Below, in pieces: positions 1-64,000 of a stretch of 64,000 nt of DNA; within the stretch, counting starts at the first letter, position 1; each line of letters begins with the position of its first letter. Source of the stretch: Candidatus Latescibacterota bacterium (GTDB lineage Bacteria > Latescibacterota > UBA2968 > UBA8231); NCBI GenBank assembly GCA_965223905.1, contig CBDCXV010000011.1:1792001-1856000 (forward strand), read 5' to 3'. The notes beneath the pieces are model-generated. The model saw nothing but the letters and a program-made list of their open reading frames with translations. It ran no database searches and was not told where the DNA came from. The translations under genes and the position numbers were made by a program.

Positions 1-742
1 CGGTCGCGGTGCCGCCGTTGGAGAGCGTGACGTGCAGCGGCGCCGGCACCCCGAGGCGGCGCATGCCGTCCTGGAGGTTGTTCAGGTAGCGCCCGGCCAG
101 CTGCTTCACGTAGGCGTTGGCGACCGTCGTCGAGGCGCGCTCGTACTCGCGCATCTGCGGAGCGACTGCATGGGAGGCGGAGACCGCGGCTCCCGGCAGC
201 AGCTCGGAGGCTATCGCCGCGGCGCGGCGCTCGTGGTCGGAGTTGGCGTAGGAGTGCAGAAAACAGACGGCCACCGCCTCGACCCCTTCCTTGGCCAGCA
301 GCCGGCAGGCTTCGCGAACCGTGGTTTCGTCCAGCTCCTCCAGCACCTCGCCGCGCGCGTTCAGGCGCTCCCTCACCTCGAGCCGCAACCGCCGCTCGAC
401 CAGGGGCTCGGGCAGCTCGAGGAAGAGGTCGTAGATGTCGTAGCGCCCCTCGCGGCCGATCTCCAGGGCGTCCCTGAAGCCGGCGGTCGTCAGCAGGCCG
501 GTACGCGCGCCCTTGCGCTCGATCAGGGCGTTGGTGACCAGGGTGGTGCCGTGGATCAGGCGCTCGACCTGCGCCGGCGGCACCCCGGCGGACTCCAGGG
601 CTTTCGCCGCCCCTTCCAGCACCCCCCGGGAGGGGTCGGGATAGGTGGTCAGCACCTTGGCGGCCGACAGGGACTCCCGGTCGGACCGGATCACCACCAC
701 GTCCGTGAAGGTGCCGCCGATGTCGATCGCGAGACTCGCCAT
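1..742 (-). CDS. Hydantoinase/oxoprolinase family protein (5' part; runs off the window start)
   Basis: Manual minus-strand translation from ATG at 742: MASLAIDIGGTFTDVV...HGTTLVTNALIERKGARTGLLTTAGFRD...VAVCFLHSYAN...EYERASTTVANAY, the Hydant_A_N/Hydantoinase_A motifs. Absent from the ORF track because there is no stop in the window. Confidence 0.9.
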   Translation of the reverse strand, partial: MASLAIDIGGTFTDVVVIRSDRESLSAAKVLTTYPDPSRGVLEGAAKALESAGVPPAQVERLIHGTTLVTNALIERKGARTGLLTTAGFRDALEIGREGRYDIYDLFLELPEPLVERRLRLEVRERLNARGEVLEELDETTVREACRLLAKEGVEAVAVCFLHSYANSDHERRAAAIASELLPGAAVSASHAVAPQMREYERASTTVANAYVKQLAGRYLNNLQDGMRRLGVPAPLHVTLSNGGTAT

Positions 743-750
743 GGCACCGT

Positions 751-1671
751 CTACCGCCACAGCTCCCGCAGCCGGGGCAGCAGGACCACTGTGTCCCGGT
801 CCCCCTCCTCGCCCCGCCAGCGGTCGTTCGTCAACTCGTCGGAACGGCCGTAGGACTCCCGGATCAGCTCGGGCAGGTCGAGCTGGTGGAAGCGGCAGGT
901 CATCCAGCCCCGTGCATCGAGCGCGATTTCCCGGAACCCGAGGGGGTAGCCGATCAGGCAGGCGGTGTCGAGGACGACGAGATCCCCCAGCATGCGGATG
1001 CGGTTGATGTGGCGGTGGCCGGTGAACGCCGCGACCACGGCAGGGCATTCGCGGAGGGTGGCGCGCAGCCGCGCCGCGCCCTCTATGCAACCGGCGTCTT
1101 CCCCGCCCCCTTCCGGTACGAAGTTGGGGTGGATCCAGGGGTGCTGAACGAGAATGAGCGCAGAGCCGGCGGCCAGGGCGTCGCGATTCGCCGCGCGCAG
1201 GGCGCCATCGAGCTCGTCGGTCCAGAGGCCCCCGCCTTCTCCATGGCCGGTGTGGTAGACGTTGGCGAGGGCGACCCGGAGGCGGGGGGCGACCTCGGCG
1301 ATCTCGAGGATGCCGGGAATCGGGAAGGTGCGGACCAGGGCATCGAAGGAGAAGTCGCTGGCTCTGCAGTCGTGGTTTCCCGGGACGTAGTGGACCGGAG
1401 CGTCGAACCCGGCGTAGGCCGCGGCGACGTCGCGCAGGGACTGCTCGTAGAGATCGTCCGGCAGCTCGAAGGCTGTTCCTCCGCACAACAGATCCCCCCC
1501 GTGCAGGATGAACTCCGGTTGCAGGGCGTTGACCGCGGGGACAGTGGCGGCCAGGACCTCCGGGGCGCGGGTGAGCATCTTCGGCGCCCCGAAATCCCAG
1601 GGGGCGTCCGGGTGGTAGTGGGTATCGGTGACGAAGGCGAACCGCGCTGCGATTCCGGCGTTTGTTTCCAT
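751..1671 (-). CDS. Calcineurin-like metallophosphoesterase
   Basis: Motifs DTH, GDL, PGNHD, QH and GHRH in the expected order. Confidence 0.85.
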   Translation of the reverse strand: METNAGIAARFAFVTDTHYHPDAPWDFGAPKMLTRAPEVLAATVPAVNALQPEFILHGGDLLCGGTAFELPDDLYEQSLRDVAAAYAGFDAPVHYVPGNHDCRASDFSFDALVRTFPIPGILEIAEVAPRLRVALANVYHTGHGEGGGLWTDELDGALRAANRDALAAGSALILVQHPWIHPNFVPEGGGEDAGCIEGAARLRATLRECPAVVAAFTGHRHINRIRMLGDLVVLDTACLIGYPLGFREIALDARGWMTCRFHQLDLPELIRESYGRSDELTNDRWRGEEGDRDTVVLLPRLRELWR

Positions 1672-1732
1672 TGTCTGGTTGCTCCAGATTGAGTGGCTCC
1701 AAAGAAAGGGACACCCACCGGGAAGGACAAAG

Positions 1733-2509
1733 ATGGACCTTCACGTACCGATTCTCGTCTACCACCACGTGTACCCCGACGACTCCGCGGAGCTGGCCGA
1801 TGCCGTTGCCGCGCGGACCGCCGGCGTCATCGGTCTGTCGGAGTTCACCCGGCACCTCCAACACCTGCGCGCCGGCGGCTGGACGGTGGCCGGCACCTCC
1901 CGCGTCGTCGACTGGCTCCTCGGCGAAACCGGGCTGTCCGGAAAGGCCGCGGTCCTGCACTTCGACAACGGCTGGCTCGACACCGGCACGGTGGTCAAGC
2001 CGCTCCTCGACGACTTCGGGTACACCGCCACCTGCTTCCCGATCACCGACGGCATCGAGGCGGCCAGCAGCGGGCGCTCCGCGGCGGTTCGCACCCTCAC
2101 CGAGGGGGTGGTCGAGAAGCCGTTCATGACCTGGGAGCAGGTGGCGCGGCTCGTCGAAGACGGCTGGGAGATCGGCGCCCACACGGCGACCCACTGCAAG
2201 CTGGCCGACCGGCACGCCGAGGACGGGGACGAGGGTGTAGTGCGCGAAGCCGAGCTGGCGAACCGGATCTTCGAGCGGCGCCTCGGGTTCGCCCCGAGCC
2301 ACTTCGCCTACCCGAGCGGCTCGCGCCACGAGCGCACCGACGAGCTGCTGAGCCGCTACTACCGCTCCCTCCGGCTCTGGCACTTCGAGCAGCCGGTGCG
2401 CTGGAGCTACACGCGCCGCAACACCCCGGTCACGGCCATCGACTGCCAGAACATCGATCTGCGCGTGTCGTTCGCGGAGTTCCGCAGGATCTTCGCCGGC
2501 GAGGAATGA
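1733..2509 (+). CDS. Polysaccharide deacetylase (NodB/CE4-like) family protein
   Basis: VPILVYHHV, LHFDNGW (variant of TFDDG), MTWEQV, GWEIGAHTATH, FAYPSG. ATG at 1733 follows GGAAGG. Confidence 0.85.
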   Translation: MDLHVPILVYHHVYPDDSAELADAVAARTAGVIGLSEFTRHLQHLRAGGWTVAGTSRVVDWLLGETGLSGKAAVLHFDNGWLDTGTVVKPLLDDFGYTATCFPITDGIEAASSGRSAAVRTLTEGVVEKPFMTWEQVARLVEDGWEIGAHTATHCKLADRHAEDGDEGVVREAELANRIFERRLGFAPSHFAYPSGSRHERTDELLSRYYRSLRLWHFEQPVRWSYTRRNTPVTAIDCQNIDLRVSFAEFRRIFAGEE

Positions 2510-2570
2510 GGGCGGCCGCAAGCGCACGGCTCGTTTCCGACGTGCCGCCCAGGTCACCGACGACAGAGGG

Positions 2571-2760
2571 ATGGTTGCATTGAAAACCATCACGGGCAGC
2601 GAACGCACTGCCCCGCCGGGCTGGGCGGTTCTCGAGCGGCGGCTGTTTCCGGGTGCGCCTGTAACCGGCCTCCGGGATCGAGCTCGACATCGGCATGCAG
2701 CGCGACGCCGCGACGCCGAGCTTCCGCTTTCCCTGGCACCGGGACGGGATCCCCTTCCGT
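2571..2760 (+). pseudogene. Internally deleted gene scar (apparent N-terminus fused out of frame to an apparent C-terminus)
   Basis: RBS AGAGGG then ATG gives MVALKTITGSERTAPPGWAVLERRLF. Another frame then reads FRVRL*PASGIELDIGMQRDAATPSFRFPWHRDGIP. Both pieces look protein-like; family assignment is from memory only. Confidence 0.4.
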
Positions 2761-2909
2761 CAGGACGGTTGCAGGGCGCATTCCGCGCTTCCTCCGTCCT
2801 GGCTGGAGCCGTCCCTTGCGGCCTCGCCTGCGGAGCGATTTTCAGCAACCCGCTCGCAGCGGTATCCCGCAACTGACCGATCCCTTGAAACAGGTGAGGA
2901 TGGCAGGCC

Positions 2910-5072
2910 TCAGCCGTACCCCACATTGCCGGTGAAGTAGTCGGCGACGAGCCACACCCCCATGCTGGTGACCTCGCCGCTGAGAATCCCGAGGAAAAAC
3001 GGCACGCTGCGGTGGTAGACGGAGCCCCCTCCAAGGCGCAGCACGCACACCTTGACCGCCCAGGCGAGAAAGACCGAGAACCAGACCCCGTCGGTCATGG
3101 GGTTGGCGCCGATCGGAAAGCCGATCGGGTGGAGGGGCCACCAGGACAGGCGGGCGCGGGCGAACATCATCAGCGCCATGACCACCCCTCCCCCGGCGAA
3201 GAATCCCAGACCCGGCCAGTACACCCCCCGGGGTTGGAGGTTGCGCACCGCATTCTGGTAGGCGGTCGCCGGACCTGACTTGAAGAACCAGCCGTTCATG
3301 TTGATGCCGCCGTACTGGTAGGTCAGGTGGAAAATCATCCACAGGGAGCCGAGCGCCCCGATCAGCAGCGCCAGGATGATCCCCCAGAACACCAGCCGCC
3401 GGCTGCGGCGGTCCATCTCCTCGATCATCTTGAGGGCGTTGGCGCAGGTGCCCATGACGAACACTTGGACGTCCGCAGCCCACAGGTAGGCCAGGGACAG
3501 GTTCATCACCCCGGTGGGACCGATCAGACTGGAGCCGACGCCTTGAATCACCAAGTCGGGCGCGCATATCGGGGCCCGCAGCAGGACCAGACCGGCCTCG
3601 ACTACGATGCGGGTAATGCCGATGAAAATCAGCAGCGCCGCGATGACGAAGAGCAACGAGATCCAGGCCGGGGTACCCATGATCCAGAGCCAGGTCGCCA
3701 TCACCAGCACGCCCCCCACGACCCCGAAAACGGCGCTGCGATAGGACATGATCTCGTCGCCGTCGTCGACGTGCGGCGCCAGACCGGCCGCTTTCAGCAC
3801 CACCGTTTTGAGATGACCGCGACCTATCCACAGGCCTACGAGGACCATCCCTATCAGCGCGCCGGTTCCCTGGTACCCGAGCAAAGGAAATCCGGCGACC
3901 CCGAAAGCGATCGTTTGCGACGACTTGATTCCGGCGATTTGGAAGAAGGCCTTCTGGAATTTGGCCACCATGTGAAAAACGCAGATTCCCAGCGCCAGGT
4001 GGGTGTGGATCAGGTACGAGAATCCCAGGGCGACGAAGTTGATGGACATGACGAGCGGCTGCACCCCGAGCAGGGAGGCGTTCCAGCTCAGGGACGGCTT
4101 GGGAACGTTGATTCCGTACGACTGGAGAGCACCCAGAAGGCCGACGAACATCGGAATCGACCACCCTATCCACATGGAAGGGCGCTTGAAGAAGCGGTTG
4201 ACCAGACGGTCGGATTCCTCGCCTCGGATCATCGCCAGCCCCACCTGCACGACGGGATAAGCGAGGCGTTCCCGCTCCATCCATTGACGCCGCAGAATCA
4301 CCGCGATCGACACCATCGTCACGTACAGGGCGAACAGGAAGACCGCCCACCACAGCAGCGGTTCAATCCAGGCGTCGTAGGGGATTTTCCCGCCTCCCAC
4401 GCCCTCGAAAAACAGTGCGTTGCCGGCCCCGTCGTCGACGACGACGCGCTTGTCCAGGTGTGGGAACAGCCTCTCCGCCCACCGGTTTTCCGGCGAGGCG
4501 TAGTAGAAGATGGCGCAGATGATTCCCGGCAGCTGCTCGCTCATCCCCATGGTGCAGAGGGCGGACACGATCAGCATCATGGCGTAGACGAGGATGAGCT
4601 CGGAGCGGTTGAGTGCGATGCTGCGCCCCCGCGTCACCGCGAAGAGGTTCGCCAGCGAGGCCAGCACCAGGAGGCTGGAGAAGATGAGGCCGGGAGAGTA
4701 CAGGTCGACGGCGTCGAACGGTTGGTACGCGTAGACCCAGGTTCCGGTCACAACCGCGGAAACGGCAGAGGCAGGGCCGACACCCTGGCCGGCCAGCTTG
4801 AAGAGCAGGTTCAACACCCCGGTCAGGAGGAGGAACAGGAAAATCCCCCCCCGGGTGTCGAAACCGGCGGACACGTAATCTGTCAGCACCATGTTGGCGT
4901 ACGGGGCGCTCGTGGCGAGGAAGAAGCTGAGCAGGCTGCCGACGCAGAATCCCCGCCAGGTGAGATCGCGCGATCGCAGTCCCAGCAGGGTGGCGCGGTC
5001 GCGCCGCGCCAGGTGTTCCTGGTGCTCGGCGGAGATGCCGCGGCTCGCGCTGCGGCGGAAGGCTTTGCTCAT
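2910..5072 (-). CDS. Polytopic membrane protein, DUF6785/DUF6784-like putative transporter
   Basis: 720 aa with many TM segments; family-typical motifs ILRRQWMERERLAYPV, ITRIVVEAGL, WWPLHPIGFP and PFFLGILSGE. Confidence 0.7.
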   Translation of the reverse strand: MSKAFRRSASRGISAEHQEHLARRDRATLLGLRSRDLTWRGFCVGSLLSFFLATSAPYANMVLTDYVSAGFDTRGGIFLFLLLTGVLNLLFKLAGQGVGPASAVSAVVTGTWVYAYQPFDAVDLYSPGLIFSSLLVLASLANLFAVTRGRSIALNRSELILVYAMMLIVSALCTMGMSEQLPGIICAIFYYASPENRWAERLFPHLDKRVVVDDGAGNALFFEGVGGGKIPYDAWIEPLLWWAVFLFALYVTMVSIAVILRRQWMERERLAYPVVQVGLAMIRGEESDRLVNRFFKRPSMWIGWSIPMFVGLLGALQSYGINVPKPSLSWNASLLGVQPLVMSINFVALGFSYLIHTHLALGICVFHMVAKFQKAFFQIAGIKSSQTIAFGVAGFPLLGYQGTGALIGMVLVGLWIGRGHLKTVVLKAAGLAPHVDDGDEIMSYRSAVFGVVGGVLVMATWLWIMGTPAWISLLFVIAALLIFIGITRIVVEAGLVLLRAPICAPDLVIQGVGSSLIGPTGVMNLSLAYLWAADVQVFVMGTCANALKMIEEMDRRSRRLVFWGIILALLIGALGSLWMIFHLTYQYGGINMNGWFFKSGPATAYQNAVRNLQPRGVYWPGLGFFAGGGVVMALMMFARARLSWWPLHPIGFPIGANPMTDGVWFSVFLAWAVKVCVLRLGGGSVYHRSVPFFLGILSGEVTSMGVWLVADYFTGNVGYG

Positions 5073-5217
5073 GGCACCGCTGCCCGGGAAGGGGAAACCG
5101 CTCAGGCCGCTCCGTCCCGGGTGGTTGGCAGGGGGGTGATCTCGAAGCCGCCCTCCCGAGTCGGGCCGGCGCCGCAGAGGGAAGCGCCTGCAAGTATCAG
5201 CAGTGGCACGGAGACCC

Positions 5218-5982
5218 TCAGATACAGCCCGGGATGCTCTCTCCCCGCATCAGCATGGCATCGTTCACCTTCCCGGGCGGGCCGGTAAAGCGGCAGCGGG
5301 CGCTTACGTAGTGGTTGGCGTACCCCCAGCGCCTTTTCCCGGTGAGGTTGGGTCGGCTGCTGTGCAGGATATGGCCGTGGTGAAAGCTGCAGTCGCCGGT
5401 CTTCAGCTCGATCGCCCGCTCCTCGGAAAGGTTGCCGTCGAGGGCGCGCCGTTCGTACTCCGCCCACTTCTCCCTGTCGAGAACCCCGAACCGGTGCGTG
5501 CCGGGCAGCATCCACAGGCAGCCATTGTCGATAGCGGCGTCATCGAGGGCGGCCCAGCAAGTGACCATGTCGGCAGGGTCGATATGGAAGCCGCACGGCT
5601 GATCCTGATGGTAGGGCTGGCACGAGCCGACTTTCGGCGGCTTCATGAACAGCTGATCCTGGATCAGTTTGATGTCGGGACCGAGAAGCGCCTCTATGCA
5701 GTCGAGGATCCTGGGATTGCGAGCGTGCGCTTCGAACACTGCGTCCTGAAATGCGACGTGGCCCATCTTGCGCAGCGACGCGGCGTAGCTGTTTGCCCGC
5801 AACTCACCCGATTCGACGAGCGGTTCAACCTGAAGCCGCTCAGCCGAAACCGGCGAGCCCCCTCCCGCCACCCACTCGATACGCTCCCTCAGCACCTCTA
5901 CCTCCCTGGAAGAGAGCAGATTCTCGACGATCAGAACGCCGTCCCGCTCGAACTGTTCGACCTGAGCAGCGGAAAGTCCCAT
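5218..5982 (-). CDS. Phytanoyl-CoA dioxygenase (PhyH) family Fe(II)/2OG oxygenase
   Basis: LSAAQVEQFERDGVL, KPP...HQD, WAALDDA..DNGCLWMLPGTH, H.S.PN...RR. Confidence 0.9.
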   Translation of the reverse strand: MGLSAAQVEQFERDGVLIVENLLSSREVEVLRERIEWVAGGGSPVSAERLQVEPLVESGELRANSYAASLRKMGHVAFQDAVFEAHARNPRILDCIEALLGPDIKLIQDQLFMKPPKVGSCQPYHQDQPCGFHIDPADMVTCWAALDDAAIDNGCLWMLPGTHRFGVLDREKWAEYERRALDGNLSEERAIELKTGDCSFHHGHILHSSRPNLTGKRRWGYANHYVSARCRFTGPPGKVNDAMLMRGESIPGCI

Positions 5983-5986
5983 CGCC

Positions 5987-6739
5987 CTACCTGCCGCGCG
6001 CGTACCCCCCGCCGGTCAGGAAGCCATGGCTCTTCGCCACCGCCTCGGTCATGTCGGTGGCGCAGCGGTCCAGCTCGACGATCCACCATTCGACGCGGTT
6101 TCGCCCGGCGGCGGCAATGCGGTCGAAGTCGGTGATCCCCTCGCCGAGCGCCTGCATGTCATCCTCGCGCGTGCACGGCCCGTCCTTCAAGTGGACCAGA
6201 GGGGCGCGGCTGCCGAGCTCGGCGATGACCCCGGCCGGGTCGGCGCCGGCGGTCTGCACCCAGTAGGCGTCGATCTCGAAGATGACGTCCGGGCTGAGGC
6301 GCGGCAGCGCATGTTTGTAGGCCAGCTCTCCGTCGACCTCGAGGAACTCCCACCAGTGATTGTGAATGCCGAAGGTACAGCCGCGCCCGGCGCAGTTCGC
6401 GGCTGCCTCGTTGAACAGGTCGCACGACTCCGCGATCCGCTCGATCGATTCGAACTGGTCGGGTCCGCGACCGGAGATGACGCGCCTGACGCCAAGAGCT
6501 TCCGCGGTTTCCAGCGACTCGGACAAGCTGTCGCCGGCAGGGAGCGGAAGGTGGGCGCTGCAGACCTCGAGCCCGAGGTCGTCGAACAGCTTTTTCGCCG
6601 CTTTGGCGGTGGTGCCGGGAAAGCCGGCCGGCTCGACGCCGAGGTAGCCGATCTCGGCGACCTTGCGGACCGCGGCTTCGTAATCCCGGGCCGCGGCTTC
6701 GCGGAGGGTGTAGAGCTGCAGGGCGATCGGTGCCGGCAT
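5987..6739 (-). CDS. Sugar phosphate isomerase/epimerase (AP endonuclease 2 TIM barrel)
   Basis: IALQLYTLRE, GYLGVE, HNHWWEF, FEIDAYW, HLKDG, IVELD. Confidence 0.85.
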   Translation of the reverse strand: MPAPIALQLYTLREAAARDYEAAVRKVAEIGYLGVEPAGFPGTTAKAAKKLFDDLGLEVCSAHLPLPAGDSLSESLETAEALGVRRVISGRGPDQFESIERIAESCDLFNEAAANCAGRGCTFGIHNHWWEFLEVDGELAYKHALPRLSPDVIFEIDAYWVQTAGADPAGVIAELGSRAPLVHLKDGPCTREDDMQALGEGITDFDRIAAAGRNRVEWWIVELDRCATDMTEAVAKSHGFLTGGGYARGR

Positions 6740-6935
6740 GGGTCCTTCTTTCGGTCGGGTCATGGAAACAACGCCTCAAAGAAGCGTTGATCTTAACTAC
6801 ACTCCGGATCTTGTGAAACTCCAAACTTGCTCGCTGTATGTACTTCGTTTGCGGTCCCCTCCCGAGAAGGCGCCGGTGGCGGCTCGACCGACATCATCGA
6901 TACCGAATTTTCACAGGCGCTGCAAGTGACGTGGC

Positions 6936-6995
6936 AAACCGCGGCCATTGCGGCCGTTGCAGGAGATACGCGACATCCTGGCGCTGGAGCGGGAG
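6936..6995 (+). pseudogene. Probable remnant of the extreme 3' end of a type I R-M hsdM gene
   Basis: One frame reads KPRPLRPLQEIRDILALERE, resembling the HsdM C-terminal motif (YKP.PLR.LEEIRADILALE.E). No upstream body is present. Confidence 0.45.
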
Positions 6996-7069
6996 CGAGA
7001 AGTTGCGTGCCTCGCCTGTCAGCCCGTATGCTGTGAAGCAGGGCAGAAAACTGAGGGAGGCTGTGGTCC

Positions 7070-8699
7070 ATGAAGAACATTACCGTATCTGCCGGCGACG
7101 AGACCTGCCGGCTCTCCCGCTTTTTCAACACCGCCGGCCCCATTCAGGCGGAAATTCACTACTACGTTCCACCCCTGGCGCGGCTCGCCGCCGCCGACCT
7201 CCTGCTGCTTATCCGGCAGCGGAAGTACTTCGTCCTGCATGCGCCGCGTCAGACCGGCAAGACCTCCGCACTGCTCGCGCTGAGGGACGAGCTCAACGTC
7301 GGCGGCGAGTTCCGCTGCGCCTACGTCAACGTCGAGATCGGCCAGTCCGCCCGGGAGGACGTGGCCGCGGCCATGCGAGCCATGCTCGGTCAGATGGCCT
7401 CGGAGGCAGAGTGCGTTTTGAGCGACCCGACCCTGGGGAAGATGGGTCTCGACACCCTCAAGGCATTCGGCCCGCACGAAGCTCTCCGAGGGACGCTGGC
7501 CCGTTGGTCGCAAGCCGACGCCAAGCCGCTGGTGCTGCTGATCGACGAGATCGACACGCTAATCGGCGACACCTTGCTGGCGGTGCTGCGGCAACTGCGC
7601 GCCGGCTACCCGGAGCGGCCGCGGCGCTTTCCCCAGAGCGTGATCCTGTGCGGGGTGCGCGACGTGCGCGACTACCGGATTCAGTCGTCCGCTGAAAACG
7701 CGATTATCGCCGGCGGCAGCGCCTTCAACATCCGCGCCGAGTCCCTGCGGCTCGGGGATTTCTCGTGCGACGACGTCGAGTCCCTGCTGGGGCAGCACAC
7801 CGCAGAGACCGGCCAAGCGTTCACGAACGATGCGCGCACCGCGATCTGGGAGCTGACCCAGGGCCAAGCCCTGGCTGGTCAACGCGCTGGCCTACGAAAC
7901 CTGCTTCAAGAACAAGGCCGGCCGCGACCGCGGCCGGGAGGTGACCGCCGAGGCCATCCAGGACGCCCGCGAGCAATTGATCCTGCGCCGCGAGACCCAC
8001 CTCGACCAGCTTACCGACAAGCTCCAGGAGGAGCGCGTGCGCCGGGTGGTCGAGCCGCTCCTGCAGGGCGCCGACGCCGTGGGATCGTTCGCCGACGACG
8101 ACCTGCAGTACGTCCGCGACCTCGGCCTCGTGTGCGCTGACGGCCCCATCGCCATCGCCAACCCGATCTACCGCGAGGTGATCCCGCGCGCCCTCACCTG
8201 GACCACCCAGGCAGGTTTGCTCCACGACCCGGCCTGGTACGTCGACGACCGCGGCGCCCTGGAGGCGGGCAAGCTGCTGGCCGCCTTCCAGGAGTTCTTC
8301 CGCGAGCACTCCGAGCACTGGGTGGAGCGCTTCCAGTACAAGGAGGCCGGACCGCAATTGCTGCTGCAGGCGTTTCTCCAGCGCATCCTCAACAGCGGCG
8401 GCCGCATCGAACGCGAATACGGCCTGGGGCGCATGCGCACCGACCTGCTGCTCATCTGGCCGCTTCCCGCTGCCGGGGGGACGCAGAAAGCCGTCATCGA
8501 GTGCAAGGTGCTGCACCGGGGCTTCGAGCGGACCCTGCGCGAGGGCCTCGAGCAGACGCGCGCCTACATGGAGCGCTGCGCCGCGGCCGAAGGGCACCTC
8601 GTGCTCTTCGACCGCACCGAGGGCAAGTCCTGGGAGGACAAGCTGTACCGCCGCGACCAAACCGAAGGCGGCACCCCGGTCACGGTGTGGGGGATGTGA
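7070..8699 (+). pseudogene. AAA-family ATPase with C-terminal PD-(D/E)XK-like nuclease domain, copy A (one +1 frameshift at about 7866)
   Basis: FFNTAGP, Walker A HAPRQTGKTS, Walker B LVLLIDEID, C-terminal IEREYGLGRMRTDLLL...VIECK. GGGCCAAGCCCTGG at 7861 has one extra A relative to copy B (GGCCAGCCCTGG, GQPW), splitting it into ORFs 7070-8140 and 7941-8699. Confidence 0.85.
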
Positions 8700-8740
8700 G
8701 CGGTGCCGGGCCTGACCTTGTCGATCAGGAGTTGCAGCAT

Positions 8741-10351
8741 ATGACTACAGAAGCCATGCGTTTCTTCAACACCGCCGGCCCGATCATCGCCGAGGATCAC
8801 TACCACGTCCCGCCGTTGCAGCGGCTGGACCGTGACGAGGTGCTGATGCTCATCCGGCAGCGGAAGTACTTCGTGCTGCACGCGCCCCGCCAGACCGGCA
8901 AGACCTCGGTGTTGCTGGCCCTATGCGATTTGCTCAACAGCGGCGCGGTGGGCGAGTACCGCTGCGTCTACGTGAACATCGAGGCCGCCCAAGCGGCACG
9001 CGAAGATTTGGAAACGGCGATGCGCGCCATCCTTAGCGAACTGGAACTTGGGGCGCTCGAAACGCTGGGCGACGAATCGCTGGCCGGCCTGTGGCGCGGC
9101 GTGCTGGAAAGCGCCGGTCCGGGCGGCGCGCTGCGTCAAGTGCTCGCGCGCTGGGCGGTCGCAGACCCGAAGCCGCTGGTGCTGCTGATCGACGAGATCG
9201 ACGCGCTCATCGGCGACACCCTGCTGGCGGTGCTGAGGCAGCTGCGCGCCGGCTATGTGCATCGCCCGCGCCGCTTTCCCCAAAACGTGATTCTGTGCGG
9301 CGTGCGCGACGTGCGCGACTACCGAATCCAATCGACCGCCGAGAACGCGATCATCGCCGGCGGCAGCGCCTTCAACATCCGCGCCGAGTCCCTGCGGCTG
9401 GGGGACTTCTCGCGCGACGACGTCGAGACGCTGCTGGGGCAGCACACCGCAGAGACCGGTCAGGCGTTCACGAACGATGCGCGCGCCGCCATCTGGGAGC
9501 TGACCCGGGGCCAGCCCTGGCTGGTCAACGCCCTGGCCTACGAAGCCTGCTTCCGGAACAAGGCCGGCCGCGACCGCAGCTGCGAAGTGACCGCTGGATC
9601 CATCCAGGACGCCCGCGAGCAATTGATCCTCCGCCGCGAGACGCACCTCGACCAGCTCACCGACAAGCTCCAGGAGGAGCGCGTGCGCCGGGTGGTCGAG
9701 CCGCTGCTGAGCGGCGCCGGCAGCGCCGGCTCGATGGTCGCCGACGACCTGCAGTACGTGCGCGACCTCGGCCTCGTGGCGCAGGACGGCCCCGTCCGCA
9801 TCGCCAACCCGATCTACCGCGAGGTGATCCCGCGCGACCTCACCTGGACCACGCAGGAGATGTCGATCCACCACGACCCGGCCTGGTACCTGGACGAGCG
9901 CGGAGCCCTGGAGGCGGGCAAGCTGCTGGCCGCCTTCCAGGAGTTCTTCCGCGAGCACTCCGAGCACTGGGTGGAGCGCTTTCAGTACAAGGAGGCCGGA
10001 CCGCAGTTGCTGCTGCAGGCTTTCCTGCAGCGCATCCTCAACAGCGGCGGCCGCATCGAGCGCGAGTACGGCCTGGGGCGCATGCGCACCGACCTGCTGC
10101 TCATCTGGCCGGTTCCCGGAGGTGCGGGCGAAACGCAGAAGGTCGTCATCGAGTGCAAGGTGCTGCACCGGGGCCTCGACCGGACCCGGCGCGAAGGGCT
10201 CGAGCAGACGCGCGCCTACATGGAGCGCTGCGCCGCGGCGGAAGGGCACCTCGTGCTCTTCGACCGCACCGAGGGCAAGTCGTGGGACGACAAGCTGTAT
10301 CGCCGCGACGAAACCGAAGGCGGCGCGCCGGTCACGGTGTGGGGAATGTGA
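8741..10351 (+). CDS. AAA-family ATPase with C-terminal PD-(D/E)XK-like nuclease domain, copy B (intact)
   Basis: ATG at 8741 after AGGAG; same motifs as copy A, ends VTVWGM; tandem paralogue of 7070-8699. Confidence 0.9.
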   Translation: MTTEAMRFFNTAGPIIAEDHYHVPPLQRLDRDEVLMLIRQRKYFVLHAPRQTGKTSVLLALCDLLNSGAVGEYRCVYVNIEAAQAAREDLETAMRAILSELELGALETLGDESLAGLWRGVLESAGPGGALRQVLARWAVADPKPLVLLIDEIDALIGDTLLAVLRQLRAGYVHRPRRFPQNVILCGVRDVRDYRIQSTAENAIIAGGSAFNIRAESLRLGDFSRDDVETLLGQHTAETGQAFTNDARAAIWELTRGQPWLVNALAYEACFRNKAGRDRSCEVTAGSIQDAREQLILRRETHLDQLTDKLQEERVRRVVEPLLSGAGSAGSMVADDLQYVRDLGLVAQDGPVRIANPIYREVIPRDLTWTTQEMSIHHDPAWYLDERGALEAGKLLAAFQEFFREHSEHWVERFQYKEAGPQLLLQAFLQRILNSGGRIEREYGLGRMRTDLLLIWPVPGGAGETQKVVIECKVLHRGLDRTRREGLEQTRAYMERCAAAEGHLVLFDRTEGKSWDDKLYRRDETEGGAPVTVWGM

Positions 10352-10427
10352 GCGGTGCCGGGCGGGCCGAGGCGAAAGGCCCGATGAAGGCGATAATCCA
10401 TCCATGAGCGCGATTCTCCCCATCAAT

Positions 10428-11419
10428 TTCGAAGCCGACTTCGGAAAGCGCGGGGGCGGACTCGAGGCGGCTTGAGCTATGCGACGTTCTCCCCCCGCTT
10501 CTCGGCGAACGACCTCGGGTTCATACGCCGCTCGGACTTCCACCGGCTCGGCCCCTGGGTCGAGCTGCAGGGGTACAGGCGGAAAGGCATTCTGCGGCGC
10601 AGGTTCCTCGACCTGGGAGGGGGCTATCGCTGGAACTACGAGGGCCTGGCACTGGAAAAAGAGATCGAGGTGAATGCCTACCTGGAGACCACTTTCTACT
10701 GGTGGCTCGGTTTCGGCTATACGCACGCCTTCCCGGTTTTCGACGATCTCGGGACCCGCGGCGGACCGCCGATCCGGCGGCCGCGGGGCAACAGCATCTG
10801 GATCGACGTCGAAACCGATGACCAGCGCATCCTGATTGCCGAGGCGGGTTTTTTTTGGGACGGCAACAGCGCCGGCAGCCGCTGGCGCAGTATCGAGGCG
10901 GACCTGCGCTGGCGTGCCGGCGACCGCCTCAGCATCCGCATGGGGCCGGAATTCCGCTGGAACGAGGACAACGGCCAGTGGCTGGCCAACCTCGACGAGG
11001 ACGGAGACGGGGCGCCGGACCGGTTCATCTACGGGGAGCTGGAAAGCAGGGTGCTCGAATGGGCCACCCGCTTCGACCTGCTGTTCTCCCCCGACGCCAG
11101 TCTGCAGCTGTACATGCAGCCGTTCGTCGCCACCGGGGATTACGGCGCCATCAAGGAGCTGACCGCCCCGAAATCCTACCGCTTCTCTCCGTACGAGGAG
11201 TACCGGTCCAACCCCGACTTCAGGCGTCGCTCCCTGCGCAGCAACCTCGTATTCCGCTGGGAGTACGCGCCCGGGAGCACGCTGTTTCTCGTCTGGGCGC
11301 AATCGCGCAGCGCCTTCGACGACGACCCCCGCCTCGGAGCCGGCGACCTTGCCGCCAGTTTCTCCGACGACGGCGACAACATCTGGCTCGCCAAGGTCAA
11401 CTACTGGCTGCGTCTTTGA
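10428..11419 (+). pseudogene. 5'-truncated DUF5916-like outer-membrane beta-barrel gene, copy 1
   Basis: NDLGFIRRSD, DDLGTRGGP, LQLYMQPF, LRSNLVFRWEYAPGSTLFLVWAQ and terminal AKVNYWLRL. No signal peptide. Upstream codons EADFGKRGG lie in another frame. Confidence 0.7.
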
Positions 11420-11468
11420 ACGGGGTGGGCAACCCGGAAGACCTGACGCCAATAGGGGCCGCACCCTT
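11018..11468 (+). repeat. 451-bp direct repeat, copy 1 (copy 2 at 12797-13247)
   Basis: By-eye alignment shows identity except 11446 G vs 13225 A. Offset 1779 bp. Covers the barrel-gene 3' end plus 49 bp downstream. Confidence 0.9.
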
Positions 11469-11631
11469 CTCCCGAATCCTTTGCCCGGTCCGGAGTCATG
11501 GTGTCCCGCCGACGGAGCCGGCTTTTTCAACGCCGGGCTGCCGATTCTGTCAGCCAAACAGCGCCGCCGCCGGTTCACGGCGCGAACCGGGTCCCTGTTC
11601 GAGTGCTCGCGGCCTGGGCATCGCAAATGGT

Positions 11632-11660
11632 TTGACAACCGCACCCATATGTGCTGGAAT
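11632..11660 (+). promoter_or_regulatory. Sigma70-type promoter of hicAB with a palindromic operator in the spacer
   Basis: TTGACA (11632-11637), 17 bp spacer, TGGAAT (11655-11660). Spacer contains GCAC-ccatat-GTGC. hicA ATG is 6 nt further on. Confidence 0.6.
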
Positions 11661-11666
11661 GGATTC

Positions 11667-11873
11667 ATGAACGACAGGGAGTTTCTCAGACGAGCCCGGC
11701 GATATGCCCGCAGGCACAGGCTGGACTTCGACTTCGCTTCCAGCCGTGGCAAGGGCAGTCACGGAGAGGTCCGGGTCGGCGCCTGCAGGACTACCGTTCC
11801 GCATGGAGAAATTCCTACAGGCACACTGGTCTCGATGCTGAAGGACCTGCACATTGATAGGAGGGAGTTATAA
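11667..11873 (+). CDS. hicA: Type II toxin HicA family
   Basis: 68 aa basic protein with RGKGSH...TTVPHGEIPTGTLVSMLKDL, directly upstream of hicB. Confidence 0.85.
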   Translation: MNDREFLRRARRYARRHRLDFDFASSRGKGSHGEVRVGACRTTVPHGEIPTGTLVSMLKDLHIDRREL

Positions 11874-11876
11874 ATC

Positions 11877-12365
11877 ATGCGCTACGCCTATCCTTGCAGT
11901 ATCGTCCGCGATGAGGAAGAAGAACGAGCGACTGGGAGGGAAGCCTACAACGTGACCTTCCCGGATGTATACGGGGCCAACACAGGCGGATGGTCACGGG
12001 AAGATGCCCTGGAGTTGGCCGAGGATTGCCTGGGGATTGCCTTGGGCATGTACGTCAAGGCCCGTGAAGACATCCCTGCTCCCAGCCCCCCGGCAGATGG
12101 TCAGGTGCTGATCTCCGTGGCGCCCATCGTCGCAGCGAAGCTGGCCCTTTATGCGGCGATGCGGGAACAAGGCATTACCGACGCCGCCCTTGCCGTCCGG
12201 CTGGGCCTGCAAGACAACGCAGTTCGCCGGCTTCTCGATCCGGGGCATCGATCTCACATTACTTCGGTCGAGAAGGCCCTCCGAGCAGTTGGGCGCTCCC
12301 TGGTGGTGGAGGATAGGGCCGCGGTCCAGTATCCTGAATCCGCTGTCGCCGTGACGTCGACCTGA
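11877..12365 (+). CDS. hicB: Type II antitoxin HicB family with C-terminal HTH
   Basis: MRYAYP, YNVTFPDV.GANTGG..REDAL, IPAPS, AAKLALYAAMREQG...VRRLLDP.HRS. Confidence 0.9.
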   Translation: MRYAYPCSIVRDEEEERATGREAYNVTFPDVYGANTGGWSREDALELAEDCLGIALGMYVKAREDIPAPSPPADGQVLISVAPIVAAKLALYAAMREQGITDAALAVRLGLQDNAVRRLLDPGHRSHITSVEKALRAVGRSLVVEDRAAVQYPESAVAVTST

Positions 12366-12387
12366 CAAACTTCCCCGGAACCCCCAG

Positions 12388-13198
12388 GTGTTCGATACCC
12401 CCCTTCGACCTCTTCTACTCACGCCGCATAGGCCGCTCCCCTCCCGCTTCCCGATCCCGCCCGGCGCCGAAGAGATCGAGCGCCCCCACTTCACGACCAT
12501 CCTCGAGGCGTCCAAGGTCATCGGCCGCACCTCCGGGGGAAGACCTTCGGACTGCTGCAGCCCTGACCGCCGATCCGGGTGCCCCGCAACAGCAGCATCT
12601 GGTTCGGTTTCGAAACGGATGACCAGCGCACCCTGATTGCCGAGGCCGAGCTCCGTTGGGCCGGCGCAGTCTCGAGGTGGACGTCCGCTGGCGGGCCGGC
12701 GACCGCCTGAGCGTCCGCATGGGGCCGGAGTTCCGCTGGAACGAGGACAACGGCCAGTGGCTGGCCAACCTCGACGAAGACGGAGACTGGGCGCCCGACC
12801 GGTTCATCTACGGGGAGCTGGAAAGCAGGGTGCTCGAATGGGCCACCCGCTTCGACCTGCTGTTCTCCCCCGACGCCAGTCTGCAGCTGTACATGCAGCC
12901 GTTCGTCGCCACCGGGGATTACGGCGCCATCAAGGAGCTGACCGCCCCGAAATCCTACCGCTTCTCTCCGTACGAGGAGTACCGGTCCAACCCCGACTTC
13001 AGGCGTCGCTCCCTGCGCAGCAACCTCGTATTCCGCTGGGAGTACGCGCCCGGGAGCACGCTGTTTCTCGTCTGGGCGCAATCGCGCAGCGCCTTCGACG
13101 ACGACCCCCGCCTCGGAGCCGGCGACCTTGCCGCCAGTTTCTCCGACGACGGCGACAACATCTGGCTCGCCAAGGTCAACTACTGGCTGCGTCTTTGA
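12388..13198 (+). pseudogene. Fragmented DUF5916-like beta-barrel gene, copy 2
   Basis: Frameshifted internal piece VFDTP/FDLFYSRRIGR...TTILEASKVIGRTSGG/TFGLLQ, then a deletion jump to PPIRVPRNSSIWFGFETDDQRTLIAEAE, then a C-terminus matching copy 1. Confidence 0.75.
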
Positions 13199-13247
13199 AC
13201 GGGGTGGGCAACCCGGAAGACCTAACGCCAATAGGGGCCGCACCCTT
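12797..13247 (+). repeat. 451-bp direct repeat, copy 2
   Basis: Matches 11018-11468. Confidence 0.9.
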
Positions 13248-13367
13248 GGTGTGGGACTTTCCGGCTTTGGGAAACGCGGACCGAGGGCGCCAGCGGCCGC
13301 ACTCTTTGGTTCGGGGGACTGTGCCGGCCCTTGCGGATGACGAGGACGGACGGCAGCGGCGGGCTGC

Positions 13368-14747
13368 TCAGGACGGCCCCTGATCCTGGCGGCGCTGCCG
13401 CTTCTCCTGCATCTCGCGGGCGAGCCGCTCGAGGTTGGCGGCCGTGCTCGGCCTCGGGGCCTCCTCCCGCTCCCCCGACGGCTCCGTTTCCTCGACCTCC
13501 TCGCGCTGGTGGAACCCGAAACGGGCAGGGATGTCGCGGCGCTGGATGCGCCCGAGGACGGAGGCCAGCTCCTTGAGGCTGGCGGCGTTGTGGGCCGGGG
13601 CGAACAGATCGATGTGCGGCAGGGCGGCGCGCATGCCGCGGGTGTCGGGGCGGTACTCCTCGGAGCCGAGCAGCGGGTTGAGCCAGATCACCGCCAGGGA
13701 GCGGCGGTGGATGTCGCGCATGGCATCGCGCAACAGGTCGATGTCGCCGGTGTCCCAGCCGTCGCTCAGCAGGATGACCGCGGTCTGGTGGTCGAGCAAG
13801 CTGTCGCCGAATCCGTCGAGGAACGTCTGCAGGGAGGCGCCGATGCGCGTGCCCCCCGACCACTGCGGCACCTCCCGGGAGAGCGCGGCCAGCACCTCGT
13901 CGAGGTCCTCGTTGGCCAGGGTGTCGGTGACCCGCCGCAGGGAGGTGCTGAAGACGAAGGTCTCGACGCGCCGGCAGGCGAGCTGGAAGGCGTAGACGAA
14001 CTGGATGAGGAAGCTGCTGTAGAGGTCCATCGAGCGGCTGACGTCGCACAGCAGCACCAGCTTCAGGCGCCGGCGGCGGCGCTGCCTGAAGCTGAGATCG
14101 ACGAGCTCGCCGCCGCGGCGGAGATTGCGCCTGAGGGTGCGCCGCAGGTCGAGGCGGCCGCGGCGGGAGCTGTCGCGGTAGCGGCGGTTGAAGCGCCTGG
14201 CGAGGATCCGGGAGATCAGGGTGACCAGATGGCCGATCTCGTCGAGCTCGTCGGCGCGGAAGCCGGCAAAGTCCCGCCGGGCCATCACTTCGAAGGGGCT
14301 GTACCCGGCGGCCGGCTCCTCGTCGCCGGTCTTCTTCTCCCCCTTGAGCCAGGCGGTGACCGCCCTCAGCGCCGGCTGCTGTTCCGGTGCGCACGGATGG
14401 CGGATCTCCCTGTCCTCCTCCTCCTCTTCCCGCGCCCCCTGCCCCCGCAGAAGCTCGCCGGCGCGGTCCCAGACCTTCCAGTAGGAATCGAAAACCGAGT
14501 CGAAGATCTCCTGCTCCGGGCGGCTCTTGGCCAGGCAGGTCCTGAGCGCTTCGTAGAAATGCTGCCCGGTTCCGAGGTCGATTCGCTCCAGGGCGAGCAG
14601 GGCGTCGGCCGCCTCCGCCGCCCCCGGGCCGGCTCCCTCGCGGCGCAGCAGCCGGCAGAAGCCGACGACGTTGGCGCTCAGCTCCCCGCGCAGGGCGAGG
14701 TCCTCCGGTCCGGAAAATCCGCGGCCGTTCGAAGGTTCAGCGGCCAC
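13368..14747 (-). CDS. VWA domain protein, CoxE-like
   Basis: GRLDLRRTLRRNL..GGE, LCDVSRSM (MIDAS), VETFVFST, WSGGTRIG, LSDGWD, WLNPL. Confidence 0.9.
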   Translation of the reverse strand: MAAEPSNGRGFSGPEDLALRGELSANVVGFCRLLRREGAGPGAAEAADALLALERIDLGTGQHFYEALRTCLAKSRPEQEIFDSVFDSYWKVWDRAGELLRGQGAREEEEEDREIRHPCAPEQQPALRAVTAWLKGEKKTGDEEPAAGYSPFEVMARRDFAGFRADELDEIGHLVTLISRILARRFNRRYRDSSRRGRLDLRRTLRRNLRRGGELVDLSFRQRRRRRLKLVLLCDVSRSMDLYSSFLIQFVYAFQLACRRVETFVFSTSLRRVTDTLANEDLDEVLAALSREVPQWSGGTRIGASLQTFLDGFGDSLLDHQTAVILLSDGWDTGDIDLLRDAMRDIHRRSLAVIWLNPLLGSEEYRPDTRGMRAALPHIDLFAPAHNAASLKELASVLGRIQRRDIPARFGFHQREEVEETEPSGEREEAPRPSTAANLERLAREMQEKRQRRQDQGPS

Positions 14748-15687
14748 CGGCGGTCCTCGCCGCGGCCGGCCCCTCCTGAGCCTGCTCCGTTCCGGGAGGG
14801 GCCTTGGCGCGGATGCCGAGCTCTTCGAGGAACTCGGGAAGGGACTGCTGCATCTGGCGCACGTCCGTCCAGTCCTTGAACACCACCCCGAGGGTCTCCT
14901 CGACGATCCCGGGGTCGAGGTGGTTGCGGTGCAGGGCGACCAGGGCCTTGGCCCAGTCCAGGGTCTCGGCGACGCCGGGCACCTTCTCCAGCTTCTGCCG
15001 GCGCACCAGCGCCATGAAGCGGCAGATCTGGTCGGCGAGCTGCGCGTCGAGACCGTCGACCTTGCCGCGCACGATCGCCAGCTCCTTGTCGAACCCGGGG
15101 TAGTCGATCCACAGGTAGAGGCAGCGCCGGCGGATGGCGTCGGACAGCTCTCGGGTGCGGTTGGAGGTGATGACCACGTGCGGGATGTGGGTCGCGGCGA
15201 TGGTGCCGACCTCGGGGATCGAGATCTGCCAGTCGGAGAGCACCTCGAGCAGGAACGACTCGAACTCCTCGTCGGCGCGGTCGAGCTCGTCTATCAGCAG
15301 CACCGGCGGCCGGTGGTGGGTGATCGCCTCGAGCAGGGGCCGCTTGAGCAGGAAGGCCTCGCTGAAGATGTGGGACTGGCGCTCGTCGAGGCTGCGCTCC
15401 CCCCCTTCTTCGAGACGGATCTGGAGCAGCTGGCGCTGGTAGTTCCACTCGTACAGGGCGGTGCTGGTGTCGAGTCCCTCGTAGCACTGCAGACGGATCA
15501 GGTCGGTGTCGAGGGCCCGCGCCATCACCTTGGCGATCTCCGTCTTGCCTACGCCTGCCGGCCCCTCGACGAGGAGCGGCTTGTTCAGGGTTCGCGCCAG
15601 GTGAAGGGACATGGCGATGGCGGGATCGGCGACGTACTGCTGCTCGCGCAGCATCTTCTCGAGGCGCTCGGTTTCGGGATTCGCCAT
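14737..15687 (-). CDS. MoxR family AAA+ ATPase, CoxD-like
   Basis: PLLVEGPAGVGKTE, RLQCYEGLD...ALYEWNYQRQLL, LLIDELDRADEEFE, ELSDAIRRRC. Start taken at MANPETE. Confidence 0.9.
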   Translation of the reverse strand: MANPETERLEKMLREQQYVADPAIAMSLHLARTLNKPLLVEGPAGVGKTEIAKVMARALDTDLIRLQCYEGLDTSTALYEWNYQRQLLQIRLEEGGERSLDERQSHIFSEAFLLKRPLLEAITHHRPPVLLIDELDRADEEFESFLLEVLSDWQISIPEVGTIAATHIPHVVITSNRTRELSDAIRRRCLYLWIDYPGFDKELAIVRGKVDGLDAQLADQICRFMALVRRQKLEKVPGVAETLDWAKALVALHRNHLDPGIVEETLGVVFKDWTDVRQMQQSLPEFLEELGIRAKAPPGTEQAQEGPAAARTAGGR

Positions 15688-16017
15688 CGGCTTTCGTCGG
15701 CAGGTGGGGGAACCGGGATGGATGGGGATCCGTCTAGGCGGAACGGCCACTGCCCGGGTTGGACGGACGCCGCGGGTGCGCCTCGACGGGCCTAATATGC
15801 CTCCCCCAGGATGGGGTCGCAAACGGATTGCCGCCCCGGGGGCAGTCCGTATATTCCTGTCCTTTCTCAACTTAGCAGCCCGGATGGTTTATTCGACGGG
15901 CACCCGGGAGGTCGCGAAACCGATGAACCACCAGGGGGAGAATCACCGATTCCACGCCGCGGCCAGCAGGTTCGCGGCGAGCCGACCTCGACATACTGTT
16001 CATCCCTTTACCTCGGC

Positions 16018-17061
16018 ATGAGCTCGCACCCCCATCGCGGCCCTGTGCACGATCTCTTCGGCCGTCCGCTCGAAAGTCTGCGCCTCTCCGTCATCGACCG
16101 CTGCGACCTGCGCTGCGCCTACTGCATGCCGGAGGAGGACTACGCCTGGCTGCCCAAGGAGGACATCCTCTCCTTCGAGGAGATTGAGCGCACCGTCGAC
16201 GCCTTCGGCGAGCTGGGGGTGCGCAAGGTCCGCCTCACCGGCGGGGAACCACTCCTGCGCGGCGGCCTCGTCGATCTCGTCGCCCGCCTGGCCCGGCGTC
16301 CCGCGGTCGAGGACCTGGCAATGACGACGAACGCCACGCAGCTTGCCAAATGGGCCGAGCCGCTGCACCAGGCAGGGCTGAGCCGGGTAACGGTCAGTCT
16401 CGACACCCTCAACCCCGCCCGTTTCGAAACCCTGACCCGGCGCGTGGTCCTCGACCGCGTGCTCACCGGCATCCGCGAGGCTGTCCGCGTCGCCTTCTCC
16501 GACGTCAAGATCAACACCGTCATCATGCGGGGGTTCAACGACGACGAGCTCGTCGACCTGATCGAGTTCGGCAAGGAGGTCGGGGCCGAGGTCCGCTTCA
16601 TCGAGTACATGGACGTCGGCGGGGCCACCCTCTGGTCGATGGAGCGGGTCTTCTCCAAGGCGGACATTCTCGCGCGGCTCGAGGGGCACTACGGCGCCGT
16701 CGAGGCGGCCCCGGGCCGGGGGGCCGCGCCTGCCGAGCGCTTCCTCCTGCCCGACGGCACCTGTTTCGGCATCATCGCCTCCACCACGGAGCCGTTCTGC
16801 GCCACCTGCGACCGCAGCCGCGTCACCGCCGACGGCATGTGGTACCTCTGCCTGTACGCCAACGAAGGGTACAACCTGCGCGAGTGGCTGCGGGACGGGC
16901 TGACGCACCAGGATCTGATCGCACAGATCCGCCGTGTCTGGGAAGGCCGCAGGGACCGCGGCGCCGAGGAGCGTCTGAATGAACCGACGCGGGGGGCGCT
17001 CTACCACGTCGAAGAGCTGAAGGTCGACCCGCATCGCGAGATGCACACCCGGGGCGGATGA
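16018..17061 (+). CDS. moaA: GTP 3',8-cyclase MoaA
   Basis: Radical SAM CDLRCAYC, RLTGGEPLLR, FCATCDRSR...LCL and C-terminal GG. Confidence 0.95.
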   Translation: MSSHPHRGPVHDLFGRPLESLRLSVIDRCDLRCAYCMPEEDYAWLPKEDILSFEEIERTVDAFGELGVRKVRLTGGEPLLRGGLVDLVARLARRPAVEDLAMTTNATQLAKWAEPLHQAGLSRVTVSLDTLNPARFETLTRRVVLDRVLTGIREAVRVAFSDVKINTVIMRGFNDDELVDLIEFGKEVGAEVRFIEYMDVGGATLWSMERVFSKADILARLEGHYGAVEAAPGRGAAPAERFLLPDGTCFGIIASTTEPFCATCDRSRVTADGMWYLCLYANEGYNLREWLRDGLTHQDLIAQIRRVWEGRRDRGAEERLNEPTRGALYHVEELKVDPHREMHTRGG

Positions 17062-17186
17062 CGGCGCTCTGTGGGACGTTGGACTTTCAATGTGTGACGC
17101 GCCTCGGATTGCCGTTCGCCTGAGGGCGAACGGCCACGGATTCCGACCGATGACGGCGCTCTGTGAGGCGTTGGGAATTCCAGTGG
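17057..17186 (+). repeat. Imperfect ~35-bp direct repeat (17057, 17149) bracketing a perfect hairpin
   Basis: GATGACGGCGCTCTGTG is exact at both positions. Hairpin GCCGTTCGCC-tgag-GGCGAACGGC at 17111-17134. Confidence 0.7.
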
Positions 17187-17351
17187 GATGGAGGGCTCAC
17201 CTCCCACCTCCACCCGCCGAACTGCTACGGAACCGGGGCCCGCTCCCGCGTTCCGGGACGTGATTTCCAGTGCAGGCGGGGTTTCGGTATTGCCCGGCGC
17301 CATGAAGCCCGCTCCCCTGGCGACGGCCATCCGCCGCTGACCTGTAACAAG

Positions 17352-19481
17352 ATGGAATACCCAGAAGCCAAGAAATTCCTCGACACCCTGCCCGACTGGG
17401 AGCGGGGACGCCCGCCTTCCGGTCCCCTGCACTACTACCTGCCGCGCACCCGGGCGCTGCTGCGGCGGCTGGGGAATCCGCAGAACGACTTCCGCTCGAT
17501 CATCGTCGGCGGGACCAACGGCAAGGGCACGGTTGCCAGCCTCCTCGACGCCCTGCTGCGCGCCGACGGCAGGACCGGGCTCTACACCTCCCCCCACCTG
17601 CACAGCCAGCGGGAGCGCATCCAGGTCGACGGGCGGCTGCTCAGCGCCGACGACTGGGCCGACGCGGTTACCTTCCTGTACGACGCGACCCGCCGCTTCG
17701 ACGCGGAGGGATTCGGCGGCTTCTCGAAATTCGAGGCGCTCACCGCGCTCGCCGCCCACCTGTTCTCGGCGGCCGGGGTGGACTACGCGCTGTTCGAGGT
17801 CGGTCTCGGGGGGCGCTACGACGCCACCAACGCCTGGGATCACGAGCTCTCGATGCTGACCAGCATCGCCGTCGACCACGCCGACGTCCTGGGGGAGGAC
17901 GTCCTGGAGATCGCCGCGGACAAGCTCTGCATCGTGCGGCCCGGGCGGCCGCTGTTCACCACCGATGCCCACGAGGCCGGGGTCGCCGGGCGAATCCGAC
18001 GCCACTGCGAGTCCGCGGGTGTGCCCCTTTACCTGGCTGGCGCAGGAGGTGTCCGCAGCACCGGGTCCCCCCAATGCGGCCCCGGGATGCCGTACCCGGC
18101 CTGCCCGCGGCCTGATGGTCCGCGTCCCGGCTCGTACCCGGCCAACGCCCGCCTGGCCCTGGCCGCGGCAGCCTTCCTGCTGGGGGACCGCCTCGTCCCC
18201 GCGGATGCGGAAGCGACGATCGCCCGGCACCAGTGGCCGGGCCGCTTCGAGGCGGTCGAGCGCGACTGCCGGCCGCTGGTCCTGCTCGACGGCGCTCACA
18301 ACCGGGCCGCGGCCGCCAGCCTCGCCGCGGACCTGCGGGCCCTGCATCCGAAGTGGAGCTTCGTCGTCGGGGTCGGGAGCGGGCACGACGCCGGCGCCGT
18401 CCTCGACTGCCTGGCGCCGCTGGCGGGGCAGGTGATCGCCACCTCCTCCGGCCACCCCAAGGCCCTGCCGCCCGAGGATCTGCTGAACCACCTCCCTGCA
18501 GAGGCTCCAGCAACCGTCGAGCCCTTGGCCCGGGCCTTCGAGGTCGCCGCCTCGGGCAAGCTGCCTGTCTGCGTCACCGGATCGCTGGCCCTGGTCGCGC
18601 GCGCCCGCGAGCACTTCCGTCTCCCGTGCGAAACCGAGGGGATCAGCGAAGAGGTCGCCCTCGAAAGCCTCGAGTGCCTCGAAATCGCCTGTCGGGCGCG
18701 CCGGCTCGAGTGCGAGAGGGTAACGGGCAACGCCAACGTCCTGCGGGTGGACGAGGCGGGAGGGCCGTTCTACTTCCTGCGCAACCGCCACCCGTTCAAC
18801 GACTACGCCGCGGCCAGGCTGGCCGAGGACAAGGGCTACCAGTACGAGCTGTTTGCCGCGGCCGGCCTGCCGGTCCCCTGCTCGATGCAGGTGTTCAACC
18901 CGTACGCCGACGACCGCTTTCACCGCTACAAGACCCACGGCAGCGTCGAAGAGATGCTCGACGACGTCGAAACGCGCATGCAGTATCCCCTGCTCATCAA
19001 GAAGCCGCGCGCCTCGGTCTCCCAGGGAGTCTACCTCGAGCGCGACCGCGAGGGGGCCGCGAGGCGCCTGGAAAGCCTGTTCACCGGCGGAGGTTTTCTC
19101 GACAACAGCCTGCTGATCCAGGCCTTCGTCGAGGGAGTGGAGTACCGCATCGTCGCCAGCGAAGCGGAGCTGCTGCTCGCCTACGAGAAGACCAGCGACG
19201 AGGTAGGCGGCGGTCTCAACCCCCTTCATCACGCCAGCGGGCGCGCCGTCAAGGTCGGGGACGAGCCGCTGCTGGCAGCGATGGCTGAGCTCACCCGGCG
19301 CGTCGCCGCGGTGATCCGGCTAGGGTTCTACGCCATCGACGTCATCGACGGCCCCGGGGGCCTGCGCATCATCGAGCTCAACCCCAACCCGTTCTGCTTC
19401 TTCTACAACCGCAGCAACGGGCGCGGCGACTTCGTCGCCATCTACGAACACCTCCTCGACAAGTACTTTCTCCGGACATGA
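17352..19481 (+). CDS. FolC-type folylpolyglutamate synthase (Mur ligase fold) fused to a C-terminal RimK-like ATP-grasp ligase
   Basis: N-part: VGGTNGKGT, GLYTSPHL..RERI, FEALT, EVGLGGRYDATN, WPGRFE, LDGAHN, VTGSL. C-part: DKGYQYELF..AGLPVP, YPLLIKKP.ASVSQGV, LIQAFVEG.EYRI, YAIDVI, IIELNPNP. Confidence 0.85.
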   Translation: MEYPEAKKFLDTLPDWERGRPPSGPLHYYLPRTRALLRRLGNPQNDFRSIIVGGTNGKGTVASLLDALLRADGRTGLYTSPHLHSQRERIQVDGRLLSADDWADAVTFLYDATRRFDAEGFGGFSKFEALTALAAHLFSAAGVDYALFEVGLGGRYDATNAWDHELSMLTSIAVDHADVLGEDVLEIAADKLCIVRPGRPLFTTDAHEAGVAGRIRRHCESAGVPLYLAGAGGVRSTGSPQCGPGMPYPACPRPDGPRPGSYPANARLALAAAAFLLGDRLVPADAEATIARHQWPGRFEAVERDCRPLVLLDGAHNRAAAASLAADLRALHPKWSFVVGVGSGHDAGAVLDCLAPLAGQVIATSSGHPKALPPEDLLNHLPAEAPATVEPLARAFEVAASGKLPVCVTGSLALVARAREHFRLPCETEGISEEVALESLECLEIACRARRLECERVTGNANVLRVDEAGGPFYFLRNRHPFNDYAAARLAEDKGYQYELFAAAGLPVPCSMQVFNPYADDRFHRYKTHGSVEEMLDDVETRMQYPLLIKKPRASVSQGVYLERDREGAARRLESLFTGGGFLDNSLLIQAFVEGVEYRIVASEAELLLAYEKTSDEVGGGLNPLHHASGRAVKVGDEPLLAAMAELTRRVAAVIRLGFYAIDVIDGPGGLRIIELNPNPFCFFYNRSNGRGDFVAIYEHLLDKYFLRT

Positions 19482-20632
19482 GCAAAAAGCGCGATATCGA
19501 GACCGACCTCATCCATTCGGGAGAGGGGGACAAGATCGAGGGCTCGGTGGTGCTGCCGGTGTTTCAGAGCGCCACCTACCTGTCGGGCGGGGAAACGGCG
19601 TACGAGGAGATCCGCTATCTGCGCCTCAACAACAGCCCCAATCACCGCGTCCTGCACGCCAAGCTCGCCGCGGTCTGCGGCGGCGAGGCCGCAATCGTCA
19701 CCTCTTCGGGGATGGCGGCGATCGCCGCGACCCTGATGGGGCTGCTGAAGGCGGGAGACCGCCTGCTGGCGCAGAGCTGCCTGTACGGGGGCACCCACAG
19801 CCTGTTCACCTGCGACCTTCCCGACTTCGGGCTGCAGGTGGATTTCATCGACGGCAACCGCCCCGACACCTGGGGCGAGGCGGCGACCCGGCGAACGCGC
19901 GCCATCTACGTCGAGACCATGGCCAACCCGCTGCTGGAAGTGGCCGATCTCGAAGCGGTGGTGGCTTTCGCGCGCGAGCGCGGCCTGATGTCCATCATCG
20001 ACAACACCTTCGGCACCCCGGTCAATTTCCGGTCGCTGCAACTGGGGTTCGACGTCGAGATTCACAGCGCCACCAAGTACCTCAACGGCCACTCCGACAT
20101 CGTCGCCGGCTGCGTCGTCGCCAACGGGGAGCTGATCTCCCGGATCGGGCGCCGGCTCAACCATCTCGGCGCAACCCTCGATCCGCACGCCTGTTTCCTG
20201 CTGCACCGGGGGATGAAGACGATGGCGCTGAGGGTGCGGCACCAGAACGCCTCGGCGTTGGCCCTAGCCGGGGCGCTCGAGCGCTGCGAGGCCGTGACGC
20301 AGGTGAACTACCCCGGGCTGGCCTCGCATCCCCAGCACGAGCGCGCGGCGCGGCTCTTCTCCGGCTGCGGCGGGGTCCTGAGCTTCGAGCTTTGCGGGGG
20401 AAGGCCGGCTGCGGAGAAGCTGCTGGAGCGGCTGCGGATACCGGCTTCGGCCCCCAGCCTCGGGGGCGTCGAGACCCTGATCACGCGGCCGGCAGCGACC
20501 TCGCACGCCGGCCTGTCGGAAGCGGAGCGGCAGACCCTGGGAATCGGCAGCGGCCTCGTCCGGGTGGCGGTCGGCATCGAGTCCGCGGCCGACCTGATCG
20601 CCGATTTCGAGCAGGGGCTGGCGGGGCTGTAG
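19478..20632 (+). CDS. PLP-dependent Cys/Met metabolism enzyme (cystathionine gamma-synthase/methionine gamma-lyase family)
   Basis: PVFQSATY, SSGMAAI, LYGGT, DNTF.TP, HSATKYLNGHSD, APSLGGVETL, RVAVGIE. ATGA overlap with the upstream gene. Confidence 0.9.
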   Translation: MSKKRDIETDLIHSGEGDKIEGSVVLPVFQSATYLSGGETAYEEIRYLRLNNSPNHRVLHAKLAAVCGGEAAIVTSSGMAAIAATLMGLLKAGDRLLAQSCLYGGTHSLFTCDLPDFGLQVDFIDGNRPDTWGEAATRRTRAIYVETMANPLLEVADLEAVVAFARERGLMSIIDNTFGTPVNFRSLQLGFDVEIHSATKYLNGHSDIVAGCVVANGELISRIGRRLNHLGATLDPHACFLLHRGMKTMALRVRHQNASALALAGALERCEAVTQVNYPGLASHPQHERAARLFSGCGGVLSFELCGGRPAAEKLLERLRIPASAPSLGGVETLITRPAATSHAGLSEAERQTLGIGSGLVRVAVGIESAADLIADFEQGLAGL

Positions 20633-20647
20633 GGGCTCCGGGGCTCC

Positions 20648-21832
20648 TCAGGCTCGTTCCTCTTCACGGGAGGGACCTGCCTCCTCCCCCCGGGCCTGAA
20701 GGCCGCGGCCGGACGGCAGAAAGAGGGCGAGAACCGCGGTCGCGACCGGCAGGACGGCGAGCAGGGTCAGGGCCGACTCGACGCCGATCCGTTCGGCGAG
20801 GTAGCCGATCGGCGCCAGCGTCAGTCCCGCGATCCCCCAGCTGAACCCAAGAGGCAGACTCGAGGCCAGTCCGGAGCTTTTCGGCACCAGTTCCTGGGCC
20901 ATGGCGACCAGCAGCGAGTTGGAGGCCATCACCATGGCGCCGCCGATTGCCAGCATTCCGTAGGCGACGAGGCCGTCGCTGTGGAGATAGCCGTAGAGGG
21001 AGGGAGCCGCGGCCAGGATCGATCCCCAGATCAGCGGCTTTCTGTCGAGGCGGTCCCCGAGATAGCCGAACAGCAACGCCCCGGCGACCCCTGCGAGGTT
21101 GTACAGCGAGAGCGGTATTCCTCCTGCGACGAGGTCGAGCCCGCGCGCCTCGGACAGCACCGGCAGGTAGAACCCGAAGCCCAGCCCGGTAACCGAGCGC
21201 AGGATGACGACGACCGTCATCAACAGCAGGATCCGCTTCCTGCCCTGCAGGCTGGCGCGCAGCGAGGTCCGTTGCCCATGGACCACGTGAGGGTTGTCGA
21301 GAGGCACGAAACGCCAGATCAGCAGAACGAGCAGAAGCCCGGGAAGGCCGGCCGCGGGCAGCCACTCCAGGCCGATCTCGGTGGCGTACCAGGGGACCCA
21401 GAGCGGCGAGAAGCCGAGTCCGAGGGTGCCGCCGAACACGAACAGGGCGATGCCGAAGGAGCGCCTGTGGCCGCTGAGCTCGCCGGCGAGCGAGAACGCC
21501 TGGGGGTGGAACGCTGCGACCCCGAGGCCCCCGAGGCAGAGCACGACCAGCAGCGTCCCGTAGTTGGAGACGATCCCGAGCATCGGGGTGAACAGGCCGG
21601 CCATGAGCAGACCGGCCAGCACGAGGTAGCGCCGGCGCATGCCGTCGGCCCACACCCCCAGCAGCGGCTGCGACAGGCTGCACAGCGAGGTGATGGTGCC
21701 GAGAAAGCCTGCCGAGGTCAGGGAAATCCCGAGCCGGCTGATGACGAGCGGCAGCACCGGGGCCAGCATCTGGGCGTACGAGTCGACGCAGAAATGCCCG
21801 ACGGCGATGAGGAAGAGCATGCCCTTGCGCAC
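20648..21832 (-). CDS. MFS transporter (Fsr-like)
   Basis: GHFCVDSY...LPL, SLSQPLLG.WAD, GLGVAAFHP; about 12 TM segments. Confidence 0.85.
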   Translation of the reverse strand: MRKGMLFLIAVGHFCVDSYAQMLAPVLPLVISRLGISLTSAGFLGTITSLCSLSQPLLGVWADGMRRRYLVLAGLLMAGLFTPMLGIVSNYGTLLVVLCLGGLGVAAFHPQAFSLAGELSGHRRSFGIALFVFGGTLGLGFSPLWVPWYATEIGLEWLPAAGLPGLLLVLLIWRFVPLDNPHVVHGQRTSLRASLQGRKRILLLMTVVVILRSVTGLGFGFYLPVLSEARGLDLVAGGIPLSLYNLAGVAGALLFGYLGDRLDRKPLIWGSILAAAPSLYGYLHSDGLVAYGMLAIGGAMVMASNSLLVAMAQELVPKSSGLASSLPLGFSWGIAGLTLAPIGYLAERIGVESALTLLAVLPVATAVLALFLPSGRGLQARGEEAGPSREEERA

Positions 21833-21846
21833 GAGCGTTCCCCGAG

Positions 21847-23076
21847 TCAGGCCGCGGCGGGGTGCAGCTTCCGGTCAAGCCGCCGGCAGAGCCTGTACAG
21901 GCATGCGGTCCCGGCCAGGGAGAGCGCCGCCCCGGTGAAAAACGGAAGCCCGGTATCGATCTCCACCAGCAGGCCTCCCGCCAGGCCGCCGAGCGCCATC
22001 GCCGCGCTCCAGGCGAGGTGGCCGAGTCCGACGAGCCGGTTCTTCTGCGCGGCCGGGGCCACTTCGTCGATCAACCCCGGGACCAGCACCGAGACCGCCC
22101 AGGCGGTCGCCGCCAACCCCGTACCGAACAGGAACAGCCCGGTCAGGGAATCGGCCCGGAACCCCAGGCAGAGCGCGCAGGCGGGGATTCCGGCAGCCGA
22201 GACCAGCAGCGGCCGGGTACGTCCACAGCGGTCCCGCAACCAACCGGCGGCGACTTGGCAGACCGCGGCCGCAGCCAGGGACACCGCCCCGTACCAGGCC
22301 GCCACCGCGGCGCTGCCACTGACGCGAAACACCAGGAGGGGCAGCACCAGGATCGCCATGCCCCAGAAAGAGGTGATGCCCAGACGCATGCCGACGAGAA
22401 GGTGGACCTCGCGCTGCCGCAGCAAGGGGCGGTAGGCTCGCCACAGCGACAACTTCTCCGGCCTCCGGGAAGCCGGCCCGGAGATATCGGGGAGCAGCAG
22501 CACGGCGGCGAGGACCACTCCGGTCGCTCCGGCCGTCATGGCCGCGCCGATCTGCTGAAAGCTCCACAGCGGTTTCAACAGGCCGGTGCAGAGGCTGCCC
22601 GCAGAGCTGCCGAGGGTGTAGGTGAGGAAGAACAGGGCCCCTCCGAGACCGAGACGTTCCGGTCCGGCGGAGGCGATGAGGTAGCTCTGGCCGGCGGCGC
22701 TCATAGGTCCGGCGGCGATTCCGGCGAGAAGCACGAAGAAGGTCAGGATGCGGAAGTCGGTGCTCTGGAAAGCCAGGCCCGCGGCGATCGATCCGGCCAG
22801 TCCGACAAGCAGCATCGGCTTCAGTCCCAAAAGGTCGCACAGGCGGCCTCCGACCAGGGCGAAGATGCCGCCCAGCGCGAACATCAGGGTGCGCAGGTAT
22901 CCGGTGAACAGGGGTCTCGCGCCGACGTCGGCATCGACGTAGACCGGCAGCAGGGTGGCGAAGGGAGCGGCGGTGAAGTGGCTGAAAAAGGAGACGGCGC
23001 AGAGGACGGCGAAGGCACGGCTCGCGAGTCCGGGTGCGGTCGGCGGAGCCGTGCCTCGCACGTCCTGATCCGTCAC
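21847..23076 (-). CDS. MFS transporter
   Basis: Motif A-like GGRLCDLLGLK and GWLRDRCGRTR; about 12 TM segments. Confidence 0.8.
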   Translation of the reverse strand: MTDQDVRGTAPPTAPGLASRAFAVLCAVSFFSHFTAAPFATLLPVYVDADVGARPLFTGYLRTLMFALGGIFALVGGRLCDLLGLKPMLLVGLAGSIAAGLAFQSTDFRILTFFVLLAGIAAGPMSAAGQSYLIASAGPERLGLGGALFFLTYTLGSSAGSLCTGLLKPLWSFQQIGAAMTAGATGVVLAAVLLLPDISGPASRRPEKLSLWRAYRPLLRQREVHLLVGMRLGITSFWGMAILVLPLLVFRVSGSAAVAAWYGAVSLAAAAVCQVAAGWLRDRCGRTRPLLVSAAGIPACALCLGFRADSLTGLFLFGTGLAATAWAVSVLVPGLIDEVAPAAQKNRLVGLGHLAWSAAMALGGLAGGLLVEIDTGLPFFTGAALSLAGTACLYRLCRRLDRKLHPAAA

Positions 23077-23125
23077 TGTCTCATCGGCAGGTCTTCGGGC
23101 GCCCCGGATGCGAAGGCGTGGGGCT

Positions 23126-24100
23126 CTACTTCTTGCTGTCGCCGACGTTGTTGCGCAGCACGCCGATACGCGAGATCTCGATCTCGACCCGGTCTCCGTC
23201 GCTCAGGAAGGAGCCGGTGGTGGCGCCGACGCCGGAGATCGTGCCGGTGCTGATGATGTCGCCCGGCTCGAGCGTGATGATCGCCGAGATGTACTCGACG
23301 ATGCTCGCCACCGGGTACAGCATCTGGCCGGTGTTGTTGAACTGCTTGCGCAGGCCGTTGACGTAGGTGCTGATGTTGAGATCCTGCGGGTTCCTGATCT
23401 CGTCGGAGGTCACCATCCAGGGCCCCTGGGGGGCGAAGGTGTCCAGCCACTTGCCGTTGAGCCAGTCGAACCATTCGTCTTTGGGACGGCTTTTGGTGCG
23501 CTTCTTGATCAGGAGACTGCGTTCGGACACGTCGTTCATGACTGTGTAGCCGGCGACGTGCTTGAGAGCGTCGGCGGCTTTCACGCCCTTGGCGCGGCGG
23601 CCGATCACCACGGCGAGCTCCCCCTCCCAGTCGATGGACTGGGCGACCGGCGGGATGCGGATGGTGTCGCCCGGACCGATGACGGTGGTCGTGGGGGGCT
23701 TCATGAAGACGCGGGGGGTCTCCTTGTCCTGCAGGGCCATCTTGCCGCCGCCCTCTTCGATGTGGTCCTGGTAGTTGCCGGCGAGGCAGAACAGCTTGCG
23801 CGGGTTGGGAACCGGGGCCTTGAGGCGCACCCGCGTCAGGGGCAGGGTGGTTTTTCCGTCCGCCTTGGGCGGGTCGCCGAGGTTTTCTTCCACCGCTTTC
23901 ACCGCCTTGCGCGCCGCGGACATGCCTCTCACGCCTGCTCCGAGCAGCGACAGCATGCTGTCGAAACACCCTGCGGGCTGGCGCTTCTCCTTCCGCGCCA
24001 GGGCGCGGTCGGCAGCATCGAGGGGGACGACGATCTTGTCCTGGGCCACGACGGCCCCGACGTATTCTTCCTTCTTGGAGGTGTAGGTGATCAGCTTCAT
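23126..24100 (-). CDS. Fumarylacetoacetate hydrolase family protein
   Basis: KLFCLAGNY.DH, PRVFMKP, DWEGELAVVIG, GYTVMNDVSER, GKWLDTFAPQGPW, LEPGDIISTGT. Confidence 0.9.
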   Translation of the reverse strand: MKLITYTSKKEEYVGAVVAQDKIVVPLDAADRALARKEKRQPAGCFDSMLSLLGAGVRGMSAARKAVKAVEENLGDPPKADGKTTLPLTRVRLKAPVPNPRKLFCLAGNYQDHIEEGGGKMALQDKETPRVFMKPPTTTVIGPGDTIRIPPVAQSIDWEGELAVVIGRRAKGVKAADALKHVAGYTVMNDVSERSLLIKKRTKSRPKDEWFDWLNGKWLDTFAPQGPWMVTSDEIRNPQDLNISTYVNGLRKQFNNTGQMLYPVASIVEYISAIITLEPGDIISTGTISGVGATTGSFLSDGDRVEIEISRIGVLRNNVGDSKK

Positions 24101-24189
24101 GCGAACCTTCCCCTTACTATTTTTGACGGTGAACGGACTGTTGTTCTTCTCATCGGCCCGCGGCCTGCGGGCCATTCCCGAGAGCGCCC

Positions 24190-24765
24190 ATGACGACCGA
24201 AGCGGGATTCTACGTCCACCCCACCGCGGTGATCGACCAGCCTTGCGAGATCGGAAGCGGAACCAGAGTCTGGCATTTCAGCCACGTAATGGCCGGAGCG
24301 CGCATCGGCGAAAACTGCATTCTCGGACAGAACGTCTACGTCGACCGCGAGGTGCGGATCGGCAGTGGCTGCAAGATCCAGAACAACGTTTCGGTCTACA
24401 AAGGGGTGCTGCTGGAAGACCGCGTGTTCTGCGGTCCCTCCGTGACGTTCACCAATGTAATTAATCCCCGCGCCTTCATCGAGCGCAAGGAGGAATTCAG
24501 GCCGACCACCGTCGGTGAGGGAGCCACTCTCGGGGCCAACGCCACGATCGTGTGCGGCCTGGCGATCGGCCGCTATGCCCTCGTAGGGGCCGGGTCCGTC
24601 GTCATTCGGGACGTTCCCGCCCACGCCCTGGTCGTCGGGGTACCGTCGCGCCAGGTGGGCTGGGTCTGCCACTGTGGGACGACCCTGCCCGAAGGCGGGG
24701 AACCTGCCTGTCGATCGTGCGGGAACCGCTACCGGCTGGACGGGAACCTGCTCGAACCGGCATAA
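24190..24765 (+). CDS. Hexapeptide-repeat N-acetyltransferase (WbpD-like)
   Basis: VHPTAVID, RVWHFSH, CILGQN, KIQNNVSVY, FTNVINPR, GANATIVCG and a C-terminal CxC..C..C zinc knuckle. Confidence 0.9.
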   Translation: MTTEAGFYVHPTAVIDQPCEIGSGTRVWHFSHVMAGARIGENCILGQNVYVDREVRIGSGCKIQNNVSVYKGVLLEDRVFCGPSVTFTNVINPRAFIERKEEFRPTTVGEGATLGANATIVCGLAIGRYALVGAGSVVIRDVPAHALVVGVPSRQVGWVCHCGTTLPEGGEPACRSCGNRYRLDGNLLEPA

Positions 24766-24905
24766 GAGTCCGCGACAAGACGGATTCGGCGCTCCGTCCC
24801 TCGACCCTTGCCCGGAATTCCGGCACCCGGGGAGGCCGTCCCGATTCTCAGAGGCAGACCCCTTGGTGCAGATCCAACCGCCCCGCCATTTCACCGCGGC
24901 TTGCG

Positions 24906-25769
24906 TCAGTCCGTCGGGTACGATAGCGGCATCGTCGGTTCCCGCTCCTGGTGGCGGGTGCGCCCGCGGATCTCCATGGCGTGATATTCATCTATGAAGG
25001 CCGCCAGGTTCCGGCTCGCCTCCTCGAACACGATCCTGCCTTTTTCCGCGGTCGCTTTCTCCGCCTCCCCCATCACGCCGCTGTCCGAGTACTGGCTCGT
25101 CCACTGGATCAGTCCCATCGGCCCGGCGCTGAACAGGTCGGTCCAGACGAACTTCGAGCCGAGCTGGTTGGTCCTGGCGATCTCGCTCCTGATCTTCTCC
25201 TTGCGAACGCTCTCCGGGGACAGGTACAGCAGCATCGAGGTCTCGAGCTCGCAGGCGTGCGAGCAGCCCCCGGGGAAGACGCTCTCCCGCCATTCCTTGT
25301 CGAAGTCGGGGTTCACCCTCAACAGCTGCCACCAGCTGCAGAAGACGCAGCTCGCGTCGGTCTCGACGTGCACGCGCCGCGACACCATGTCGACGAGGTT
25401 GTGGTTAGAGCCGTGCCCGTTGACGAGGATCATCTTCTTGAAGCCGTGGTAGGCGAGCGACTTGCAAATATCGAGGACGTACTGGATGAAGTGCTCGAAG
25501 TGGATGTTGAGGGAGCCGGGAAAATCCATGACGTGGTGGACGTACCCGTAGGTGACCGGCGGCAGCACCAGGCTCAGCTCCGGTTTCAGTCGCGCCGCTT
25601 CCGCGGCGACGGAGTGGGCGCAGAGGTGGTCGACCTTCAGCGGCAGGTGGTGTCCGTGCTGTTCCACGGATCCGGTGGCGAGAATGGGGATCTTGCCCAT
25701 CTCCACGGCCTCGTTCACTTCGGGCCAGGTCAGCTCGTCGAACTGGTAGATCTCCTTCACCGATGGCAT
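24906..25769 (-). CDS. Creatininase/creatinine amidohydrolase family protein
   Basis: LTWPEV, GSVEQHGHHLPLKVD, NGHGSN, HACELETS, GVMG....ATAEKG. Confidence 0.9.
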   Translation of the reverse strand: MPSVKEIYQFDELTWPEVNEAVEMGKIPILATGSVEQHGHHLPLKVDHLCAHSVAAEAARLKPELSLVLPPVTYGYVHHVMDFPGSLNIHFEHFIQYVLDICKSLAYHGFKKMILVNGHGSNHNLVDMVSRRVHVETDASCVFCSWWQLLRVNPDFDKEWRESVFPGGCSHACELETSMLLYLSPESVRKEKIRSEIARTNQLGSKFVWTDLFSAGPMGLIQWTSQYSDSGVMGEAEKATAEKGRIVFEEASRNLAAFIDEYHAMEIRGRTRHQEREPTMPLSYPTD

Positions 25770-25928
25770 GCGGGGTTCTCCTGTGTTCGGGTGGAGGGGG
25801 AGGATGCCGGGCAGACCGCTTGGTCCCCCCGAAAGGAGCCGCGGTAGCGCTTCGGCCCCGGTCGAGTTCAGCCCGTTGAACAAGCCCATCCGGCCTGCAG
25901 CTTGCAGAGCAATTCTATCAACGGACAG

Positions 25929-26618
25929 TCAGGCCGATGCCGCCCAGTCGACATCGATTTCGTAAGAGAGGGGATCGCGGACCCCGTTGGCGCGGAACGC
26001 CGCTATGCGCTCGCTGCAGGCATCGCAGCGTCCGCACGCCGGCCGCCGCCCGGTGTAGCAGGTGTGGGTAAGCTCGTACGGGACCTGCAGGCGCCGCCCC
26101 TCGGCGATCACCCAGGCCTTCCACCTGTCGATCAACGGCGTGTGGATACGGTAGCGCCCTTCCTCGGCGGCGCCCAGCCCCAGAGTCTCCTCGACGCTGT
26201 CGTAAAACTCGCGGCGGCAATCGCGGTAGGCCTCGTAGTCTTCGCGCACCGCCGCAATGAACAGGTCGCGAATTCCGCGGGCCCCGGCGTACGCGGCACA
26301 GGCGGCGATGAACAGCAAGTTGCGGAACGGCACGACGGTGGCGCGCTGGCGCAACTCGTCGGCGTCTGGCACCTCGAGGGCGCCGTCGGTCAGCGGGTTT
26401 CCCCCGAGAGCGGACAGCAGCTCGAGGCCGAGCTCCTCGTGTCTTTCGACTCCGGCCCGGGCAGCGAGCTTGCGGGCGTACTCGAGCTCGACGCGATGGC
26501 GCTGGCCGTAGTCGATGGCGACCGTGTGGACCGGCCCCGGCCAACTGCCGCACACCTGCCAGAGACAGGTCGCCGAATCCATCCCGCCGCTGAGCAGGAC
26601 GGCGCAGGGAGCGGTCAC
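25929..26618 (-). CDS. queC: 7-cyano-7-deazaguanine synthase QueC (start uncertain)
   Basis: VLLSGGMDSAT, DYGQRH..E, VVPFRN, YRDCRREF, THTCY.G...CGRCDAC..R, DPL.Y. Confidence 0.9.
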   Translation of the reverse strand: MTAPCAVLLSGGMDSATCLWQVCGSWPGPVHTVAIDYGQRHRVELEYARKLAARAGVERHEELGLELLSALGGNPLTDGALEVPDADELRQRATVVPFRNLLFIAACAAYAGARGIRDLFIAAVREDYEAYRDCRREFYDSVEETLGLGAAEEGRYRIHTPLIDRWKAWVIAEGRRLQVPYELTHTCYTGRRPACGRCDACSERIAAFRANGVRDPLSYEIDVDWAASA

Positions 26619-26778
26619 GGCGCCTGCCGGGAGCGGTGCCGCGGGGAGCGCTGAAACGAGCCCGGGATTCTCAGGGGGAAGCGATAGCGGGCCGCCATGA
26701 GCCACCTGTTCATTCGTTGACGGCGCCGTACGGCGGTGATACGTTGGCATATCGATCGCGTATTGGCGGATTGCGACT

Positions 26779-27546
26779 GTGAACAGGGAAAAGAAAGAGA
26801 TCAATCCGATCGACTCCACTCTCGGAACGGAGAGCCATTCCTCCGGCAGGCTGCACGCTCTGCGCACCACGCTGATGGCCGGGGTCACGGTGATCGCCCC
26901 GTTGTGGATCACCGGCGCCGTGCTGCTGTGGCTGTTCAATGCCGCCGACCGCTTCTCGCGTCCGCTGGTCCGGCCGGTGGCGGCCCTGTTCGGAGACGCC
27001 GACTGGTATCACCGCGGCGTCGGCTTCGTCCTCACCTTCGCCATCGTCTGGGTCGTCGGTCTGATAGCCCGCAACGTGCTGGGACGCCGGCTGGTGCAGG
27101 ACGCGCGCGAAGCCCTCGAGCGCCTTCCGGTGGTGCGCACCATCTACTCGCCGGTGCAGAAGCTGATGGAGACGATGACCTCTCCCGACAGGGGCGGTTT
27201 CAAGCAGGTCATCCTGTTCGAGTATCCCCGCAGGGGGTTGTGGACCCTCGGGTTCGTCGCCGGGGACGTCCCCGGAGAGGGAGGCCTGCAGGCGGCGCAC
27301 AGCGTGTTCATTCCCACGGCCCCCAACCCCACCACCGGTTTCATGCTGATCATCCCCCTCCGCGAGCTGCGGCTCACCAACCTCACCATCGAAGAGGCCT
27401 TCCAGATGATCGTCTCCGCGGGTGCCGCGGTGCCGCTCAAGCTCAGTCTGCCCGCCGACATCGTGTCGCCCGGCGCACCTGCGGTGGAGGCGGATGTCGT
27501 TCGCGACGCCGCGGCCGCAGAGCTGAAACCGGACCCCTCCCCGTAG
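26779..27546 (+). CDS. DUF502 domain membrane protein
   Basis: RLPVVRTIYS, VILFEYPRRGLW.LGFV, VFIPTAPNPTTGF, EEAFQMIVSAG. Confidence 0.9.
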   Translation: MNREKKEINPIDSTLGTESHSSGRLHALRTTLMAGVTVIAPLWITGAVLLWLFNAADRFSRPLVRPVAALFGDADWYHRGVGFVLTFAIVWVVGLIARNVLGRRLVQDAREALERLPVVRTIYSPVQKLMETMTSPDRGGFKQVILFEYPRRGLWTLGFVAGDVPGEGGLQAAHSVFIPTAPNPTTGFMLIIPLRELRLTNLTIEEAFQMIVSAGAAVPLKLSLPADIVSPGAPAVEADVVRDAAAAELKPDPSP

Positions 27547-27700
27547 GAGACTCCTCTCGGCCAATCGTCACGGAGGCTCGCCGGCACGGAGCCCGTCGCT
27601 GGCTCAGGTCTTCCTGTCGCGAATCGCCCGGAGTCGTTCCCTGGCCGGCTGATCCAGCTGAAAACCGAAATCTGAACCTGTGGAGTGCTGCGGGCCGGCG

Positions 27701-29272
27701 CTACGCAGGCTGGGGAGCGACTTTGCGCAACTCGGGAGCCAGTGCCCCGTACTCGGCGAAGTGTTCCCCGAAGCGGCCGGCGAGCTCGCGCGCCTTGTCG
27801 TCGTATGCGTTGGGGTTGCGCCACGTCGACCTGGGGTCCAGCACCCCGCCCGGCACGTTCGGGCACTCTTTCGGCACCTGCAGCCCGAAGACCGGATCGA
27901 CCCGGCGTGGAACCGCTTCCAGGCGGCCGTCGAGGATCGCCGAGACGATGGCGCGCGTATAGGCGATGCTGATGCGCTCTCCCTCTCCGTAGGTCCCCCC
28001 GCTCCAGCCGGTGTTGACGAGCCAGCAGCTCGACCCGTGCCGGCTGAGGCGCTCGCCGAGCTGGCGCGCGTACCAGGTCGGGTGGAGCACCAGGAAGGGC
28101 CCTCCGAAACAGGGGGAGAAGGTCGCCGACGGCTCGCTGACGCCGCGCTCGGTCCCGGCCACCTTGGCGGTGTACCCCGAGAGGAAGTGATACATCGCCT
28201 GCTCGCCGTTCAGTTTCGACACCGGGGGCAGCACCCCGAAGGCATCGCAGGTGAGCATGACGACGTTGCTCGGATGGCCCCCGGTTCCGTCGAGGCTCGC
28301 GTTGGGAATGAAGTCGAGGGGGTAGCAGGAGCGGGTGTTCTCGGTCTTCGAGTCGTCGTCGAGGTCGACCCGGTGCGACTCCGGGTCGAGGACGACGTTC
28401 TCCAGCACCGCGCCGAAGCGATGCGACGCGGCGAAGATCTCCGGCTCCTGGTCCATTCGCAGGCGGATCGCCTTTGCGTAGCAACCCCCTTCGAAATTGA
28501 ACACTCCCCGGTCACTCCAGCCGTGCTCGTCGTCCCCGATGAGCTCGTACCGGGAGTCCGCCGACAGGGTGGTCTTGCCGGTGCCCGAAAGGCCGAAGAA
28601 GAGGGTCGAGTCCCCCTGCGGATTCTTGTTGGCGGAGCAGTGCATGCTCAGGACGCCCCGCTTCGGGAGGATGTAGTTCAACAGGGTGAACACCGATTTC
28701 TTGAGCTCGCCGGCGTAGTGTGTGCCGCCGATCAGGATGGTGCGGGCGGCGAAGTTGAGGACGACGAAGACCTCCGAACGCGTCTTGTCCCGCTCCGGCT
28801 CGGCGCGAAGGCCGGGGGCGTAGATCAGGTGCCAGTCCGGCTGAAAGGACGGAAGCTGTTGGCGAGGAGGCCGGATGAACATGTTGCGGGCGAACAGGCT
28901 GTGCCACGCCAGCTCGGTGACGACGCGCACCGACAGCCTGTAGACGGGGTCGGCGCCCGCGTACAGGTCCTGCACGAAGACATCCCGGCCCTCGAGATGG
29001 CCGGCGATCTTGCCGAGCAGCGAATCGAAGTCCCCGGCGAACTCGCGGTTGACGTCCCCCCACCAGATGTCCGCTTCCGAACCGGGGTCGCGGACGATGA
29101 ACTTGTCCTTGGGCGAGCGCCCGGTGTAGGCGCCGGTCTCGGCGACGATTGCCCCGTCGCGGGAGACCACGGCCTCCCCCCGCTGGAGGATTTCCTGGTA
29201 GAGGCGCGGTGGGCTCAGGTTGCGATGAACCTCACCCAGATTCCCCAAACCTGAATTTGCGAGCTCCGCCAT
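27701..29272 (-). CDS. pckA: Phosphoenolpyruvate carboxykinase (ATP)
   Basis: TGRSPKDK, YAGELKK, MHCSAN, FFGLSGTGKTTLS, LIGDDEHGW, NFEGGCYAK, TENTR. Confidence 0.97.
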   Translation of the reverse strand: MAELANSGLGNLGEVHRNLSPPRLYQEILQRGEAVVSRDGAIVAETGAYTGRSPKDKFIVRDPGSEADIWWGDVNREFAGDFDSLLGKIAGHLEGRDVFVQDLYAGADPVYRLSVRVVTELAWHSLFARNMFIRPPRQQLPSFQPDWHLIYAPGLRAEPERDKTRSEVFVVLNFAARTILIGGTHYAGELKKSVFTLLNYILPKRGVLSMHCSANKNPQGDSTLFFGLSGTGKTTLSADSRYELIGDDEHGWSDRGVFNFEGGCYAKAIRLRMDQEPEIFAASHRFGAVLENVVLDPESHRVDLDDDSKTENTRSCYPLDFIPNASLDGTGGHPSNVVMLTCDAFGVLPPVSKLNGEQAMYHFLSGYTAKVAGTERGVSEPSATFSPCFGGPFLVLHPTWYARQLGERLSRHGSSCWLVNTGWSGGTYGEGERISIAYTRAIVSAILDGRLEAVPRRVDPVFGLQVPKECPNVPGGVLDPRSTWRNPNAYDDKARELAGRFGEHFAEYGALAPELRKVAPQPA

Positions 29273-29379
29273 TGGTCCGACCGTTAATAACCATATGTAT
29301 TTTAAGCAGTTGGCCCACGTCGAGAATACGTAATTGCGGTTGTTGTGTCAAACCGTGGTGCCGAAAAAATCACACTATG

Positions 29380-29438
29380 TGCCAGATTGACAGGGGAGTC
29401 CATCGACAATACTGCCAGATCTATGCCATTCTGGCATA
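29380..29438. promoter_or_regulatory. Two palindromic TGYCA-N3-TGRCA sites (candidate activator UAS)
   Basis: TGCCAgatTGACA at 29380-29392 and TATGCCAttcTGGCATA at 29422-29438, with centres 44 bp apart, upstream of a sigma54 promoter. Confidence 0.55.
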
Positions 29439-29522
29439 TCCACAAGGATTGACTTGCGACAATCATTCTCTGCAACCAGCAAGCGCAATGAAAACAAGGG
29501 GATACGGTGCCTATCCCGGCTC

Positions 29523-29538
29523 TGGCACGGCGATTGCA
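29523..29538 (+). promoter_or_regulatory. Sigma54 (-24/-12) promoter of hsp20
   Basis: TGGCACGGCGATTGCA matches the consensus TGGCACG-N4-TTGCW, 60 bp before the hsp20 ATG. Confidence 0.8.
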
Positions 29539-29597
29539 GAACCTTGGTCGCGCAACAACGGCTGCAGAAGCCGAACTCAAACCAAAGGAGGTTCATC

Positions 29598-30050
29598 ATG
29601 TTGCCGACCATCTTTCGCCACTCCGTCCCCGGCCAAGCCGGCTTGCGGAGCCCGTTCCCCGGGCTCGCATCGCTCCACGATGAGTTCGACCGCCTCTTCC
29701 ATGGCGGCGGTTCGGACTTCGCCCATCTCCCGGCAGTCGACATCAGCTCGAACGAAGAGGGCGCCACCGTAAAGGCGGAGCTTCCGGGTTTCAAGCCCGA
29801 AGAGATCGACGTCGCTGTCGATGACGGGGTTCTGACTCTGACCGCCTCGCGCGGGGACGAGGATGAGAAGGAAGGGGAAACCTGGTACCGTCGCGAACGC
29901 CGCAACGGCAGGTTCGTCCGCCGCATCAGGCTTCCGTTCGGGGTCGAGGCGGACAAGGTCGAGGCCGGGTACCGGGACGGTCTGCTCACCGTCAACCTGC
30001 CGCGCGCCGTTGAGGAGCGGGGCCGGAAGATCGAGGTGAAGGCGGCCTGA
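29598..30050 (+). CDS. Hsp20/alpha-crystallin small heat shock protein
   Basis: RBS AAAGGAGG; PAVDI, AELPG, LTLTASR, RRER..GRF.R.I.LP, A.YRDGLLTV.LP. Confidence 0.95.
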   Translation: MLPTIFRHSVPGQAGLRSPFPGLASLHDEFDRLFHGGGSDFAHLPAVDISSNEEGATVKAELPGFKPEEIDVAVDDGVLTLTASRGDEDEKEGETWYRRERRNGRFVRRIRLPFGVEADKVEAGYRDGLLTVNLPRAVEERGRKIEVKAA

Positions 30051-30076
30051 CGGCGTCGCCGCGCCGCCCGTTTCAG

Positions 30077-30116
30077 CCGCGGGGAACCGCAACAGGTTCC
30101 CCGCGGTTCCTGTTTG
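30077..30116 (+). terminator. Stem-loop after hsp20
   Basis: CCGCGGGGAACC-gcaaca-GGTTCCCCGCGG followed by TTCCTGTTT. Confidence 0.6.
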
Positions 30117-30179
30117 ATGGAGTCCTGTCTTTGGTCCACATTTTAACGACGGAACCGCTTTACGGAGGAGGTCGTTCGC

Positions 30180-30872
30180 ATGCCATTTTTCTTTTTCGAC
30201 TCCACCATGGTGCTGCTCATTCCCTGCATCCTGCTGGCTCTGTACGCTCAGTGGAAGGTCAGGCGTACGTACGGCGAGTTCAGCCAGGTCGCCTCCGCGG
30301 CCGGGATCTCGGGCGCGGAGACAGCGCGCCGCCTGCTGCGTGAGAACGGCATCTACGACGTCGCCGTCGAGGAGGTCGACGGGGTGCTGAGCGACCACTA
30401 CGATCCGCGCGACAGGGTGGTGAGGCTGTCGACCGGCATCTTCCGGGGCCATCACCTCGCCGGACTCGCCGTTGCCGCCCACGAGGTGGGACACGCCATT
30501 CAGCACGCCGGAGGCTACCTGCCGCTCAATCTCCGGCACTCGTTCCTGCCGATTGCCAACATCGGATCGACCGCAGCCTTCCCCCTCTTCATGATCGGCT
30601 TCTTCTTCAACCAGAGCGTCCCCTTTCTGATGGACGTGGGCATCGCCCTGTTCGCCGCGGTCCTCGCCTTTCAGGTGATCACCCTGCCGGTCGAATTCAA
30701 CGCCAGCTCGCGCGCCATGGCGCAGCTCGTCGATGGCCGCTACCTGGCGCCGCAGGAAGGGGTCCTCGCCAGGCGCGTCCTCAACGCCGCGGCCCTGACT
30801 TACGTCGCCGCCGCCGCCACCTCCCTGATGCACCTCGTGCGACTGCTGATACTGCGCGGCGACCGCGATTGA
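30180..30872 (+). CDS. Neutral zinc metallopeptidase (YugP/Zn_peptidase_2 family)
   Basis: LSDHYDPR, AVAAHEVGHAIQH, TLPVEFNASSRA, VLNAAALTYVA. Confidence 0.92.
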   Translation: MPFFFFDSTMVLLIPCILLALYAQWKVRRTYGEFSQVASAAGISGAETARRLLRENGIYDVAVEEVDGVLSDHYDPRDRVVRLSTGIFRGHHLAGLAVAAHEVGHAIQHAGGYLPLNLRHSFLPIANIGSTAAFPLFMIGFFFNQSVPFLMDVGIALFAAVLAFQVITLPVEFNASSRAMAQLVDGRYLAPQEGVLARRVLNAAALTYVAAAATSLMHLVRLLILRGDRD

Positions 30873-31058
30873 CCGACAGGCAACCGACCTGAACCCGAAA
30901 ACCCGCGTACGACCGGTGCTGCCCAACGCCCGGAAGCCCATCGACGAGCCGCCTGAAGCTCCCGCTCCCGGGCGGAAAAGCCGGTTTCTCCCCGGCTGCT
31001 TCCCCCATCCCCGGATGCTTTTCGCTGCAACCGGATCTTTCGCGCAGGAGGGCACTGT

Positions 31059-31919
31059 ATGAAACCGGTGTGGATCGTTTTTGCCGCGGTCGGCTGGGCC
31101 GCCCTGGCCGCTGCCGACGTCTCCTACGTCGAGGAGATCGTCAACAAGGGTGTCGGCCCGAAGAAGACGGGGGCCCGCAAGACGACCAACCACGTGTACA
31201 TCCAGGGAGAGCGGCAGCGGGTGCACTCGCTGATCGAGACCTCGAAAAGCGGAGCGGAAGCGCTGCGCCGGCAGGGCGGGACCACCGACGGCAGCACCAT
31301 CCTTCAGCTCGACCGGGCAAACCTGTTGCAGATCGACCACACCCGGGCAACCTACTCCCGGGAATCGCTTCCCCCGGCCGGCACTTCCGGTGAAGCCGGG
31401 CCGGGCACCCCTCCGGCAGCCAAGGCGGCTGCTGGCGACCCCGACCGCGAAGTGGAATTCCGCACCCGCACCCTCGACGATACGAAACGCGTCGCCGGCA
31501 TCCTTTGCCGCCGGGTCGCCGCGGAGATGAAGGTCCAGCACTTCGATCCGGGAACCAGGAAAGTGCGGCGCCAAAATCGCTACCTGTACCAGGCCTGGGT
31601 GGCCGACGATTTCCCCGGATACCGGGATCTCCAGCGGTTTCAGGAGTTGCAGGCTCGCAAGACCTCTTATCCATCCCTGATTCGCTCCGGCATCGGGGGA
31701 GCCCCGGAAGCGATCACCGACTCCCAAAGCCTGCAGGAGGAACTCGACGCCCTCGAGGGCTTCCATATGCAGTCGGTCCTCAAAGTCTTCACCAGGCAGG
31801 GCGCGAAGAAGGAGAACCAGGTGTTCGAGCTCTTGCGAACGGTGAAGTCCCTTTCCAGCTCGGCCCTTCCCGATTCGCTGTTCGACGTCTCCGGCGGACT
31901 GACCCGCACGACCCGGTGA
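31059..31919 (+). CDS. Secreted hypothetical protein (DUF4412-like)
   Basis: Signal peptide; TILQLDR, TKRVAGILCRR, and terminal LPDSLFDVSGG typical of DUF4412-like beta-sheet proteins. Confidence 0.55.
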   Translation: MKPVWIVFAAVGWAALAAADVSYVEEIVNKGVGPKKTGARKTTNHVYIQGERQRVHSLIETSKSGAEALRRQGGTTDGSTILQLDRANLLQIDHTRATYSRESLPPAGTSGEAGPGTPPAAKAAAGDPDREVEFRTRTLDDTKRVAGILCRRVAAEMKVQHFDPGTRKVRRQNRYLYQAWVADDFPGYRDLQRFQELQARKTSYPSLIRSGIGGAPEAITDSQSLQEELDALEGFHMQSVLKVFTRQGAKKENQVFELLRTVKSLSSSALPDSLFDVSGGLTRTTR

Positions 31920-31984
31920 TGGCCTCCGGGGGAGCGTTTTCCGGAAGCAGGCGGCGAGTCCGCTGGCCCCGGGGCGCCTGATCG

Positions 31985-34900
31985 ATGCGGCGTACAGCCA
32001 TCTACGCAGGGGCGGGGGCGCTGGCCGCCCTCCTCCTCTTCCTACTGACTCCTGCCGGGGTCTACCTCCTGGCCCGGGTCGTCGAGCAGGCGGCCCCAAA
32101 GCATGGATGGACGGTAGAGATCGGTTCCACCGGAGGCTCGCTGCTCGGGAAGCCCCGCTTTGAAGAGGTTCACGCTGCCGAGCGGTCCGGATCGCCGTCG
32201 ATTTCGGCCCGGTCGCTGGCCGGCTCGGTCTGGGATCGGGAAGTCGTCGTCGATTCGCCGCGAATCGAGATCGACCTGTCGCAGCCGGACTCCGTTTCGA
32301 CTTCGGAACCGGACCCGGCCCCGCCTCCCGTCGTGGCGCCGGAACCCCCGAAGTACACGCTGCCGCTCGACGACATCCCTTCCGTAACGGTTTCCGGCGC
32401 CGAGCTGGTGCTCCACGACGACAGTCTGCGGGTACTGGCGAAAGGGATCGATCTCCGCTTCGGAACGACTGCCGACTCCCCGCAACCCCCCGCCTCCGGC
32501 AGGCGGCTGCGGCTCACGGCCCCGGATATCCAGCTGACACAAGGGGAGACGAACGTATCCGGGGCGCTCGCGGCCCTGCTCACCGTCGAGTCGGACCGCC
32601 TGGTAGCGGACAGCCTGTCGGCGCGCGCAACCGCGGGGGACGCCGGGCTCACCGCGGCCGGAACCGGGACTCTCGGACTGACCGAGTCCCTTCCCCTCCG
32701 TCTGGAAACCGGCTTCGAGGCGCACTCTCCCGCCCGCCGCGGCAAGGGACAGATCACCCTGTCCGGAGCCCTGGCAGCGCTCGATCTCGAGGTTACGGCT
32801 GCCGCGGCGTTGAGTGATTCCGTCTTCGGCAGCTACACCGCGACCGCCGCGGTGCTCGTGACCGCGGAAAGGGTCATCGTCGACTCACTGCTCGTCGAGG
32901 CAGCCGGCGGCGGGGGCCGGGTGCACCTGGGCGGGGAGTACGCCCACGCCACCGGCGACAGTCTGCAGGCCAGCCTGGAGGTTACCGATCTCGCCATCGC
33001 CCCGCTGACCGGGGAAACGGCCGGCGGCCTGCTTACCGCCACCCTGGAGGCCGGCGGGCGCCCCGCGTGGGGAGAGCTGGACGCCCGCCTCGACGCCCGG
33101 CTCTCCGGGTTGCGGCTGGCGGCAACACACCTCGATTTCACCCTCGAGGCGAACCTCGACGGCCCCGGACTCACCGCGGCGCTCCGATCGACGCTCGGCT
33201 CCCTCGCTGCGGAAGGAACGGTCGCCGCCGCGGACCGGTACGACATCGATCTGCTGGGAAGGCTCGACCCCGGCCCCCTGATAGGCGCCCCTGTGCCGGC
33301 CTCGGTCACCGGGCATCTTTCCCCCGGTGAGTTCGCCGCCGACCTGACGGTAGAGGAGCTGCCCGGACTCGGCCCGGACTTCGGCCCGCTGTCCCTGAGC
33401 GCCTCGATTGCGGACTGGCGGCATACTGAGCTGACCCTCTCTCTCGACGGAGGCGGCATGCGCGCCGGTGTCGAAACCGACCTGCAGAGCGGTTCCGTCG
33501 ACACCCTGCACGCGGCCATCCAGCCAACTCAGCTCAACCGGCTGCTTCCGGACCTGTCCGGCTCGGTCACCGCCGAGCTGGAGGCGGGGTCGTTCGCCTG
33601 GGACGCGGCACACCTGATCGCGACCATCGCCCTGCGGGACGTCGGATACGGCGGCTGGAGCGCCGGGGATATCGACGCCAGCCTGTCCCTCGACGACGGG
33701 ACCACCCGCGTGCTGTTGCGCGGCCAGGGCCTGGACGCCGAAGCCCGCCTTGAGGGGACCGGCCGTTTTTCCGCAACCGCCTTGCTCGACAGCGCCGCGG
33801 CGAGCCGCCGCGACCTCACCTCGGACCGGGTGGATTACCTCCTGCTTTCCGGGGACCTGTCCGCCAGCGGCGAGAGAGGGCGGCCGGAGCTGCTCTCCGC
33901 GGAGCTGCAGCTCGAGCAGGTCGAGCTGTCGCTCCACGACCAGCTTTTTCAGGCCCGGGAGCCGGTTCGCGCCACCCACCGCAGCGGAGTTACCGAGCTC
34001 GCCCCTGTTTCTCTGGCTACGCCTGCCGGCACCCTGACCGGCTCCGCCCGCATCGCCGACTCGCTGTCGGCCCGGGCCTCGATCGATTCCGTCCTCCTCA
34101 CCCTCGCCGACGGCGCCATGACCGCCCGAGGCGCCCTCGGGCTGCAGCTGCGGGGTACCGGGGCGAACCCTGAACTGGACGGCAAACTGGAGCTGTCCGA
34201 TGTCCGCTTGCAAAAGCGCCCGCTCGGCAGGCTGCGGGCCGTGGTATCGCACCGCGACAGCTCCGTCGCCACTGTCGAGCTGACGCAGCCAGCAGTCAGC
34301 GGGCAAACGAAGGCCGGCAGCCTCGCCGTCCGCCTGGCCATGCCGGCAGCGGTCTTGTTGGGGGAGGCTGACGCAGACCCCGGGCGCGCTCATCTCGGAG
34401 TCCGGGCCGGCGGTCTCGACCTGGGTCCCTTTCTCAGCTACGCCCTCGACGACAGCGTCGGCGGCTCGCTGGGGCTGAGCGGCGCCCTCTCCTTTCCGGC
34501 GGACGGTCTGACTTCCGGAATACCCTGGGCCAGCCTGTCGGGAAGCGCCCGCCTGAGCCACTTGGAAATCGAACGGGGTACGCTGCACCTGCAGGCACCA
34601 GACGAAGAAGTGGAGCTCCTGTTCGGCGGCGAGGAGCTTCAGAGAATGACCCTGGCGCTTGCCCGCCTCGACGAGGAGACCGGCCGCTACGACCATCCCG
34701 CGGGGGCGGTTTCGGCAGGGCTGCAGTCGGGGAGCGGAAGGCACCGGATCACCCTCGAGCTTGCCGGAGTAGACCTGAGGAGCGCAACTGCCTTCGGTGT
34801 CGGAGAGTCCGCCCTGCCCGCAGGCACGGTCGATGCTACCGCGGTGCTGACCGATTCCGCGGGCGAACGCTCGCTCTCCTGCACCGCCGAGGCCGCGACC

Positions 34901-36370
34901 GAGGAGTTCGGCGACCTGACCGCGGATATCGAGGTTGTCGGCGGCGGCGCCACCGTGCAGGCGCTCTGGTCGACGCCGCTGGCAGACGAGGTGGCCGTAG
35001 CCGGGAGCGTACCGCTGCACCCGCGTACCTGGGAGGCCGCTTGGGAAAAGGCCGAGCTGTCGGCGCGGACCGAGGGCGTCAACCTGTTCATCTTCGTCGA
35101 CCAGGTGCCGGACCTCGAGTCCCTGGACGGGCTCGTCCGCTTCGACTTGGAGGCGACCCGCCTCGGCTCCGATCCGCAGGTGCACGGGGAGCTGGAGATC
35201 GAGGAAGTCGGCTTCCGGTTCATCGACGTCGACCCGGGCTACGCCTTTCCGCGGGGGCGGATCGAGTTCACCGGCGAGCGCGGCGTGCTCACCGGTTTCG
35301 CCGGCTACCCGTCCAGTGGCGAGGGAGAGGGGGAGCTGAGCGGCCACCTGGAGATTTCCGCGGCCGGGCTGGACTACGACCTCGTCCTGGTGCTCGACGG
35401 CGTGCCGTATGGGTACGACGACGTCTTCTCGGTGCCGGCAGCGAAAGGCCGGCTGCGGTTCCGCAGCCTGGAAAACGGATCGCTGTTCGAAGTAGAGCTG
35501 CGACTCGACCAGTGCATCGCCGAGCCACCCCTCGTCGACCTGACGGGGCCTCCCCTGCCGCCTCCGCCGTCCGCCCTGCAGGACCCCTTCCTCGAAACCA
35601 TCCACCTCGACCTGCAGGTGGACGTGCGGGAAATGGCGGTGCGCAACGAACTCATCGATCTCCTGCTCGAGGGATCGGGGCGCGTGTACGGAACCTTCTA
35701 CAAGCCCCGCATTCAGGGGGAAATGTTCGTGGAAAAAGAGGGGACGGTAATCGCCCTGAACAACGAGTTCGTCTTCGAGAAGAGGGGGCGCATCATCCTC
35801 GACCGCCTGGTGCCGACCTACTCCATTCTCGACCTCGCCTACGACCCGCTTCTTCTCGACCCGGAGCTCGACCTCGAGGCGGTTGCCGAGGTCCGCGACA
35901 TGGCCGAAAACGAGCTGCGCACGGTGACCATGTCCCTGCAGGGGTCGACCTTGCGCGCCATCCCCGTCTTCAGCTCGGGCGAGCTCGATTACCACCAGGT
36001 GATCTTCCTGCTCGCCTTCGGCACCTCGGAGACGGAAGGGATTGCCGAGCGCGACGTTTTCCGCGCCGCTGGAACCGCGGTCGGCCAGCTGCTGCTCGGG
36101 GGCCAGCGGCAGCGGATCGGCCTCGACGAGTTCCAGCTGCTCCCCTCCGGCACCACGCTGGAGACTTCCGGGCAGCAGGCCCTGCGCATCGGCAAGCACT
36201 TCAGGTGGCCGCTCCCCCTGTGGGTGCGCTACGAGGCGATCACGCAGGACCCCTCCAGAGGCGAGGCGCAGGTCGAGTACCAGCTGGGGCGATTCGTGAC
36301 CCTGCGGGCAAAGGCGCAATCCGAGTACGAGCGCTACGGGGTCGGTCTCGGGGTGAAGAAGCAGTTCTGA
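31985..36370 (+). CDS. Translocation and assembly module TamB-like protein
   Basis: 1461 aa, N-terminal TM anchor, long beta-taco-like sequence and DUF490-like C-terminus (PELDLEA...RIGK...VEYQL...GVKKQF); coupled to an Omp85 gene. Confidence 0.75.
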   Translation: MRRTAIYAGAGALAALLLFLLTPAGVYLLARVVEQAAPKHGWTVEIGSTGGSLLGKPRFEEVHAAERSGSPSISARSLAGSVWDREVVVDSPRIEIDLSQPDSVSTSEPDPAPPPVVAPEPPKYTLPLDDIPSVTVSGAELVLHDDSLRVLAKGIDLRFGTTADSPQPPASGRRLRLTAPDIQLTQGETNVSGALAALLTVESDRLVADSLSARATAGDAGLTAAGTGTLGLTESLPLRLETGFEAHSPARRGKGQITLSGALAALDLEVTAAAALSDSVFGSYTATAAVLVTAERVIVDSLLVEAAGGGGRVHLGGEYAHATGDSLQASLEVTDLAIAPLTGETAGGLLTATLEAGGRPAWGELDARLDARLSGLRLAATHLDFTLEANLDGPGLTAALRSTLGSLAAEGTVAAADRYDIDLLGRLDPGPLIGAPVPASVTGHLSPGEFAADLTVEELPGLGPDFGPLSLSASIADWRHTELTLSLDGGGMRAGVETDLQSGSVDTLHAAIQPTQLNRLLPDLSGSVTAELEAGSFAWDAAHLIATIALRDVGYGGWSAGDIDASLSLDDGTTRVLLRGQGLDAEARLEGTGRFSATALLDSAAASRRDLTSDRVDYLLLSGDLSASGERGRPELLSAELQLEQVELSLHDQLFQAREPVRATHRSGVTELAPVSLATPAGTLTGSARIADSLSARASIDSVLLTLADGAMTARGALGLQLRGTGANPELDGKLELSDVRLQKRPLGRLRAVVSHRDSSVATVELTQPAVSGQTKAGSLAVRLAMPAAVLLGEADADPGRAHLGVRAGGLDLGPFLSYALDDSVGGSLGLSGALSFPADGLTSGIPWASLSGSARLSHLEIERGTLHLQAPDEEVELLFGGEELQRMTLALARLDEETGRYDHPAGAVSAGLQSGSGRHRITLELAGVDLRSATAFGVGESALPAGTVDATAVLTDSAGERSLSCTAEAATEEFGDLTADIEVVGGGATVQALWSTPLADEVAVAGSVPLHPRTWEAAWEKAELSARTEGVNLFIFVDQVPDLESLDGLVRFDLEATRLGSDPQVHGELEIEEVGFRFIDVDPGYAFPRGRIEFTGERGVLTGFAGYPSSGEGEGELSGHLEISAAGLDYDLVLVLDGVPYGYDDVFSVPAAKGRLRFRSLENGSLFEVELRLDQCIAEPPLVDLTGPPLPPPPSALQDPFLETIHLDLQVDVREMAVRNELIDLLLEGSGRVYGTFYKPRIQGEMFVEKEGTVIALNNEFVFEKRGRIILDRLVPTYSILDLAYDPLLLDPELDLEAVAEVRDMAENELRTVTMSLQGSTLRAIPVFSSGELDYHQVIFLLAFGTSETEGIAERDVFRAAGTAVGQLLLGGQRQRIGLDEFQLLPSGTTLETSGQQALRIGKHFRWPLPLWVRYEAITQDPSRGEAQVEYQLGRFVTLRAKAQSEYERYGVGLGVKKQF

Positions 36371-38532
36371 TGCCACCCCGCCTCCTCGCCGTCTCCCTTG
36401 CCCTGCTTGGCTCCCTTCCCGCCGACGCCGCGATGCGGGAGGTGGACCTGCGCGACCTCGACGGCCAGAATGTCGAAGTGAAGCGTATCCGCTTCGTGCA
36501 CCCGCAAGAGAAACCGTTCGGCAATCCCTACCTGCGCACCGCCATGAGGACGCGCGCAGGGGAGCCGTTCCGGCGCCGCTATTTCCGCGACGATCTCGCC
36601 GAACTGGAGAACCTCTACCGCGGGATCGGGTTCCTCGACGTCGACATCGCCCGCAAGGAATACCTCCTCGACGGGAAGGATCGCCTGCACATCCGGCTGT
36701 GGATCGAAAGCGGCCGGCGCTGGAAGCTCGAGGAGGTGGGGGTGTCGATGGAGGAGGCGCACGGGGCGCTGAAAGAGGACCTCGTGCGCACCCTGCGCTC
36801 GCGTGCGGGAGGGTTCTTCGAGTACAAGACCGTCATCGAGGACGAGCGCGCCCTGCTGGCGCTGCTGAACAACAGGGGGTACGCCCATGCCGAGGTGCGC
36901 AACCGCACCGAGCTCGACTCGCAGCGCAAGCTCGCCCGCGTCACCTACGACGTGGCCCCGGGCCGGCGCATGTACTTCGGGGAAATCAGCATCCGCGAGC
37001 GCACCGGGGGAAAACCGCTGCAGACCCGCTCCCGGCTCGTGCGCGGCCTGTTGACCTTCCGCAAGGGGCAGCTGTTCGATCCCCATCAGCTTCGCCTCTC
37101 GCGCAACAACCTGTCGCGAACCGACCTGTTCCGCTCGGTGACCCTGTCGACCCCGGCGGTCGGTCCCGGCGACAGCCTGCAGCCGATCGAAATCTCGCTG
37201 CAGGAGCGCAAATTCATCCACCTCGAGGCCCTCGCATTCTTCAACAACACCGAGCCGGGGGCGGAGACCCGGCTCGAGCACGCCAACTGGCTCGGGAGGG
37301 GGACGCGCATAGGTCTGACGGGAAGCCTCGGGCGTCCGGAACAGGGCGCCAAGTTCGATATCACCGAGCGCGACGTCTTCGAGTCCGGAGCCGATCTGAC
37401 GGTGACGGCAAGTCTCACCGACGAGTGGGGAAAAACCAAGGTATACGCCGATCCCGGTGACTCGACGCAGTTCGCCCTGCTGACCTCCAACGATTCGGTC
37501 CTCAACGGACTGCTGCTGTTGGTCGGCCCTGCGGACGCAGCACAATACATCGAGGCCTCGGAGTACGGCTACCGGTCGATCGAGCGGCTCCGGCAGTTCA
37601 AAAGCACCCTGTCGAAACAGTGGGAGCCGGCCGATGCGGCGCGCTATCACGCCCGCACCGAGCTGAACTGGACGCAGTCGCGGGATCAGCCCGTGCCGGA
37701 CGGCGATATCGACTACTCACCCGGAGACAACGATCCCAGCGATTCCGGCGGTTCCGGACCTGGCTCCACCGATGCAGGCGAGGACGATCTTTCTGGTGAC
37801 GACGGTTTCTTTGGCGACGACAACCCATTCGGGGACGAAGATTCTTCCGGCGACGAGGACGATTCCGGGGGAGAGTGCGCCCCAGGTGACCTCGACTACG
37901 CCTGCGGCTCGATCCCCATCGACAGCACCTGGCACCGCCTGCTGACCGACGAGGCCAACACCCTCAACCTGGAATTCACCTTCAACCGCGATTCCCGGGA
38001 CAACCCGATCTCCCCCTCGAGCGGGACGCTGCTGCACACCAGAGGCCTGTACGCTGTCGAGTTGGGCAGGCAGCCGACACGCGTCCTCGATGGGGAGGTG
38101 GTGTGGGGCTATTACCTGCGTCTCCACCCCAATTTCGTATGGGCGCAGCAATTTCGCGGGCTTCTGACCGCCTCTCTCAGAAAGAACCGCGACCTTCCGA
38201 AAAATTACTGGATCAAGCTCGGCGGCGAAGGCAGCGTCCGCGGGGTCGGCCGCGAACGCATCCAGCCGACGGGGGGCGGGCGCGCCGGCGCCAACGTGCG
38301 CAGCGAACTGCGCATCAACGCCGGCGAGTTCGGGTTCGTCGTCTTCTGGGACCGGGCCGGGGTCTGGCGCCACGCCCGCGAGGCCCGCTGGACGCGCATG
38401 GTGGACGGGTACGGCTTCGGGTTCCGCTACGAGCGCGGCATTCCTTTTCGCTTCGACGTCGGCTGGAGCAGAGACCCGGACAACCGCATCCGCAACCGCA
38501 GCCTCTACTTCTCCATCGGGCAGGCGTTCTGA
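36370..38532 (+). CDS. Omp85 (TamA/BamA) family outer membrane protein
   Basis: TGATG coupling; signal peptide, POTRA motifs (LYRGIGF, LNNRGY..A.V, LSRTDLFRSV), NWLGRG, GGEGSVRG and terminal YFSIGQAF. Confidence 0.88.
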   Translation: MPPRLLAVSLALLGSLPADAAMREVDLRDLDGQNVEVKRIRFVHPQEKPFGNPYLRTAMRTRAGEPFRRRYFRDDLAELENLYRGIGFLDVDIARKEYLLDGKDRLHIRLWIESGRRWKLEEVGVSMEEAHGALKEDLVRTLRSRAGGFFEYKTVIEDERALLALLNNRGYAHAEVRNRTELDSQRKLARVTYDVAPGRRMYFGEISIRERTGGKPLQTRSRLVRGLLTFRKGQLFDPHQLRLSRNNLSRTDLFRSVTLSTPAVGPGDSLQPIEISLQERKFIHLEALAFFNNTEPGAETRLEHANWLGRGTRIGLTGSLGRPEQGAKFDITERDVFESGADLTVTASLTDEWGKTKVYADPGDSTQFALLTSNDSVLNGLLLLVGPADAAQYIEASEYGYRSIERLRQFKSTLSKQWEPADAARYHARTELNWTQSRDQPVPDGDIDYSPGDNDPSDSGGSGPGSTDAGEDDLSGDDGFFGDDNPFGDEDSSGDEDDSGGECAPGDLDYACGSIPIDSTWHRLLTDEANTLNLEFTFNRDSRDNPISPSSGTLLHTRGLYAVELGRQPTRVLDGEVVWGYYLRLHPNFVWAQQFRGLLTASLRKNRDLPKNYWIKLGGEGSVRGVGRERIQPTGGGRAGANVRSELRINAGEFGFVVFWDRAGVWRHAREARWTRMVDGYGFGFRYERGIPFRFDVGWSRDPDNRIRNRSLYFSIGQAF
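37777..37866 (+). repeat. Five degenerate 18-bp in-frame units encoding an acidic loop
   Basis: Units encode GEDDLS, GDDGFF, GDDNPF, GDEDSS and GDEDDS. Confidence 0.6.
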
Positions 38533-38620
38533 GGCGGGATTTTTGCGGTGCGCGCCGGCAGCGGTATATTGAGAAGATCGCGCGGCGATGTTTAGTATCC
38601 GCCACGAGACTCTCACACCC

Positions 38621-38975
38621 GGGGGCGACATGGCTTCGACGGGGGCAGAGAGGTCGAGACAGCGTGCCGAGGTCCCCGACACCTCGTAAATCCCGGGAAC
38701 AACTTCAAGCGCCGACGATAACTCGTACGCTTTGGCTGCCTGAAAAGGCTGCCCGCGGGGGCTGGTGTAGCCTGCGACGCCGGCCCCTGCGACAAGACAG
38801 CAGGCTAGCGGACGGCGCTTTCGTTCACGGGCCGTTCGCGAAACCTGGTGAACTGGCCCCCTGCGGATCCTGTCAGCCGGAGCCACAGGGGGCGAGAATC
38901 AAACGCTGACTACGCACGTAGCGGTCTCGAAGGAACTGCTTTCGGACGCGGGTTCGATTCCCGCCGCCTCCACCA
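38621..38975 (+). ncRNA. ssrA: tmRNA (transfer-messenger RNA)
   Basis: 5' GGGGGCGACATGGCTTCGAC; tag ORF 38711-38743 ADDNSYALAA*; 3' GCGGGTTCGATTCCCGCCGCCTCCACCA with T-arm and Ala acceptor. Confidence 0.97.
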
Positions 38976-38981
38976 TTTTCC

Positions 38982-39019
38982 AGGGCGCAACCTCGGTATG
39001 GGGTTGCGCTCTTTTTTTG
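38982..39019 (+). terminator. Intrinsic terminator of ssrA
   Basis: AGGGCGCAACCT-loop-GGGTTGCGCTCT followed by a T run. Confidence 0.8.
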
Positions 39020-39317
39020 TCCTGTGGCAACAGCCTTGGCGCGGAGGTCATGGTCACCCTGGAGGTCGACGCGGAGATCCTCGACCGGGGCGTCCGAAAA
39101 CGTCCTGCGCACGGTCACCGAGAACAGGCGCACCCTGAAGTTCGCAAACCACGGGTCGAGGAGTCGCGAGCTGACGGTCCGGCGGGACGGTCAGTTGGTA
39201 AATGAGACCTCTCCCTGAACGGGGCAAAGCCGATACAACCCTGCGGCAGGCCGTCGATTTGCGCCCAGTCCTGATTACCGGCGGAGAGTGGACGCCTCGG
39301 GGCTTGGGCCCGCCTCC

Positions 39318-40154
39318 TCACCCTTCCGACTCCTTCACCTCCTCCCAGACTCGGTCCATCTCATCGAGGGAGGCCTCCTCGAGATCGCCCCCGGCGGCGC
39401 GGAAGCGCTCCTCGACGTCGCGGAACCTGCGCTCGAACTTGGCTACCGCCCGCCGCAGCGCCTCTTCGGGGCAGAGGCGCAGGAAGCGGCCGGTGTTGAC
39501 CAGCGCGAACAGCAGGTCGCCCATCTCCTCCTCGACGCGGGCCCGCTCGCCGGGACCCGCAGTTGTATCTCCGGCACCCGAGGTCCTCTCCTTCGCCCCC
39601 AGTTCCCGGCGCAGCTCCTCGAACTCCTCGGCGACCTTGTCGAGCGCGCCCCCCGCATGTTCCCAGTCGAACCCCGTCTTCGAGGCCTTCTCCTGGATCC
39701 GCTGCGCGCGCAGCAGCGCCGGAAGCTCCGCGGGCACGCCGTCGAGGGCGGAAACCGGATGCTCGCGGCTCCCCTCCCGCTCCGATCTCTTGATCCGCTC
39801 CCAGTTGGCAACGACCTCGTCCGCGTCCTCGACCTCTGTGCTGCCGAATACGTGCGGGTGGCGGCGGATCAGCTTGTCGGCGATCGCCGCGGCGACGTCG
39901 TCGATCGTGAAGCGCCCCGCCTCCGCGGCGATCTGGGAATGGAATATCACCTGGAGGAGAACGTCCCCGAGCTCCCCGACGAACTCCCGGTCGCTACCCG
40001 AGTCGATCGCCTCTAACAGTTCGTACGTCTCCTCGAGAAGGAACGGCTTGAGGGTGGCGTGGGTCTGCTCGCGGTCCCAGGGGCAGCCGTCCCGGGCCCG
40101 CAGGCGCGTCATGATCCCCACCAGGCGCTCGATACCCGAGCCTTGCCCGCTCAT
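39318..40154 (-). CDS. mazG: Nucleoside triphosphate pyrophosphohydrolase MazG
   Basis: LR...GCPWDREQTH, EETYEL, ELGDVLLQV.FH, KLIRRHPHVFG, GFDW, EEEMGDLLF, KFERRF. Confidence 0.95.
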   Translation of the reverse strand: MSGQGSGIERLVGIMTRLRARDGCPWDREQTHATLKPFLLEETYELLEAIDSGSDREFVGELGDVLLQVIFHSQIAAEAGRFTIDDVAAAIADKLIRRHPHVFGSTEVEDADEVVANWERIKRSEREGSREHPVSALDGVPAELPALLRAQRIQEKASKTGFDWEHAGGALDKVAEEFEELRRELGAKERTSGAGDTTAGPGERARVEEEMGDLLFALVNTGRFLRLCPEEALRRAVAKFERRFRDVEERFRAAGGDLEEASLDEMDRVWEEVKESEG

Positions 40155-40552
40155 TCCCCTTTCCCCTCTCCTGCCGCAGTTTGCAACTCGGTGTACTTGA
40201 GGTTGCGGCCCCGCACTTTCTCGACCGGGTACCGCTCCGCGGACAGCGCCAGCTTTTCCGCAAGGATCGAGCTCGCGTCCAGTCCGAGATTGGCGCACAT
40301 CAGGAGCACGAAGTAGAGGACGTCGGCCAGCTCGTGGGCGACCAGCCGCCGCTGCCCGGGATCTGCCATCAAGCTTTCGATTTCCTCGTTGCTGCGGAAG
40401 CGGAACTGCTCGAGCAGCTCGGCGGCCTCGATGGCCAGCCCGATGGCCAGGTCCTTGGGAAAATGATACTGGTCCCAGTCGCGGTCGCTGACGAACTCGC
40501 GTACCCGGGCCTTGAGCTCGGCCACAACCGTGCTGTCGTCGTTGAATTCCAT
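40151..40552 (-). CDS. MazG-like nucleotide pyrophosphohydrolase (dCTP pyrophosphatase-like)
   Basis: RDWDQYH.PKDLA..L.IEAAELLE.F, ELADVL, KYTEL. Confidence 0.88.
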   Translation of the reverse strand: MEFNDDSTVVAELKARVREFVSDRDWDQYHFPKDLAIGLAIEAAELLEQFRFRSNEEIESLMADPGQRRLVAHELADVLYFVLLMCANLGLDASSILAEKLALSAERYPVEKVRGRNLKYTELQTAAGEGKGE

Positions 40553-40774
40553 CCGGTCTCCCCTCATCGGTGTAAGGACGAAATCACTGTTGCCATCTTC
40601 CCCGGGACCGCCCTATATTGCCCCTCTGTCTCGTGGCCACGAGGCTTTTTTCCTACCTGAGTTCCACGAAAATACCTCGGTAAACCTTCCTCTCGCGTGC
40701 GACCTGCACCCTCGGCGCGCGGGCTGGCCGGGATTGTTTCGTGCAGCCAATCCACGGGAGGCAGCGGGCGAAAA

Positions 40775-41551
40775 ATGGGAAAGGTCATCGCAATCGCCAA
40801 TCAGAAGGGCGGGGTGGGAAAGACGACGACGGCGGTAAACCTTTCGGCCTGCCTCGCCGCAAACGGACGCAGTACCCTCCTCGTCGATCTCGATCCCCAG
40901 GCAAACGCAACCAGCGGTTGCGAAGCGGGCCTCGAGCAATACGACGGCTCCGTGTACGAAGTTCTGGTCGGCCAGGCCCCGCTCGAGGGCGTGATATGCT
41001 CGAGTGACATTCCCGATCTCGAGTTGGTACCCTCGAACATCAGCCTGGCGGGTGCCGAAGTCGAGATGGCCTCCGTTTTCGGACGCGAAAAGAAGCTCGC
41101 CGAGGCCCTGAAGGAAGTTAAGGAGAACTACGATTTCGTAATCCTCGACTGCCCACCTTCCCTCGGTCTGCTCACGGTCAACGCCCTGTCCGCGGCCGAC
41201 TCGGTGTTGATCCCGGTGCAGTGCGAGTACTACGCTCTCGAGGGCCTGAGCAAGCTGCTCAACTCGGTGCAGCTCGTACAGCGCTACCTCAACCCCGGCC
41301 TCGAAGTGGAGGGGGTCCTGCTGACGATGTACGACGAGCGCCTGCAGCTGTCCAAGCGGGTGGCGGCAGAAGTCAGGTCCTACTTCGAGGACAAGGTTTT
41401 CGACACCCTGATCAAGCGCAACGTCAGTCTTGCCTCGGCTCCCAGCTTCGGCAAGCCCGTCATTCTGCACGAGCCGCGTTCGACCGGAGCCCGGAACTAC
41501 CGCCAGCTCGCCGAAGAGCTCACGACCGCGGCCGGCCCCGACCTCAACTGA
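40775..41551 (+). CDS. parA: ParA/Soj family ATPase
   Basis: IANQKGGVGKTTT, DLDPQANAT, DCPPSLGLLTVNAL, PVQCEYYALEGL, APSFGKP. Confidence 0.93.
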   Translation: MGKVIAIANQKGGVGKTTTAVNLSACLAANGRSTLLVDLDPQANATSGCEAGLEQYDGSVYEVLVGQAPLEGVICSSDIPDLELVPSNISLAGAEVEMASVFGREKKLAEALKEVKENYDFVILDCPPSLGLLTVNALSAADSVLIPVQCEYYALEGLSKLLNSVQLVQRYLNPGLEVEGVLLTMYDERLQLSKRVAAEVRSYFEDKVFDTLIKRNVSLASAPSFGKPVILHEPRSTGARNYRQLAEELTTAAGPDLN

Positions 41552-41619
41552 TCCCCCGGAGACCGGCCACGGGCTTCATCACCGAACCGCGCGGCCGGCA
41601 GCCCACGACGAGGGCGACC

Positions 41620-42378
41620 ATGCATGTCGTCGACAGCCACTGTCACACCGGTCTTCACAAGTACGAGCCGATCGACCACCTGCTGTTCCACATGGACCGC
41701 TCGGAGGTCGACAAGGCAGTGCTCATCCAGTACAACGGCAACAGCGACAACAGTTATCTCGTCGACTGCCTGCGCACCCACCGAGACCGCCTCCAGGGGG
41801 CCATGATCGTGCCTGCGGACGACGACGGCAGCGCCATCCGCAGGTGGGCCGACCAGGGTGTCGGCGGCATCCGCCTGCTCGCCGACTCGCGGGCTTCGTG
41901 CGCCGACCCGCTGGCCCACTGGCGCACCGCGGCCGAGCTCGACCTCGTGGTCAGCGCCTTCTGCTCCCCCGCCAGACTGCTGTCCCCTCGCTTCCGGGAG
42001 GTCGTCGAGACCTTCCCGGAACTTCGCATCGTCATAGAGCACCTAGGCGGCGTCGGCCAGGACGAAAAGCCCCCGTACAGCGAGTTCGCCGAGGTCCTGA
42101 AGCTGGCCTCCAACCCAAACCTGACGATGAAGCTGCCCGGGTTCGGGGAATTCTGCCGGCTCCCGCATCCCTTCCAGGAGGTGCCACCCCTGGCGCGCAT
42201 GGCCCTGGAGGCGTTCGGCCCCAGCCGCCTGATGTGGGGCAGCGACTATCCCCCGGTCAGCTCCCGCGAGGGGTACGACAATTCGCTGACCTTCCCGCGG
42301 GAGTATTTCTCCGACCTCGACGCAGGCGACCGCGACTGGATCTTCGGGGGCACCGCAATCGAGGTCTGGGGACTGTAG
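41620..42378 (+). CDS. Amidohydrolase_2 family protein
   Basis: VVDSHCH, IVIEHLG, FGPSRLMWGSDYPP, IFGGTA. Confidence 0.88.
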   Translation: MHVVDSHCHTGLHKYEPIDHLLFHMDRSEVDKAVLIQYNGNSDNSYLVDCLRTHRDRLQGAMIVPADDDGSAIRRWADQGVGGIRLLADSRASCADPLAHWRTAAELDLVVSAFCSPARLLSPRFREVVETFPELRIVIEHLGGVGQDEKPPYSEFAEVLKLASNPNLTMKLPGFGEFCRLPHPFQEVPPLARMALEAFGPSRLMWGSDYPPVSSREGYDNSLTFPREYFSDLDAGDRDWIFGGTAIEVWGL

Positions 42379-42387
42379 GGCGGGACC

Positions 42388-43325
42388 TCACCCGTCCGGA
42401 GCGACCAACACCGACTTGAGGATGCGCTCGGCTCCCGGTGCCTCGAAATCCGCGTCCGCTTCGGGAGCCGGCCCCGGAGTTGCATCCCTTCCCCTCAGGG
42501 CCTCGGCAACTACCTGTTCGAACCGAAGGGCCGTCCACTTCTCGTAATTGCTGCTGATCAGCATCCTTCCCCGCGGCCGCAGCAGGGCCGCGGCGTCGGC
42601 TAGCAGGGCAGGCAGATCGCGTTCGATGCGGAAAACACCATCTGCCCCGCGAGAGAAAGAGGGCGGGTCGCAGACGATAAGGTCGAACCTCCGACCCCGG
42701 CGCCTGCAGCCGCGCAGGAACAGGCGCGCGTCGACCCCGGCGAACTCGATCAGGGATTCGTCGAGATCGTTGAGGCGGGCGTTTTCTCGGGCCCATTCGA
42801 AATTGGCGCGGCTGGTGTCGACGTTGACGACCTCCGCGGCGCCGCCGCGAGAGGCACACAGCCCGAAGCCGCCGGTGTAGGCGAACAGGTTCAGCACTTT
42901 CCTGCCCCGCGCCTCCCCCAGAATCCATTCGCGGTTGCGCCGCTGGTCGAGAAACAGCCCGGGCGCCTGCCCGCGGTCCGAGCGCAGCAGGTAGGCCAAC
43001 CCGTGCTCCTCCACCCTCCAGACTGAAGGCGCCTCCGCCGAGCTCCAGGTCCGGCTCCGGTTGGGGGCGAAACCCCGATCCGGCATCTCCCGCGCAATCC
43101 AGTGCTCGCAGCCGGCGAGGCGGCAGACTTCCCCGAAGTACTGCATCTGGTGGACCGTTGGCGCCGCCTCGCGGTACCAGTAGAACCAGCAGACCGGCCC
43201 CAGCCGGTCGCAGCGCACGCCGTTTCCGTCGGTATGGATCAGCCGCACGGCCGGAAACCGGCGCAGGGACGGGTCGGCGAGCCGCCGCTCGACCGCCCCC
43301 AGCCAGACCCTGCGGTCGCCCGGAT

Positions 43326-43329
<4 letters not shown>
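42388..43329 (-). CDS. Class I SAM-dependent methyltransferase (RlmI/RlmK-like)
   Basis: GLFLDQRRNR, VLNLFAYTGGF, VDTS, FDLIVCDPPSF. Confidence 0.85.
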
Positions 43330-44276
<947 letters not shown>

Positions 44277-44491
44277 CTTTTCTATCACTGCAATCACCCT
44301 GTGTCGTCGAGTTCCCGTTGCCGTGCACAGCCTCTCGCGGCCCGTGCGAGGGGTCGAGGCCATTCCCCCCGGTACCGGATTTCCGGCAGGCGGCAGCGCC
44401 TCCAAGGCCGGCCGCTCACAGTCTGACGGATGAACCCGCAGGAGTACTCGCGAAAAGGGGGAAAAGCCGGACCGGGGAGGCCAACGGGGGC

Positions 44492-44507
44492 CGGCACGCA
44501 TCTTGCA
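44492..44507 (+). promoter_or_regulatory. Sigma54 (-24/-12) promoter candidate
   Basis: CGGCACGCATCTTGCA has GG-N10-GC with GGCACG and TTGCA intact, about 110 bp upstream of the activator at 44615. Confidence 0.6.
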
Positions 44508-44614
44508 GCGAGCGCACGGAGCATTCCGGGGCGAGGGGCGTCTACCCTCCGCCAGCGGCCGGCTACCGCAGCAGGCCGGGCATCAAGGTCACTTTCGACG
44601 AGGAAGGCCAAGAC

Positions 44615-45652
44615 ATGTCGTATACCGAGATTCAAACCGGGCAGGCGGTAACGGTTCGCAATCCGCCCCTCTCCACCCCGCAGACCGCCAAGGGGGAACC
44701 GGACTTGATGGTGACGGGAAACAGCCGAATGAAGCGGGTCCTCGATGAGCTCGAGCGCATGGCCCGTACGGGGGCGACGGTCCTGATCCAGGGTGAATCT
44801 GGAACCGGGAAGGAGGTGCTGGCGCGGGCGATCCACCGTCGCAGCCCGCGCTCCGGGGGGCCCTTCGTGCGGGTGAATTGCGCATCCCTGCCGGAGGGGA
44901 TCCTGGAAAGCGAGCTCTTCGGCCACGAAAAGGGGGCCTTCACCGGGGCCGTGCGGCAGCGGCCAGGGCGCTTCGAGCTCGCCCACCAGGGGACCATCCT
45001 GCTCGACGAGATCGGGGCCGCCGACGGCAAGGTGCAACAGCGCCTGCTGCGCGTTATCCAGGAACGGGAGTTCGAACGCATCGGCGGCACCCGCACCCTG
45101 TGCACCGATGTCCGCGTCGTCGCGGCGACCAACGTCGACCTGGCCGCGGCGGTGAAGCGCGGAGAATTCCGGGAGGATCTCTACTACCGGCTCAACGTCC
45201 TGCCGATAGAGCTTCCGCCGCTCCGGGACCGCGGCGAGGACATCCCCCTGCTGATCGAGCATTTCCTGGCCCGGTCCGGCCGCCGGAAGGGGCACACCCT
45301 GCGCATCCGGTCCGATGCCGTCGAATGCCTGCAGCAGTACCCCTGGCCGGGAAACATCCGGCAGCTCGAAAACATCCTGGAGCGCATGGTGATTCTCGCG
45401 CGCGGGGAGGAGCTGACCTGCGCCGACATTCCCGCGGAGATCGCCACCTGGCAGGAGCAGGAGGAGTTGGCGGAAATGGGCGCCACCACCTACTGGGATG
45501 CGCGCAAGCAGTTCGAGCGCCGGTTCCTGTGCGGTGCCCTGCGGCGTCACAACGGGGTAATCACCCACGTGGCCGAGGCGATCGGAATCTCGCGCAAGCA
45601 CCTGTACATGCGTCTCGACCAGCTGCGCATCGACTACAGGCGGTATCGATAA
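44615..45652 (+). CDS. Sigma54-dependent activator (AAA+ and Fis HTH) with no N-terminal sensory domain
   Basis: [54 protein letters not shown] and a C-terminal HTH; only about 30 aa precede the AAA domain. Confidence 0.9.
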
Positions 45653-45657
45653 CCGCG

Positions 45658-46746
45658 CTACGGGGTTTCGGGCAACACCGGCATCGCCGCACCACCGCGG
45701 AACTTCTCCAGCTGGGCGAGCAGGTAGTCGTACTGCTCGCCGCCCGGGAGCTCCATCACCAGTGCCAGCTCCATCAGGGCGATGGCACGCTGGCGCTGAC
45801 CGAGCAGGAAAAGCAGCTCGGCGTAGGTGTCGAGAAAGACGACGTTGTCCGGGGCGCTCTTGACTGCGCGCAGCGACAGGTCGAGAGCTCGCTCCAGCTG
45901 CACCCCTTCCTCGGCGTAGAGCCAGGCGAGATTGTTGAGAATCAGCGGCGTCTCCTCCCTTCGAAGGGAGCGCTCGTAGTACTCGATGGCCCGTTGCCGC
46001 GCCCCGATGCCGTAGTAGACCATGGCGATGTGGGAGGCGGTCGCCGCCGGTGCCTGCGAAGCGGACATGGCCTCCTCGAACCGGAGTCCGGCCTTCTCTT
46101 CCAGGCCCTGCCTGAGACGGCATTCCCCGAGCAGCAGCAGGGTGTACTCCTCGTCTTCGCCCGGCAGCGCCTTCTGCAGCACCGCGGCACAGTCCTCGAA
46201 GCGCTCCTGCCGCAGGTATATCCTGCCGAGCTGGACAAGGGCGGAGTCGCGGGCGCCGCTGTCGATGTTGTCGGCCGGTGAGATCGCTTCTTCGAGCAGC
46301 TCCAGGGCCGCCCCCTCTTCATCCAAGCCCCGGTAAGCCCAGCCCAGTCCCGCGCGGACGTGCCAGTTGTCGGGGAAATCCGCGCGCAACTCTCGCAGGG
46401 CGTCCCGCGCCAGGTCGAGGCGATTCTCCTGGAGGCAGATCTCCCGCAGCGTCGCGAACAGGCGGGGGTTGTCCGGATCGATACGGATGGCGCCCTGCAG
46501 CTGCTCCACGGCGCTGTCGACGTCCTCGAGCCCGAGATGGGCGAGGGCGGCCAGCAGCCGCGGCCTCGTCGCCCTCCTCTCCTCGCGCCTCGCTCTCTCC
46601 GCCTCCTGCAAGGCGCGCTCGTAGTACCCCTGCTCGAGAAAGTGACGGGCGAGATGCTCATGGTCGACGGCGGTGCCGCCACAGTGGTTCTCGATGACGA
46701 AAACGCCGGTCAGCGAAAACACCAGCGGCGCAGCGCGCAGCATCAT
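45658..46746 (-). CDS. Tetratricopeptide repeat protein
   Basis: Multiple TPR-like helical pairs; ILNNLAW..AEEG..LERAL..S.RAV...P.N..FLDTYA. Confidence 0.85.
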   Translation of the reverse strand: MMLRAAPLVFSLTGVFVIENHCGGTAVDHEHLARHFLEQGYYERALQEAERARREERRATRPRLLAALAHLGLEDVDSAVEQLQGAIRIDPDNPRLFATLREICLQENRLDLARDALRELRADFPDNWHVRAGLGWAYRGLDEEGAALELLEEAISPADNIDSGARDSALVQLGRIYLRQERFEDCAAVLQKALPGEDEEYTLLLLGECRLRQGLEEKAGLRFEEAMSASQAPAATASHIAMVYYGIGARQRAIEYYERSLRREETPLILNNLAWLYAEEGVQLERALDLSLRAVKSAPDNVVFLDTYAELLFLLGQRQRAIALMELALVMELPGGEQYDYLLAQLEKFRGGAAMPVLPETP

Positions 46747-47960
46747 CAGTACTCGTTCCGGTAGCTGTAGACGTGGAGCAGCAGGCCGATGGCAATCCAG
46801 TTCGCCAACAGGGAAGAGCCCCCGTAGCTCAGGAACGGAAGCGGCAATCCGGTAACCGGCATCACGCCGAGGGTCATGCCGACGTTGACGAACACGTGAA
46901 AGGTGAACATCGACGCCAGGCCGATCGCCGTCAGGCTGAAAAACCGGTTGCTCGCCATCGTGCCGATGTAGAGCGAGCGGCAGATGACGGCCAGAAACAG
47001 CGTCAGCACCAGGAGCACGCCGCCGAAACCGAGTTCCTCGCCGATGACGGAGAAGATGAAGTCGGTGTGCGCGGCCGGCAGGAATTCGTACTTCGCCTGG
47101 GTACCCTCGAGGAATCCCTTCCCGGTCAGGCCCCCCGATCCGATGGCGATTTTCGACTGGATGATGTTCCAGCCGGCACCCAGCGGATCGCTTTCGGGAT
47201 CGAGCATCGTCAGGATGCGGGTTTTCTGGTAGTCGCGAACTATTTCCGACCACAGGTACAGCCCCGCGGTCAGGTTGACGGCCAGCAGCGCCAGGGTCGC
47301 CCACAGCCGCGCCACCACGAGGTGGATGCCGACCGAGCTGGCGATGATGAAGAAGGCGTACAGGATGGCGGCGTTGTCCGGCCCCCACAGCGGCTCGAAG
47401 GAGAAGACCACGCTGAGCACGGGAGCGATGATGATAAGCAGGTGTGAGGGCCTCATCCCCGCCCAGTAGATCATCGAAAACAACGACCCGCCCATGGCGA
47501 CGGCGGTACCCAGGTCGGGTTGCTTGGCGACCAGGCCCATCGGCGCGAGGGTCAGCGCCATGACCATCACGAACGGCTTGGGGCTGTTGATCTGCTCCGC
47601 GTTGGTGTCCCCAAGGCAACGAGCGAGGGCGAGCACGGTGGTCACCTTCACCAACTCGCTCGGTTGCAGTCGCAGCGGACCGATGGCGAGCCAGCGCGCC
47701 GGTTCGCCAGACCCCCAGACCAGCACGGCAGCCAGCAGAAGCAGGGAAAACCCGTATGCCGGGTACGCCAGTCCGTAGACGAGACGCTCCGGAACGTAGA
47801 CGATGGCCGCAGCGGCCATCAACGAGAGCAGGGCGAAAAAGGCCTGGTTCTTCCAGACGTACGAGCCGCTGGCGGCGCTGTGGATCATGAAGACTCCCAC
47901 CACCACCATCGCCGCGGCCGGCGCCAGCAACAGCAAGTCGAAGTCGCGGGCCGCCTTCAC
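46746..47960 (-). CDS. rodA: Rod shape-determining protein RodA (SEDS)
   Basis: LQPSEL.K, QPDLGT, YQKTRI, GWNIIQSKIAIGSGG..GKG, HTDFIFSVIGEELGF, LPFLSYGGSS; downstream of mrdA. Confidence 0.95.
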   Translation of the reverse strand: MKAARDFDLLLLAPAAAMVVVGVFMIHSAASGSYVWKNQAFFALLSLMAAAAIVYVPERLVYGLAYPAYGFSLLLLAAVLVWGSGEPARWLAIGPLRLQPSELVKVTTVLALARCLGDTNAEQINSPKPFVMVMALTLAPMGLVAKQPDLGTAVAMGGSLFSMIYWAGMRPSHLLIIIAPVLSVVFSFEPLWGPDNAAILYAFFIIASSVGIHLVVARLWATLALLAVNLTAGLYLWSEIVRDYQKTRILTMLDPESDPLGAGWNIIQSKIAIGSGGLTGKGFLEGTQAKYEFLPAAHTDFIFSVIGEELGFGGVLLVLTLFLAVICRSLYIGTMASNRFFSLTAIGLASMFTFHVFVNVGMTLGVMPVTGLPLPFLSYGGSSLLANWIAIGLLLHVYSYRNEY

Positions 47961-49735
47961 GTCCCCGGGGGCCTTTCGTTCCCATCTGTCACCGGGGCCG
48001 ACCGCGAACCGGGCGCGGCGAGCCTGTCCTCGAAACAGGCCTCGAAGACCGCGCGCGCCACCGGAGCGGCAACGGCTCCTCCCCCTCCTCCCCCTTCAAC
48101 GATCACGGCGACGGCTATCTCCGGCTTCTCAAAGGGAGCGAAAGCGATGAACCATGCGTCGTCCCCCCTGCCGGGAGCCTGTGCGGTTCCGCTCTTGCCT
48201 GCGGCTTCGAGTCCGTCGAGACGCAGGCGCCTCCCGGTTCCGTTGGGGTTGTAGACGACGCGGCGCATCGACTCCTTGACGATTTCCAGAGTGCTCCTGG
48301 AAATCCCCTCGATTCTCTCCGGCCGCGGGGCCGGACCGTGAACGTGGGGAGTGACGAGGTGACCGCCGTTGGCCAGGGCGGCTACGTATCGGGCCATCTG
48401 CAGCGGCGTCGCCAGGAAGGCTCCCTGTCCGATTACGAGGTTCAGCAGGTGCCCGGCAGCCCACCACCCCTCGTTTTCGACATAGTACTGGCGCGAGGGC
48501 AGCAGGCCGGTTCTCTCCATGAACTCCTCGTGAAAGCCTGTCGCGGCGCCGAACCCGAGCTTGGAGGCCGTGGCGTACCACGCCTTCATGCCGAGATGCT
48601 GGGCGAGATGATAGAAATAGATATTGCAAGAGGTGGCGGTCGCTTCCAGCAGGTTCAGCGCCCCGTGCCCCCGGCGGTTGAAACAGCGGAAGACGGTGTC
48701 TCCCACCCTCAGTGTGCCGGCGCAGGGTGGGAAGGTGCTCATAGTGTCGGTTATTCCCGCTTCGAGGGCGGCGACCGAGGCGACCATCTTCAGGGTCGAA
48801 CCGGGCGGGTACTGCCCCTGGAGCGAGCGGTTCAGAAGATCGTTGTCACTGGACATCAGGCGCAGCCGATCCTGCTGGGACTGGAACGACACGAAAACAT
48901 TCGGATCGAAGCTCGGCCTGCTAGCCATCGCCAGAACGGCCCCGTCGCGGGGGTCGATGGCCACCACACTGCCGGCCCGGGTATCCGGCAACGCGGCTTC
49001 GGCAGCGCGCTGAAGGTCGAGGTCCAGGGTGAGTACGAGGTCCCGTCCCGGCGTCGGGACCCGTTCCCTCTCGGGAAACGGGAATTCATCAATGATGCGG
49101 AGCTTGGCATCCATCTCCACGTAGCGGACCCCGTCCCAGCCGCGCAGAGTGTCCTCGAAAACCTTCTCGATCCCGCTCCTCCCTACATAGTCCCCCGAGA
49201 CGTAGCGCCTCGACCGCAACTTGCCTATGTCGTTTGGCGGCAATTGTCCCATGTACCCTAGCAGGTGGGAGGCCACCGGGCCGTGGGGATACTGTCGTTG
49301 CGGCTCGATGGCGATCGCCAGAGGCCAATCATCCATGAGGCGCTCCTCGACGATGCAGACGGTTTCGAAATCGACGTCTCGCTTCAGCCGCTTGAACCGC
49401 TCCTCGGAGGCAGGAAGCGGGATCTCTTCACCGAGCGCGCTTCCGAGGGCGGCAATGGTTTCGGCGTTGCGCCGTGACGTCGAGGAGATCAGCGAGACCG
49501 TGTAGGAGGCGCGGTTGCGGGCAAGGACGCGGCCGCGGCGATCAAGGATACGCCCTCGCGGAGCCGTGACGCGCTTTTGGTGGATGCGGTTGTCCTCCGA
49601 CTCCTTGGCGTAGTCGGCAAAGGTCCTGACCTGCAGATGGAAAAGCCGGATCAGGAGCACGCTGAACAGGATGGCTACCGCGATGATCAGGACGCGGAAC
49701 TTGCTCATCCACTGTTTGTGAGTCGCCGGATCCAT
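47957..49735 (-). CDS. mrdA: Penicillin-binding protein 2
   Basis: APRGRILDR.G..LA.N, YPPGSTLK (SxxK), SCN (SxN), AGKSGTAQ (KS/TG). Confidence 0.93.
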   Translation of the reverse strand: MDPATHKQWMSKFRVLIIAVAILFSVLLIRLFHLQVRTFADYAKESEDNRIHQKRVTAPRGRILDRRGRVLARNRASYTVSLISSTSRRNAETIAALGSALGEEIPLPASEERFKRLKRDVDFETVCIVEERLMDDWPLAIAIEPQRQYPHGPVASHLLGYMGQLPPNDIGKLRSRRYVSGDYVGRSGIEKVFEDTLRGWDGVRYVEMDAKLRIIDEFPFPERERVPTPGRDLVLTLDLDLQRAAEAALPDTRAGSVVAIDPRDGAVLAMASRPSFDPNVFVSFQSQQDRLRLMSSDNDLLNRSLQGQYPPGSTLKMVASVAALEAGITDTMSTFPPCAGTLRVGDTVFRCFNRRGHGALNLLEATATSCNIYFYHLAQHLGMKAWYATASKLGFGAATGFHEEFMERTGLLPSRQYYVENEGWWAAGHLLNLVIGQGAFLATPLQMARYVAALANGGHLVTPHVHGPAPRPERIEGISRSTLEIVKESMRRVVYNPNGTGRRLRLDGLEAAGKSGTAQAPGRGDDAWFIAFAPFEKPEIAVAVIVEGGGGGGAVAAPVARAVFEACFEDRLAAPGSRSAPVTDGNERPPGT

Positions 49736-49747
49736 GGCGGAGCAGTT

Positions 49748-50242
49748 TCAGCGGGATCTTACAGGTGGAATGCGACGCAGCACCCGCAAAGGAAACACAA
49801 CGAGGCCGGCGGCCAGGCCGGTGAAAAGCGCCCGGCCAGGCGCGTAACGCAGCCAGAAATAGGGCTTCTCCAACACCGCGACCCCGCCGTGGGCGGCGTA
49901 GAAGATCAGGTCGTGCACCAGGACGGCGGCGCAGATGATCATCACCTGAACCCGCGGCGAATCGGCCAGAACGCGGCCCCGCAGCGAGGCGACGGCGAAG
50001 GCGGTGACCGACTTGGCCAGGGCGTTCAACCCCAGCTCGCCCGGAAGATAGGTATCCTGGACGAAGCCGGCGCAGAAGGCGAGAAGGGTCGACCGAACCG
50101 GTCCTGCCCTCAGGGCGATGAAGACGACCGTCAGGATGACCGCGTCCGGGAAAACCTCGAAAATAACGAGGTGGTGAGCCCATGTCGTCTGGATCACGAA
50201 CGCCAGGCACAGAAACAGGATCTGCCGTACCAGGTCGAGCAC
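49748..50242 (-). CDS. mreD: Rod shape-determining protein MreD
   Basis: 164 aa hydrophobic protein with PD, AF.AGF.QD and LG.NALAK, immediately upstream of mrdA. Confidence 0.85.
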   Translation of the reverse strand: MLDLVRQILFLCLAFVIQTTWAHHLVIFEVFPDAVILTVVFIALRAGPVRSTLLAFCAGFVQDTYLPGELGLNALAKSVTAFAVASLRGRVLADSPRVQVMIICAAVLVHDLIFYAAHGGVAVLEKPYFWLRYAPGRALFTGLAAGLVVFPLRVLRRIPPVRSR

Positions 50243-50249
50243 AGCGACG

Positions 50250-52280
50250 CTAGTCCACTTGCGATGGAACCCTGAGCGTCATCCCGGTGAGAAGCGTCGT
50301 CGACTGGCTCATGTTGTTGTTGCGGGCAATGGAGAGCGCGTTGGTGCCGAAGCGGCGCGCAATGCTGTGGAGAGTGTCTCCGCCTATGACCGTGTAGAGG
50401 TCGAAACCGCCGTCCTCCGGCGGGCCCACGACAAGATCCCGCCCCGGTCTGATCGTCGAGTCGGTGAGCCCGTTCCAGGCGATCAGGTCGTCCAGGTCGA
50501 TGCGGTAGCGCCGCGACAGCCCCCACAAGGTTTCGCCAGGCTGGACGCGGTGTACGGTTCCACGGGTCGGAAGCTGTGATCGGGACGGGGGGGGCGTCCC
50601 CGATCCCGAAATCTCGAGCCGCAGCTTGTCTCCCGGCCGAATCAGGTCGCCCCGCAGCCCGTTCCAGCGCTTCAGGTCGTCAACGGGGATCCGGTACCGG
50701 CGCGCCACCGTGCTCAGCGATTCACCCCGGCGGACCGTATGGACGGAAGGGGTCCCCTGCGAGCGGCCGACGTTCACTGTGGTCCGCACCCGCCCGGTCG
50801 TAGAGCTCACGGGGATGAAAAGGCTTTGTCCGGGGTGGATGAGGTCGGGATTTCGCAATCCGTTGGCCTCGGCGATGTCGCGGATGCGGATGCCGAACGC
50901 GGCGGCTATCGACGATATGCTGTCGCCGCGGCGGACCACGTACCGGTCGACCCCGGGTTTCTGCGAATCGGGAAGCCGTGCGTAGGAGCGCAGCAAGGAT
51001 GGACCGCTTCCTGCCGGTACCCGCAGGAAATACGGTTTCCCTGGTGGCGTCCACTGACGCCGCAACTCCGGGTTGAGGTCCCGGAGCGTCTGGTATTCGA
51101 TTCCAATGAGGCGCGCCGCGGTCGGCAGGTGCACCTGTTCCGAGAACCGCACCTGCTCGACGTCGGCAGGGGTCTCCGTGGGCGGATGGTCCAGCCCGAA
51201 CAGCCGCGGGTTCTTTGAGATGAGCGTCGCCGCCATCAGCAACGGCACGTAGTTTCGCGTCTCTCTCGGCAGCTGCAGCTCCCAGAAGTCGCGGCTACCC
51301 GCCTTTTCGATCGCCCGCGAAACGCGTCCCTTGCCGGAATTGTACGCCGCCGCGGCCAGCCGCCAATCTCCGAAATGCGCGAACAGGTCCTTGAGGTGAC
51401 GGGCGGCGGCACGCGTGGCCTTTTCCGGGTCGCGGCGCTCGTCGACCCAGTGAGTTCGGTCAAGCCCGTAGAGCCGGCCAGTCCCGAGCATGAACTGCCA
51501 CAACCCCACCGCCTTGGCTCTTGAATAGGCGCGCGGGTTGAAGCCGCTTTCGATCATGGCCAGGTAGAAGAAGTCGAGGGGAAGCCCCTCGCTGCGCAGG
51601 ATGTCGAGAATCATGTCTCGGTACCGGCCCGAGCGGCGCATCCAGTTCGCGTAGCTTTTGCGGCCCTTGGTCTGGAAGAAATGAATGCTGGCGGCGACCC
51701 GGGGGTTGTAGTCGATCGGAATGTCGCAAAGAGGCATGACCTTGTGGATGCGGACCTTCAGGCTGGCATCGGGGGGAAGGTCCTCGATGCGCTCTTCCGA
51801 CAATCCCTGAAGCAGAACAGACACCGGGCTTTCGGGAGACAGGCTCTCGAGGTGGGGCACCAACGTCAGGTAGGTGCGCTCTACCGCGGCCGCGAGGCTG
51901 TCGACAGCCTCTGCATACGGCGGCGGGCCGGCATACGCGACCGGGCCCGGGTCAACGGGCGGAAGCTGGCCGGGCACGGTTTCCTCCGCCTCTTCGCCGT
52001 CCTCCTCCTGCTGCAGGGCCATTAAAGTGAGAAATGCCTTGTCGAGCTCCCTTTGAGCCGACTCGAACCGCTTGGCTGCGATCTCCTCAAGAGCGCGCAG
52101 ATGGCGCATGCGTGCCCGCAGGAGCAGCCGCTCGCGCTCGCGTTCGAGCGAGAGATCGGCATACACGGAATCGGCCGCCTCGGCAACGGGCTGAGGGTCG
52201 TCGTGGACCACCCACTTGGACGAGCACCCCGCCAAGTGTGCGACCAGGGACAGCAGGATCACTCGCGCGACCGCGCTCAT
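50250..52280 (-). CDS. MltD-like lytic transglycosylase lipoprotein with four LysM domains
   Basis: Lipobox LAGC; AMIESGFNPRAYS.A.A.GLWQFM, DERRDPEKAT.AA, AAYNSG, ETRNYVP; four LysM repeats. Confidence 0.9.
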   Translation of the reverse strand: MSAVARVILLSLVAHLAGCSSKWVVHDDPQPVAEAADSVYADLSLERERERLLLRARMRHLRALEEIAAKRFESAQRELDKAFLTLMALQQEEDGEEAEETVPGQLPPVDPGPVAYAGPPPYAEAVDSLAAAVERTYLTLVPHLESLSPESPVSVLLQGLSEERIEDLPPDASLKVRIHKVMPLCDIPIDYNPRVAASIHFFQTKGRKSYANWMRRSGRYRDMILDILRSEGLPLDFFYLAMIESGFNPRAYSRAKAVGLWQFMLGTGRLYGLDRTHWVDERRDPEKATRAAARHLKDLFAHFGDWRLAAAAYNSGKGRVSRAIEKAGSRDFWELQLPRETRNYVPLLMAATLISKNPRLFGLDHPPTETPADVEQVRFSEQVHLPTAARLIGIEYQTLRDLNPELRRQWTPPGKPYFLRVPAGSGPSLLRSYARLPDSQKPGVDRYVVRRGDSISSIAAAFGIRIRDIAEANGLRNPDLIHPGQSLFIPVSSTTGRVRTTVNVGRSQGTPSVHTVRRGESLSTVARRYRIPVDDLKRWNGLRGDLIRPGDKLRLEISGSGTPPPSRSQLPTRGTVHRVQPGETLWGLSRRYRIDLDDLIAWNGLTDSTIRPGRDLVVGPPEDGGFDLYTVIGGDTLHSIARRFGTNALSIARNNNMSQSTTLLTGMTLRVPSQVD

Positions 52281-53164
52281 TGGTCCTCCTTCGGAACCGT
52301 CACCTCGCGGCGCACCTTCAGGGCGCTGGGAAAGCCGCGTCTCTTGACCAACGCCACCAACTCCTGCGCCGCGGCTTCCTCCCCGGCCCTGAACTGGCCC
52401 ACCTCGACCTTGAACAAGGGCTCGTGGAAGTTGATCTCCACATCGTCCCGGCCGAGCCGTTCGACCGCCTTGCGGCGGAACGCCTCGGCATCCGCGAGAT
52501 CGAGAGACTCGTAGATGAGGACCCTCCAGCCCGGTTCGTGCAAGAGCCCGGGATCCTCCGGCCCGGGGAGGTCCTGCTCGGGCTCCTCTCCAGGGGGATG
52601 GCGTTTTTCGATCGGCGATTCCACCTGTCCGGCGGCAGGGTCGTGGACGACGAAGGCGTCCGAGAAGTCGCTTTTCATTTCCGCAATTCGCGCCCGTAGC
52701 GCCTGGGCGGCGTCAGGGCCGGCCAATCGACCTGCCCTGACGGCATGCAGACCGTTGTGCGCAAATACGGTTACCTCTACCCCCAGCTGCCGCTGCAACG
52801 ATCCGGCAAGCACCCGCGCCGCGGTTTCACTGCTGAGGGCGACGACCTGGACGCGGTATGCCCCCCGACTTTCCGTTGCGGCACTGCCGCCTCCGGGACG
52901 TTTCTCGACGGAAGACCCGCCTTCAGAAACCGACGACTCCGCTGCAGGGGGTGCGAACGCCGGTTCGATCAGCAGCAGATCTTCCCGCACCGACCGCGGA
53001 TCGAACTCCTCGGCGAGCGGGCGCGCGCCGTCGGTAACCCGCGGGAGCGTTTGCGGCACCTGTTTCGCCGGGCCTGCGCAGCCGATGCAGGCAATCAGCA
53101 CCGAATGCAGCGCGGCGGGAACGTGGCCGTAGAGAACGCTAGGCGCGCGGTGACTGCTTTTCAT
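52277..53164 (-). CDS. SPOR domain-containing lipoprotein
   Basis: IGCAG lipobox-like sequence; two SPOR-like units (YRVQVVA...VRAG and WRVLIY...FKVEVGQF...GFPSA). Confidence 0.7.
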   Translation of the reverse strand: MKSSHRAPSVLYGHVPAALHSVLIACIGCAGPAKQVPQTLPRVTDGARPLAEEFDPRSVREDLLLIEPAFAPPAAESSVSEGGSSVEKRPGGGSAATESRGAYRVQVVALSSETAARVLAGSLQRQLGVEVTVFAHNGLHAVRAGRLAGPDAAQALRARIAEMKSDFSDAFVVHDPAAGQVESPIEKRHPPGEEPEQDLPGPEDPGLLHEPGWRVLIYESLDLADAEAFRRKAVERLGRDDVEINFHEPLFKVEVGQFRAGEEAAAQELVALVKRRGFPSALKVRREVTVPKEDQ

Positions 53165-54224
53165 GCTTTCCGTTCCAGATGCTCAAGGCGGCATCGAAAG
53201 AGGGCCGCGCCACGCCGTGCTCGGTGATGATGGCGTCGATGAGGCTGTGGGGCGTCACGTCGAAGGCAGGGTTCATGACCTCGACCCCCCGCGGGGTACT
53301 GGCCGCTCCCGGCCGCCCGCTCACCTCTTCCGGGGACCTCTCCTCGATGGGAATTTCGACTCCCGACCGCAGCTGGAAATCGACGGTCGACATCGGGGCG
53401 GCCACGTAGAAGGGGATTCCGTGCTCGCGCGCGAGCACCGCCAATCCATACGTGCCGATCTTGTTGGCGACATCGCCGTTGGCGGCGACGCGGTCGGCGC
53501 CGACGATGACACTGGCAATCTTTTCGGCCCTCATGACGGCCGCGGCGGCCGCGTCGCAGATCACGGTTACGTCGATTCCGTTCTGCATAAGCTCCCATGC
53601 CGTAAGCCGCGAACCCTGCAGGAGCGGCCTTGTCTCGCCGGCGAAAACCCGCACCCGCTTGCCTTGCTGAGCCGCGCCGTACACAACTCCGAGGGCGGTG
53701 CCGCAGCCAGCCGTCGCCAGGGACCCGGCGTTGCAGTGGGTGAGGACCTTGTCGCCATCGGACAACAGGCCGGCCCCGTGCTCCCCGATGCGCCTGCAGA
53801 CGGCGCGGTCCGCCTCACGGATGCGGTGAGCAGCTGCGAGCAGATCGCGGGCGAGCCGCTCTTCATCGAGAGATCCGTCACCTGCACACCGCCCCATCGT
53901 GTCGCGCATCCGGCGCAACGCCCAGAACAGGTTGACGGCAGTCGGCCGCGTACCGGCGAGCCGTTTCAAGGCCCCTTCGACACGCCCCGGGAAATCCGCT
54001 TTTCCGAGGGCATTGCGGGCCGCCAGGGCAACCCCGTAGGCCGCGGCGACGCCGATGGCCGGGGCTCCCCGAACCCTGAGGACCTCGATGCTTTCGGCGA
54101 CCATTTCGGCATCGGTGCAGTCGACGTAGACAACCTCCGCGGGCAGTTGCGTTTGATCGAGCAGGCGCAGGACGGGCTCTTTCCCGCCCCCGGGCTCGAT
54201 CCACTCGGCTGTTTCGATCCTCAC
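53139..54224 (-). CDS. mtnA: S-methyl-5-thioribose-1-phosphate isomerase
   Basis: LLDQTQLP, VRGAPAIG, RPTAVNLFWAL, LTHCNAGSLAT, ETRPLLQGSRLTAWEL, VANKIGTY, NPAFDVTP. Confidence 0.95.
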   Translation of the reverse strand: MRIETAEWIEPGGGKEPVLRLLDQTQLPAEVVYVDCTDAEMVAESIEVLRVRGAPAIGVAAAYGVALAARNALGKADFPGRVEGALKRLAGTRPTAVNLFWALRRMRDTMGRCAGDGSLDEERLARDLLAAAHRIREADRAVCRRIGEHGAGLLSDGDKVLTHCNAGSLATAGCGTALGVVYGAAQQGKRVRVFAGETRPLLQGSRLTAWELMQNGIDVTVICDAAAAAVMRAEKIASVIVGADRVAANGDVANKIGTYGLAVLAREHGIPFYVAAPMSTVDFQLRSGVEIPIEERSPEEVSGRPGAASTPRGVEVMNPAFDVTPHSLIDAIITEHGVARPSFDAALSIWNGKHEKQSPRA

Positions 54225-54640
54225 GTCGTCTCGATTATCCCGGACGCTGCCGGAAGCCGCGGGGGTTCGGACGGATCGCAGTCCAACGCCACATGCTCGG
54301 CGTCTCCCCAAAGACGCTCCAGTTCGTAGTACTCCCGGGCCTGCGGAAGGAAAACGTGGACCACGATATCCACCAAGTCGATCAGCACCCAACGGCGGTG
54401 CTCCATCCCCTCGACATGCCAGGGCTTGTGGCCCGCCACTCTCAGGGACTCGACGAGAGCGGTGACGAGGGCCTTCACGTGGGGGTCCGAAGAAGCGCTG
54501 CAGATAACAAAGCAGTCGGCTGCATCGCTGACCGTCCTCAGGTCGAGAACCAGGATGTCCTCTGCCTTCTTCTCCTGCAGAATTCCGGCGATGAGCGACA
54601 GCCTTGGATCTTGTGACAGAGGGTCGGGGGGGCAGTCCAA
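54221..54640 (-). CDS. rsfS: Ribosome silencing factor RsfS
   Basis: KKAEDILVLDL, FVICS, WVLIDLVDIVVHVF...REYYELERLWGD. Confidence 0.93.
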   Translation of the reverse strand: MDCPPDPLSQDPRLSLIAGILQEKKAEDILVLDLRTVSDAADCFVICSASSDPHVKALVTALVESLRVAGHKPWHVEGMEHRRWVLIDLVDIVVHVFLPQAREYYELERLWGDAEHVALDCDPSEPPRLPAASGIIETT

Positions 54641-54669
54641 ACGCGAATCCAGCTGTTCGGTCCTTTGGT

Positions 54670-55113
54670 CTACTCCAGCAGTTGGAGCTTTCTGTAATCC
54701 TTGCCAACAATAATGCGGATATCCTCGAGGCGGTAGTCGTCCTCACTGATTTGCTGGATGTAGTTGGGGATTCCGAGCAAGGAGGCGACCTGCCGGGTCC
54801 TTTCGAGGTCTCCGTCGCGATCGATGACGATCGATTCGAGATAGCCGAAACTGTCGGCGTTACCCTCTTCGATTACGTCGAGGCCCAGTGACTGCGCCTT
54901 TTCCCTCATGCGGGCGGCGACGCCCGGATCTCCGCATCCGTTCAGGACCGAAACGCGAGTGAACAGTACCGGAGCCGGCGCGGCCTGGGCCGGTTCAGAG
55001 ACCGGCACGACCGGCTCTACATGTTCCTCGACCTGGAATCGCGGCCAGATGGAAGCCGCCAGAAGAAAGGCTCCCGCAAGGCTGCCCAAGAGCCACAATG
55101 CTTTGTCCCGCAC
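54670..55113 (-). CDS. LytR C-terminal domain-containing membrane protein
   Basis: N-terminal TM; V.VLNGCG..GVA, GNAD, IRIIVGKDY. Confidence 0.85.
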   Translation of the reverse strand: MRDKALWLLGSLAGAFLLAASIWPRFQVEEHVEPVVPVSEPAQAAPAPVLFTRVSVLNGCGDPGVAARMREKAQSLGLDVIEEGNADSFGYLESIVIDRDGDLERTRQVASLLGIPNYIQQISEDDYRLEDIRIIVGKDYRKLQLLE

Positions 55114-55252
55114 AGGATCAGGGGATCATAAACGATGCTTCGGGGATGGCTATAAATCAAGCGGAACTCGTCCATAAAGTCAAACAAAAAAAGATATTTA
55201 CGGACGATTCGGAGGAGCCGCCCCGGCCCCTTCGGAACGGGTGCTCGAAGGC

Positions 55253-55378
55253 TCAGGTGCCGAGAAGCCCCATGCCGATGCGGACAGCGAGATACAGCGA
55301 CGAGACCGCGGTCAGCGCTCGCGCGCAGCGATCGGCGATCAGGGCAGCCTTGCAAATTGTGTGGTCGATAGAGTGCAC
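55253..55378 (-). CDS. Candidate 41-aa small protein with hydrophobic C-terminal half
   Basis: GTG start gives MHSIDHTICKAALIADRCARALTAVSSLYLAVRIGMGLLGT*, beginning at the predicted TSS of a strong promoter. Below the ORF-track length cutoff. Confidence 0.4.
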   Translation of the reverse strand: MHSIDHTICKAALIADRCARALTAVSSLYLAVRIGMGLLGT

Positions 55379-55384
55379 ATATGT

Positions 55385-55413
55385 ATCTTAGTGAACATGG
55401 TTTCAGGTGTCAA
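55385..55413 (-). promoter_or_regulatory. Near-consensus sigma70 promoter
   Basis: Minus strand TTGACA (55413-55408), 17 bp spacer, TAAGAT (55390-55385), with an AT-rich UP-like region. Confidence 0.7.
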
Positions 55414-55647
55414 CTATTTTTACCGGAAACCAGAGCCGACAGATTTTTCGTAGGGAAGCAATCCGGGGATGCAGCAGGCAAAACCGGTCTGCGGCCTTGC
55501 CTCGACATGTCGAGGATAGCCGGCATCCCCTTTCCCCTAAACCGTGGCCGGGTCAGGGGATTTGAGCTATAACCCAAATGTCCTGCCCAGGGAAATGAGT
55601 TCCATGATTCGACCGCGGAGGCCAGGGTCAGACGGGATTTCCCGCAC

Positions 55648-58376
55648 CTAGAACAGCCCGGAGTACTTGATCGTCATGATGTAATCCTGGGTTCCTTTTC
55701 GTTTTGCCCGCGGCCTGGAATCGTAGATATCCCACCCGAACCCGAAGAGGAGCCGGTCCTTGTAGGCGGACAGGGCGATCCCGAAGGTGACGGCAATGGC
55801 GTTGTCCGTCGACAGGGCTTCCAGCACGTTCCCGATGGCGGTCAGGTGGATGCCGGACACGGACGGGTTGTCCGGGTTGTGCCATCCCGCGAAAGCGATT
55901 CCAGGCAGCCCGATAAGCCTTTCGGTCTCTCCCTCCACCTTTTTGCCGTCGGCCCCGGTGTAGTCGCGGCCCGGGCGGATCGTCAGGAAGGAGACCAGGG
56001 GCTTTGCTTCGAACTCCCACTTCCAGCCCCCCACCTCGAACACCTGCGATATGGCCTGGGGAGCGGCCCCGGGATGGCTGCGCGTCGTGATCTTGAGGCG
56101 GACCCGCTCCATTCCTTCTTCCTCCAGGCGCAGGTTGAGGGCATCGACCGGCACCAGGCTCTGGTCGTCGTCGTAGATGTTGACTTCGAGTCGTTTCCAA
56201 GAGCCTACCGGACCGTACCCCTCGTCCAGCTCGACCCACTCCACCTCCATCCGCCTACCGACGAGGGCGGCTTTCAGCGAGTCCGGTACGGCGAAAGCGA
56301 GACCGATGCGGGTACCGTCGACGACTACGACCGGGGTACCGGTCCAGGGTACCGGCAGGGACCGCGACCGCGATCTCCTCGAGGCCGTCACCGCGGACAC
56401 CTTCGTCATGTCGATCGCCCCCAGGGCTCCGTGGCCCTTCAGTTTGACGGGCTGGGCCTTGTCGCGCACGTCGTTGCTCACCAGCAGGATCTGGGCGAAA
56501 CGGTCGCCCAGGGATCGGGGGGAGAACGAAACCTGCAGCTTGGTCGACTCTCCCGGCTGCAGCGAGAAGGACGCCGGTTCCAGGGTAGCCTCGCGACTCA
56601 AGGTGCTGGCGGCGACCCGCAGGGCGGTGTCGCCGATGTTGGTGGCGACCAGGGCTCGCGTCCCGGTCTCCCCCAGGACGACGTAGCCGAAGTCGAGGGG
56701 CCCGGAGGGGTGTAACTCGATCTCGGCGGCGATTCCGGTGCCGTTGAGGAGGACGTCGAAGGTCTCGCTCCCCTCCTCCCAGAAGCCTTCGAGGCGCAAG
56801 GTGCCGCTGCGCGGTCCGCGAAGCGTCGGCGTAAAGGTGACCTTGAGGGGCAACGACCGCAGGCTGTTGGCGGGCAGTCCGTACTCGTCGTCGGCCGACA
56901 CCTGCGTGTACACGGTGAAATCGGGGCTGGTCGACAGCACCCGCGTAACTGTGAAATCGGCGTTGCCGACGTTGGTCAGGTCGATGACGGCATGGCTGGC
57001 CTCTCCGACCGGCACGCGCCCGAACTCCGCCGCGGTCGGGCTCAGCTCCAGGTAGCGCCCCGTCCCGGTCAGCGGCAGCACCGTCCGCCCTTTTTCGGTC
57101 CCGATCTCGAGCAGGGCCTCGCGAAGACCCGTCGCCTGCGGGCTGAAGCTGAGACCGACGCTGGCGCTTTCACCCGGCTGCAGCAGGTACGAGCTGCTCT
57201 CGACCCCGAACTCCTCCCCTTCCCCTTTCACCTCTACGGGGACCCTGAAAGCGCTGCCGCCGCGGTTCCAGATCAGCAGCGGCTGTCCCGAGGTCTTGCC
57301 GATGGGGGCGCTGCCCATATCGATCGCCCCGTCCCCCACCACGACGATTTCCGGGGGGCCGACGAAGGCGGTGCCCTTCAGGGGGAGCGAAATCCGGGGG
57401 CGTTCCGGGTCGCTGGTTGCCAGGGACAGGGTTCCCGTGGACACCCCCGGAAAGGCGGGGTGAAAGGCGACCTCGAAATCGCCGCGTCCTCCCGGTTCCA
57501 GGATCAGGGTGTCATTGGCCGCAGAAAGAGAGAAGCTCTCTCCCGACAGGGCGGGACCCGAGACCTCGAGGGGGCGCGGCCATGGTTGAGAACGGTGACC
57601 GCGGCGCTGCTCCGCCGGCCGGTCTCGAGACGGCCGAAATCGAGGCCGACTTCCGGCAGGGGGGAAACCGCGGCGGCCGCGGCCAACCCCTCTCCACCTA
57701 CCGCCACCTCCACCCTGGCCGGGACCATTTCAGGGGACTCGATGACCAGTCGATCGACCACGAGGCCGTCCGCGGGCGGGGTGAATACGAGCGTCACCTC
57801 GACGGATGCACCAGGCTCCAGGGAGCGCTGGTCCGGGGGGAGGACAGCGAACGACCCCGTGCGGCCGGCGAGATAGATACTGTCGATCTGCAGCGGCACC
57901 TGACCGCTGTTGCTCAGCAGGAGAGTGCGCTTCGCCGACGCACCCACGGCGACGGAGTCGAACTCGATCTCCAGGGGATCGAGAACCAGCCCGGGGCGCG
58001 CAGCGGTCGCGGTGACCGGTACCGCGAGTCCCTCGGAACCGAACAGCTGTTCCACCTCGACGGAGATCTCGGACCGGTAGACCCCCGGCTTCCCTGCCGC
58101 GAAGGCGATCGCGATCTCCCGCTCGCTCCCCTTCTCGATGGTGAGGGACTCCACCGGCATGGAGAACGGCTCCCCTGCGGAAAGCCGTACCTCGACAGCC
58201 TCCGCGGTATTGTTGACCAGGGTGATCTTCGATTCGACGCGGAGTCCGACCGGGACGGTTCCGAGATCGATGCTCCTGGGTCGCACGGAAACCTGTTCGG
58301 CACCGACGCTCGCGGTGAGCGCGAGCAAGGTCGCGACGAATCGGGTACTGCGATGGAGTGAGGGGGCCGGACCCAT
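55648..58376 (-). CDS. Surface protein with six choice-of-anchor-D/ASH-type Ig-like domains and a C-terminal beta-strand anchor; single frameshift at about 57570
   Basis: Signal peptide; six repeats of (L/I)DFG.V.VG...N.G...L......F...L.PGES..V.V.F.P...G...L...L.G.G. ORFs 57504-58376 and 55648-57444 join in frame (NHGRAP-L-EVSGPALSGESF...) if one C is added to the C5 run (plus-strand G 57570-57574). Confidence 0.8.
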
Positions 58377-58664
58377 ATCGGCTAGCGGTCACGAAAAAAG
58401 AGCGACCAACTCACCAGAATGCCGGAAGAAACTTTGTCGAAGTTCCACGTTCAGGAGGAAGTGGAAAACTTCCGCAGGGGCAGTCTTTCGTGAATTCAGG
58501 TCGCTCTCGTGCCGGCAAAGATAAAATCGCCAATGCAAGTGTCAAGAAACCGGCACCATCCCGCCGCCCTCCATTGGCGGGCAAGTAGTGGGTGAATGAA
58601 GCCCCGGGACCGACTGCAGAGCGGGTGGTGCGAAAACGACGGCCTTCCGCCGGCGCCCCTTCCC

Positions 58665-59828
58665 CTAGGCGATCAGCTTGCGCAGACCCCTCACAAGGCG
58701 ATCCATCCCTTCGGCCACGGTGTCGGGCTCGAGGGCCCCGTAGGCGACGCGAAGGTAGCAGCCATCCGTCATCCCGAACCCTGATCCGGGGATGGCGGCG
58801 ACCTTGAACTCCCTCACCAGGCGCTCGACAACCGCCATCGAATCGAGGTCGCAATGCAGTCGAACGAGCAGGTAGAAGGCGCCGTTCGACTCCGGCACTG
58901 TGCACAGATCATCCACTTCGGCGAGCCGCTCCAGACAGAGCCGCCGCACCTGGGAGAGCTTCTCGACGTGGTGGCGGCAGTACTCGAGCCCCGCATCGAG
59001 GGCTCCCGCAGCCGCGGCCTGGGAAACCACCGGGGGGCAGATCAGGATCGTGTCCTGGCTCTTCTCGAGGGCTCGCAGCAGGTGGCGAGGGGTCACCATA
59101 TAGCCGACACGCCAGCTGGCAAGGCTGTACGACTTCGAGAAGGAAAACAGCGAGATCGTGTGCGCCTCGGTGTCGGGCTGAGAGCCCACCGAGAAGTGCT
59201 TTGCCCCGTCGTAGGTGAAGTACTCGTAGGCCTCGTCGCTGAAGTGATAGAGTCCGTGCCTCCTGCACAGCTCGTTGACCCTCTGCAGGACCTCACGCGG
59301 GTAGACGACTCCCGCGGGGTTGTTGGGAGAGATGGTTACGACGGCGCGGGTGCGCGTGGACAGACAGGCCTCGACAACGGCGGGGTCGAGCTGGTAGTCC
59401 GATCCCGTAGGCGCCAGGACCGGCCGGCAGTTAGCCATGGTTATCGCCATCTCGTGGTTGAAATAGAACGGCGACGCGATCACGACCTCGTCACCGGGGT
59501 CGCAGACAGACAGCAAAGCGTGATAGAAGGCCATATTGCTGCCGGCCGTGACCACGAGGGCCTGCCCGTCGCCGACGACGATCCCGTTTTCGCGACGAAG
59601 CTTGGCGACCAGCTTCTCGCGTAGCGGTGGGATCCCCGACGCCGCCTGGTAGTGATGGTGTTCGATTTCTCCGCCGAAACGGGAGACCGCCTCCAACGCC
59701 TGCGGCGGCGGCCGGTAGTGGACGACTCCCTGTCCGAGCGAGATGGTGCCGGGGTTGGCCCGGATCAACACCGCGACGTCGGGAATGACCGGACTGAGCA
59801 CCCCGGCCATGCGCCGCGACTGCTCCAT
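58665..59828 (-). CDS. PLP-dependent aminotransferase class I/II
   Basis: ISLGQG, VTAGSN.A, SPNNPAG, SDEAYE, SFSKSYSLASWRVGY, GAFY, YLRVAYG. Confidence 0.92.
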   Translation of the reverse strand: MEQSRRMAGVLSPVIPDVAVLIRANPGTISLGQGVVHYRPPPQALEAVSRFGGEIEHHHYQAASGIPPLREKLVAKLRRENGIVVGDGQALVVTAGSNMAFYHALLSVCDPGDEVVIASPFYFNHEMAITMANCRPVLAPTGSDYQLDPAVVEACLSTRTRAVVTISPNNPAGVVYPREVLQRVNELCRRHGLYHFSDEAYEYFTYDGAKHFSVGSQPDTEAHTISLFSFSKSYSLASWRVGYMVTPRHLLRALEKSQDTILICPPVVSQAAAAGALDAGLEYCRHHVEKLSQVRRLCLERLAEVDDLCTVPESNGAFYLLVRLHCDLDSMAVVERLVREFKVAAIPGSGFGMTDGCYLRVAYGALEPDTVAEGMDRLVRGLRKLIA

Positions 59829-59863
59829 GGCGCACCGCGAAGGCCCGATGTCCCCTGCGCCTC

Positions 59864-60775
59864 TCACTGATCGAGAACCTGCTGCAGCAGGTCGTACAGG
59901 CGATCGAGCTCCGCCCTGGTGACATCGTCGAGCTCGAATGAGAGGGGGCCGCGGTGATGCTGCCGGGAGAACAGACCCTGGCGATGGAGCATATGGCGCC
60001 CGGCGGTGATGAACCCGTCGAGCCCGCCCTGCAGCTGCGGGGTCGCGAGCGCGCAGATGGGAAACCAGAGGTCGTAGATCCTCTCCTCCTCCCCCGACTC
60101 CAGGACCTGCCAGAGCGCCACCAGCCCGGCGAGCATTTCCACTCCCGGTATGGTCCCGGTCACGCCGCGGCGATGCGAGTCGATCAGGAGCACCCCTCCG
60201 CTCCCCTCGAAGATGCCGGCGCGCCCGGCGGTGCTCGCGCGCAACGCAGAGATCGCCGGGCCGAGCGGGGTCGCCTCCGGTTTGAAGAGGATGCGGTCCC
60301 CGTACTGATGAAACAGGTCGGCCTGGAACTGCACGCTCATCGGACTTCCGACGTACGAACTGGCGTCCTGGACGAACATGGGAATTTCAACGGCCTCGAG
60401 AATCGCCTCGAAGTAGGCGCGCAGCTCGGCCGGCGGCAGGGCGCGCGAGACCGGCGGCAGCGCCATCGTTGCCGCGGCCCCTCCCTGTTCGGCGGCACAC
60501 GCGTATGAAACCGCCTGGCGTGTGCTCTCGGCGCCGACGTTGACGATGACCGGACCCCTTCCCGCGGCGAACTTCACCAGTTCCCCCGGGAGCCGGAGAC
60601 GCTCTTCCCCGGCAAGGCGCAGCAGGTCGGAAACCAGGGCGAGACATAGGCCGTCAGCGCCGAGAGCGAAGATGTGGTCGACCTCCCTTTGCAGGGATGC
60701 GTAGTCGATCGAGAGGTCGGGGTGGTAAGGCATGCTGACGACCGGCAGGACGCCGCCGAACCGTTGCCCGGTCAC
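59864..60775 (-). CDS. Dihydrodipicolinate synthase (DapA/NAL) family aldolase
   Basis: GVLPVVSMPY, GADG, ERLR, PVIVNVG, MALPP, FVQDA, FKPE. GTG start overlaps the upstream stop. Confidence 0.85.
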   Translation of the reverse strand: MTGQRFGGVLPVVSMPYHPDLSIDYASLQREVDHIFALGADGLCLALVSDLLRLAGEERLRLPGELVKFAAGRGPVIVNVGAESTRQAVSYACAAEQGGAAATMALPPVSRALPPAELRAYFEAILEAVEIPMFVQDASSYVGSPMSVQFQADLFHQYGDRILFKPEATPLGPAISALRASTAGRAGIFEGSGGVLLIDSHRRGVTGTIPGVEMLAGLVALWQVLESGEEERIYDLWFPICALATPQLQGGLDGFITAGRHMLHRQGLFSRQHHRGPLSFELDDVTRAELDRLYDLLQQVLDQ

Positions 60776-61620
60776 GATCTTCTCCCGCCGGCTCGCACCG
60801 CCCCGAGCAGCAGCTGTTCTATGCCGGCGTTGGCGGCGGCCATGAACAGGGGGAACTTTCCCCGCCTCATGTAGGCCGGCACCCCGCCCCCCCTGACGAA
60901 GCAGCGCGCTCCCGCTTCCTCCGCTATCAACGAGGGGGGGCCTACGTCGTACACCTCGACCTGACGCGTGAGGTAGGCGCACAGCTCTCCCTCGGCAAGC
61001 AGGGTGAGAACCAGAGCGGCGCCGATCGGGTGCTCGCGCGGCTCCAGTGCGGGGCGCACCAGCTCCTGGTAATGGCGCGCCTTCGACGAGACGAAGGCCG
61101 CCTTCGTCCGTGGAATGCGCGGCAGCTTCAGCCGGCGAGGCCGGCGGTTTCCGGCCTGCACCCAGGCTCCGCGGCCGCGGATCGCCGTGAAGACCTTGCC
61201 CTCATCCGGACGGGCGACTACCGCCGCCTGCATCAGCCCGTTCCGGCACAGCCCGACGGACAGGTGATACGGTGCATCGCCGCGCTGAAAGTGCAAAGTA
61301 CCGTCGATCGGGTCTAGAATGAGGGCGTAATCGCTGCGATTGCCTCGGAAGCGGCGCTTCAAAACGGTGTTCTCCTCAGCTATGCAGCGAATCCCCGGGT
61401 AGCGCTGCAACACCACCGCCAGGATGATCTCCTGCAGAGCGCCGTCGAGCGCCGTGAGAACGCCCGACGCCTCCTGCGCCTTCGACCCGGTGAGGCTGGT
61501 GTCGGCCGCCTTTCCCAGATCGGCGACCCGGCCGTAGAAAATCAGCGACGCCTCGGCGCACTGGCGCACGACAGGCAGCAGGGTATCGACGAATTCCCGC
61601 GGATCGATCTGTCGGGACAT
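60772..61620 (-). CDS. Inositol monophosphatase family protein
   Basis: AEEN, ILDPIDGTLHF, FTA.RGRGA, YDVG...LIAEEAGA. Confidence 0.85.
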   Translation of the reverse strand: MSRQIDPREFVDTLLPVVRQCAEASLIFYGRVADLGKAADTSLTGSKAQEASGVLTALDGALQEIILAVVLQRYPGIRCIAEENTVLKRRFRGNRSDYALILDPIDGTLHFQRGDAPYHLSVGLCRNGLMQAAVVARPDEGKVFTAIRGRGAWVQAGNRRPRRLKLPRIPRTKAAFVSSKARHYQELVRPALEPREHPIGAALVLTLLAEGELCAYLTRQVEVYDVGPPSLIAEEAGARCFVRGGGVPAYMRRGKFPLFMAAANAGIEQLLLGAVRAGGRRS

Positions 61621-61639
61621 GGGGTTTCCTGGAACGAAA

Positions 61640-61672
61640 CGGGCCCCGGGACGGAAACTCCCGGGGCCCCGA
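61640..61672. terminator. GC-rich stem-loop between the xdh-like and IMPase genes
   Basis: GGGCCCCGGGA-cggaaac-TCCCGGGGCCC. Confidence 0.45.
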
Positions 61673-61699
61673 TGAGGCAGGCTTTGCCGCGCGGGGCCG

Positions 61700-64000
61700 T
61701 CAGCCAGCGGCTTCCTGATACTGCTCCGAATGCCGCTGCAGGGCCGCCACGATCCGGTCCGGGCTCATCGGCAGTTCGCGGAGGCGGACGCCGACGGCGT
61801 TGTAGATGGCGTTGGCGATCGCGGCCATCGGAGGGACCAGGGGAACCTCGCCGACGCCGCGGATCCCGTGCGGGCTGGCGGGGTTGTTCACCTCCACCAG
61901 TATGCAGTCGACCATCGGCAAATCGAGGGTGGTCGGCATGCGGTAGTCGAGAAAGGTCGGATTCGCCATGGTGCCGTCCTCCCCGTAGAAATACCCCTCG
62001 GTCAAGGCCCAGCCGATCCCCTGAACGACGCCGCCCTGGATCTGCCCCTCTACATATGAGGGGTGGATGGCCTTGCCGACGTCCTGGGCCGCGGTGTAGC
62101 GGAGGATCCTGACCTTGCCGGTTTCGGGGTCGACCTCGACATCGACGGCGTGCGTCGCAAAGGCATTGCCCGGACCCGAAGCGTTGATCGCGCCGGTGCC
62201 CTCGATTGGGCCGCCAGTCGACCCCTGCTCGACGGCGACCTCGTTGAATTTCAGCTCCTTGCTCGAATCCGACCTGCAGACGAAACGGCCGTTGTCGAAT
62301 TCGACGTCGTCCTCCTCGACCTCGAGTTGGAGAGCGGCGCGCACACGCATCTTCTCCTTGACGTCCTCGGCGGCGAGATAACAGGCGTGGCCTGTGGCGT
62401 AACAGACGCGGCTGCCGCCCGTGCCGTCGGTGTAGCCGATCGAATCGGTGTCGACGACCATCGGGTTCACCTGGTCGGCGGAAAGACCGAGAGTCTCGGC
62501 TACGATCATCGCCATGGCGGCGCGCGTGCCGCCGATGTCGGCCGAGCCTTCCTGGAGGGTCACGGTGCCGTCCGTTGCCACGACGATGGTCGCGGCCGAC
62601 TGCCCTCCCCCGTTGAACCAGAAACCGGAGGCGACGCCGCGCCCCTGGTTTGGACCGCTCGGGGCCGGGCTCCGGTAGTGGTCGGAATCGACGACGGCGG
62701 CGACCGTCTCCTCGCAACCGATCTCGCTGTAGACGGTGCCGTCCGCCCGGCGGGTGCCCTTGAGGGCCGAGTTCCTGCGCCGCAGCTCCATTGGGTCCAT
62801 ACCGATCTTTTCGGCGAGCTCGTCGATTACGGTCTCCGACGCGAAAGCGGCGTTCGGAGCCCCCGGGGCGCGGTAGGCACTCGATTTGGGTTTGTTGACG
62901 ACGACGTCGTAGGCGTCGATGGTGACGTTCGGAATGTTGTACGGGGCGAGAATACACTGCGAACCGGCGCCGACGGCCGAGCCGGGGTAGGCGCCGGCTT
63001 CGTACACCATGTAGCAGTAGGCGGCGACGAGGCGGCCGTCATTGGTCACCCCCATCCTGATGCGCTGGAACGACCCTGGCGCCGGCCCGGTCGCCTCGAA
63101 AACCTCGCTCCGGCTCATCAGCATCTTCACCGGGTGGCCGGTCTTGTGCGACATCACCGCGGCCGCAGGTTCCATGTAGATCGGGAATTTGCCGCCGAAC
63201 CCGCCGCCGATTTCGCAGGGGATCACCTTGACCTTCGAGATCGGCAACTGCAGCACTTCGGCAAGCTGGGCGCGAATCTGGAACGGCCCCTGGGTGCTGA
63301 CCCAGACGGTGACCGAGCCGTCTTCCTTCCAGAAGACGGTCGTGTTGTGGGGCTCGATGTAACCCTGGTGAACGGTGGCGGTGTGGAACTCCCGCTCGAC
63401 GATCACGTCGGCCTCGGCAAAACCTTCCTCGAGGTCCCCCATCTTGTGCTGGTTGTAGCTGGCGGTATTGCTCTTCTTTCCCGAATCCTCCCCCAGGGAC
63501 TGGGTAGTGCGGTTTTCGTCGAGAAGGGGCGCCCCCTCTTCCATCGCTTCGCGCACGTCGACGACGGCCGGCAGGGGTTCGTACTCGACCTCGACCAGGG
63601 CCAGCGCCTCTTCGGCGATGTGCGGGCTCGTTGCCGCAACCGCGGCGACCGCATGGCCCTTGTAGAGCACCTTGTCCGATGCCAGGCTGTTCTGGGCGAT
63701 TTCGCGAATGTTGACGAGGGTCTCGCCTATGTCCGAAAGCTTGTCGACCGTCTCGACGAGATCGTCGGCGGTGGCGACGGCGCGAACCCCCTGGACCTCG
63801 AGGGCTCTGCTCGTGTCGATGGAAAGGATGCGCGCATGGGCGTGGGGGCTGCGAAGCACCTTTCCGTAGAGTGTATCGGGAAGCCTGACATCCGCTCCGT
63901 AGACCGCTCGGCCGGTCACCTTGTCGTGGCCGTCATGGCGGACCGGACGGGTGCCGATGACCTTGTACTTGCCGTCGCTGGTGTAGTCGGGATAGTGTGG
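61700..64000 (-). CDS. Xanthine dehydrogenase/aldehyde oxidoreductase family molybdopterin-binding subunit (start beyond the window end)
   Basis: VIGTRPVRHDGHDKVTGRAVY, LRSPHAHARI, HQGYIEPH, IGGGFGGK, AYRAPG, EGQIQGG..QGIGWAL, RGVGEVP. Confidence 0.93.
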   Translation of the reverse strand, partial: PHYPDYTSDGKYKVIGTRPVRHDGHDKVTGRAVYGADVRLPDTLYGKVLRSPHAHARILSIDTSRALEVQGVRAVATADDLVETVDKLSDIGETLVNIREIAQNSLASDKVLYKGHAVAAVAATSPHIAEEALALVEVEYEPLPAVVDVREAMEEGAPLLDENRTTQSLGEDSGKKSNTASYNQHKMGDLEEGFAEADVIVEREFHTATVHQGYIEPHNTTVFWKEDGSVTVWVSTQGPFQIRAQLAEVLQLPISKVKVIPCEIGGGFGGKFPIYMEPAAAVMSHKTGHPVKMLMSRSEVFEATGPAPGSFQRIRMGVTNDGRLVAAYCYMVYEAGAYPGSAVGAGSQCILAPYNIPNVTIDAYDVVVNKPKSSAYRAPGAPNAAFASETVIDELAEKIGMDPMELRRRNSALKGTRRADGTVYSEIGCEETVAAVVDSDHYRSPAPSGPNQGRGVASGFWFNGGGQSAATIVVATDGTVTLQEGSADIGGTRAAMAMIVAETLGLSADQVNPMVVDTDSIGYTDGTGGSRVCYATGHACYLAAEDVKEKMRVRAALQLEVEEDDVEFDNGRFVCRSDSSKELKFNEVAVEQGSTGGPIEGTGAINASGPGNAFATHAVDVEVDPETGKVRILRYTAAQDVGKAIHPSYVEGQIQGGVVQGIGWALTEGYFYGEDGTMANPTFLDYRMPTTLDLPMVDCILVEVNNPASPHGIRGVGEVPLVPPMAAIANAIYNAVGVRLRELPMSPDRIVAALQRHSEQYQEAAG

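Follow-up and report, generated by a model that had tools for sequence, protein, structure and literature searches.

The length and linkage of folate tails govern the cellular retention of folates and their use by folate enzymes. These tails are thought to be built by the dihydrofolate synthase/folylpolyglutamate synthase FolC alone. Known FolC enzymes (TIGR01499; 1w78, 1o5z, 1fgs, 2vos) have in common a P-loop, a lysine at the "EKAGI" position and a DGAHN motif. In Escherichia coli, a folylpolyglutamate alpha-ligase activity was reportedly described biochemically by Ferone and co-workers in 1986; to our knowledge, no gene has been assigned to it, and our literature search found no paper using the name of the enzyme. 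Alpha-linked glutamates are reported in E. coli folates (Ferone et al., 1986, as cited in PMC9679996).

Ligases of the ATP-grasp superfamily act on other glutamyl ends. The substrate of RimK is ribosomal protein S6 with its Glu-Glu tail, and MptN caps tetrahydrosarcinapterin with an alpha-L-glutamate. CofF adds a terminal alpha-glutamate to the tail of F420 (PMC8498797). In the MptN and CofF systems, one ligase makes a gamma-glutamyl tail and a RimK-type ATP-grasp enzyme alpha-caps it; the capping enzyme is a separate protein, unfused to the ligase that builds the tail.

Other systems carry two ligases in a single polypeptide. In cyanophycin synthetase (CphA1; 7lg5, 7wac), an ATP-grasp domain and a Mur-type domain work in turn on one chain. 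GshF (GshA + ATP-grasp, 3ln6) and the MurC-Ddl fusion (NF011171) both join a non-ATP-grasp ligase to an ATP-grasp ligase that acts in the same pathway and forms the C-terminal part.

Here, we describe a gene of a Latescibacterota genome in which FolC is followed in frame by a short RimK/LysX-like ATP-grasp domain. It lies in a 64,000-nucleotide stretch of DNA, the whole of which is called the window. A first, sequence-only reading of the window knew of no characterised enzyme with this architecture; likewise, we found no description of it in the literature searched, most subscription journals being outside reach.

A gene encoding FolC and an ATP-grasp domain

The sequence-only reading had described one 709-aa open reading frame made up of FolC and then of an ATP-grasp ligase. 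This description holds (Table 1), since all the motifs that it quoted are found in the translation and profiles match both halves. Read from ATG 17352, the window gives 709 codons without internal stop. The FolC motifs are GTNGKGT (residues 54-60), TSPHL (79-83), EVGLGGRYDATN (149-160), WPGR (295-298), DGAHN (313-317), and TGSL (409-412). They are followed by the ATP-grasp motifs DK (493-494), PLLIKKPRASVSQGV (546-560), IQAFVEGVEYR (589-599), ID (662-663), and ELNPNP (675-680). An alternative in-frame GTG at 17163 would lead to a protein of 772 aa. ATG 17352 is nevertheless the likely start, because the N-termini of 29 aligned relatives, beginning with MDY(F), coincide with it.

The full-length structural model has a pLDDT of 84.8 and a pTM of 0.67. 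Between the two halves, the pLDDT of the linker falls below 50 at residues 428-431. Domain-domain docking of the FolC and ATP-grasp halves gave a score of 0.00 in a run made without controls.

Table 1. Positions in the window of the fusion gene, its parts, and its neighbours.
Feature	Positions	Strand	Details
moaA (GTP 3',8-cyclase)	15811..17061	+	TIGR02666, 350.7 bits (cut-off 284)
Spacer between moaA and the fusion gene	17062..17351	.	290 nt; 26-nt direct repeat and 10-bp hairpin
Whole FolC-ATP-grasp gene	17352..19481	+	709 aa; stop TGA 19479-19481; stop-free translation
FolC (dihydrofolate synthase/folylpolyglutamate synthase) domain	17439..18611	+	aa 30-420, TIGR01499
FolC P-loop GTNGKGT	17511-17531	+	
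K191 of FolC domain	17922-17924	+	aligns with the "EKAGI" lysine
Linker	18612..18647	+	aa 421-432; low model confidence, no secondary structure at 422-432
Short RimK/LysX-like ATP-grasp ligase domain	18648..19478	+	aa 433-709, 277 residues
Cys/Met-metabolism PLP enzyme gene	19478..20632	+	PF01053, 401 bits

Occurrence of the fusion

At least 120 proteins of 667-768 aa with 52-91% identity came up in a word-index search, and nearly all of them cover 99-100% of the query. Their source names are "hypothetical protein," "cyanophycin synthetase," or "dihydrofolate synthase/folylpolyglutamate synthase." When genomes were scanned with the C-terminal domain, 80 loci were retrieved, almost all of them from records titled as Latescibacterota or Gemmatimonadota MAGs; the closest is 93% identical.

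The fusion is real and is neither an assembly artefact nor a product of chance. The probability that the locus was wrongly assembled or annotated, and in truth consists of two genes, is vanishingly small. The FolC part immediately precedes the ATP-grasp part in all 80 loci, in the same frame and with no stop between them, so that the two-gene arrangement once feared for the relatives is not seen. Sequencing runs bear out the junction as well: the contigs that bridge it come from four public runs belonging to three studies and span 18272-19576 or more, with zero inserted or deleted letters anywhere in 17000-19900. Furthermore, the open frames that hold the listed matches of the phylum measure about 690 aa or more, with two exceptions: one frame has 529 aa, and another, of 674 aa, begins at base 2 of its contig. 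No support for the artefact was found; a 264-aa protein, P0125 (53% identical), may represent a split version or just a fragment. A two-gene artefact is refuted for this genome and its class.

The taxonomic spread, which had been put forward as a check, was then delimited in the phylum. At E<=1e-10, the ATP-grasp domain is present in 123 of 168 Latescibacterota genomes, in one copy each and in three families of one class (70/75 genomes in family f1, 21/22 in f3, and 31/31 in f4). The same search found it in 0 of 3 genomes of f2 and in none of the families f5-f14. Because every carrier belongs to one class, the carriers reflect one ancestral event and do not provide independent support. The FolC profile matches 161 of the 168 genomes. 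In families f1, f3, and f4, there is mostly a single FolC match, located inside the frame of about 700 aa and scoring 257-301 bits, below the unfused FolCs of the other families (323-411 bits, frames of 425-510 aa). As exceptions, genomes G165 and G166 carry an additional FolC with a canonical score, and G043, G096, and G137 have two FolC-profile matches each.

The FolC half

The FolC half matches TIGR01499 at 256.1 bits (cut-off 162.65; NCBIfam), with profile positions 1-398 of 400 being covered. A Pfam search also matches Mur_ligase_C in the fusion protein. The score for the E. coli-type FolC equivalog NF008101 is below cut-off (136.3 vs. 360 bits). The half aligns end to end with the solved FolC/FPGS of T. 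maritima, L. casei, and E. coli, and residues G54, N56, G57, K58, K191, D313, G314, H316, and N317 are invariant among 30 aligned fusions. K191 is aligned to the lysine of "EKAGI"/"HKAGI" in the solved enzymes, a position that we take to be that of the carbamylated lysine of the FolC family. The fusion differs from known FolC enzymes in its extra 277-aa ligase domain.

It had been asked whether the genome contains another folC. A FolC-profile search of the whole genome (7.9 Mb, 93.6% complete) found none: the second-best match, with 33 bits, is MurE, which adjoins MurF. Moreover, folP is present in the same genome (294 bits). The sole-FolC status, the presence of folP, the full-length alignment, and the kept motifs together make the FolC half very probably the housekeeping FolC of the cell.

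The ATP-grasp half

The best profile and fold matches to the C-terminal domain are the RimK/LysX/ArgX enzymes (TIGR00768; 4iwx, 5zct, 3vpb, 3vpd). With these enzymes, it has in common the ATP-grasp core, the Lys, the Glu-x-Arg, and the Asp...Glu-x-Asn signatures. A profile search against the PDB gave ArgX (8.8e-13), RimK (8.9e-12), and then Ddl. The Foldseek top matches are ArgX, the G domain of CphA1, RimK, LysX, GshF, and Ddl, the probability being 1.00 for ArgX, RimK, LysX, and Ddl. However, the partner of the known enzymes is S6 or LysW, whereas that of the fused domain is FolC, and the N-domain is different. Only positions 76-255 of the RimK-family profile are matched (aa 482-680; 36.2 bits vs. 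a cut-off of 143.4), positions 1-75, i.e., the N-domain, being unmatched. In the model, the N-subdomain is a small helix with three strands, instead of the usual Rossmann-like N-domain.

At E<=0.1, a search of the NCBIfam profiles with the fusion protein gave no match to MptN (NF040720) or CofF (TIGR04443). The cyanophycin synthetase profile TIGR02068 reached 20.2 bits vs. a cut-off of 850, with the ATP-grasp part on profile positions 236-321. Because the RimK-family and cyanophycin synthetase cut-offs were not reached and MptN and CofF were not matched, the domain forms a new, separate, and uncharacterised short subfamily.

The sequence-only reading had feared a loss of ATP-grasp catalytic residues. 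This fear proved groundless: the structural model of the domain is a complete ATP-grasp fold (pLDDT 95.3), and the residues checked, among them K494, K550, E597, R599, D663, E675, and N677, do not vary in any of the 81 sequences compared (the window and 80 loci). When 41 stand-alone relatives of the domain are aligned as well, the invariant columns are K61, P113, K117, E164, R166, Y178, D230, E242, N244, and P247 in domain numbering, i.e., K494, P546, K550, E597, R599, Y611, D663, E675, N677, and P680 in the protein; the 81/81 invariance covers nine of these ten columns, P546 being left out. Read against the RimK alignment, the invariant columns correspond to the nucleotide and Mg set of ATP-grasp enzymes. 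Median identity is 55.8% in the ATP-grasp part vs. 51.7% in the FolC part, and the ATP-grasp part is the more conserved one in 76 of 80 loci. By these identities, constraint is stronger on the ATP-grasp half than on the FolC half. Both halves have the look of competent catalysts.

These results bear on the idea that the domain is ligase-dead and provides FolC with a module for ATP sensing, regulation, or oligomerisation. The missing standard N-domain and a Pfam RimK score that barely reaches the cut-off (PF08443, 21.6 vs. 21 bits, aa 532-680) would agree with such a module. Yet it is an improbable one, as all the checked ATP/Mg and acyl-phosphate residues are invariant, the fold is complete in the model, and the same residues are retained in the stand-alone relatives.

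The likeness to CphA1 also has to be weighed. As in CphA1, an ATP-grasp and a Mur-type ligase are combined in one polypeptide, and the ATP-grasp halves superpose with TM 0.65-0.70, normalised to the query (Foldseek). The fusion could thus be seen as a permuted cyanophycin-synthetase-like polymerase making a storage polymer and not folate, all the more so as two relatives are called "cyanophycin synthetase" by their source. We consider this highly implausible. The cyanophycin synthetase profile falls far short of its cut-off, and the Mur-type half of the fusion is a true FolC, which passes the FolC cut-off and is the sole FolC of a folP-bearing genome. In addition, the fusion has no CphA N-domain and its ATP-grasp part is C-terminal to the Mur-type part in the profile matches, an order opposite to that of cyanophycin synthetase (N-G-M), as was first pointed out from the sequence.

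Stand-alone relatives of the ATP-grasp domain

An exhaustive HMMER search with residues 434-709 against 1.84 billion representatives gave 363 matches at E<=0.001, 179 of which are at E<=1e-10. If fragments of the fusion are set aside, these relatives stand alone, measure about 255-320 aa, align along the entire domain with 21-36% identity, and share the ATP/Mg residues of the fused domain. Similar clusters are labelled "YheC/YheD" or "ATP-grasp domain-containing protein" in the protein atlas. A 2555-aa protein, P0210, was rejected as a relative; it is an RTX-repeat protein and a compositional false match. A tblastn search of plasmids with one stand-alone relative gave no match.

The genomic context of stand-alone relatives was studied in 80 metagenome loci, a set that leaves out a closer group with 32-36% identity (e.g., P0129 and P0133). 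An HTH_3 and Peptidase_M78 pair lies upstream in 16 of these loci; the next commonest neighbour is a 287-aa protein (11/80), followed by assorted housekeeping genes. Neither FolC nor any folate gene recurs beside the relatives in the 80 loci, and hence the short ATP-grasp family as a whole is not folate-dedicated.

Stand-alone relatives match the MptN and CofF profiles weakly (25-59 bits vs. cut-offs of 300-350). Weak matches are also found between P0150 and the L-amino-acid ligase LdmS (22.7 bits), and between relatives and the MurC-Ddl fusion profile NF011171. The latter match, the Mur-type then ATP-grasp order common to MurC-Ddl and the fusion, and the Ddl structures among the fold matches would suit an arrangement in which the ATP-grasp domain makes a peptide, e.g., a glutamyl dipeptide, that FolC then attaches, as Ddl feeds the Mur ligases. 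FolC enzymes, however, add single glutamates, and ArgX, LysX, and RimK outrank Ddl both by sequence profile and by fold, which leaves peptide feeding very improbable. With respect to GshF and MurC-Ddl, the first domains and the pathways are other than those of the fusion, and there is no family-level sequence match, the ATP-grasp domain of GshF being a fold match.

Neighbouring genes

The fusion gene was said to sit downstream of moaA and to be translationally coupled to a gene for a Cys/Met PLP enzyme that might supply a substrate. The gene arrangement is borne out: the upstream gene is a true moaA by TIGR02666, and the ATG of the PLP gene overlaps the TGA of the fusion gene in the window (ATGA). 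The PLP enzyme is below every NCBIfam equivalog cut-off, methionine gamma-lyase being the best match (340.6 vs. 549.7 bits). The role of substrate supplier is not supported, as a PLP gene flanks the fusion in just 40 of 80 loci (39 downstream on the same strand, 1 upstream on the opposite strand); 28 of the 39 downstream genes start within about 51 nt of the end of the fusion. A homocysteine-forming or related PLP enzyme next to FolC can be understood without any supply role, given that methyl-folate polyglutamates are used in the synthesis of methionine.

For its part, moaA is upstream of the fusion in 50 of 80 loci. Still further upstream in the window, minus-strand genes encode a CoxD-like AAA protein and a CoxE-like VWA protein, and XdhC is found in relatives. 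These genes form a Mo-enzyme maturation cluster, which explains why moaA is there. Three types of synteny are observed, and opposite-strand genes flank the fusion in about 17 loci. Among the 80 loci, there is no universal partner gene, and the context gives no pointer to a substrate. The association with moaA and with the PLP gene reflects lineage synteny; neither neighbour is an obligate partner.

Two plus-strand open reading frames, 13509-14879 and 14671-15795, were considered as conserved neighbours and rejected, being antisense shadows of minus-strand genes. An Rfam search of the 290-nt spacer and of the region upstream of moaA gave no RNA family at gathering score, the matches at E<=1 being at chance level.

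Proposed function

We tentatively propose, with somewhat less than even confidence, that the fusion is a bifunctional two-site folate-tail ligase, the second site of which adds an amino acid, probably an alpha-linked glutamate. At the FolC site, ATP would activate the carboxylate of pteroate or the gamma-carboxylate of the terminal glutamate and L-glutamate would then be added, as in other FolC enzymes. The C-terminal domain, attached through a flexible stretch of about 12 residues, would be a second ATP-dependent carboxylate-amine ligase of the RimK/LysX/MptN/CofF type, independent of the first. This second site may work on the same glutamyl tail, where it would activate a carboxylate that is still free, the alpha-carboxylate of the last glutamate being the likeliest, and attach at least one amino acid, for which L-glutamate is the best candidate. 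The product would be a capped tail or a mixed gamma/alpha tail. The identity of the C-terminal domain as a folylpolyglutamate alpha-ligase, or as an enzyme capping the tail with another amino acid, is held more cautiously, as a possibility deserving serious attention.

The case for the second site is made by analogy: the nearest characterised enzymes all attach an amino acid to a terminal glutamate, and the logic proposed is that of MptN and CofF. The sole-FolC status, the invariant ATP/Mg ligands, the stronger constraint on the second half, the alpha-linked glutamates of E. coli folates, and the precedent of CphA1 also speak for the two-site scheme. Several observations speak against it. The domain is devoid of the N-domain that helps RimK-type, MptN, and CofF enzymes to bind their acceptor; its scores are far from those of the characterised families, with 36 vs. 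143 bits for RimK and no match to MptN or CofF; the stand-alone relatives in about 80 metagenome loci have no folate-gene neighbours; the fusion has no conserved partner gene that would hint at a substrate; and its many copies come down to one evolutionary event.

Another explanation is that the ATP-grasp domain actively ligates something other than folate, which could be a free amino-acid dipeptide, a different small acid, or a protein C-terminus. It would have been fused to FolC merely for co-expression, or since both enzymes consume glutamate. The unrelated contexts of the stand-alone relatives, such as the HTH_3 and Peptidase_M78 pair (16/80 loci), are in line with this explanation. So is the LdmS match of P0150, which echoes the Cys/Met PLP neighbour, LdmS being described in PMC9486568 as an L-amino-acid ligase of sulfur amino-acid metabolism. 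Nonetheless, this neighbour is missing from half of the loci, and the ribosomal protein S6 of the genome ends with ...PAESG and not with Glu-Glu. In addition, the fusion persists in 123 genomes and its second domain is the more conserved of the two, a pattern that usually marks a shared pathway. We consider a non-folate substrate somewhat less likely than the two-site scheme.

If the alpha-ligase or capping reading is true, the fusion would provide a first gene-level handle on non-gamma folate tails, and an entire class within the Latescibacterota would use a structurally distinct folate cofactor. More generally, the joining of the sole FolC of a bacterial class to a second intact ligase predicts either a new cofactor chemistry or a new regulation of tail synthesis, a prediction made testable by the fact that a single expressible 709-aa protein is concerned. 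The analysis also flags a widespread and unstudied family of short ATP-grasp ligases, with the 363 representatives found above, and corrects the database names "cyanophycin synthetase" and plain "FolC" for the fusion proteins.

Genomic neighbourhood of the fusion gene

Upstream, moaA is divergent to genes encoding a CoxE-like VWA protein and a CoxD-like AAA protein (13368-15870 in the window), and relatives have XdhC in addition in this neighbourhood. Together, the CoxE-like and CoxD-like genes, with XdhC in the relatives, form a Mo-enzyme maturation cluster. The long plus-strand ORFs running across both genes are antisense shadows.

Between moaA and the folC part of the fusion lies a spacer of 290 nt, against 3-90 nt in 47 of the 50 related loci having moaA upstream. 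It contains a direct repeat, the first copy of which overlaps the moaA stop. The region 17057-17174 has the appearance of a minor insertion or duplication. Downstream, the two MFS genes are kept adjoining the fusion locus in 23/80 and 18/80 relatives, respectively.

Features in the window and outside it (G, genome; C, contig; L, locus)
Feature	Position	Strand	Remarks
CoxE-like VWA gene	13368-14747	-	
CoxD-like AAA gene	14737-15870	-	
26-nt direct repeat	17057-17082 and 17149-17174		copies 92% identical
Perfect 10-bp hairpin	17111-17134		between the repeat copies
Two tandem MFS transporter genes	20648-23076	-	opposite strand, downstream of the fusion
tmRNA gene	38621-38975	+	Rfam RF00023, 191 bits
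Second FolC	G165:C361:45-1232		FolC profile
Second FolC	G166:C5:974-2191		FolC profile
folP (L083)	G000:C2:319013-319789		inside a 549-aa open frame

Elsewhere in the window, an ORF (11877-12365, plus strand) matches a HicB-like antitoxin below threshold (23.5 bits for a cut-off of 27).

Folate genes and stand-alone relatives outside the window

In two genomes of one genus, the fusion is accompanied by another FolC that reaches a canonical score of about 365 bits; this additional FolC could be either a retained ancestral copy or contamination. At locus L083, the open frame holding folP is roughly double the DHPS profile in length, and this folP may form a fusion with a further enzyme of folate metabolism.

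Finally, in 16 of the 80 metagenome loci annotated for neighbours, stand-alone short ATP-grasp relatives are found just downstream of genes for an HTH_3 regulator and a Peptidase_M78 (ImmA/IrrE-like) protein (for example L116, L124, L126, L128, L151, and L159, among others), a gene order typical of mobile or stress-switch modules.
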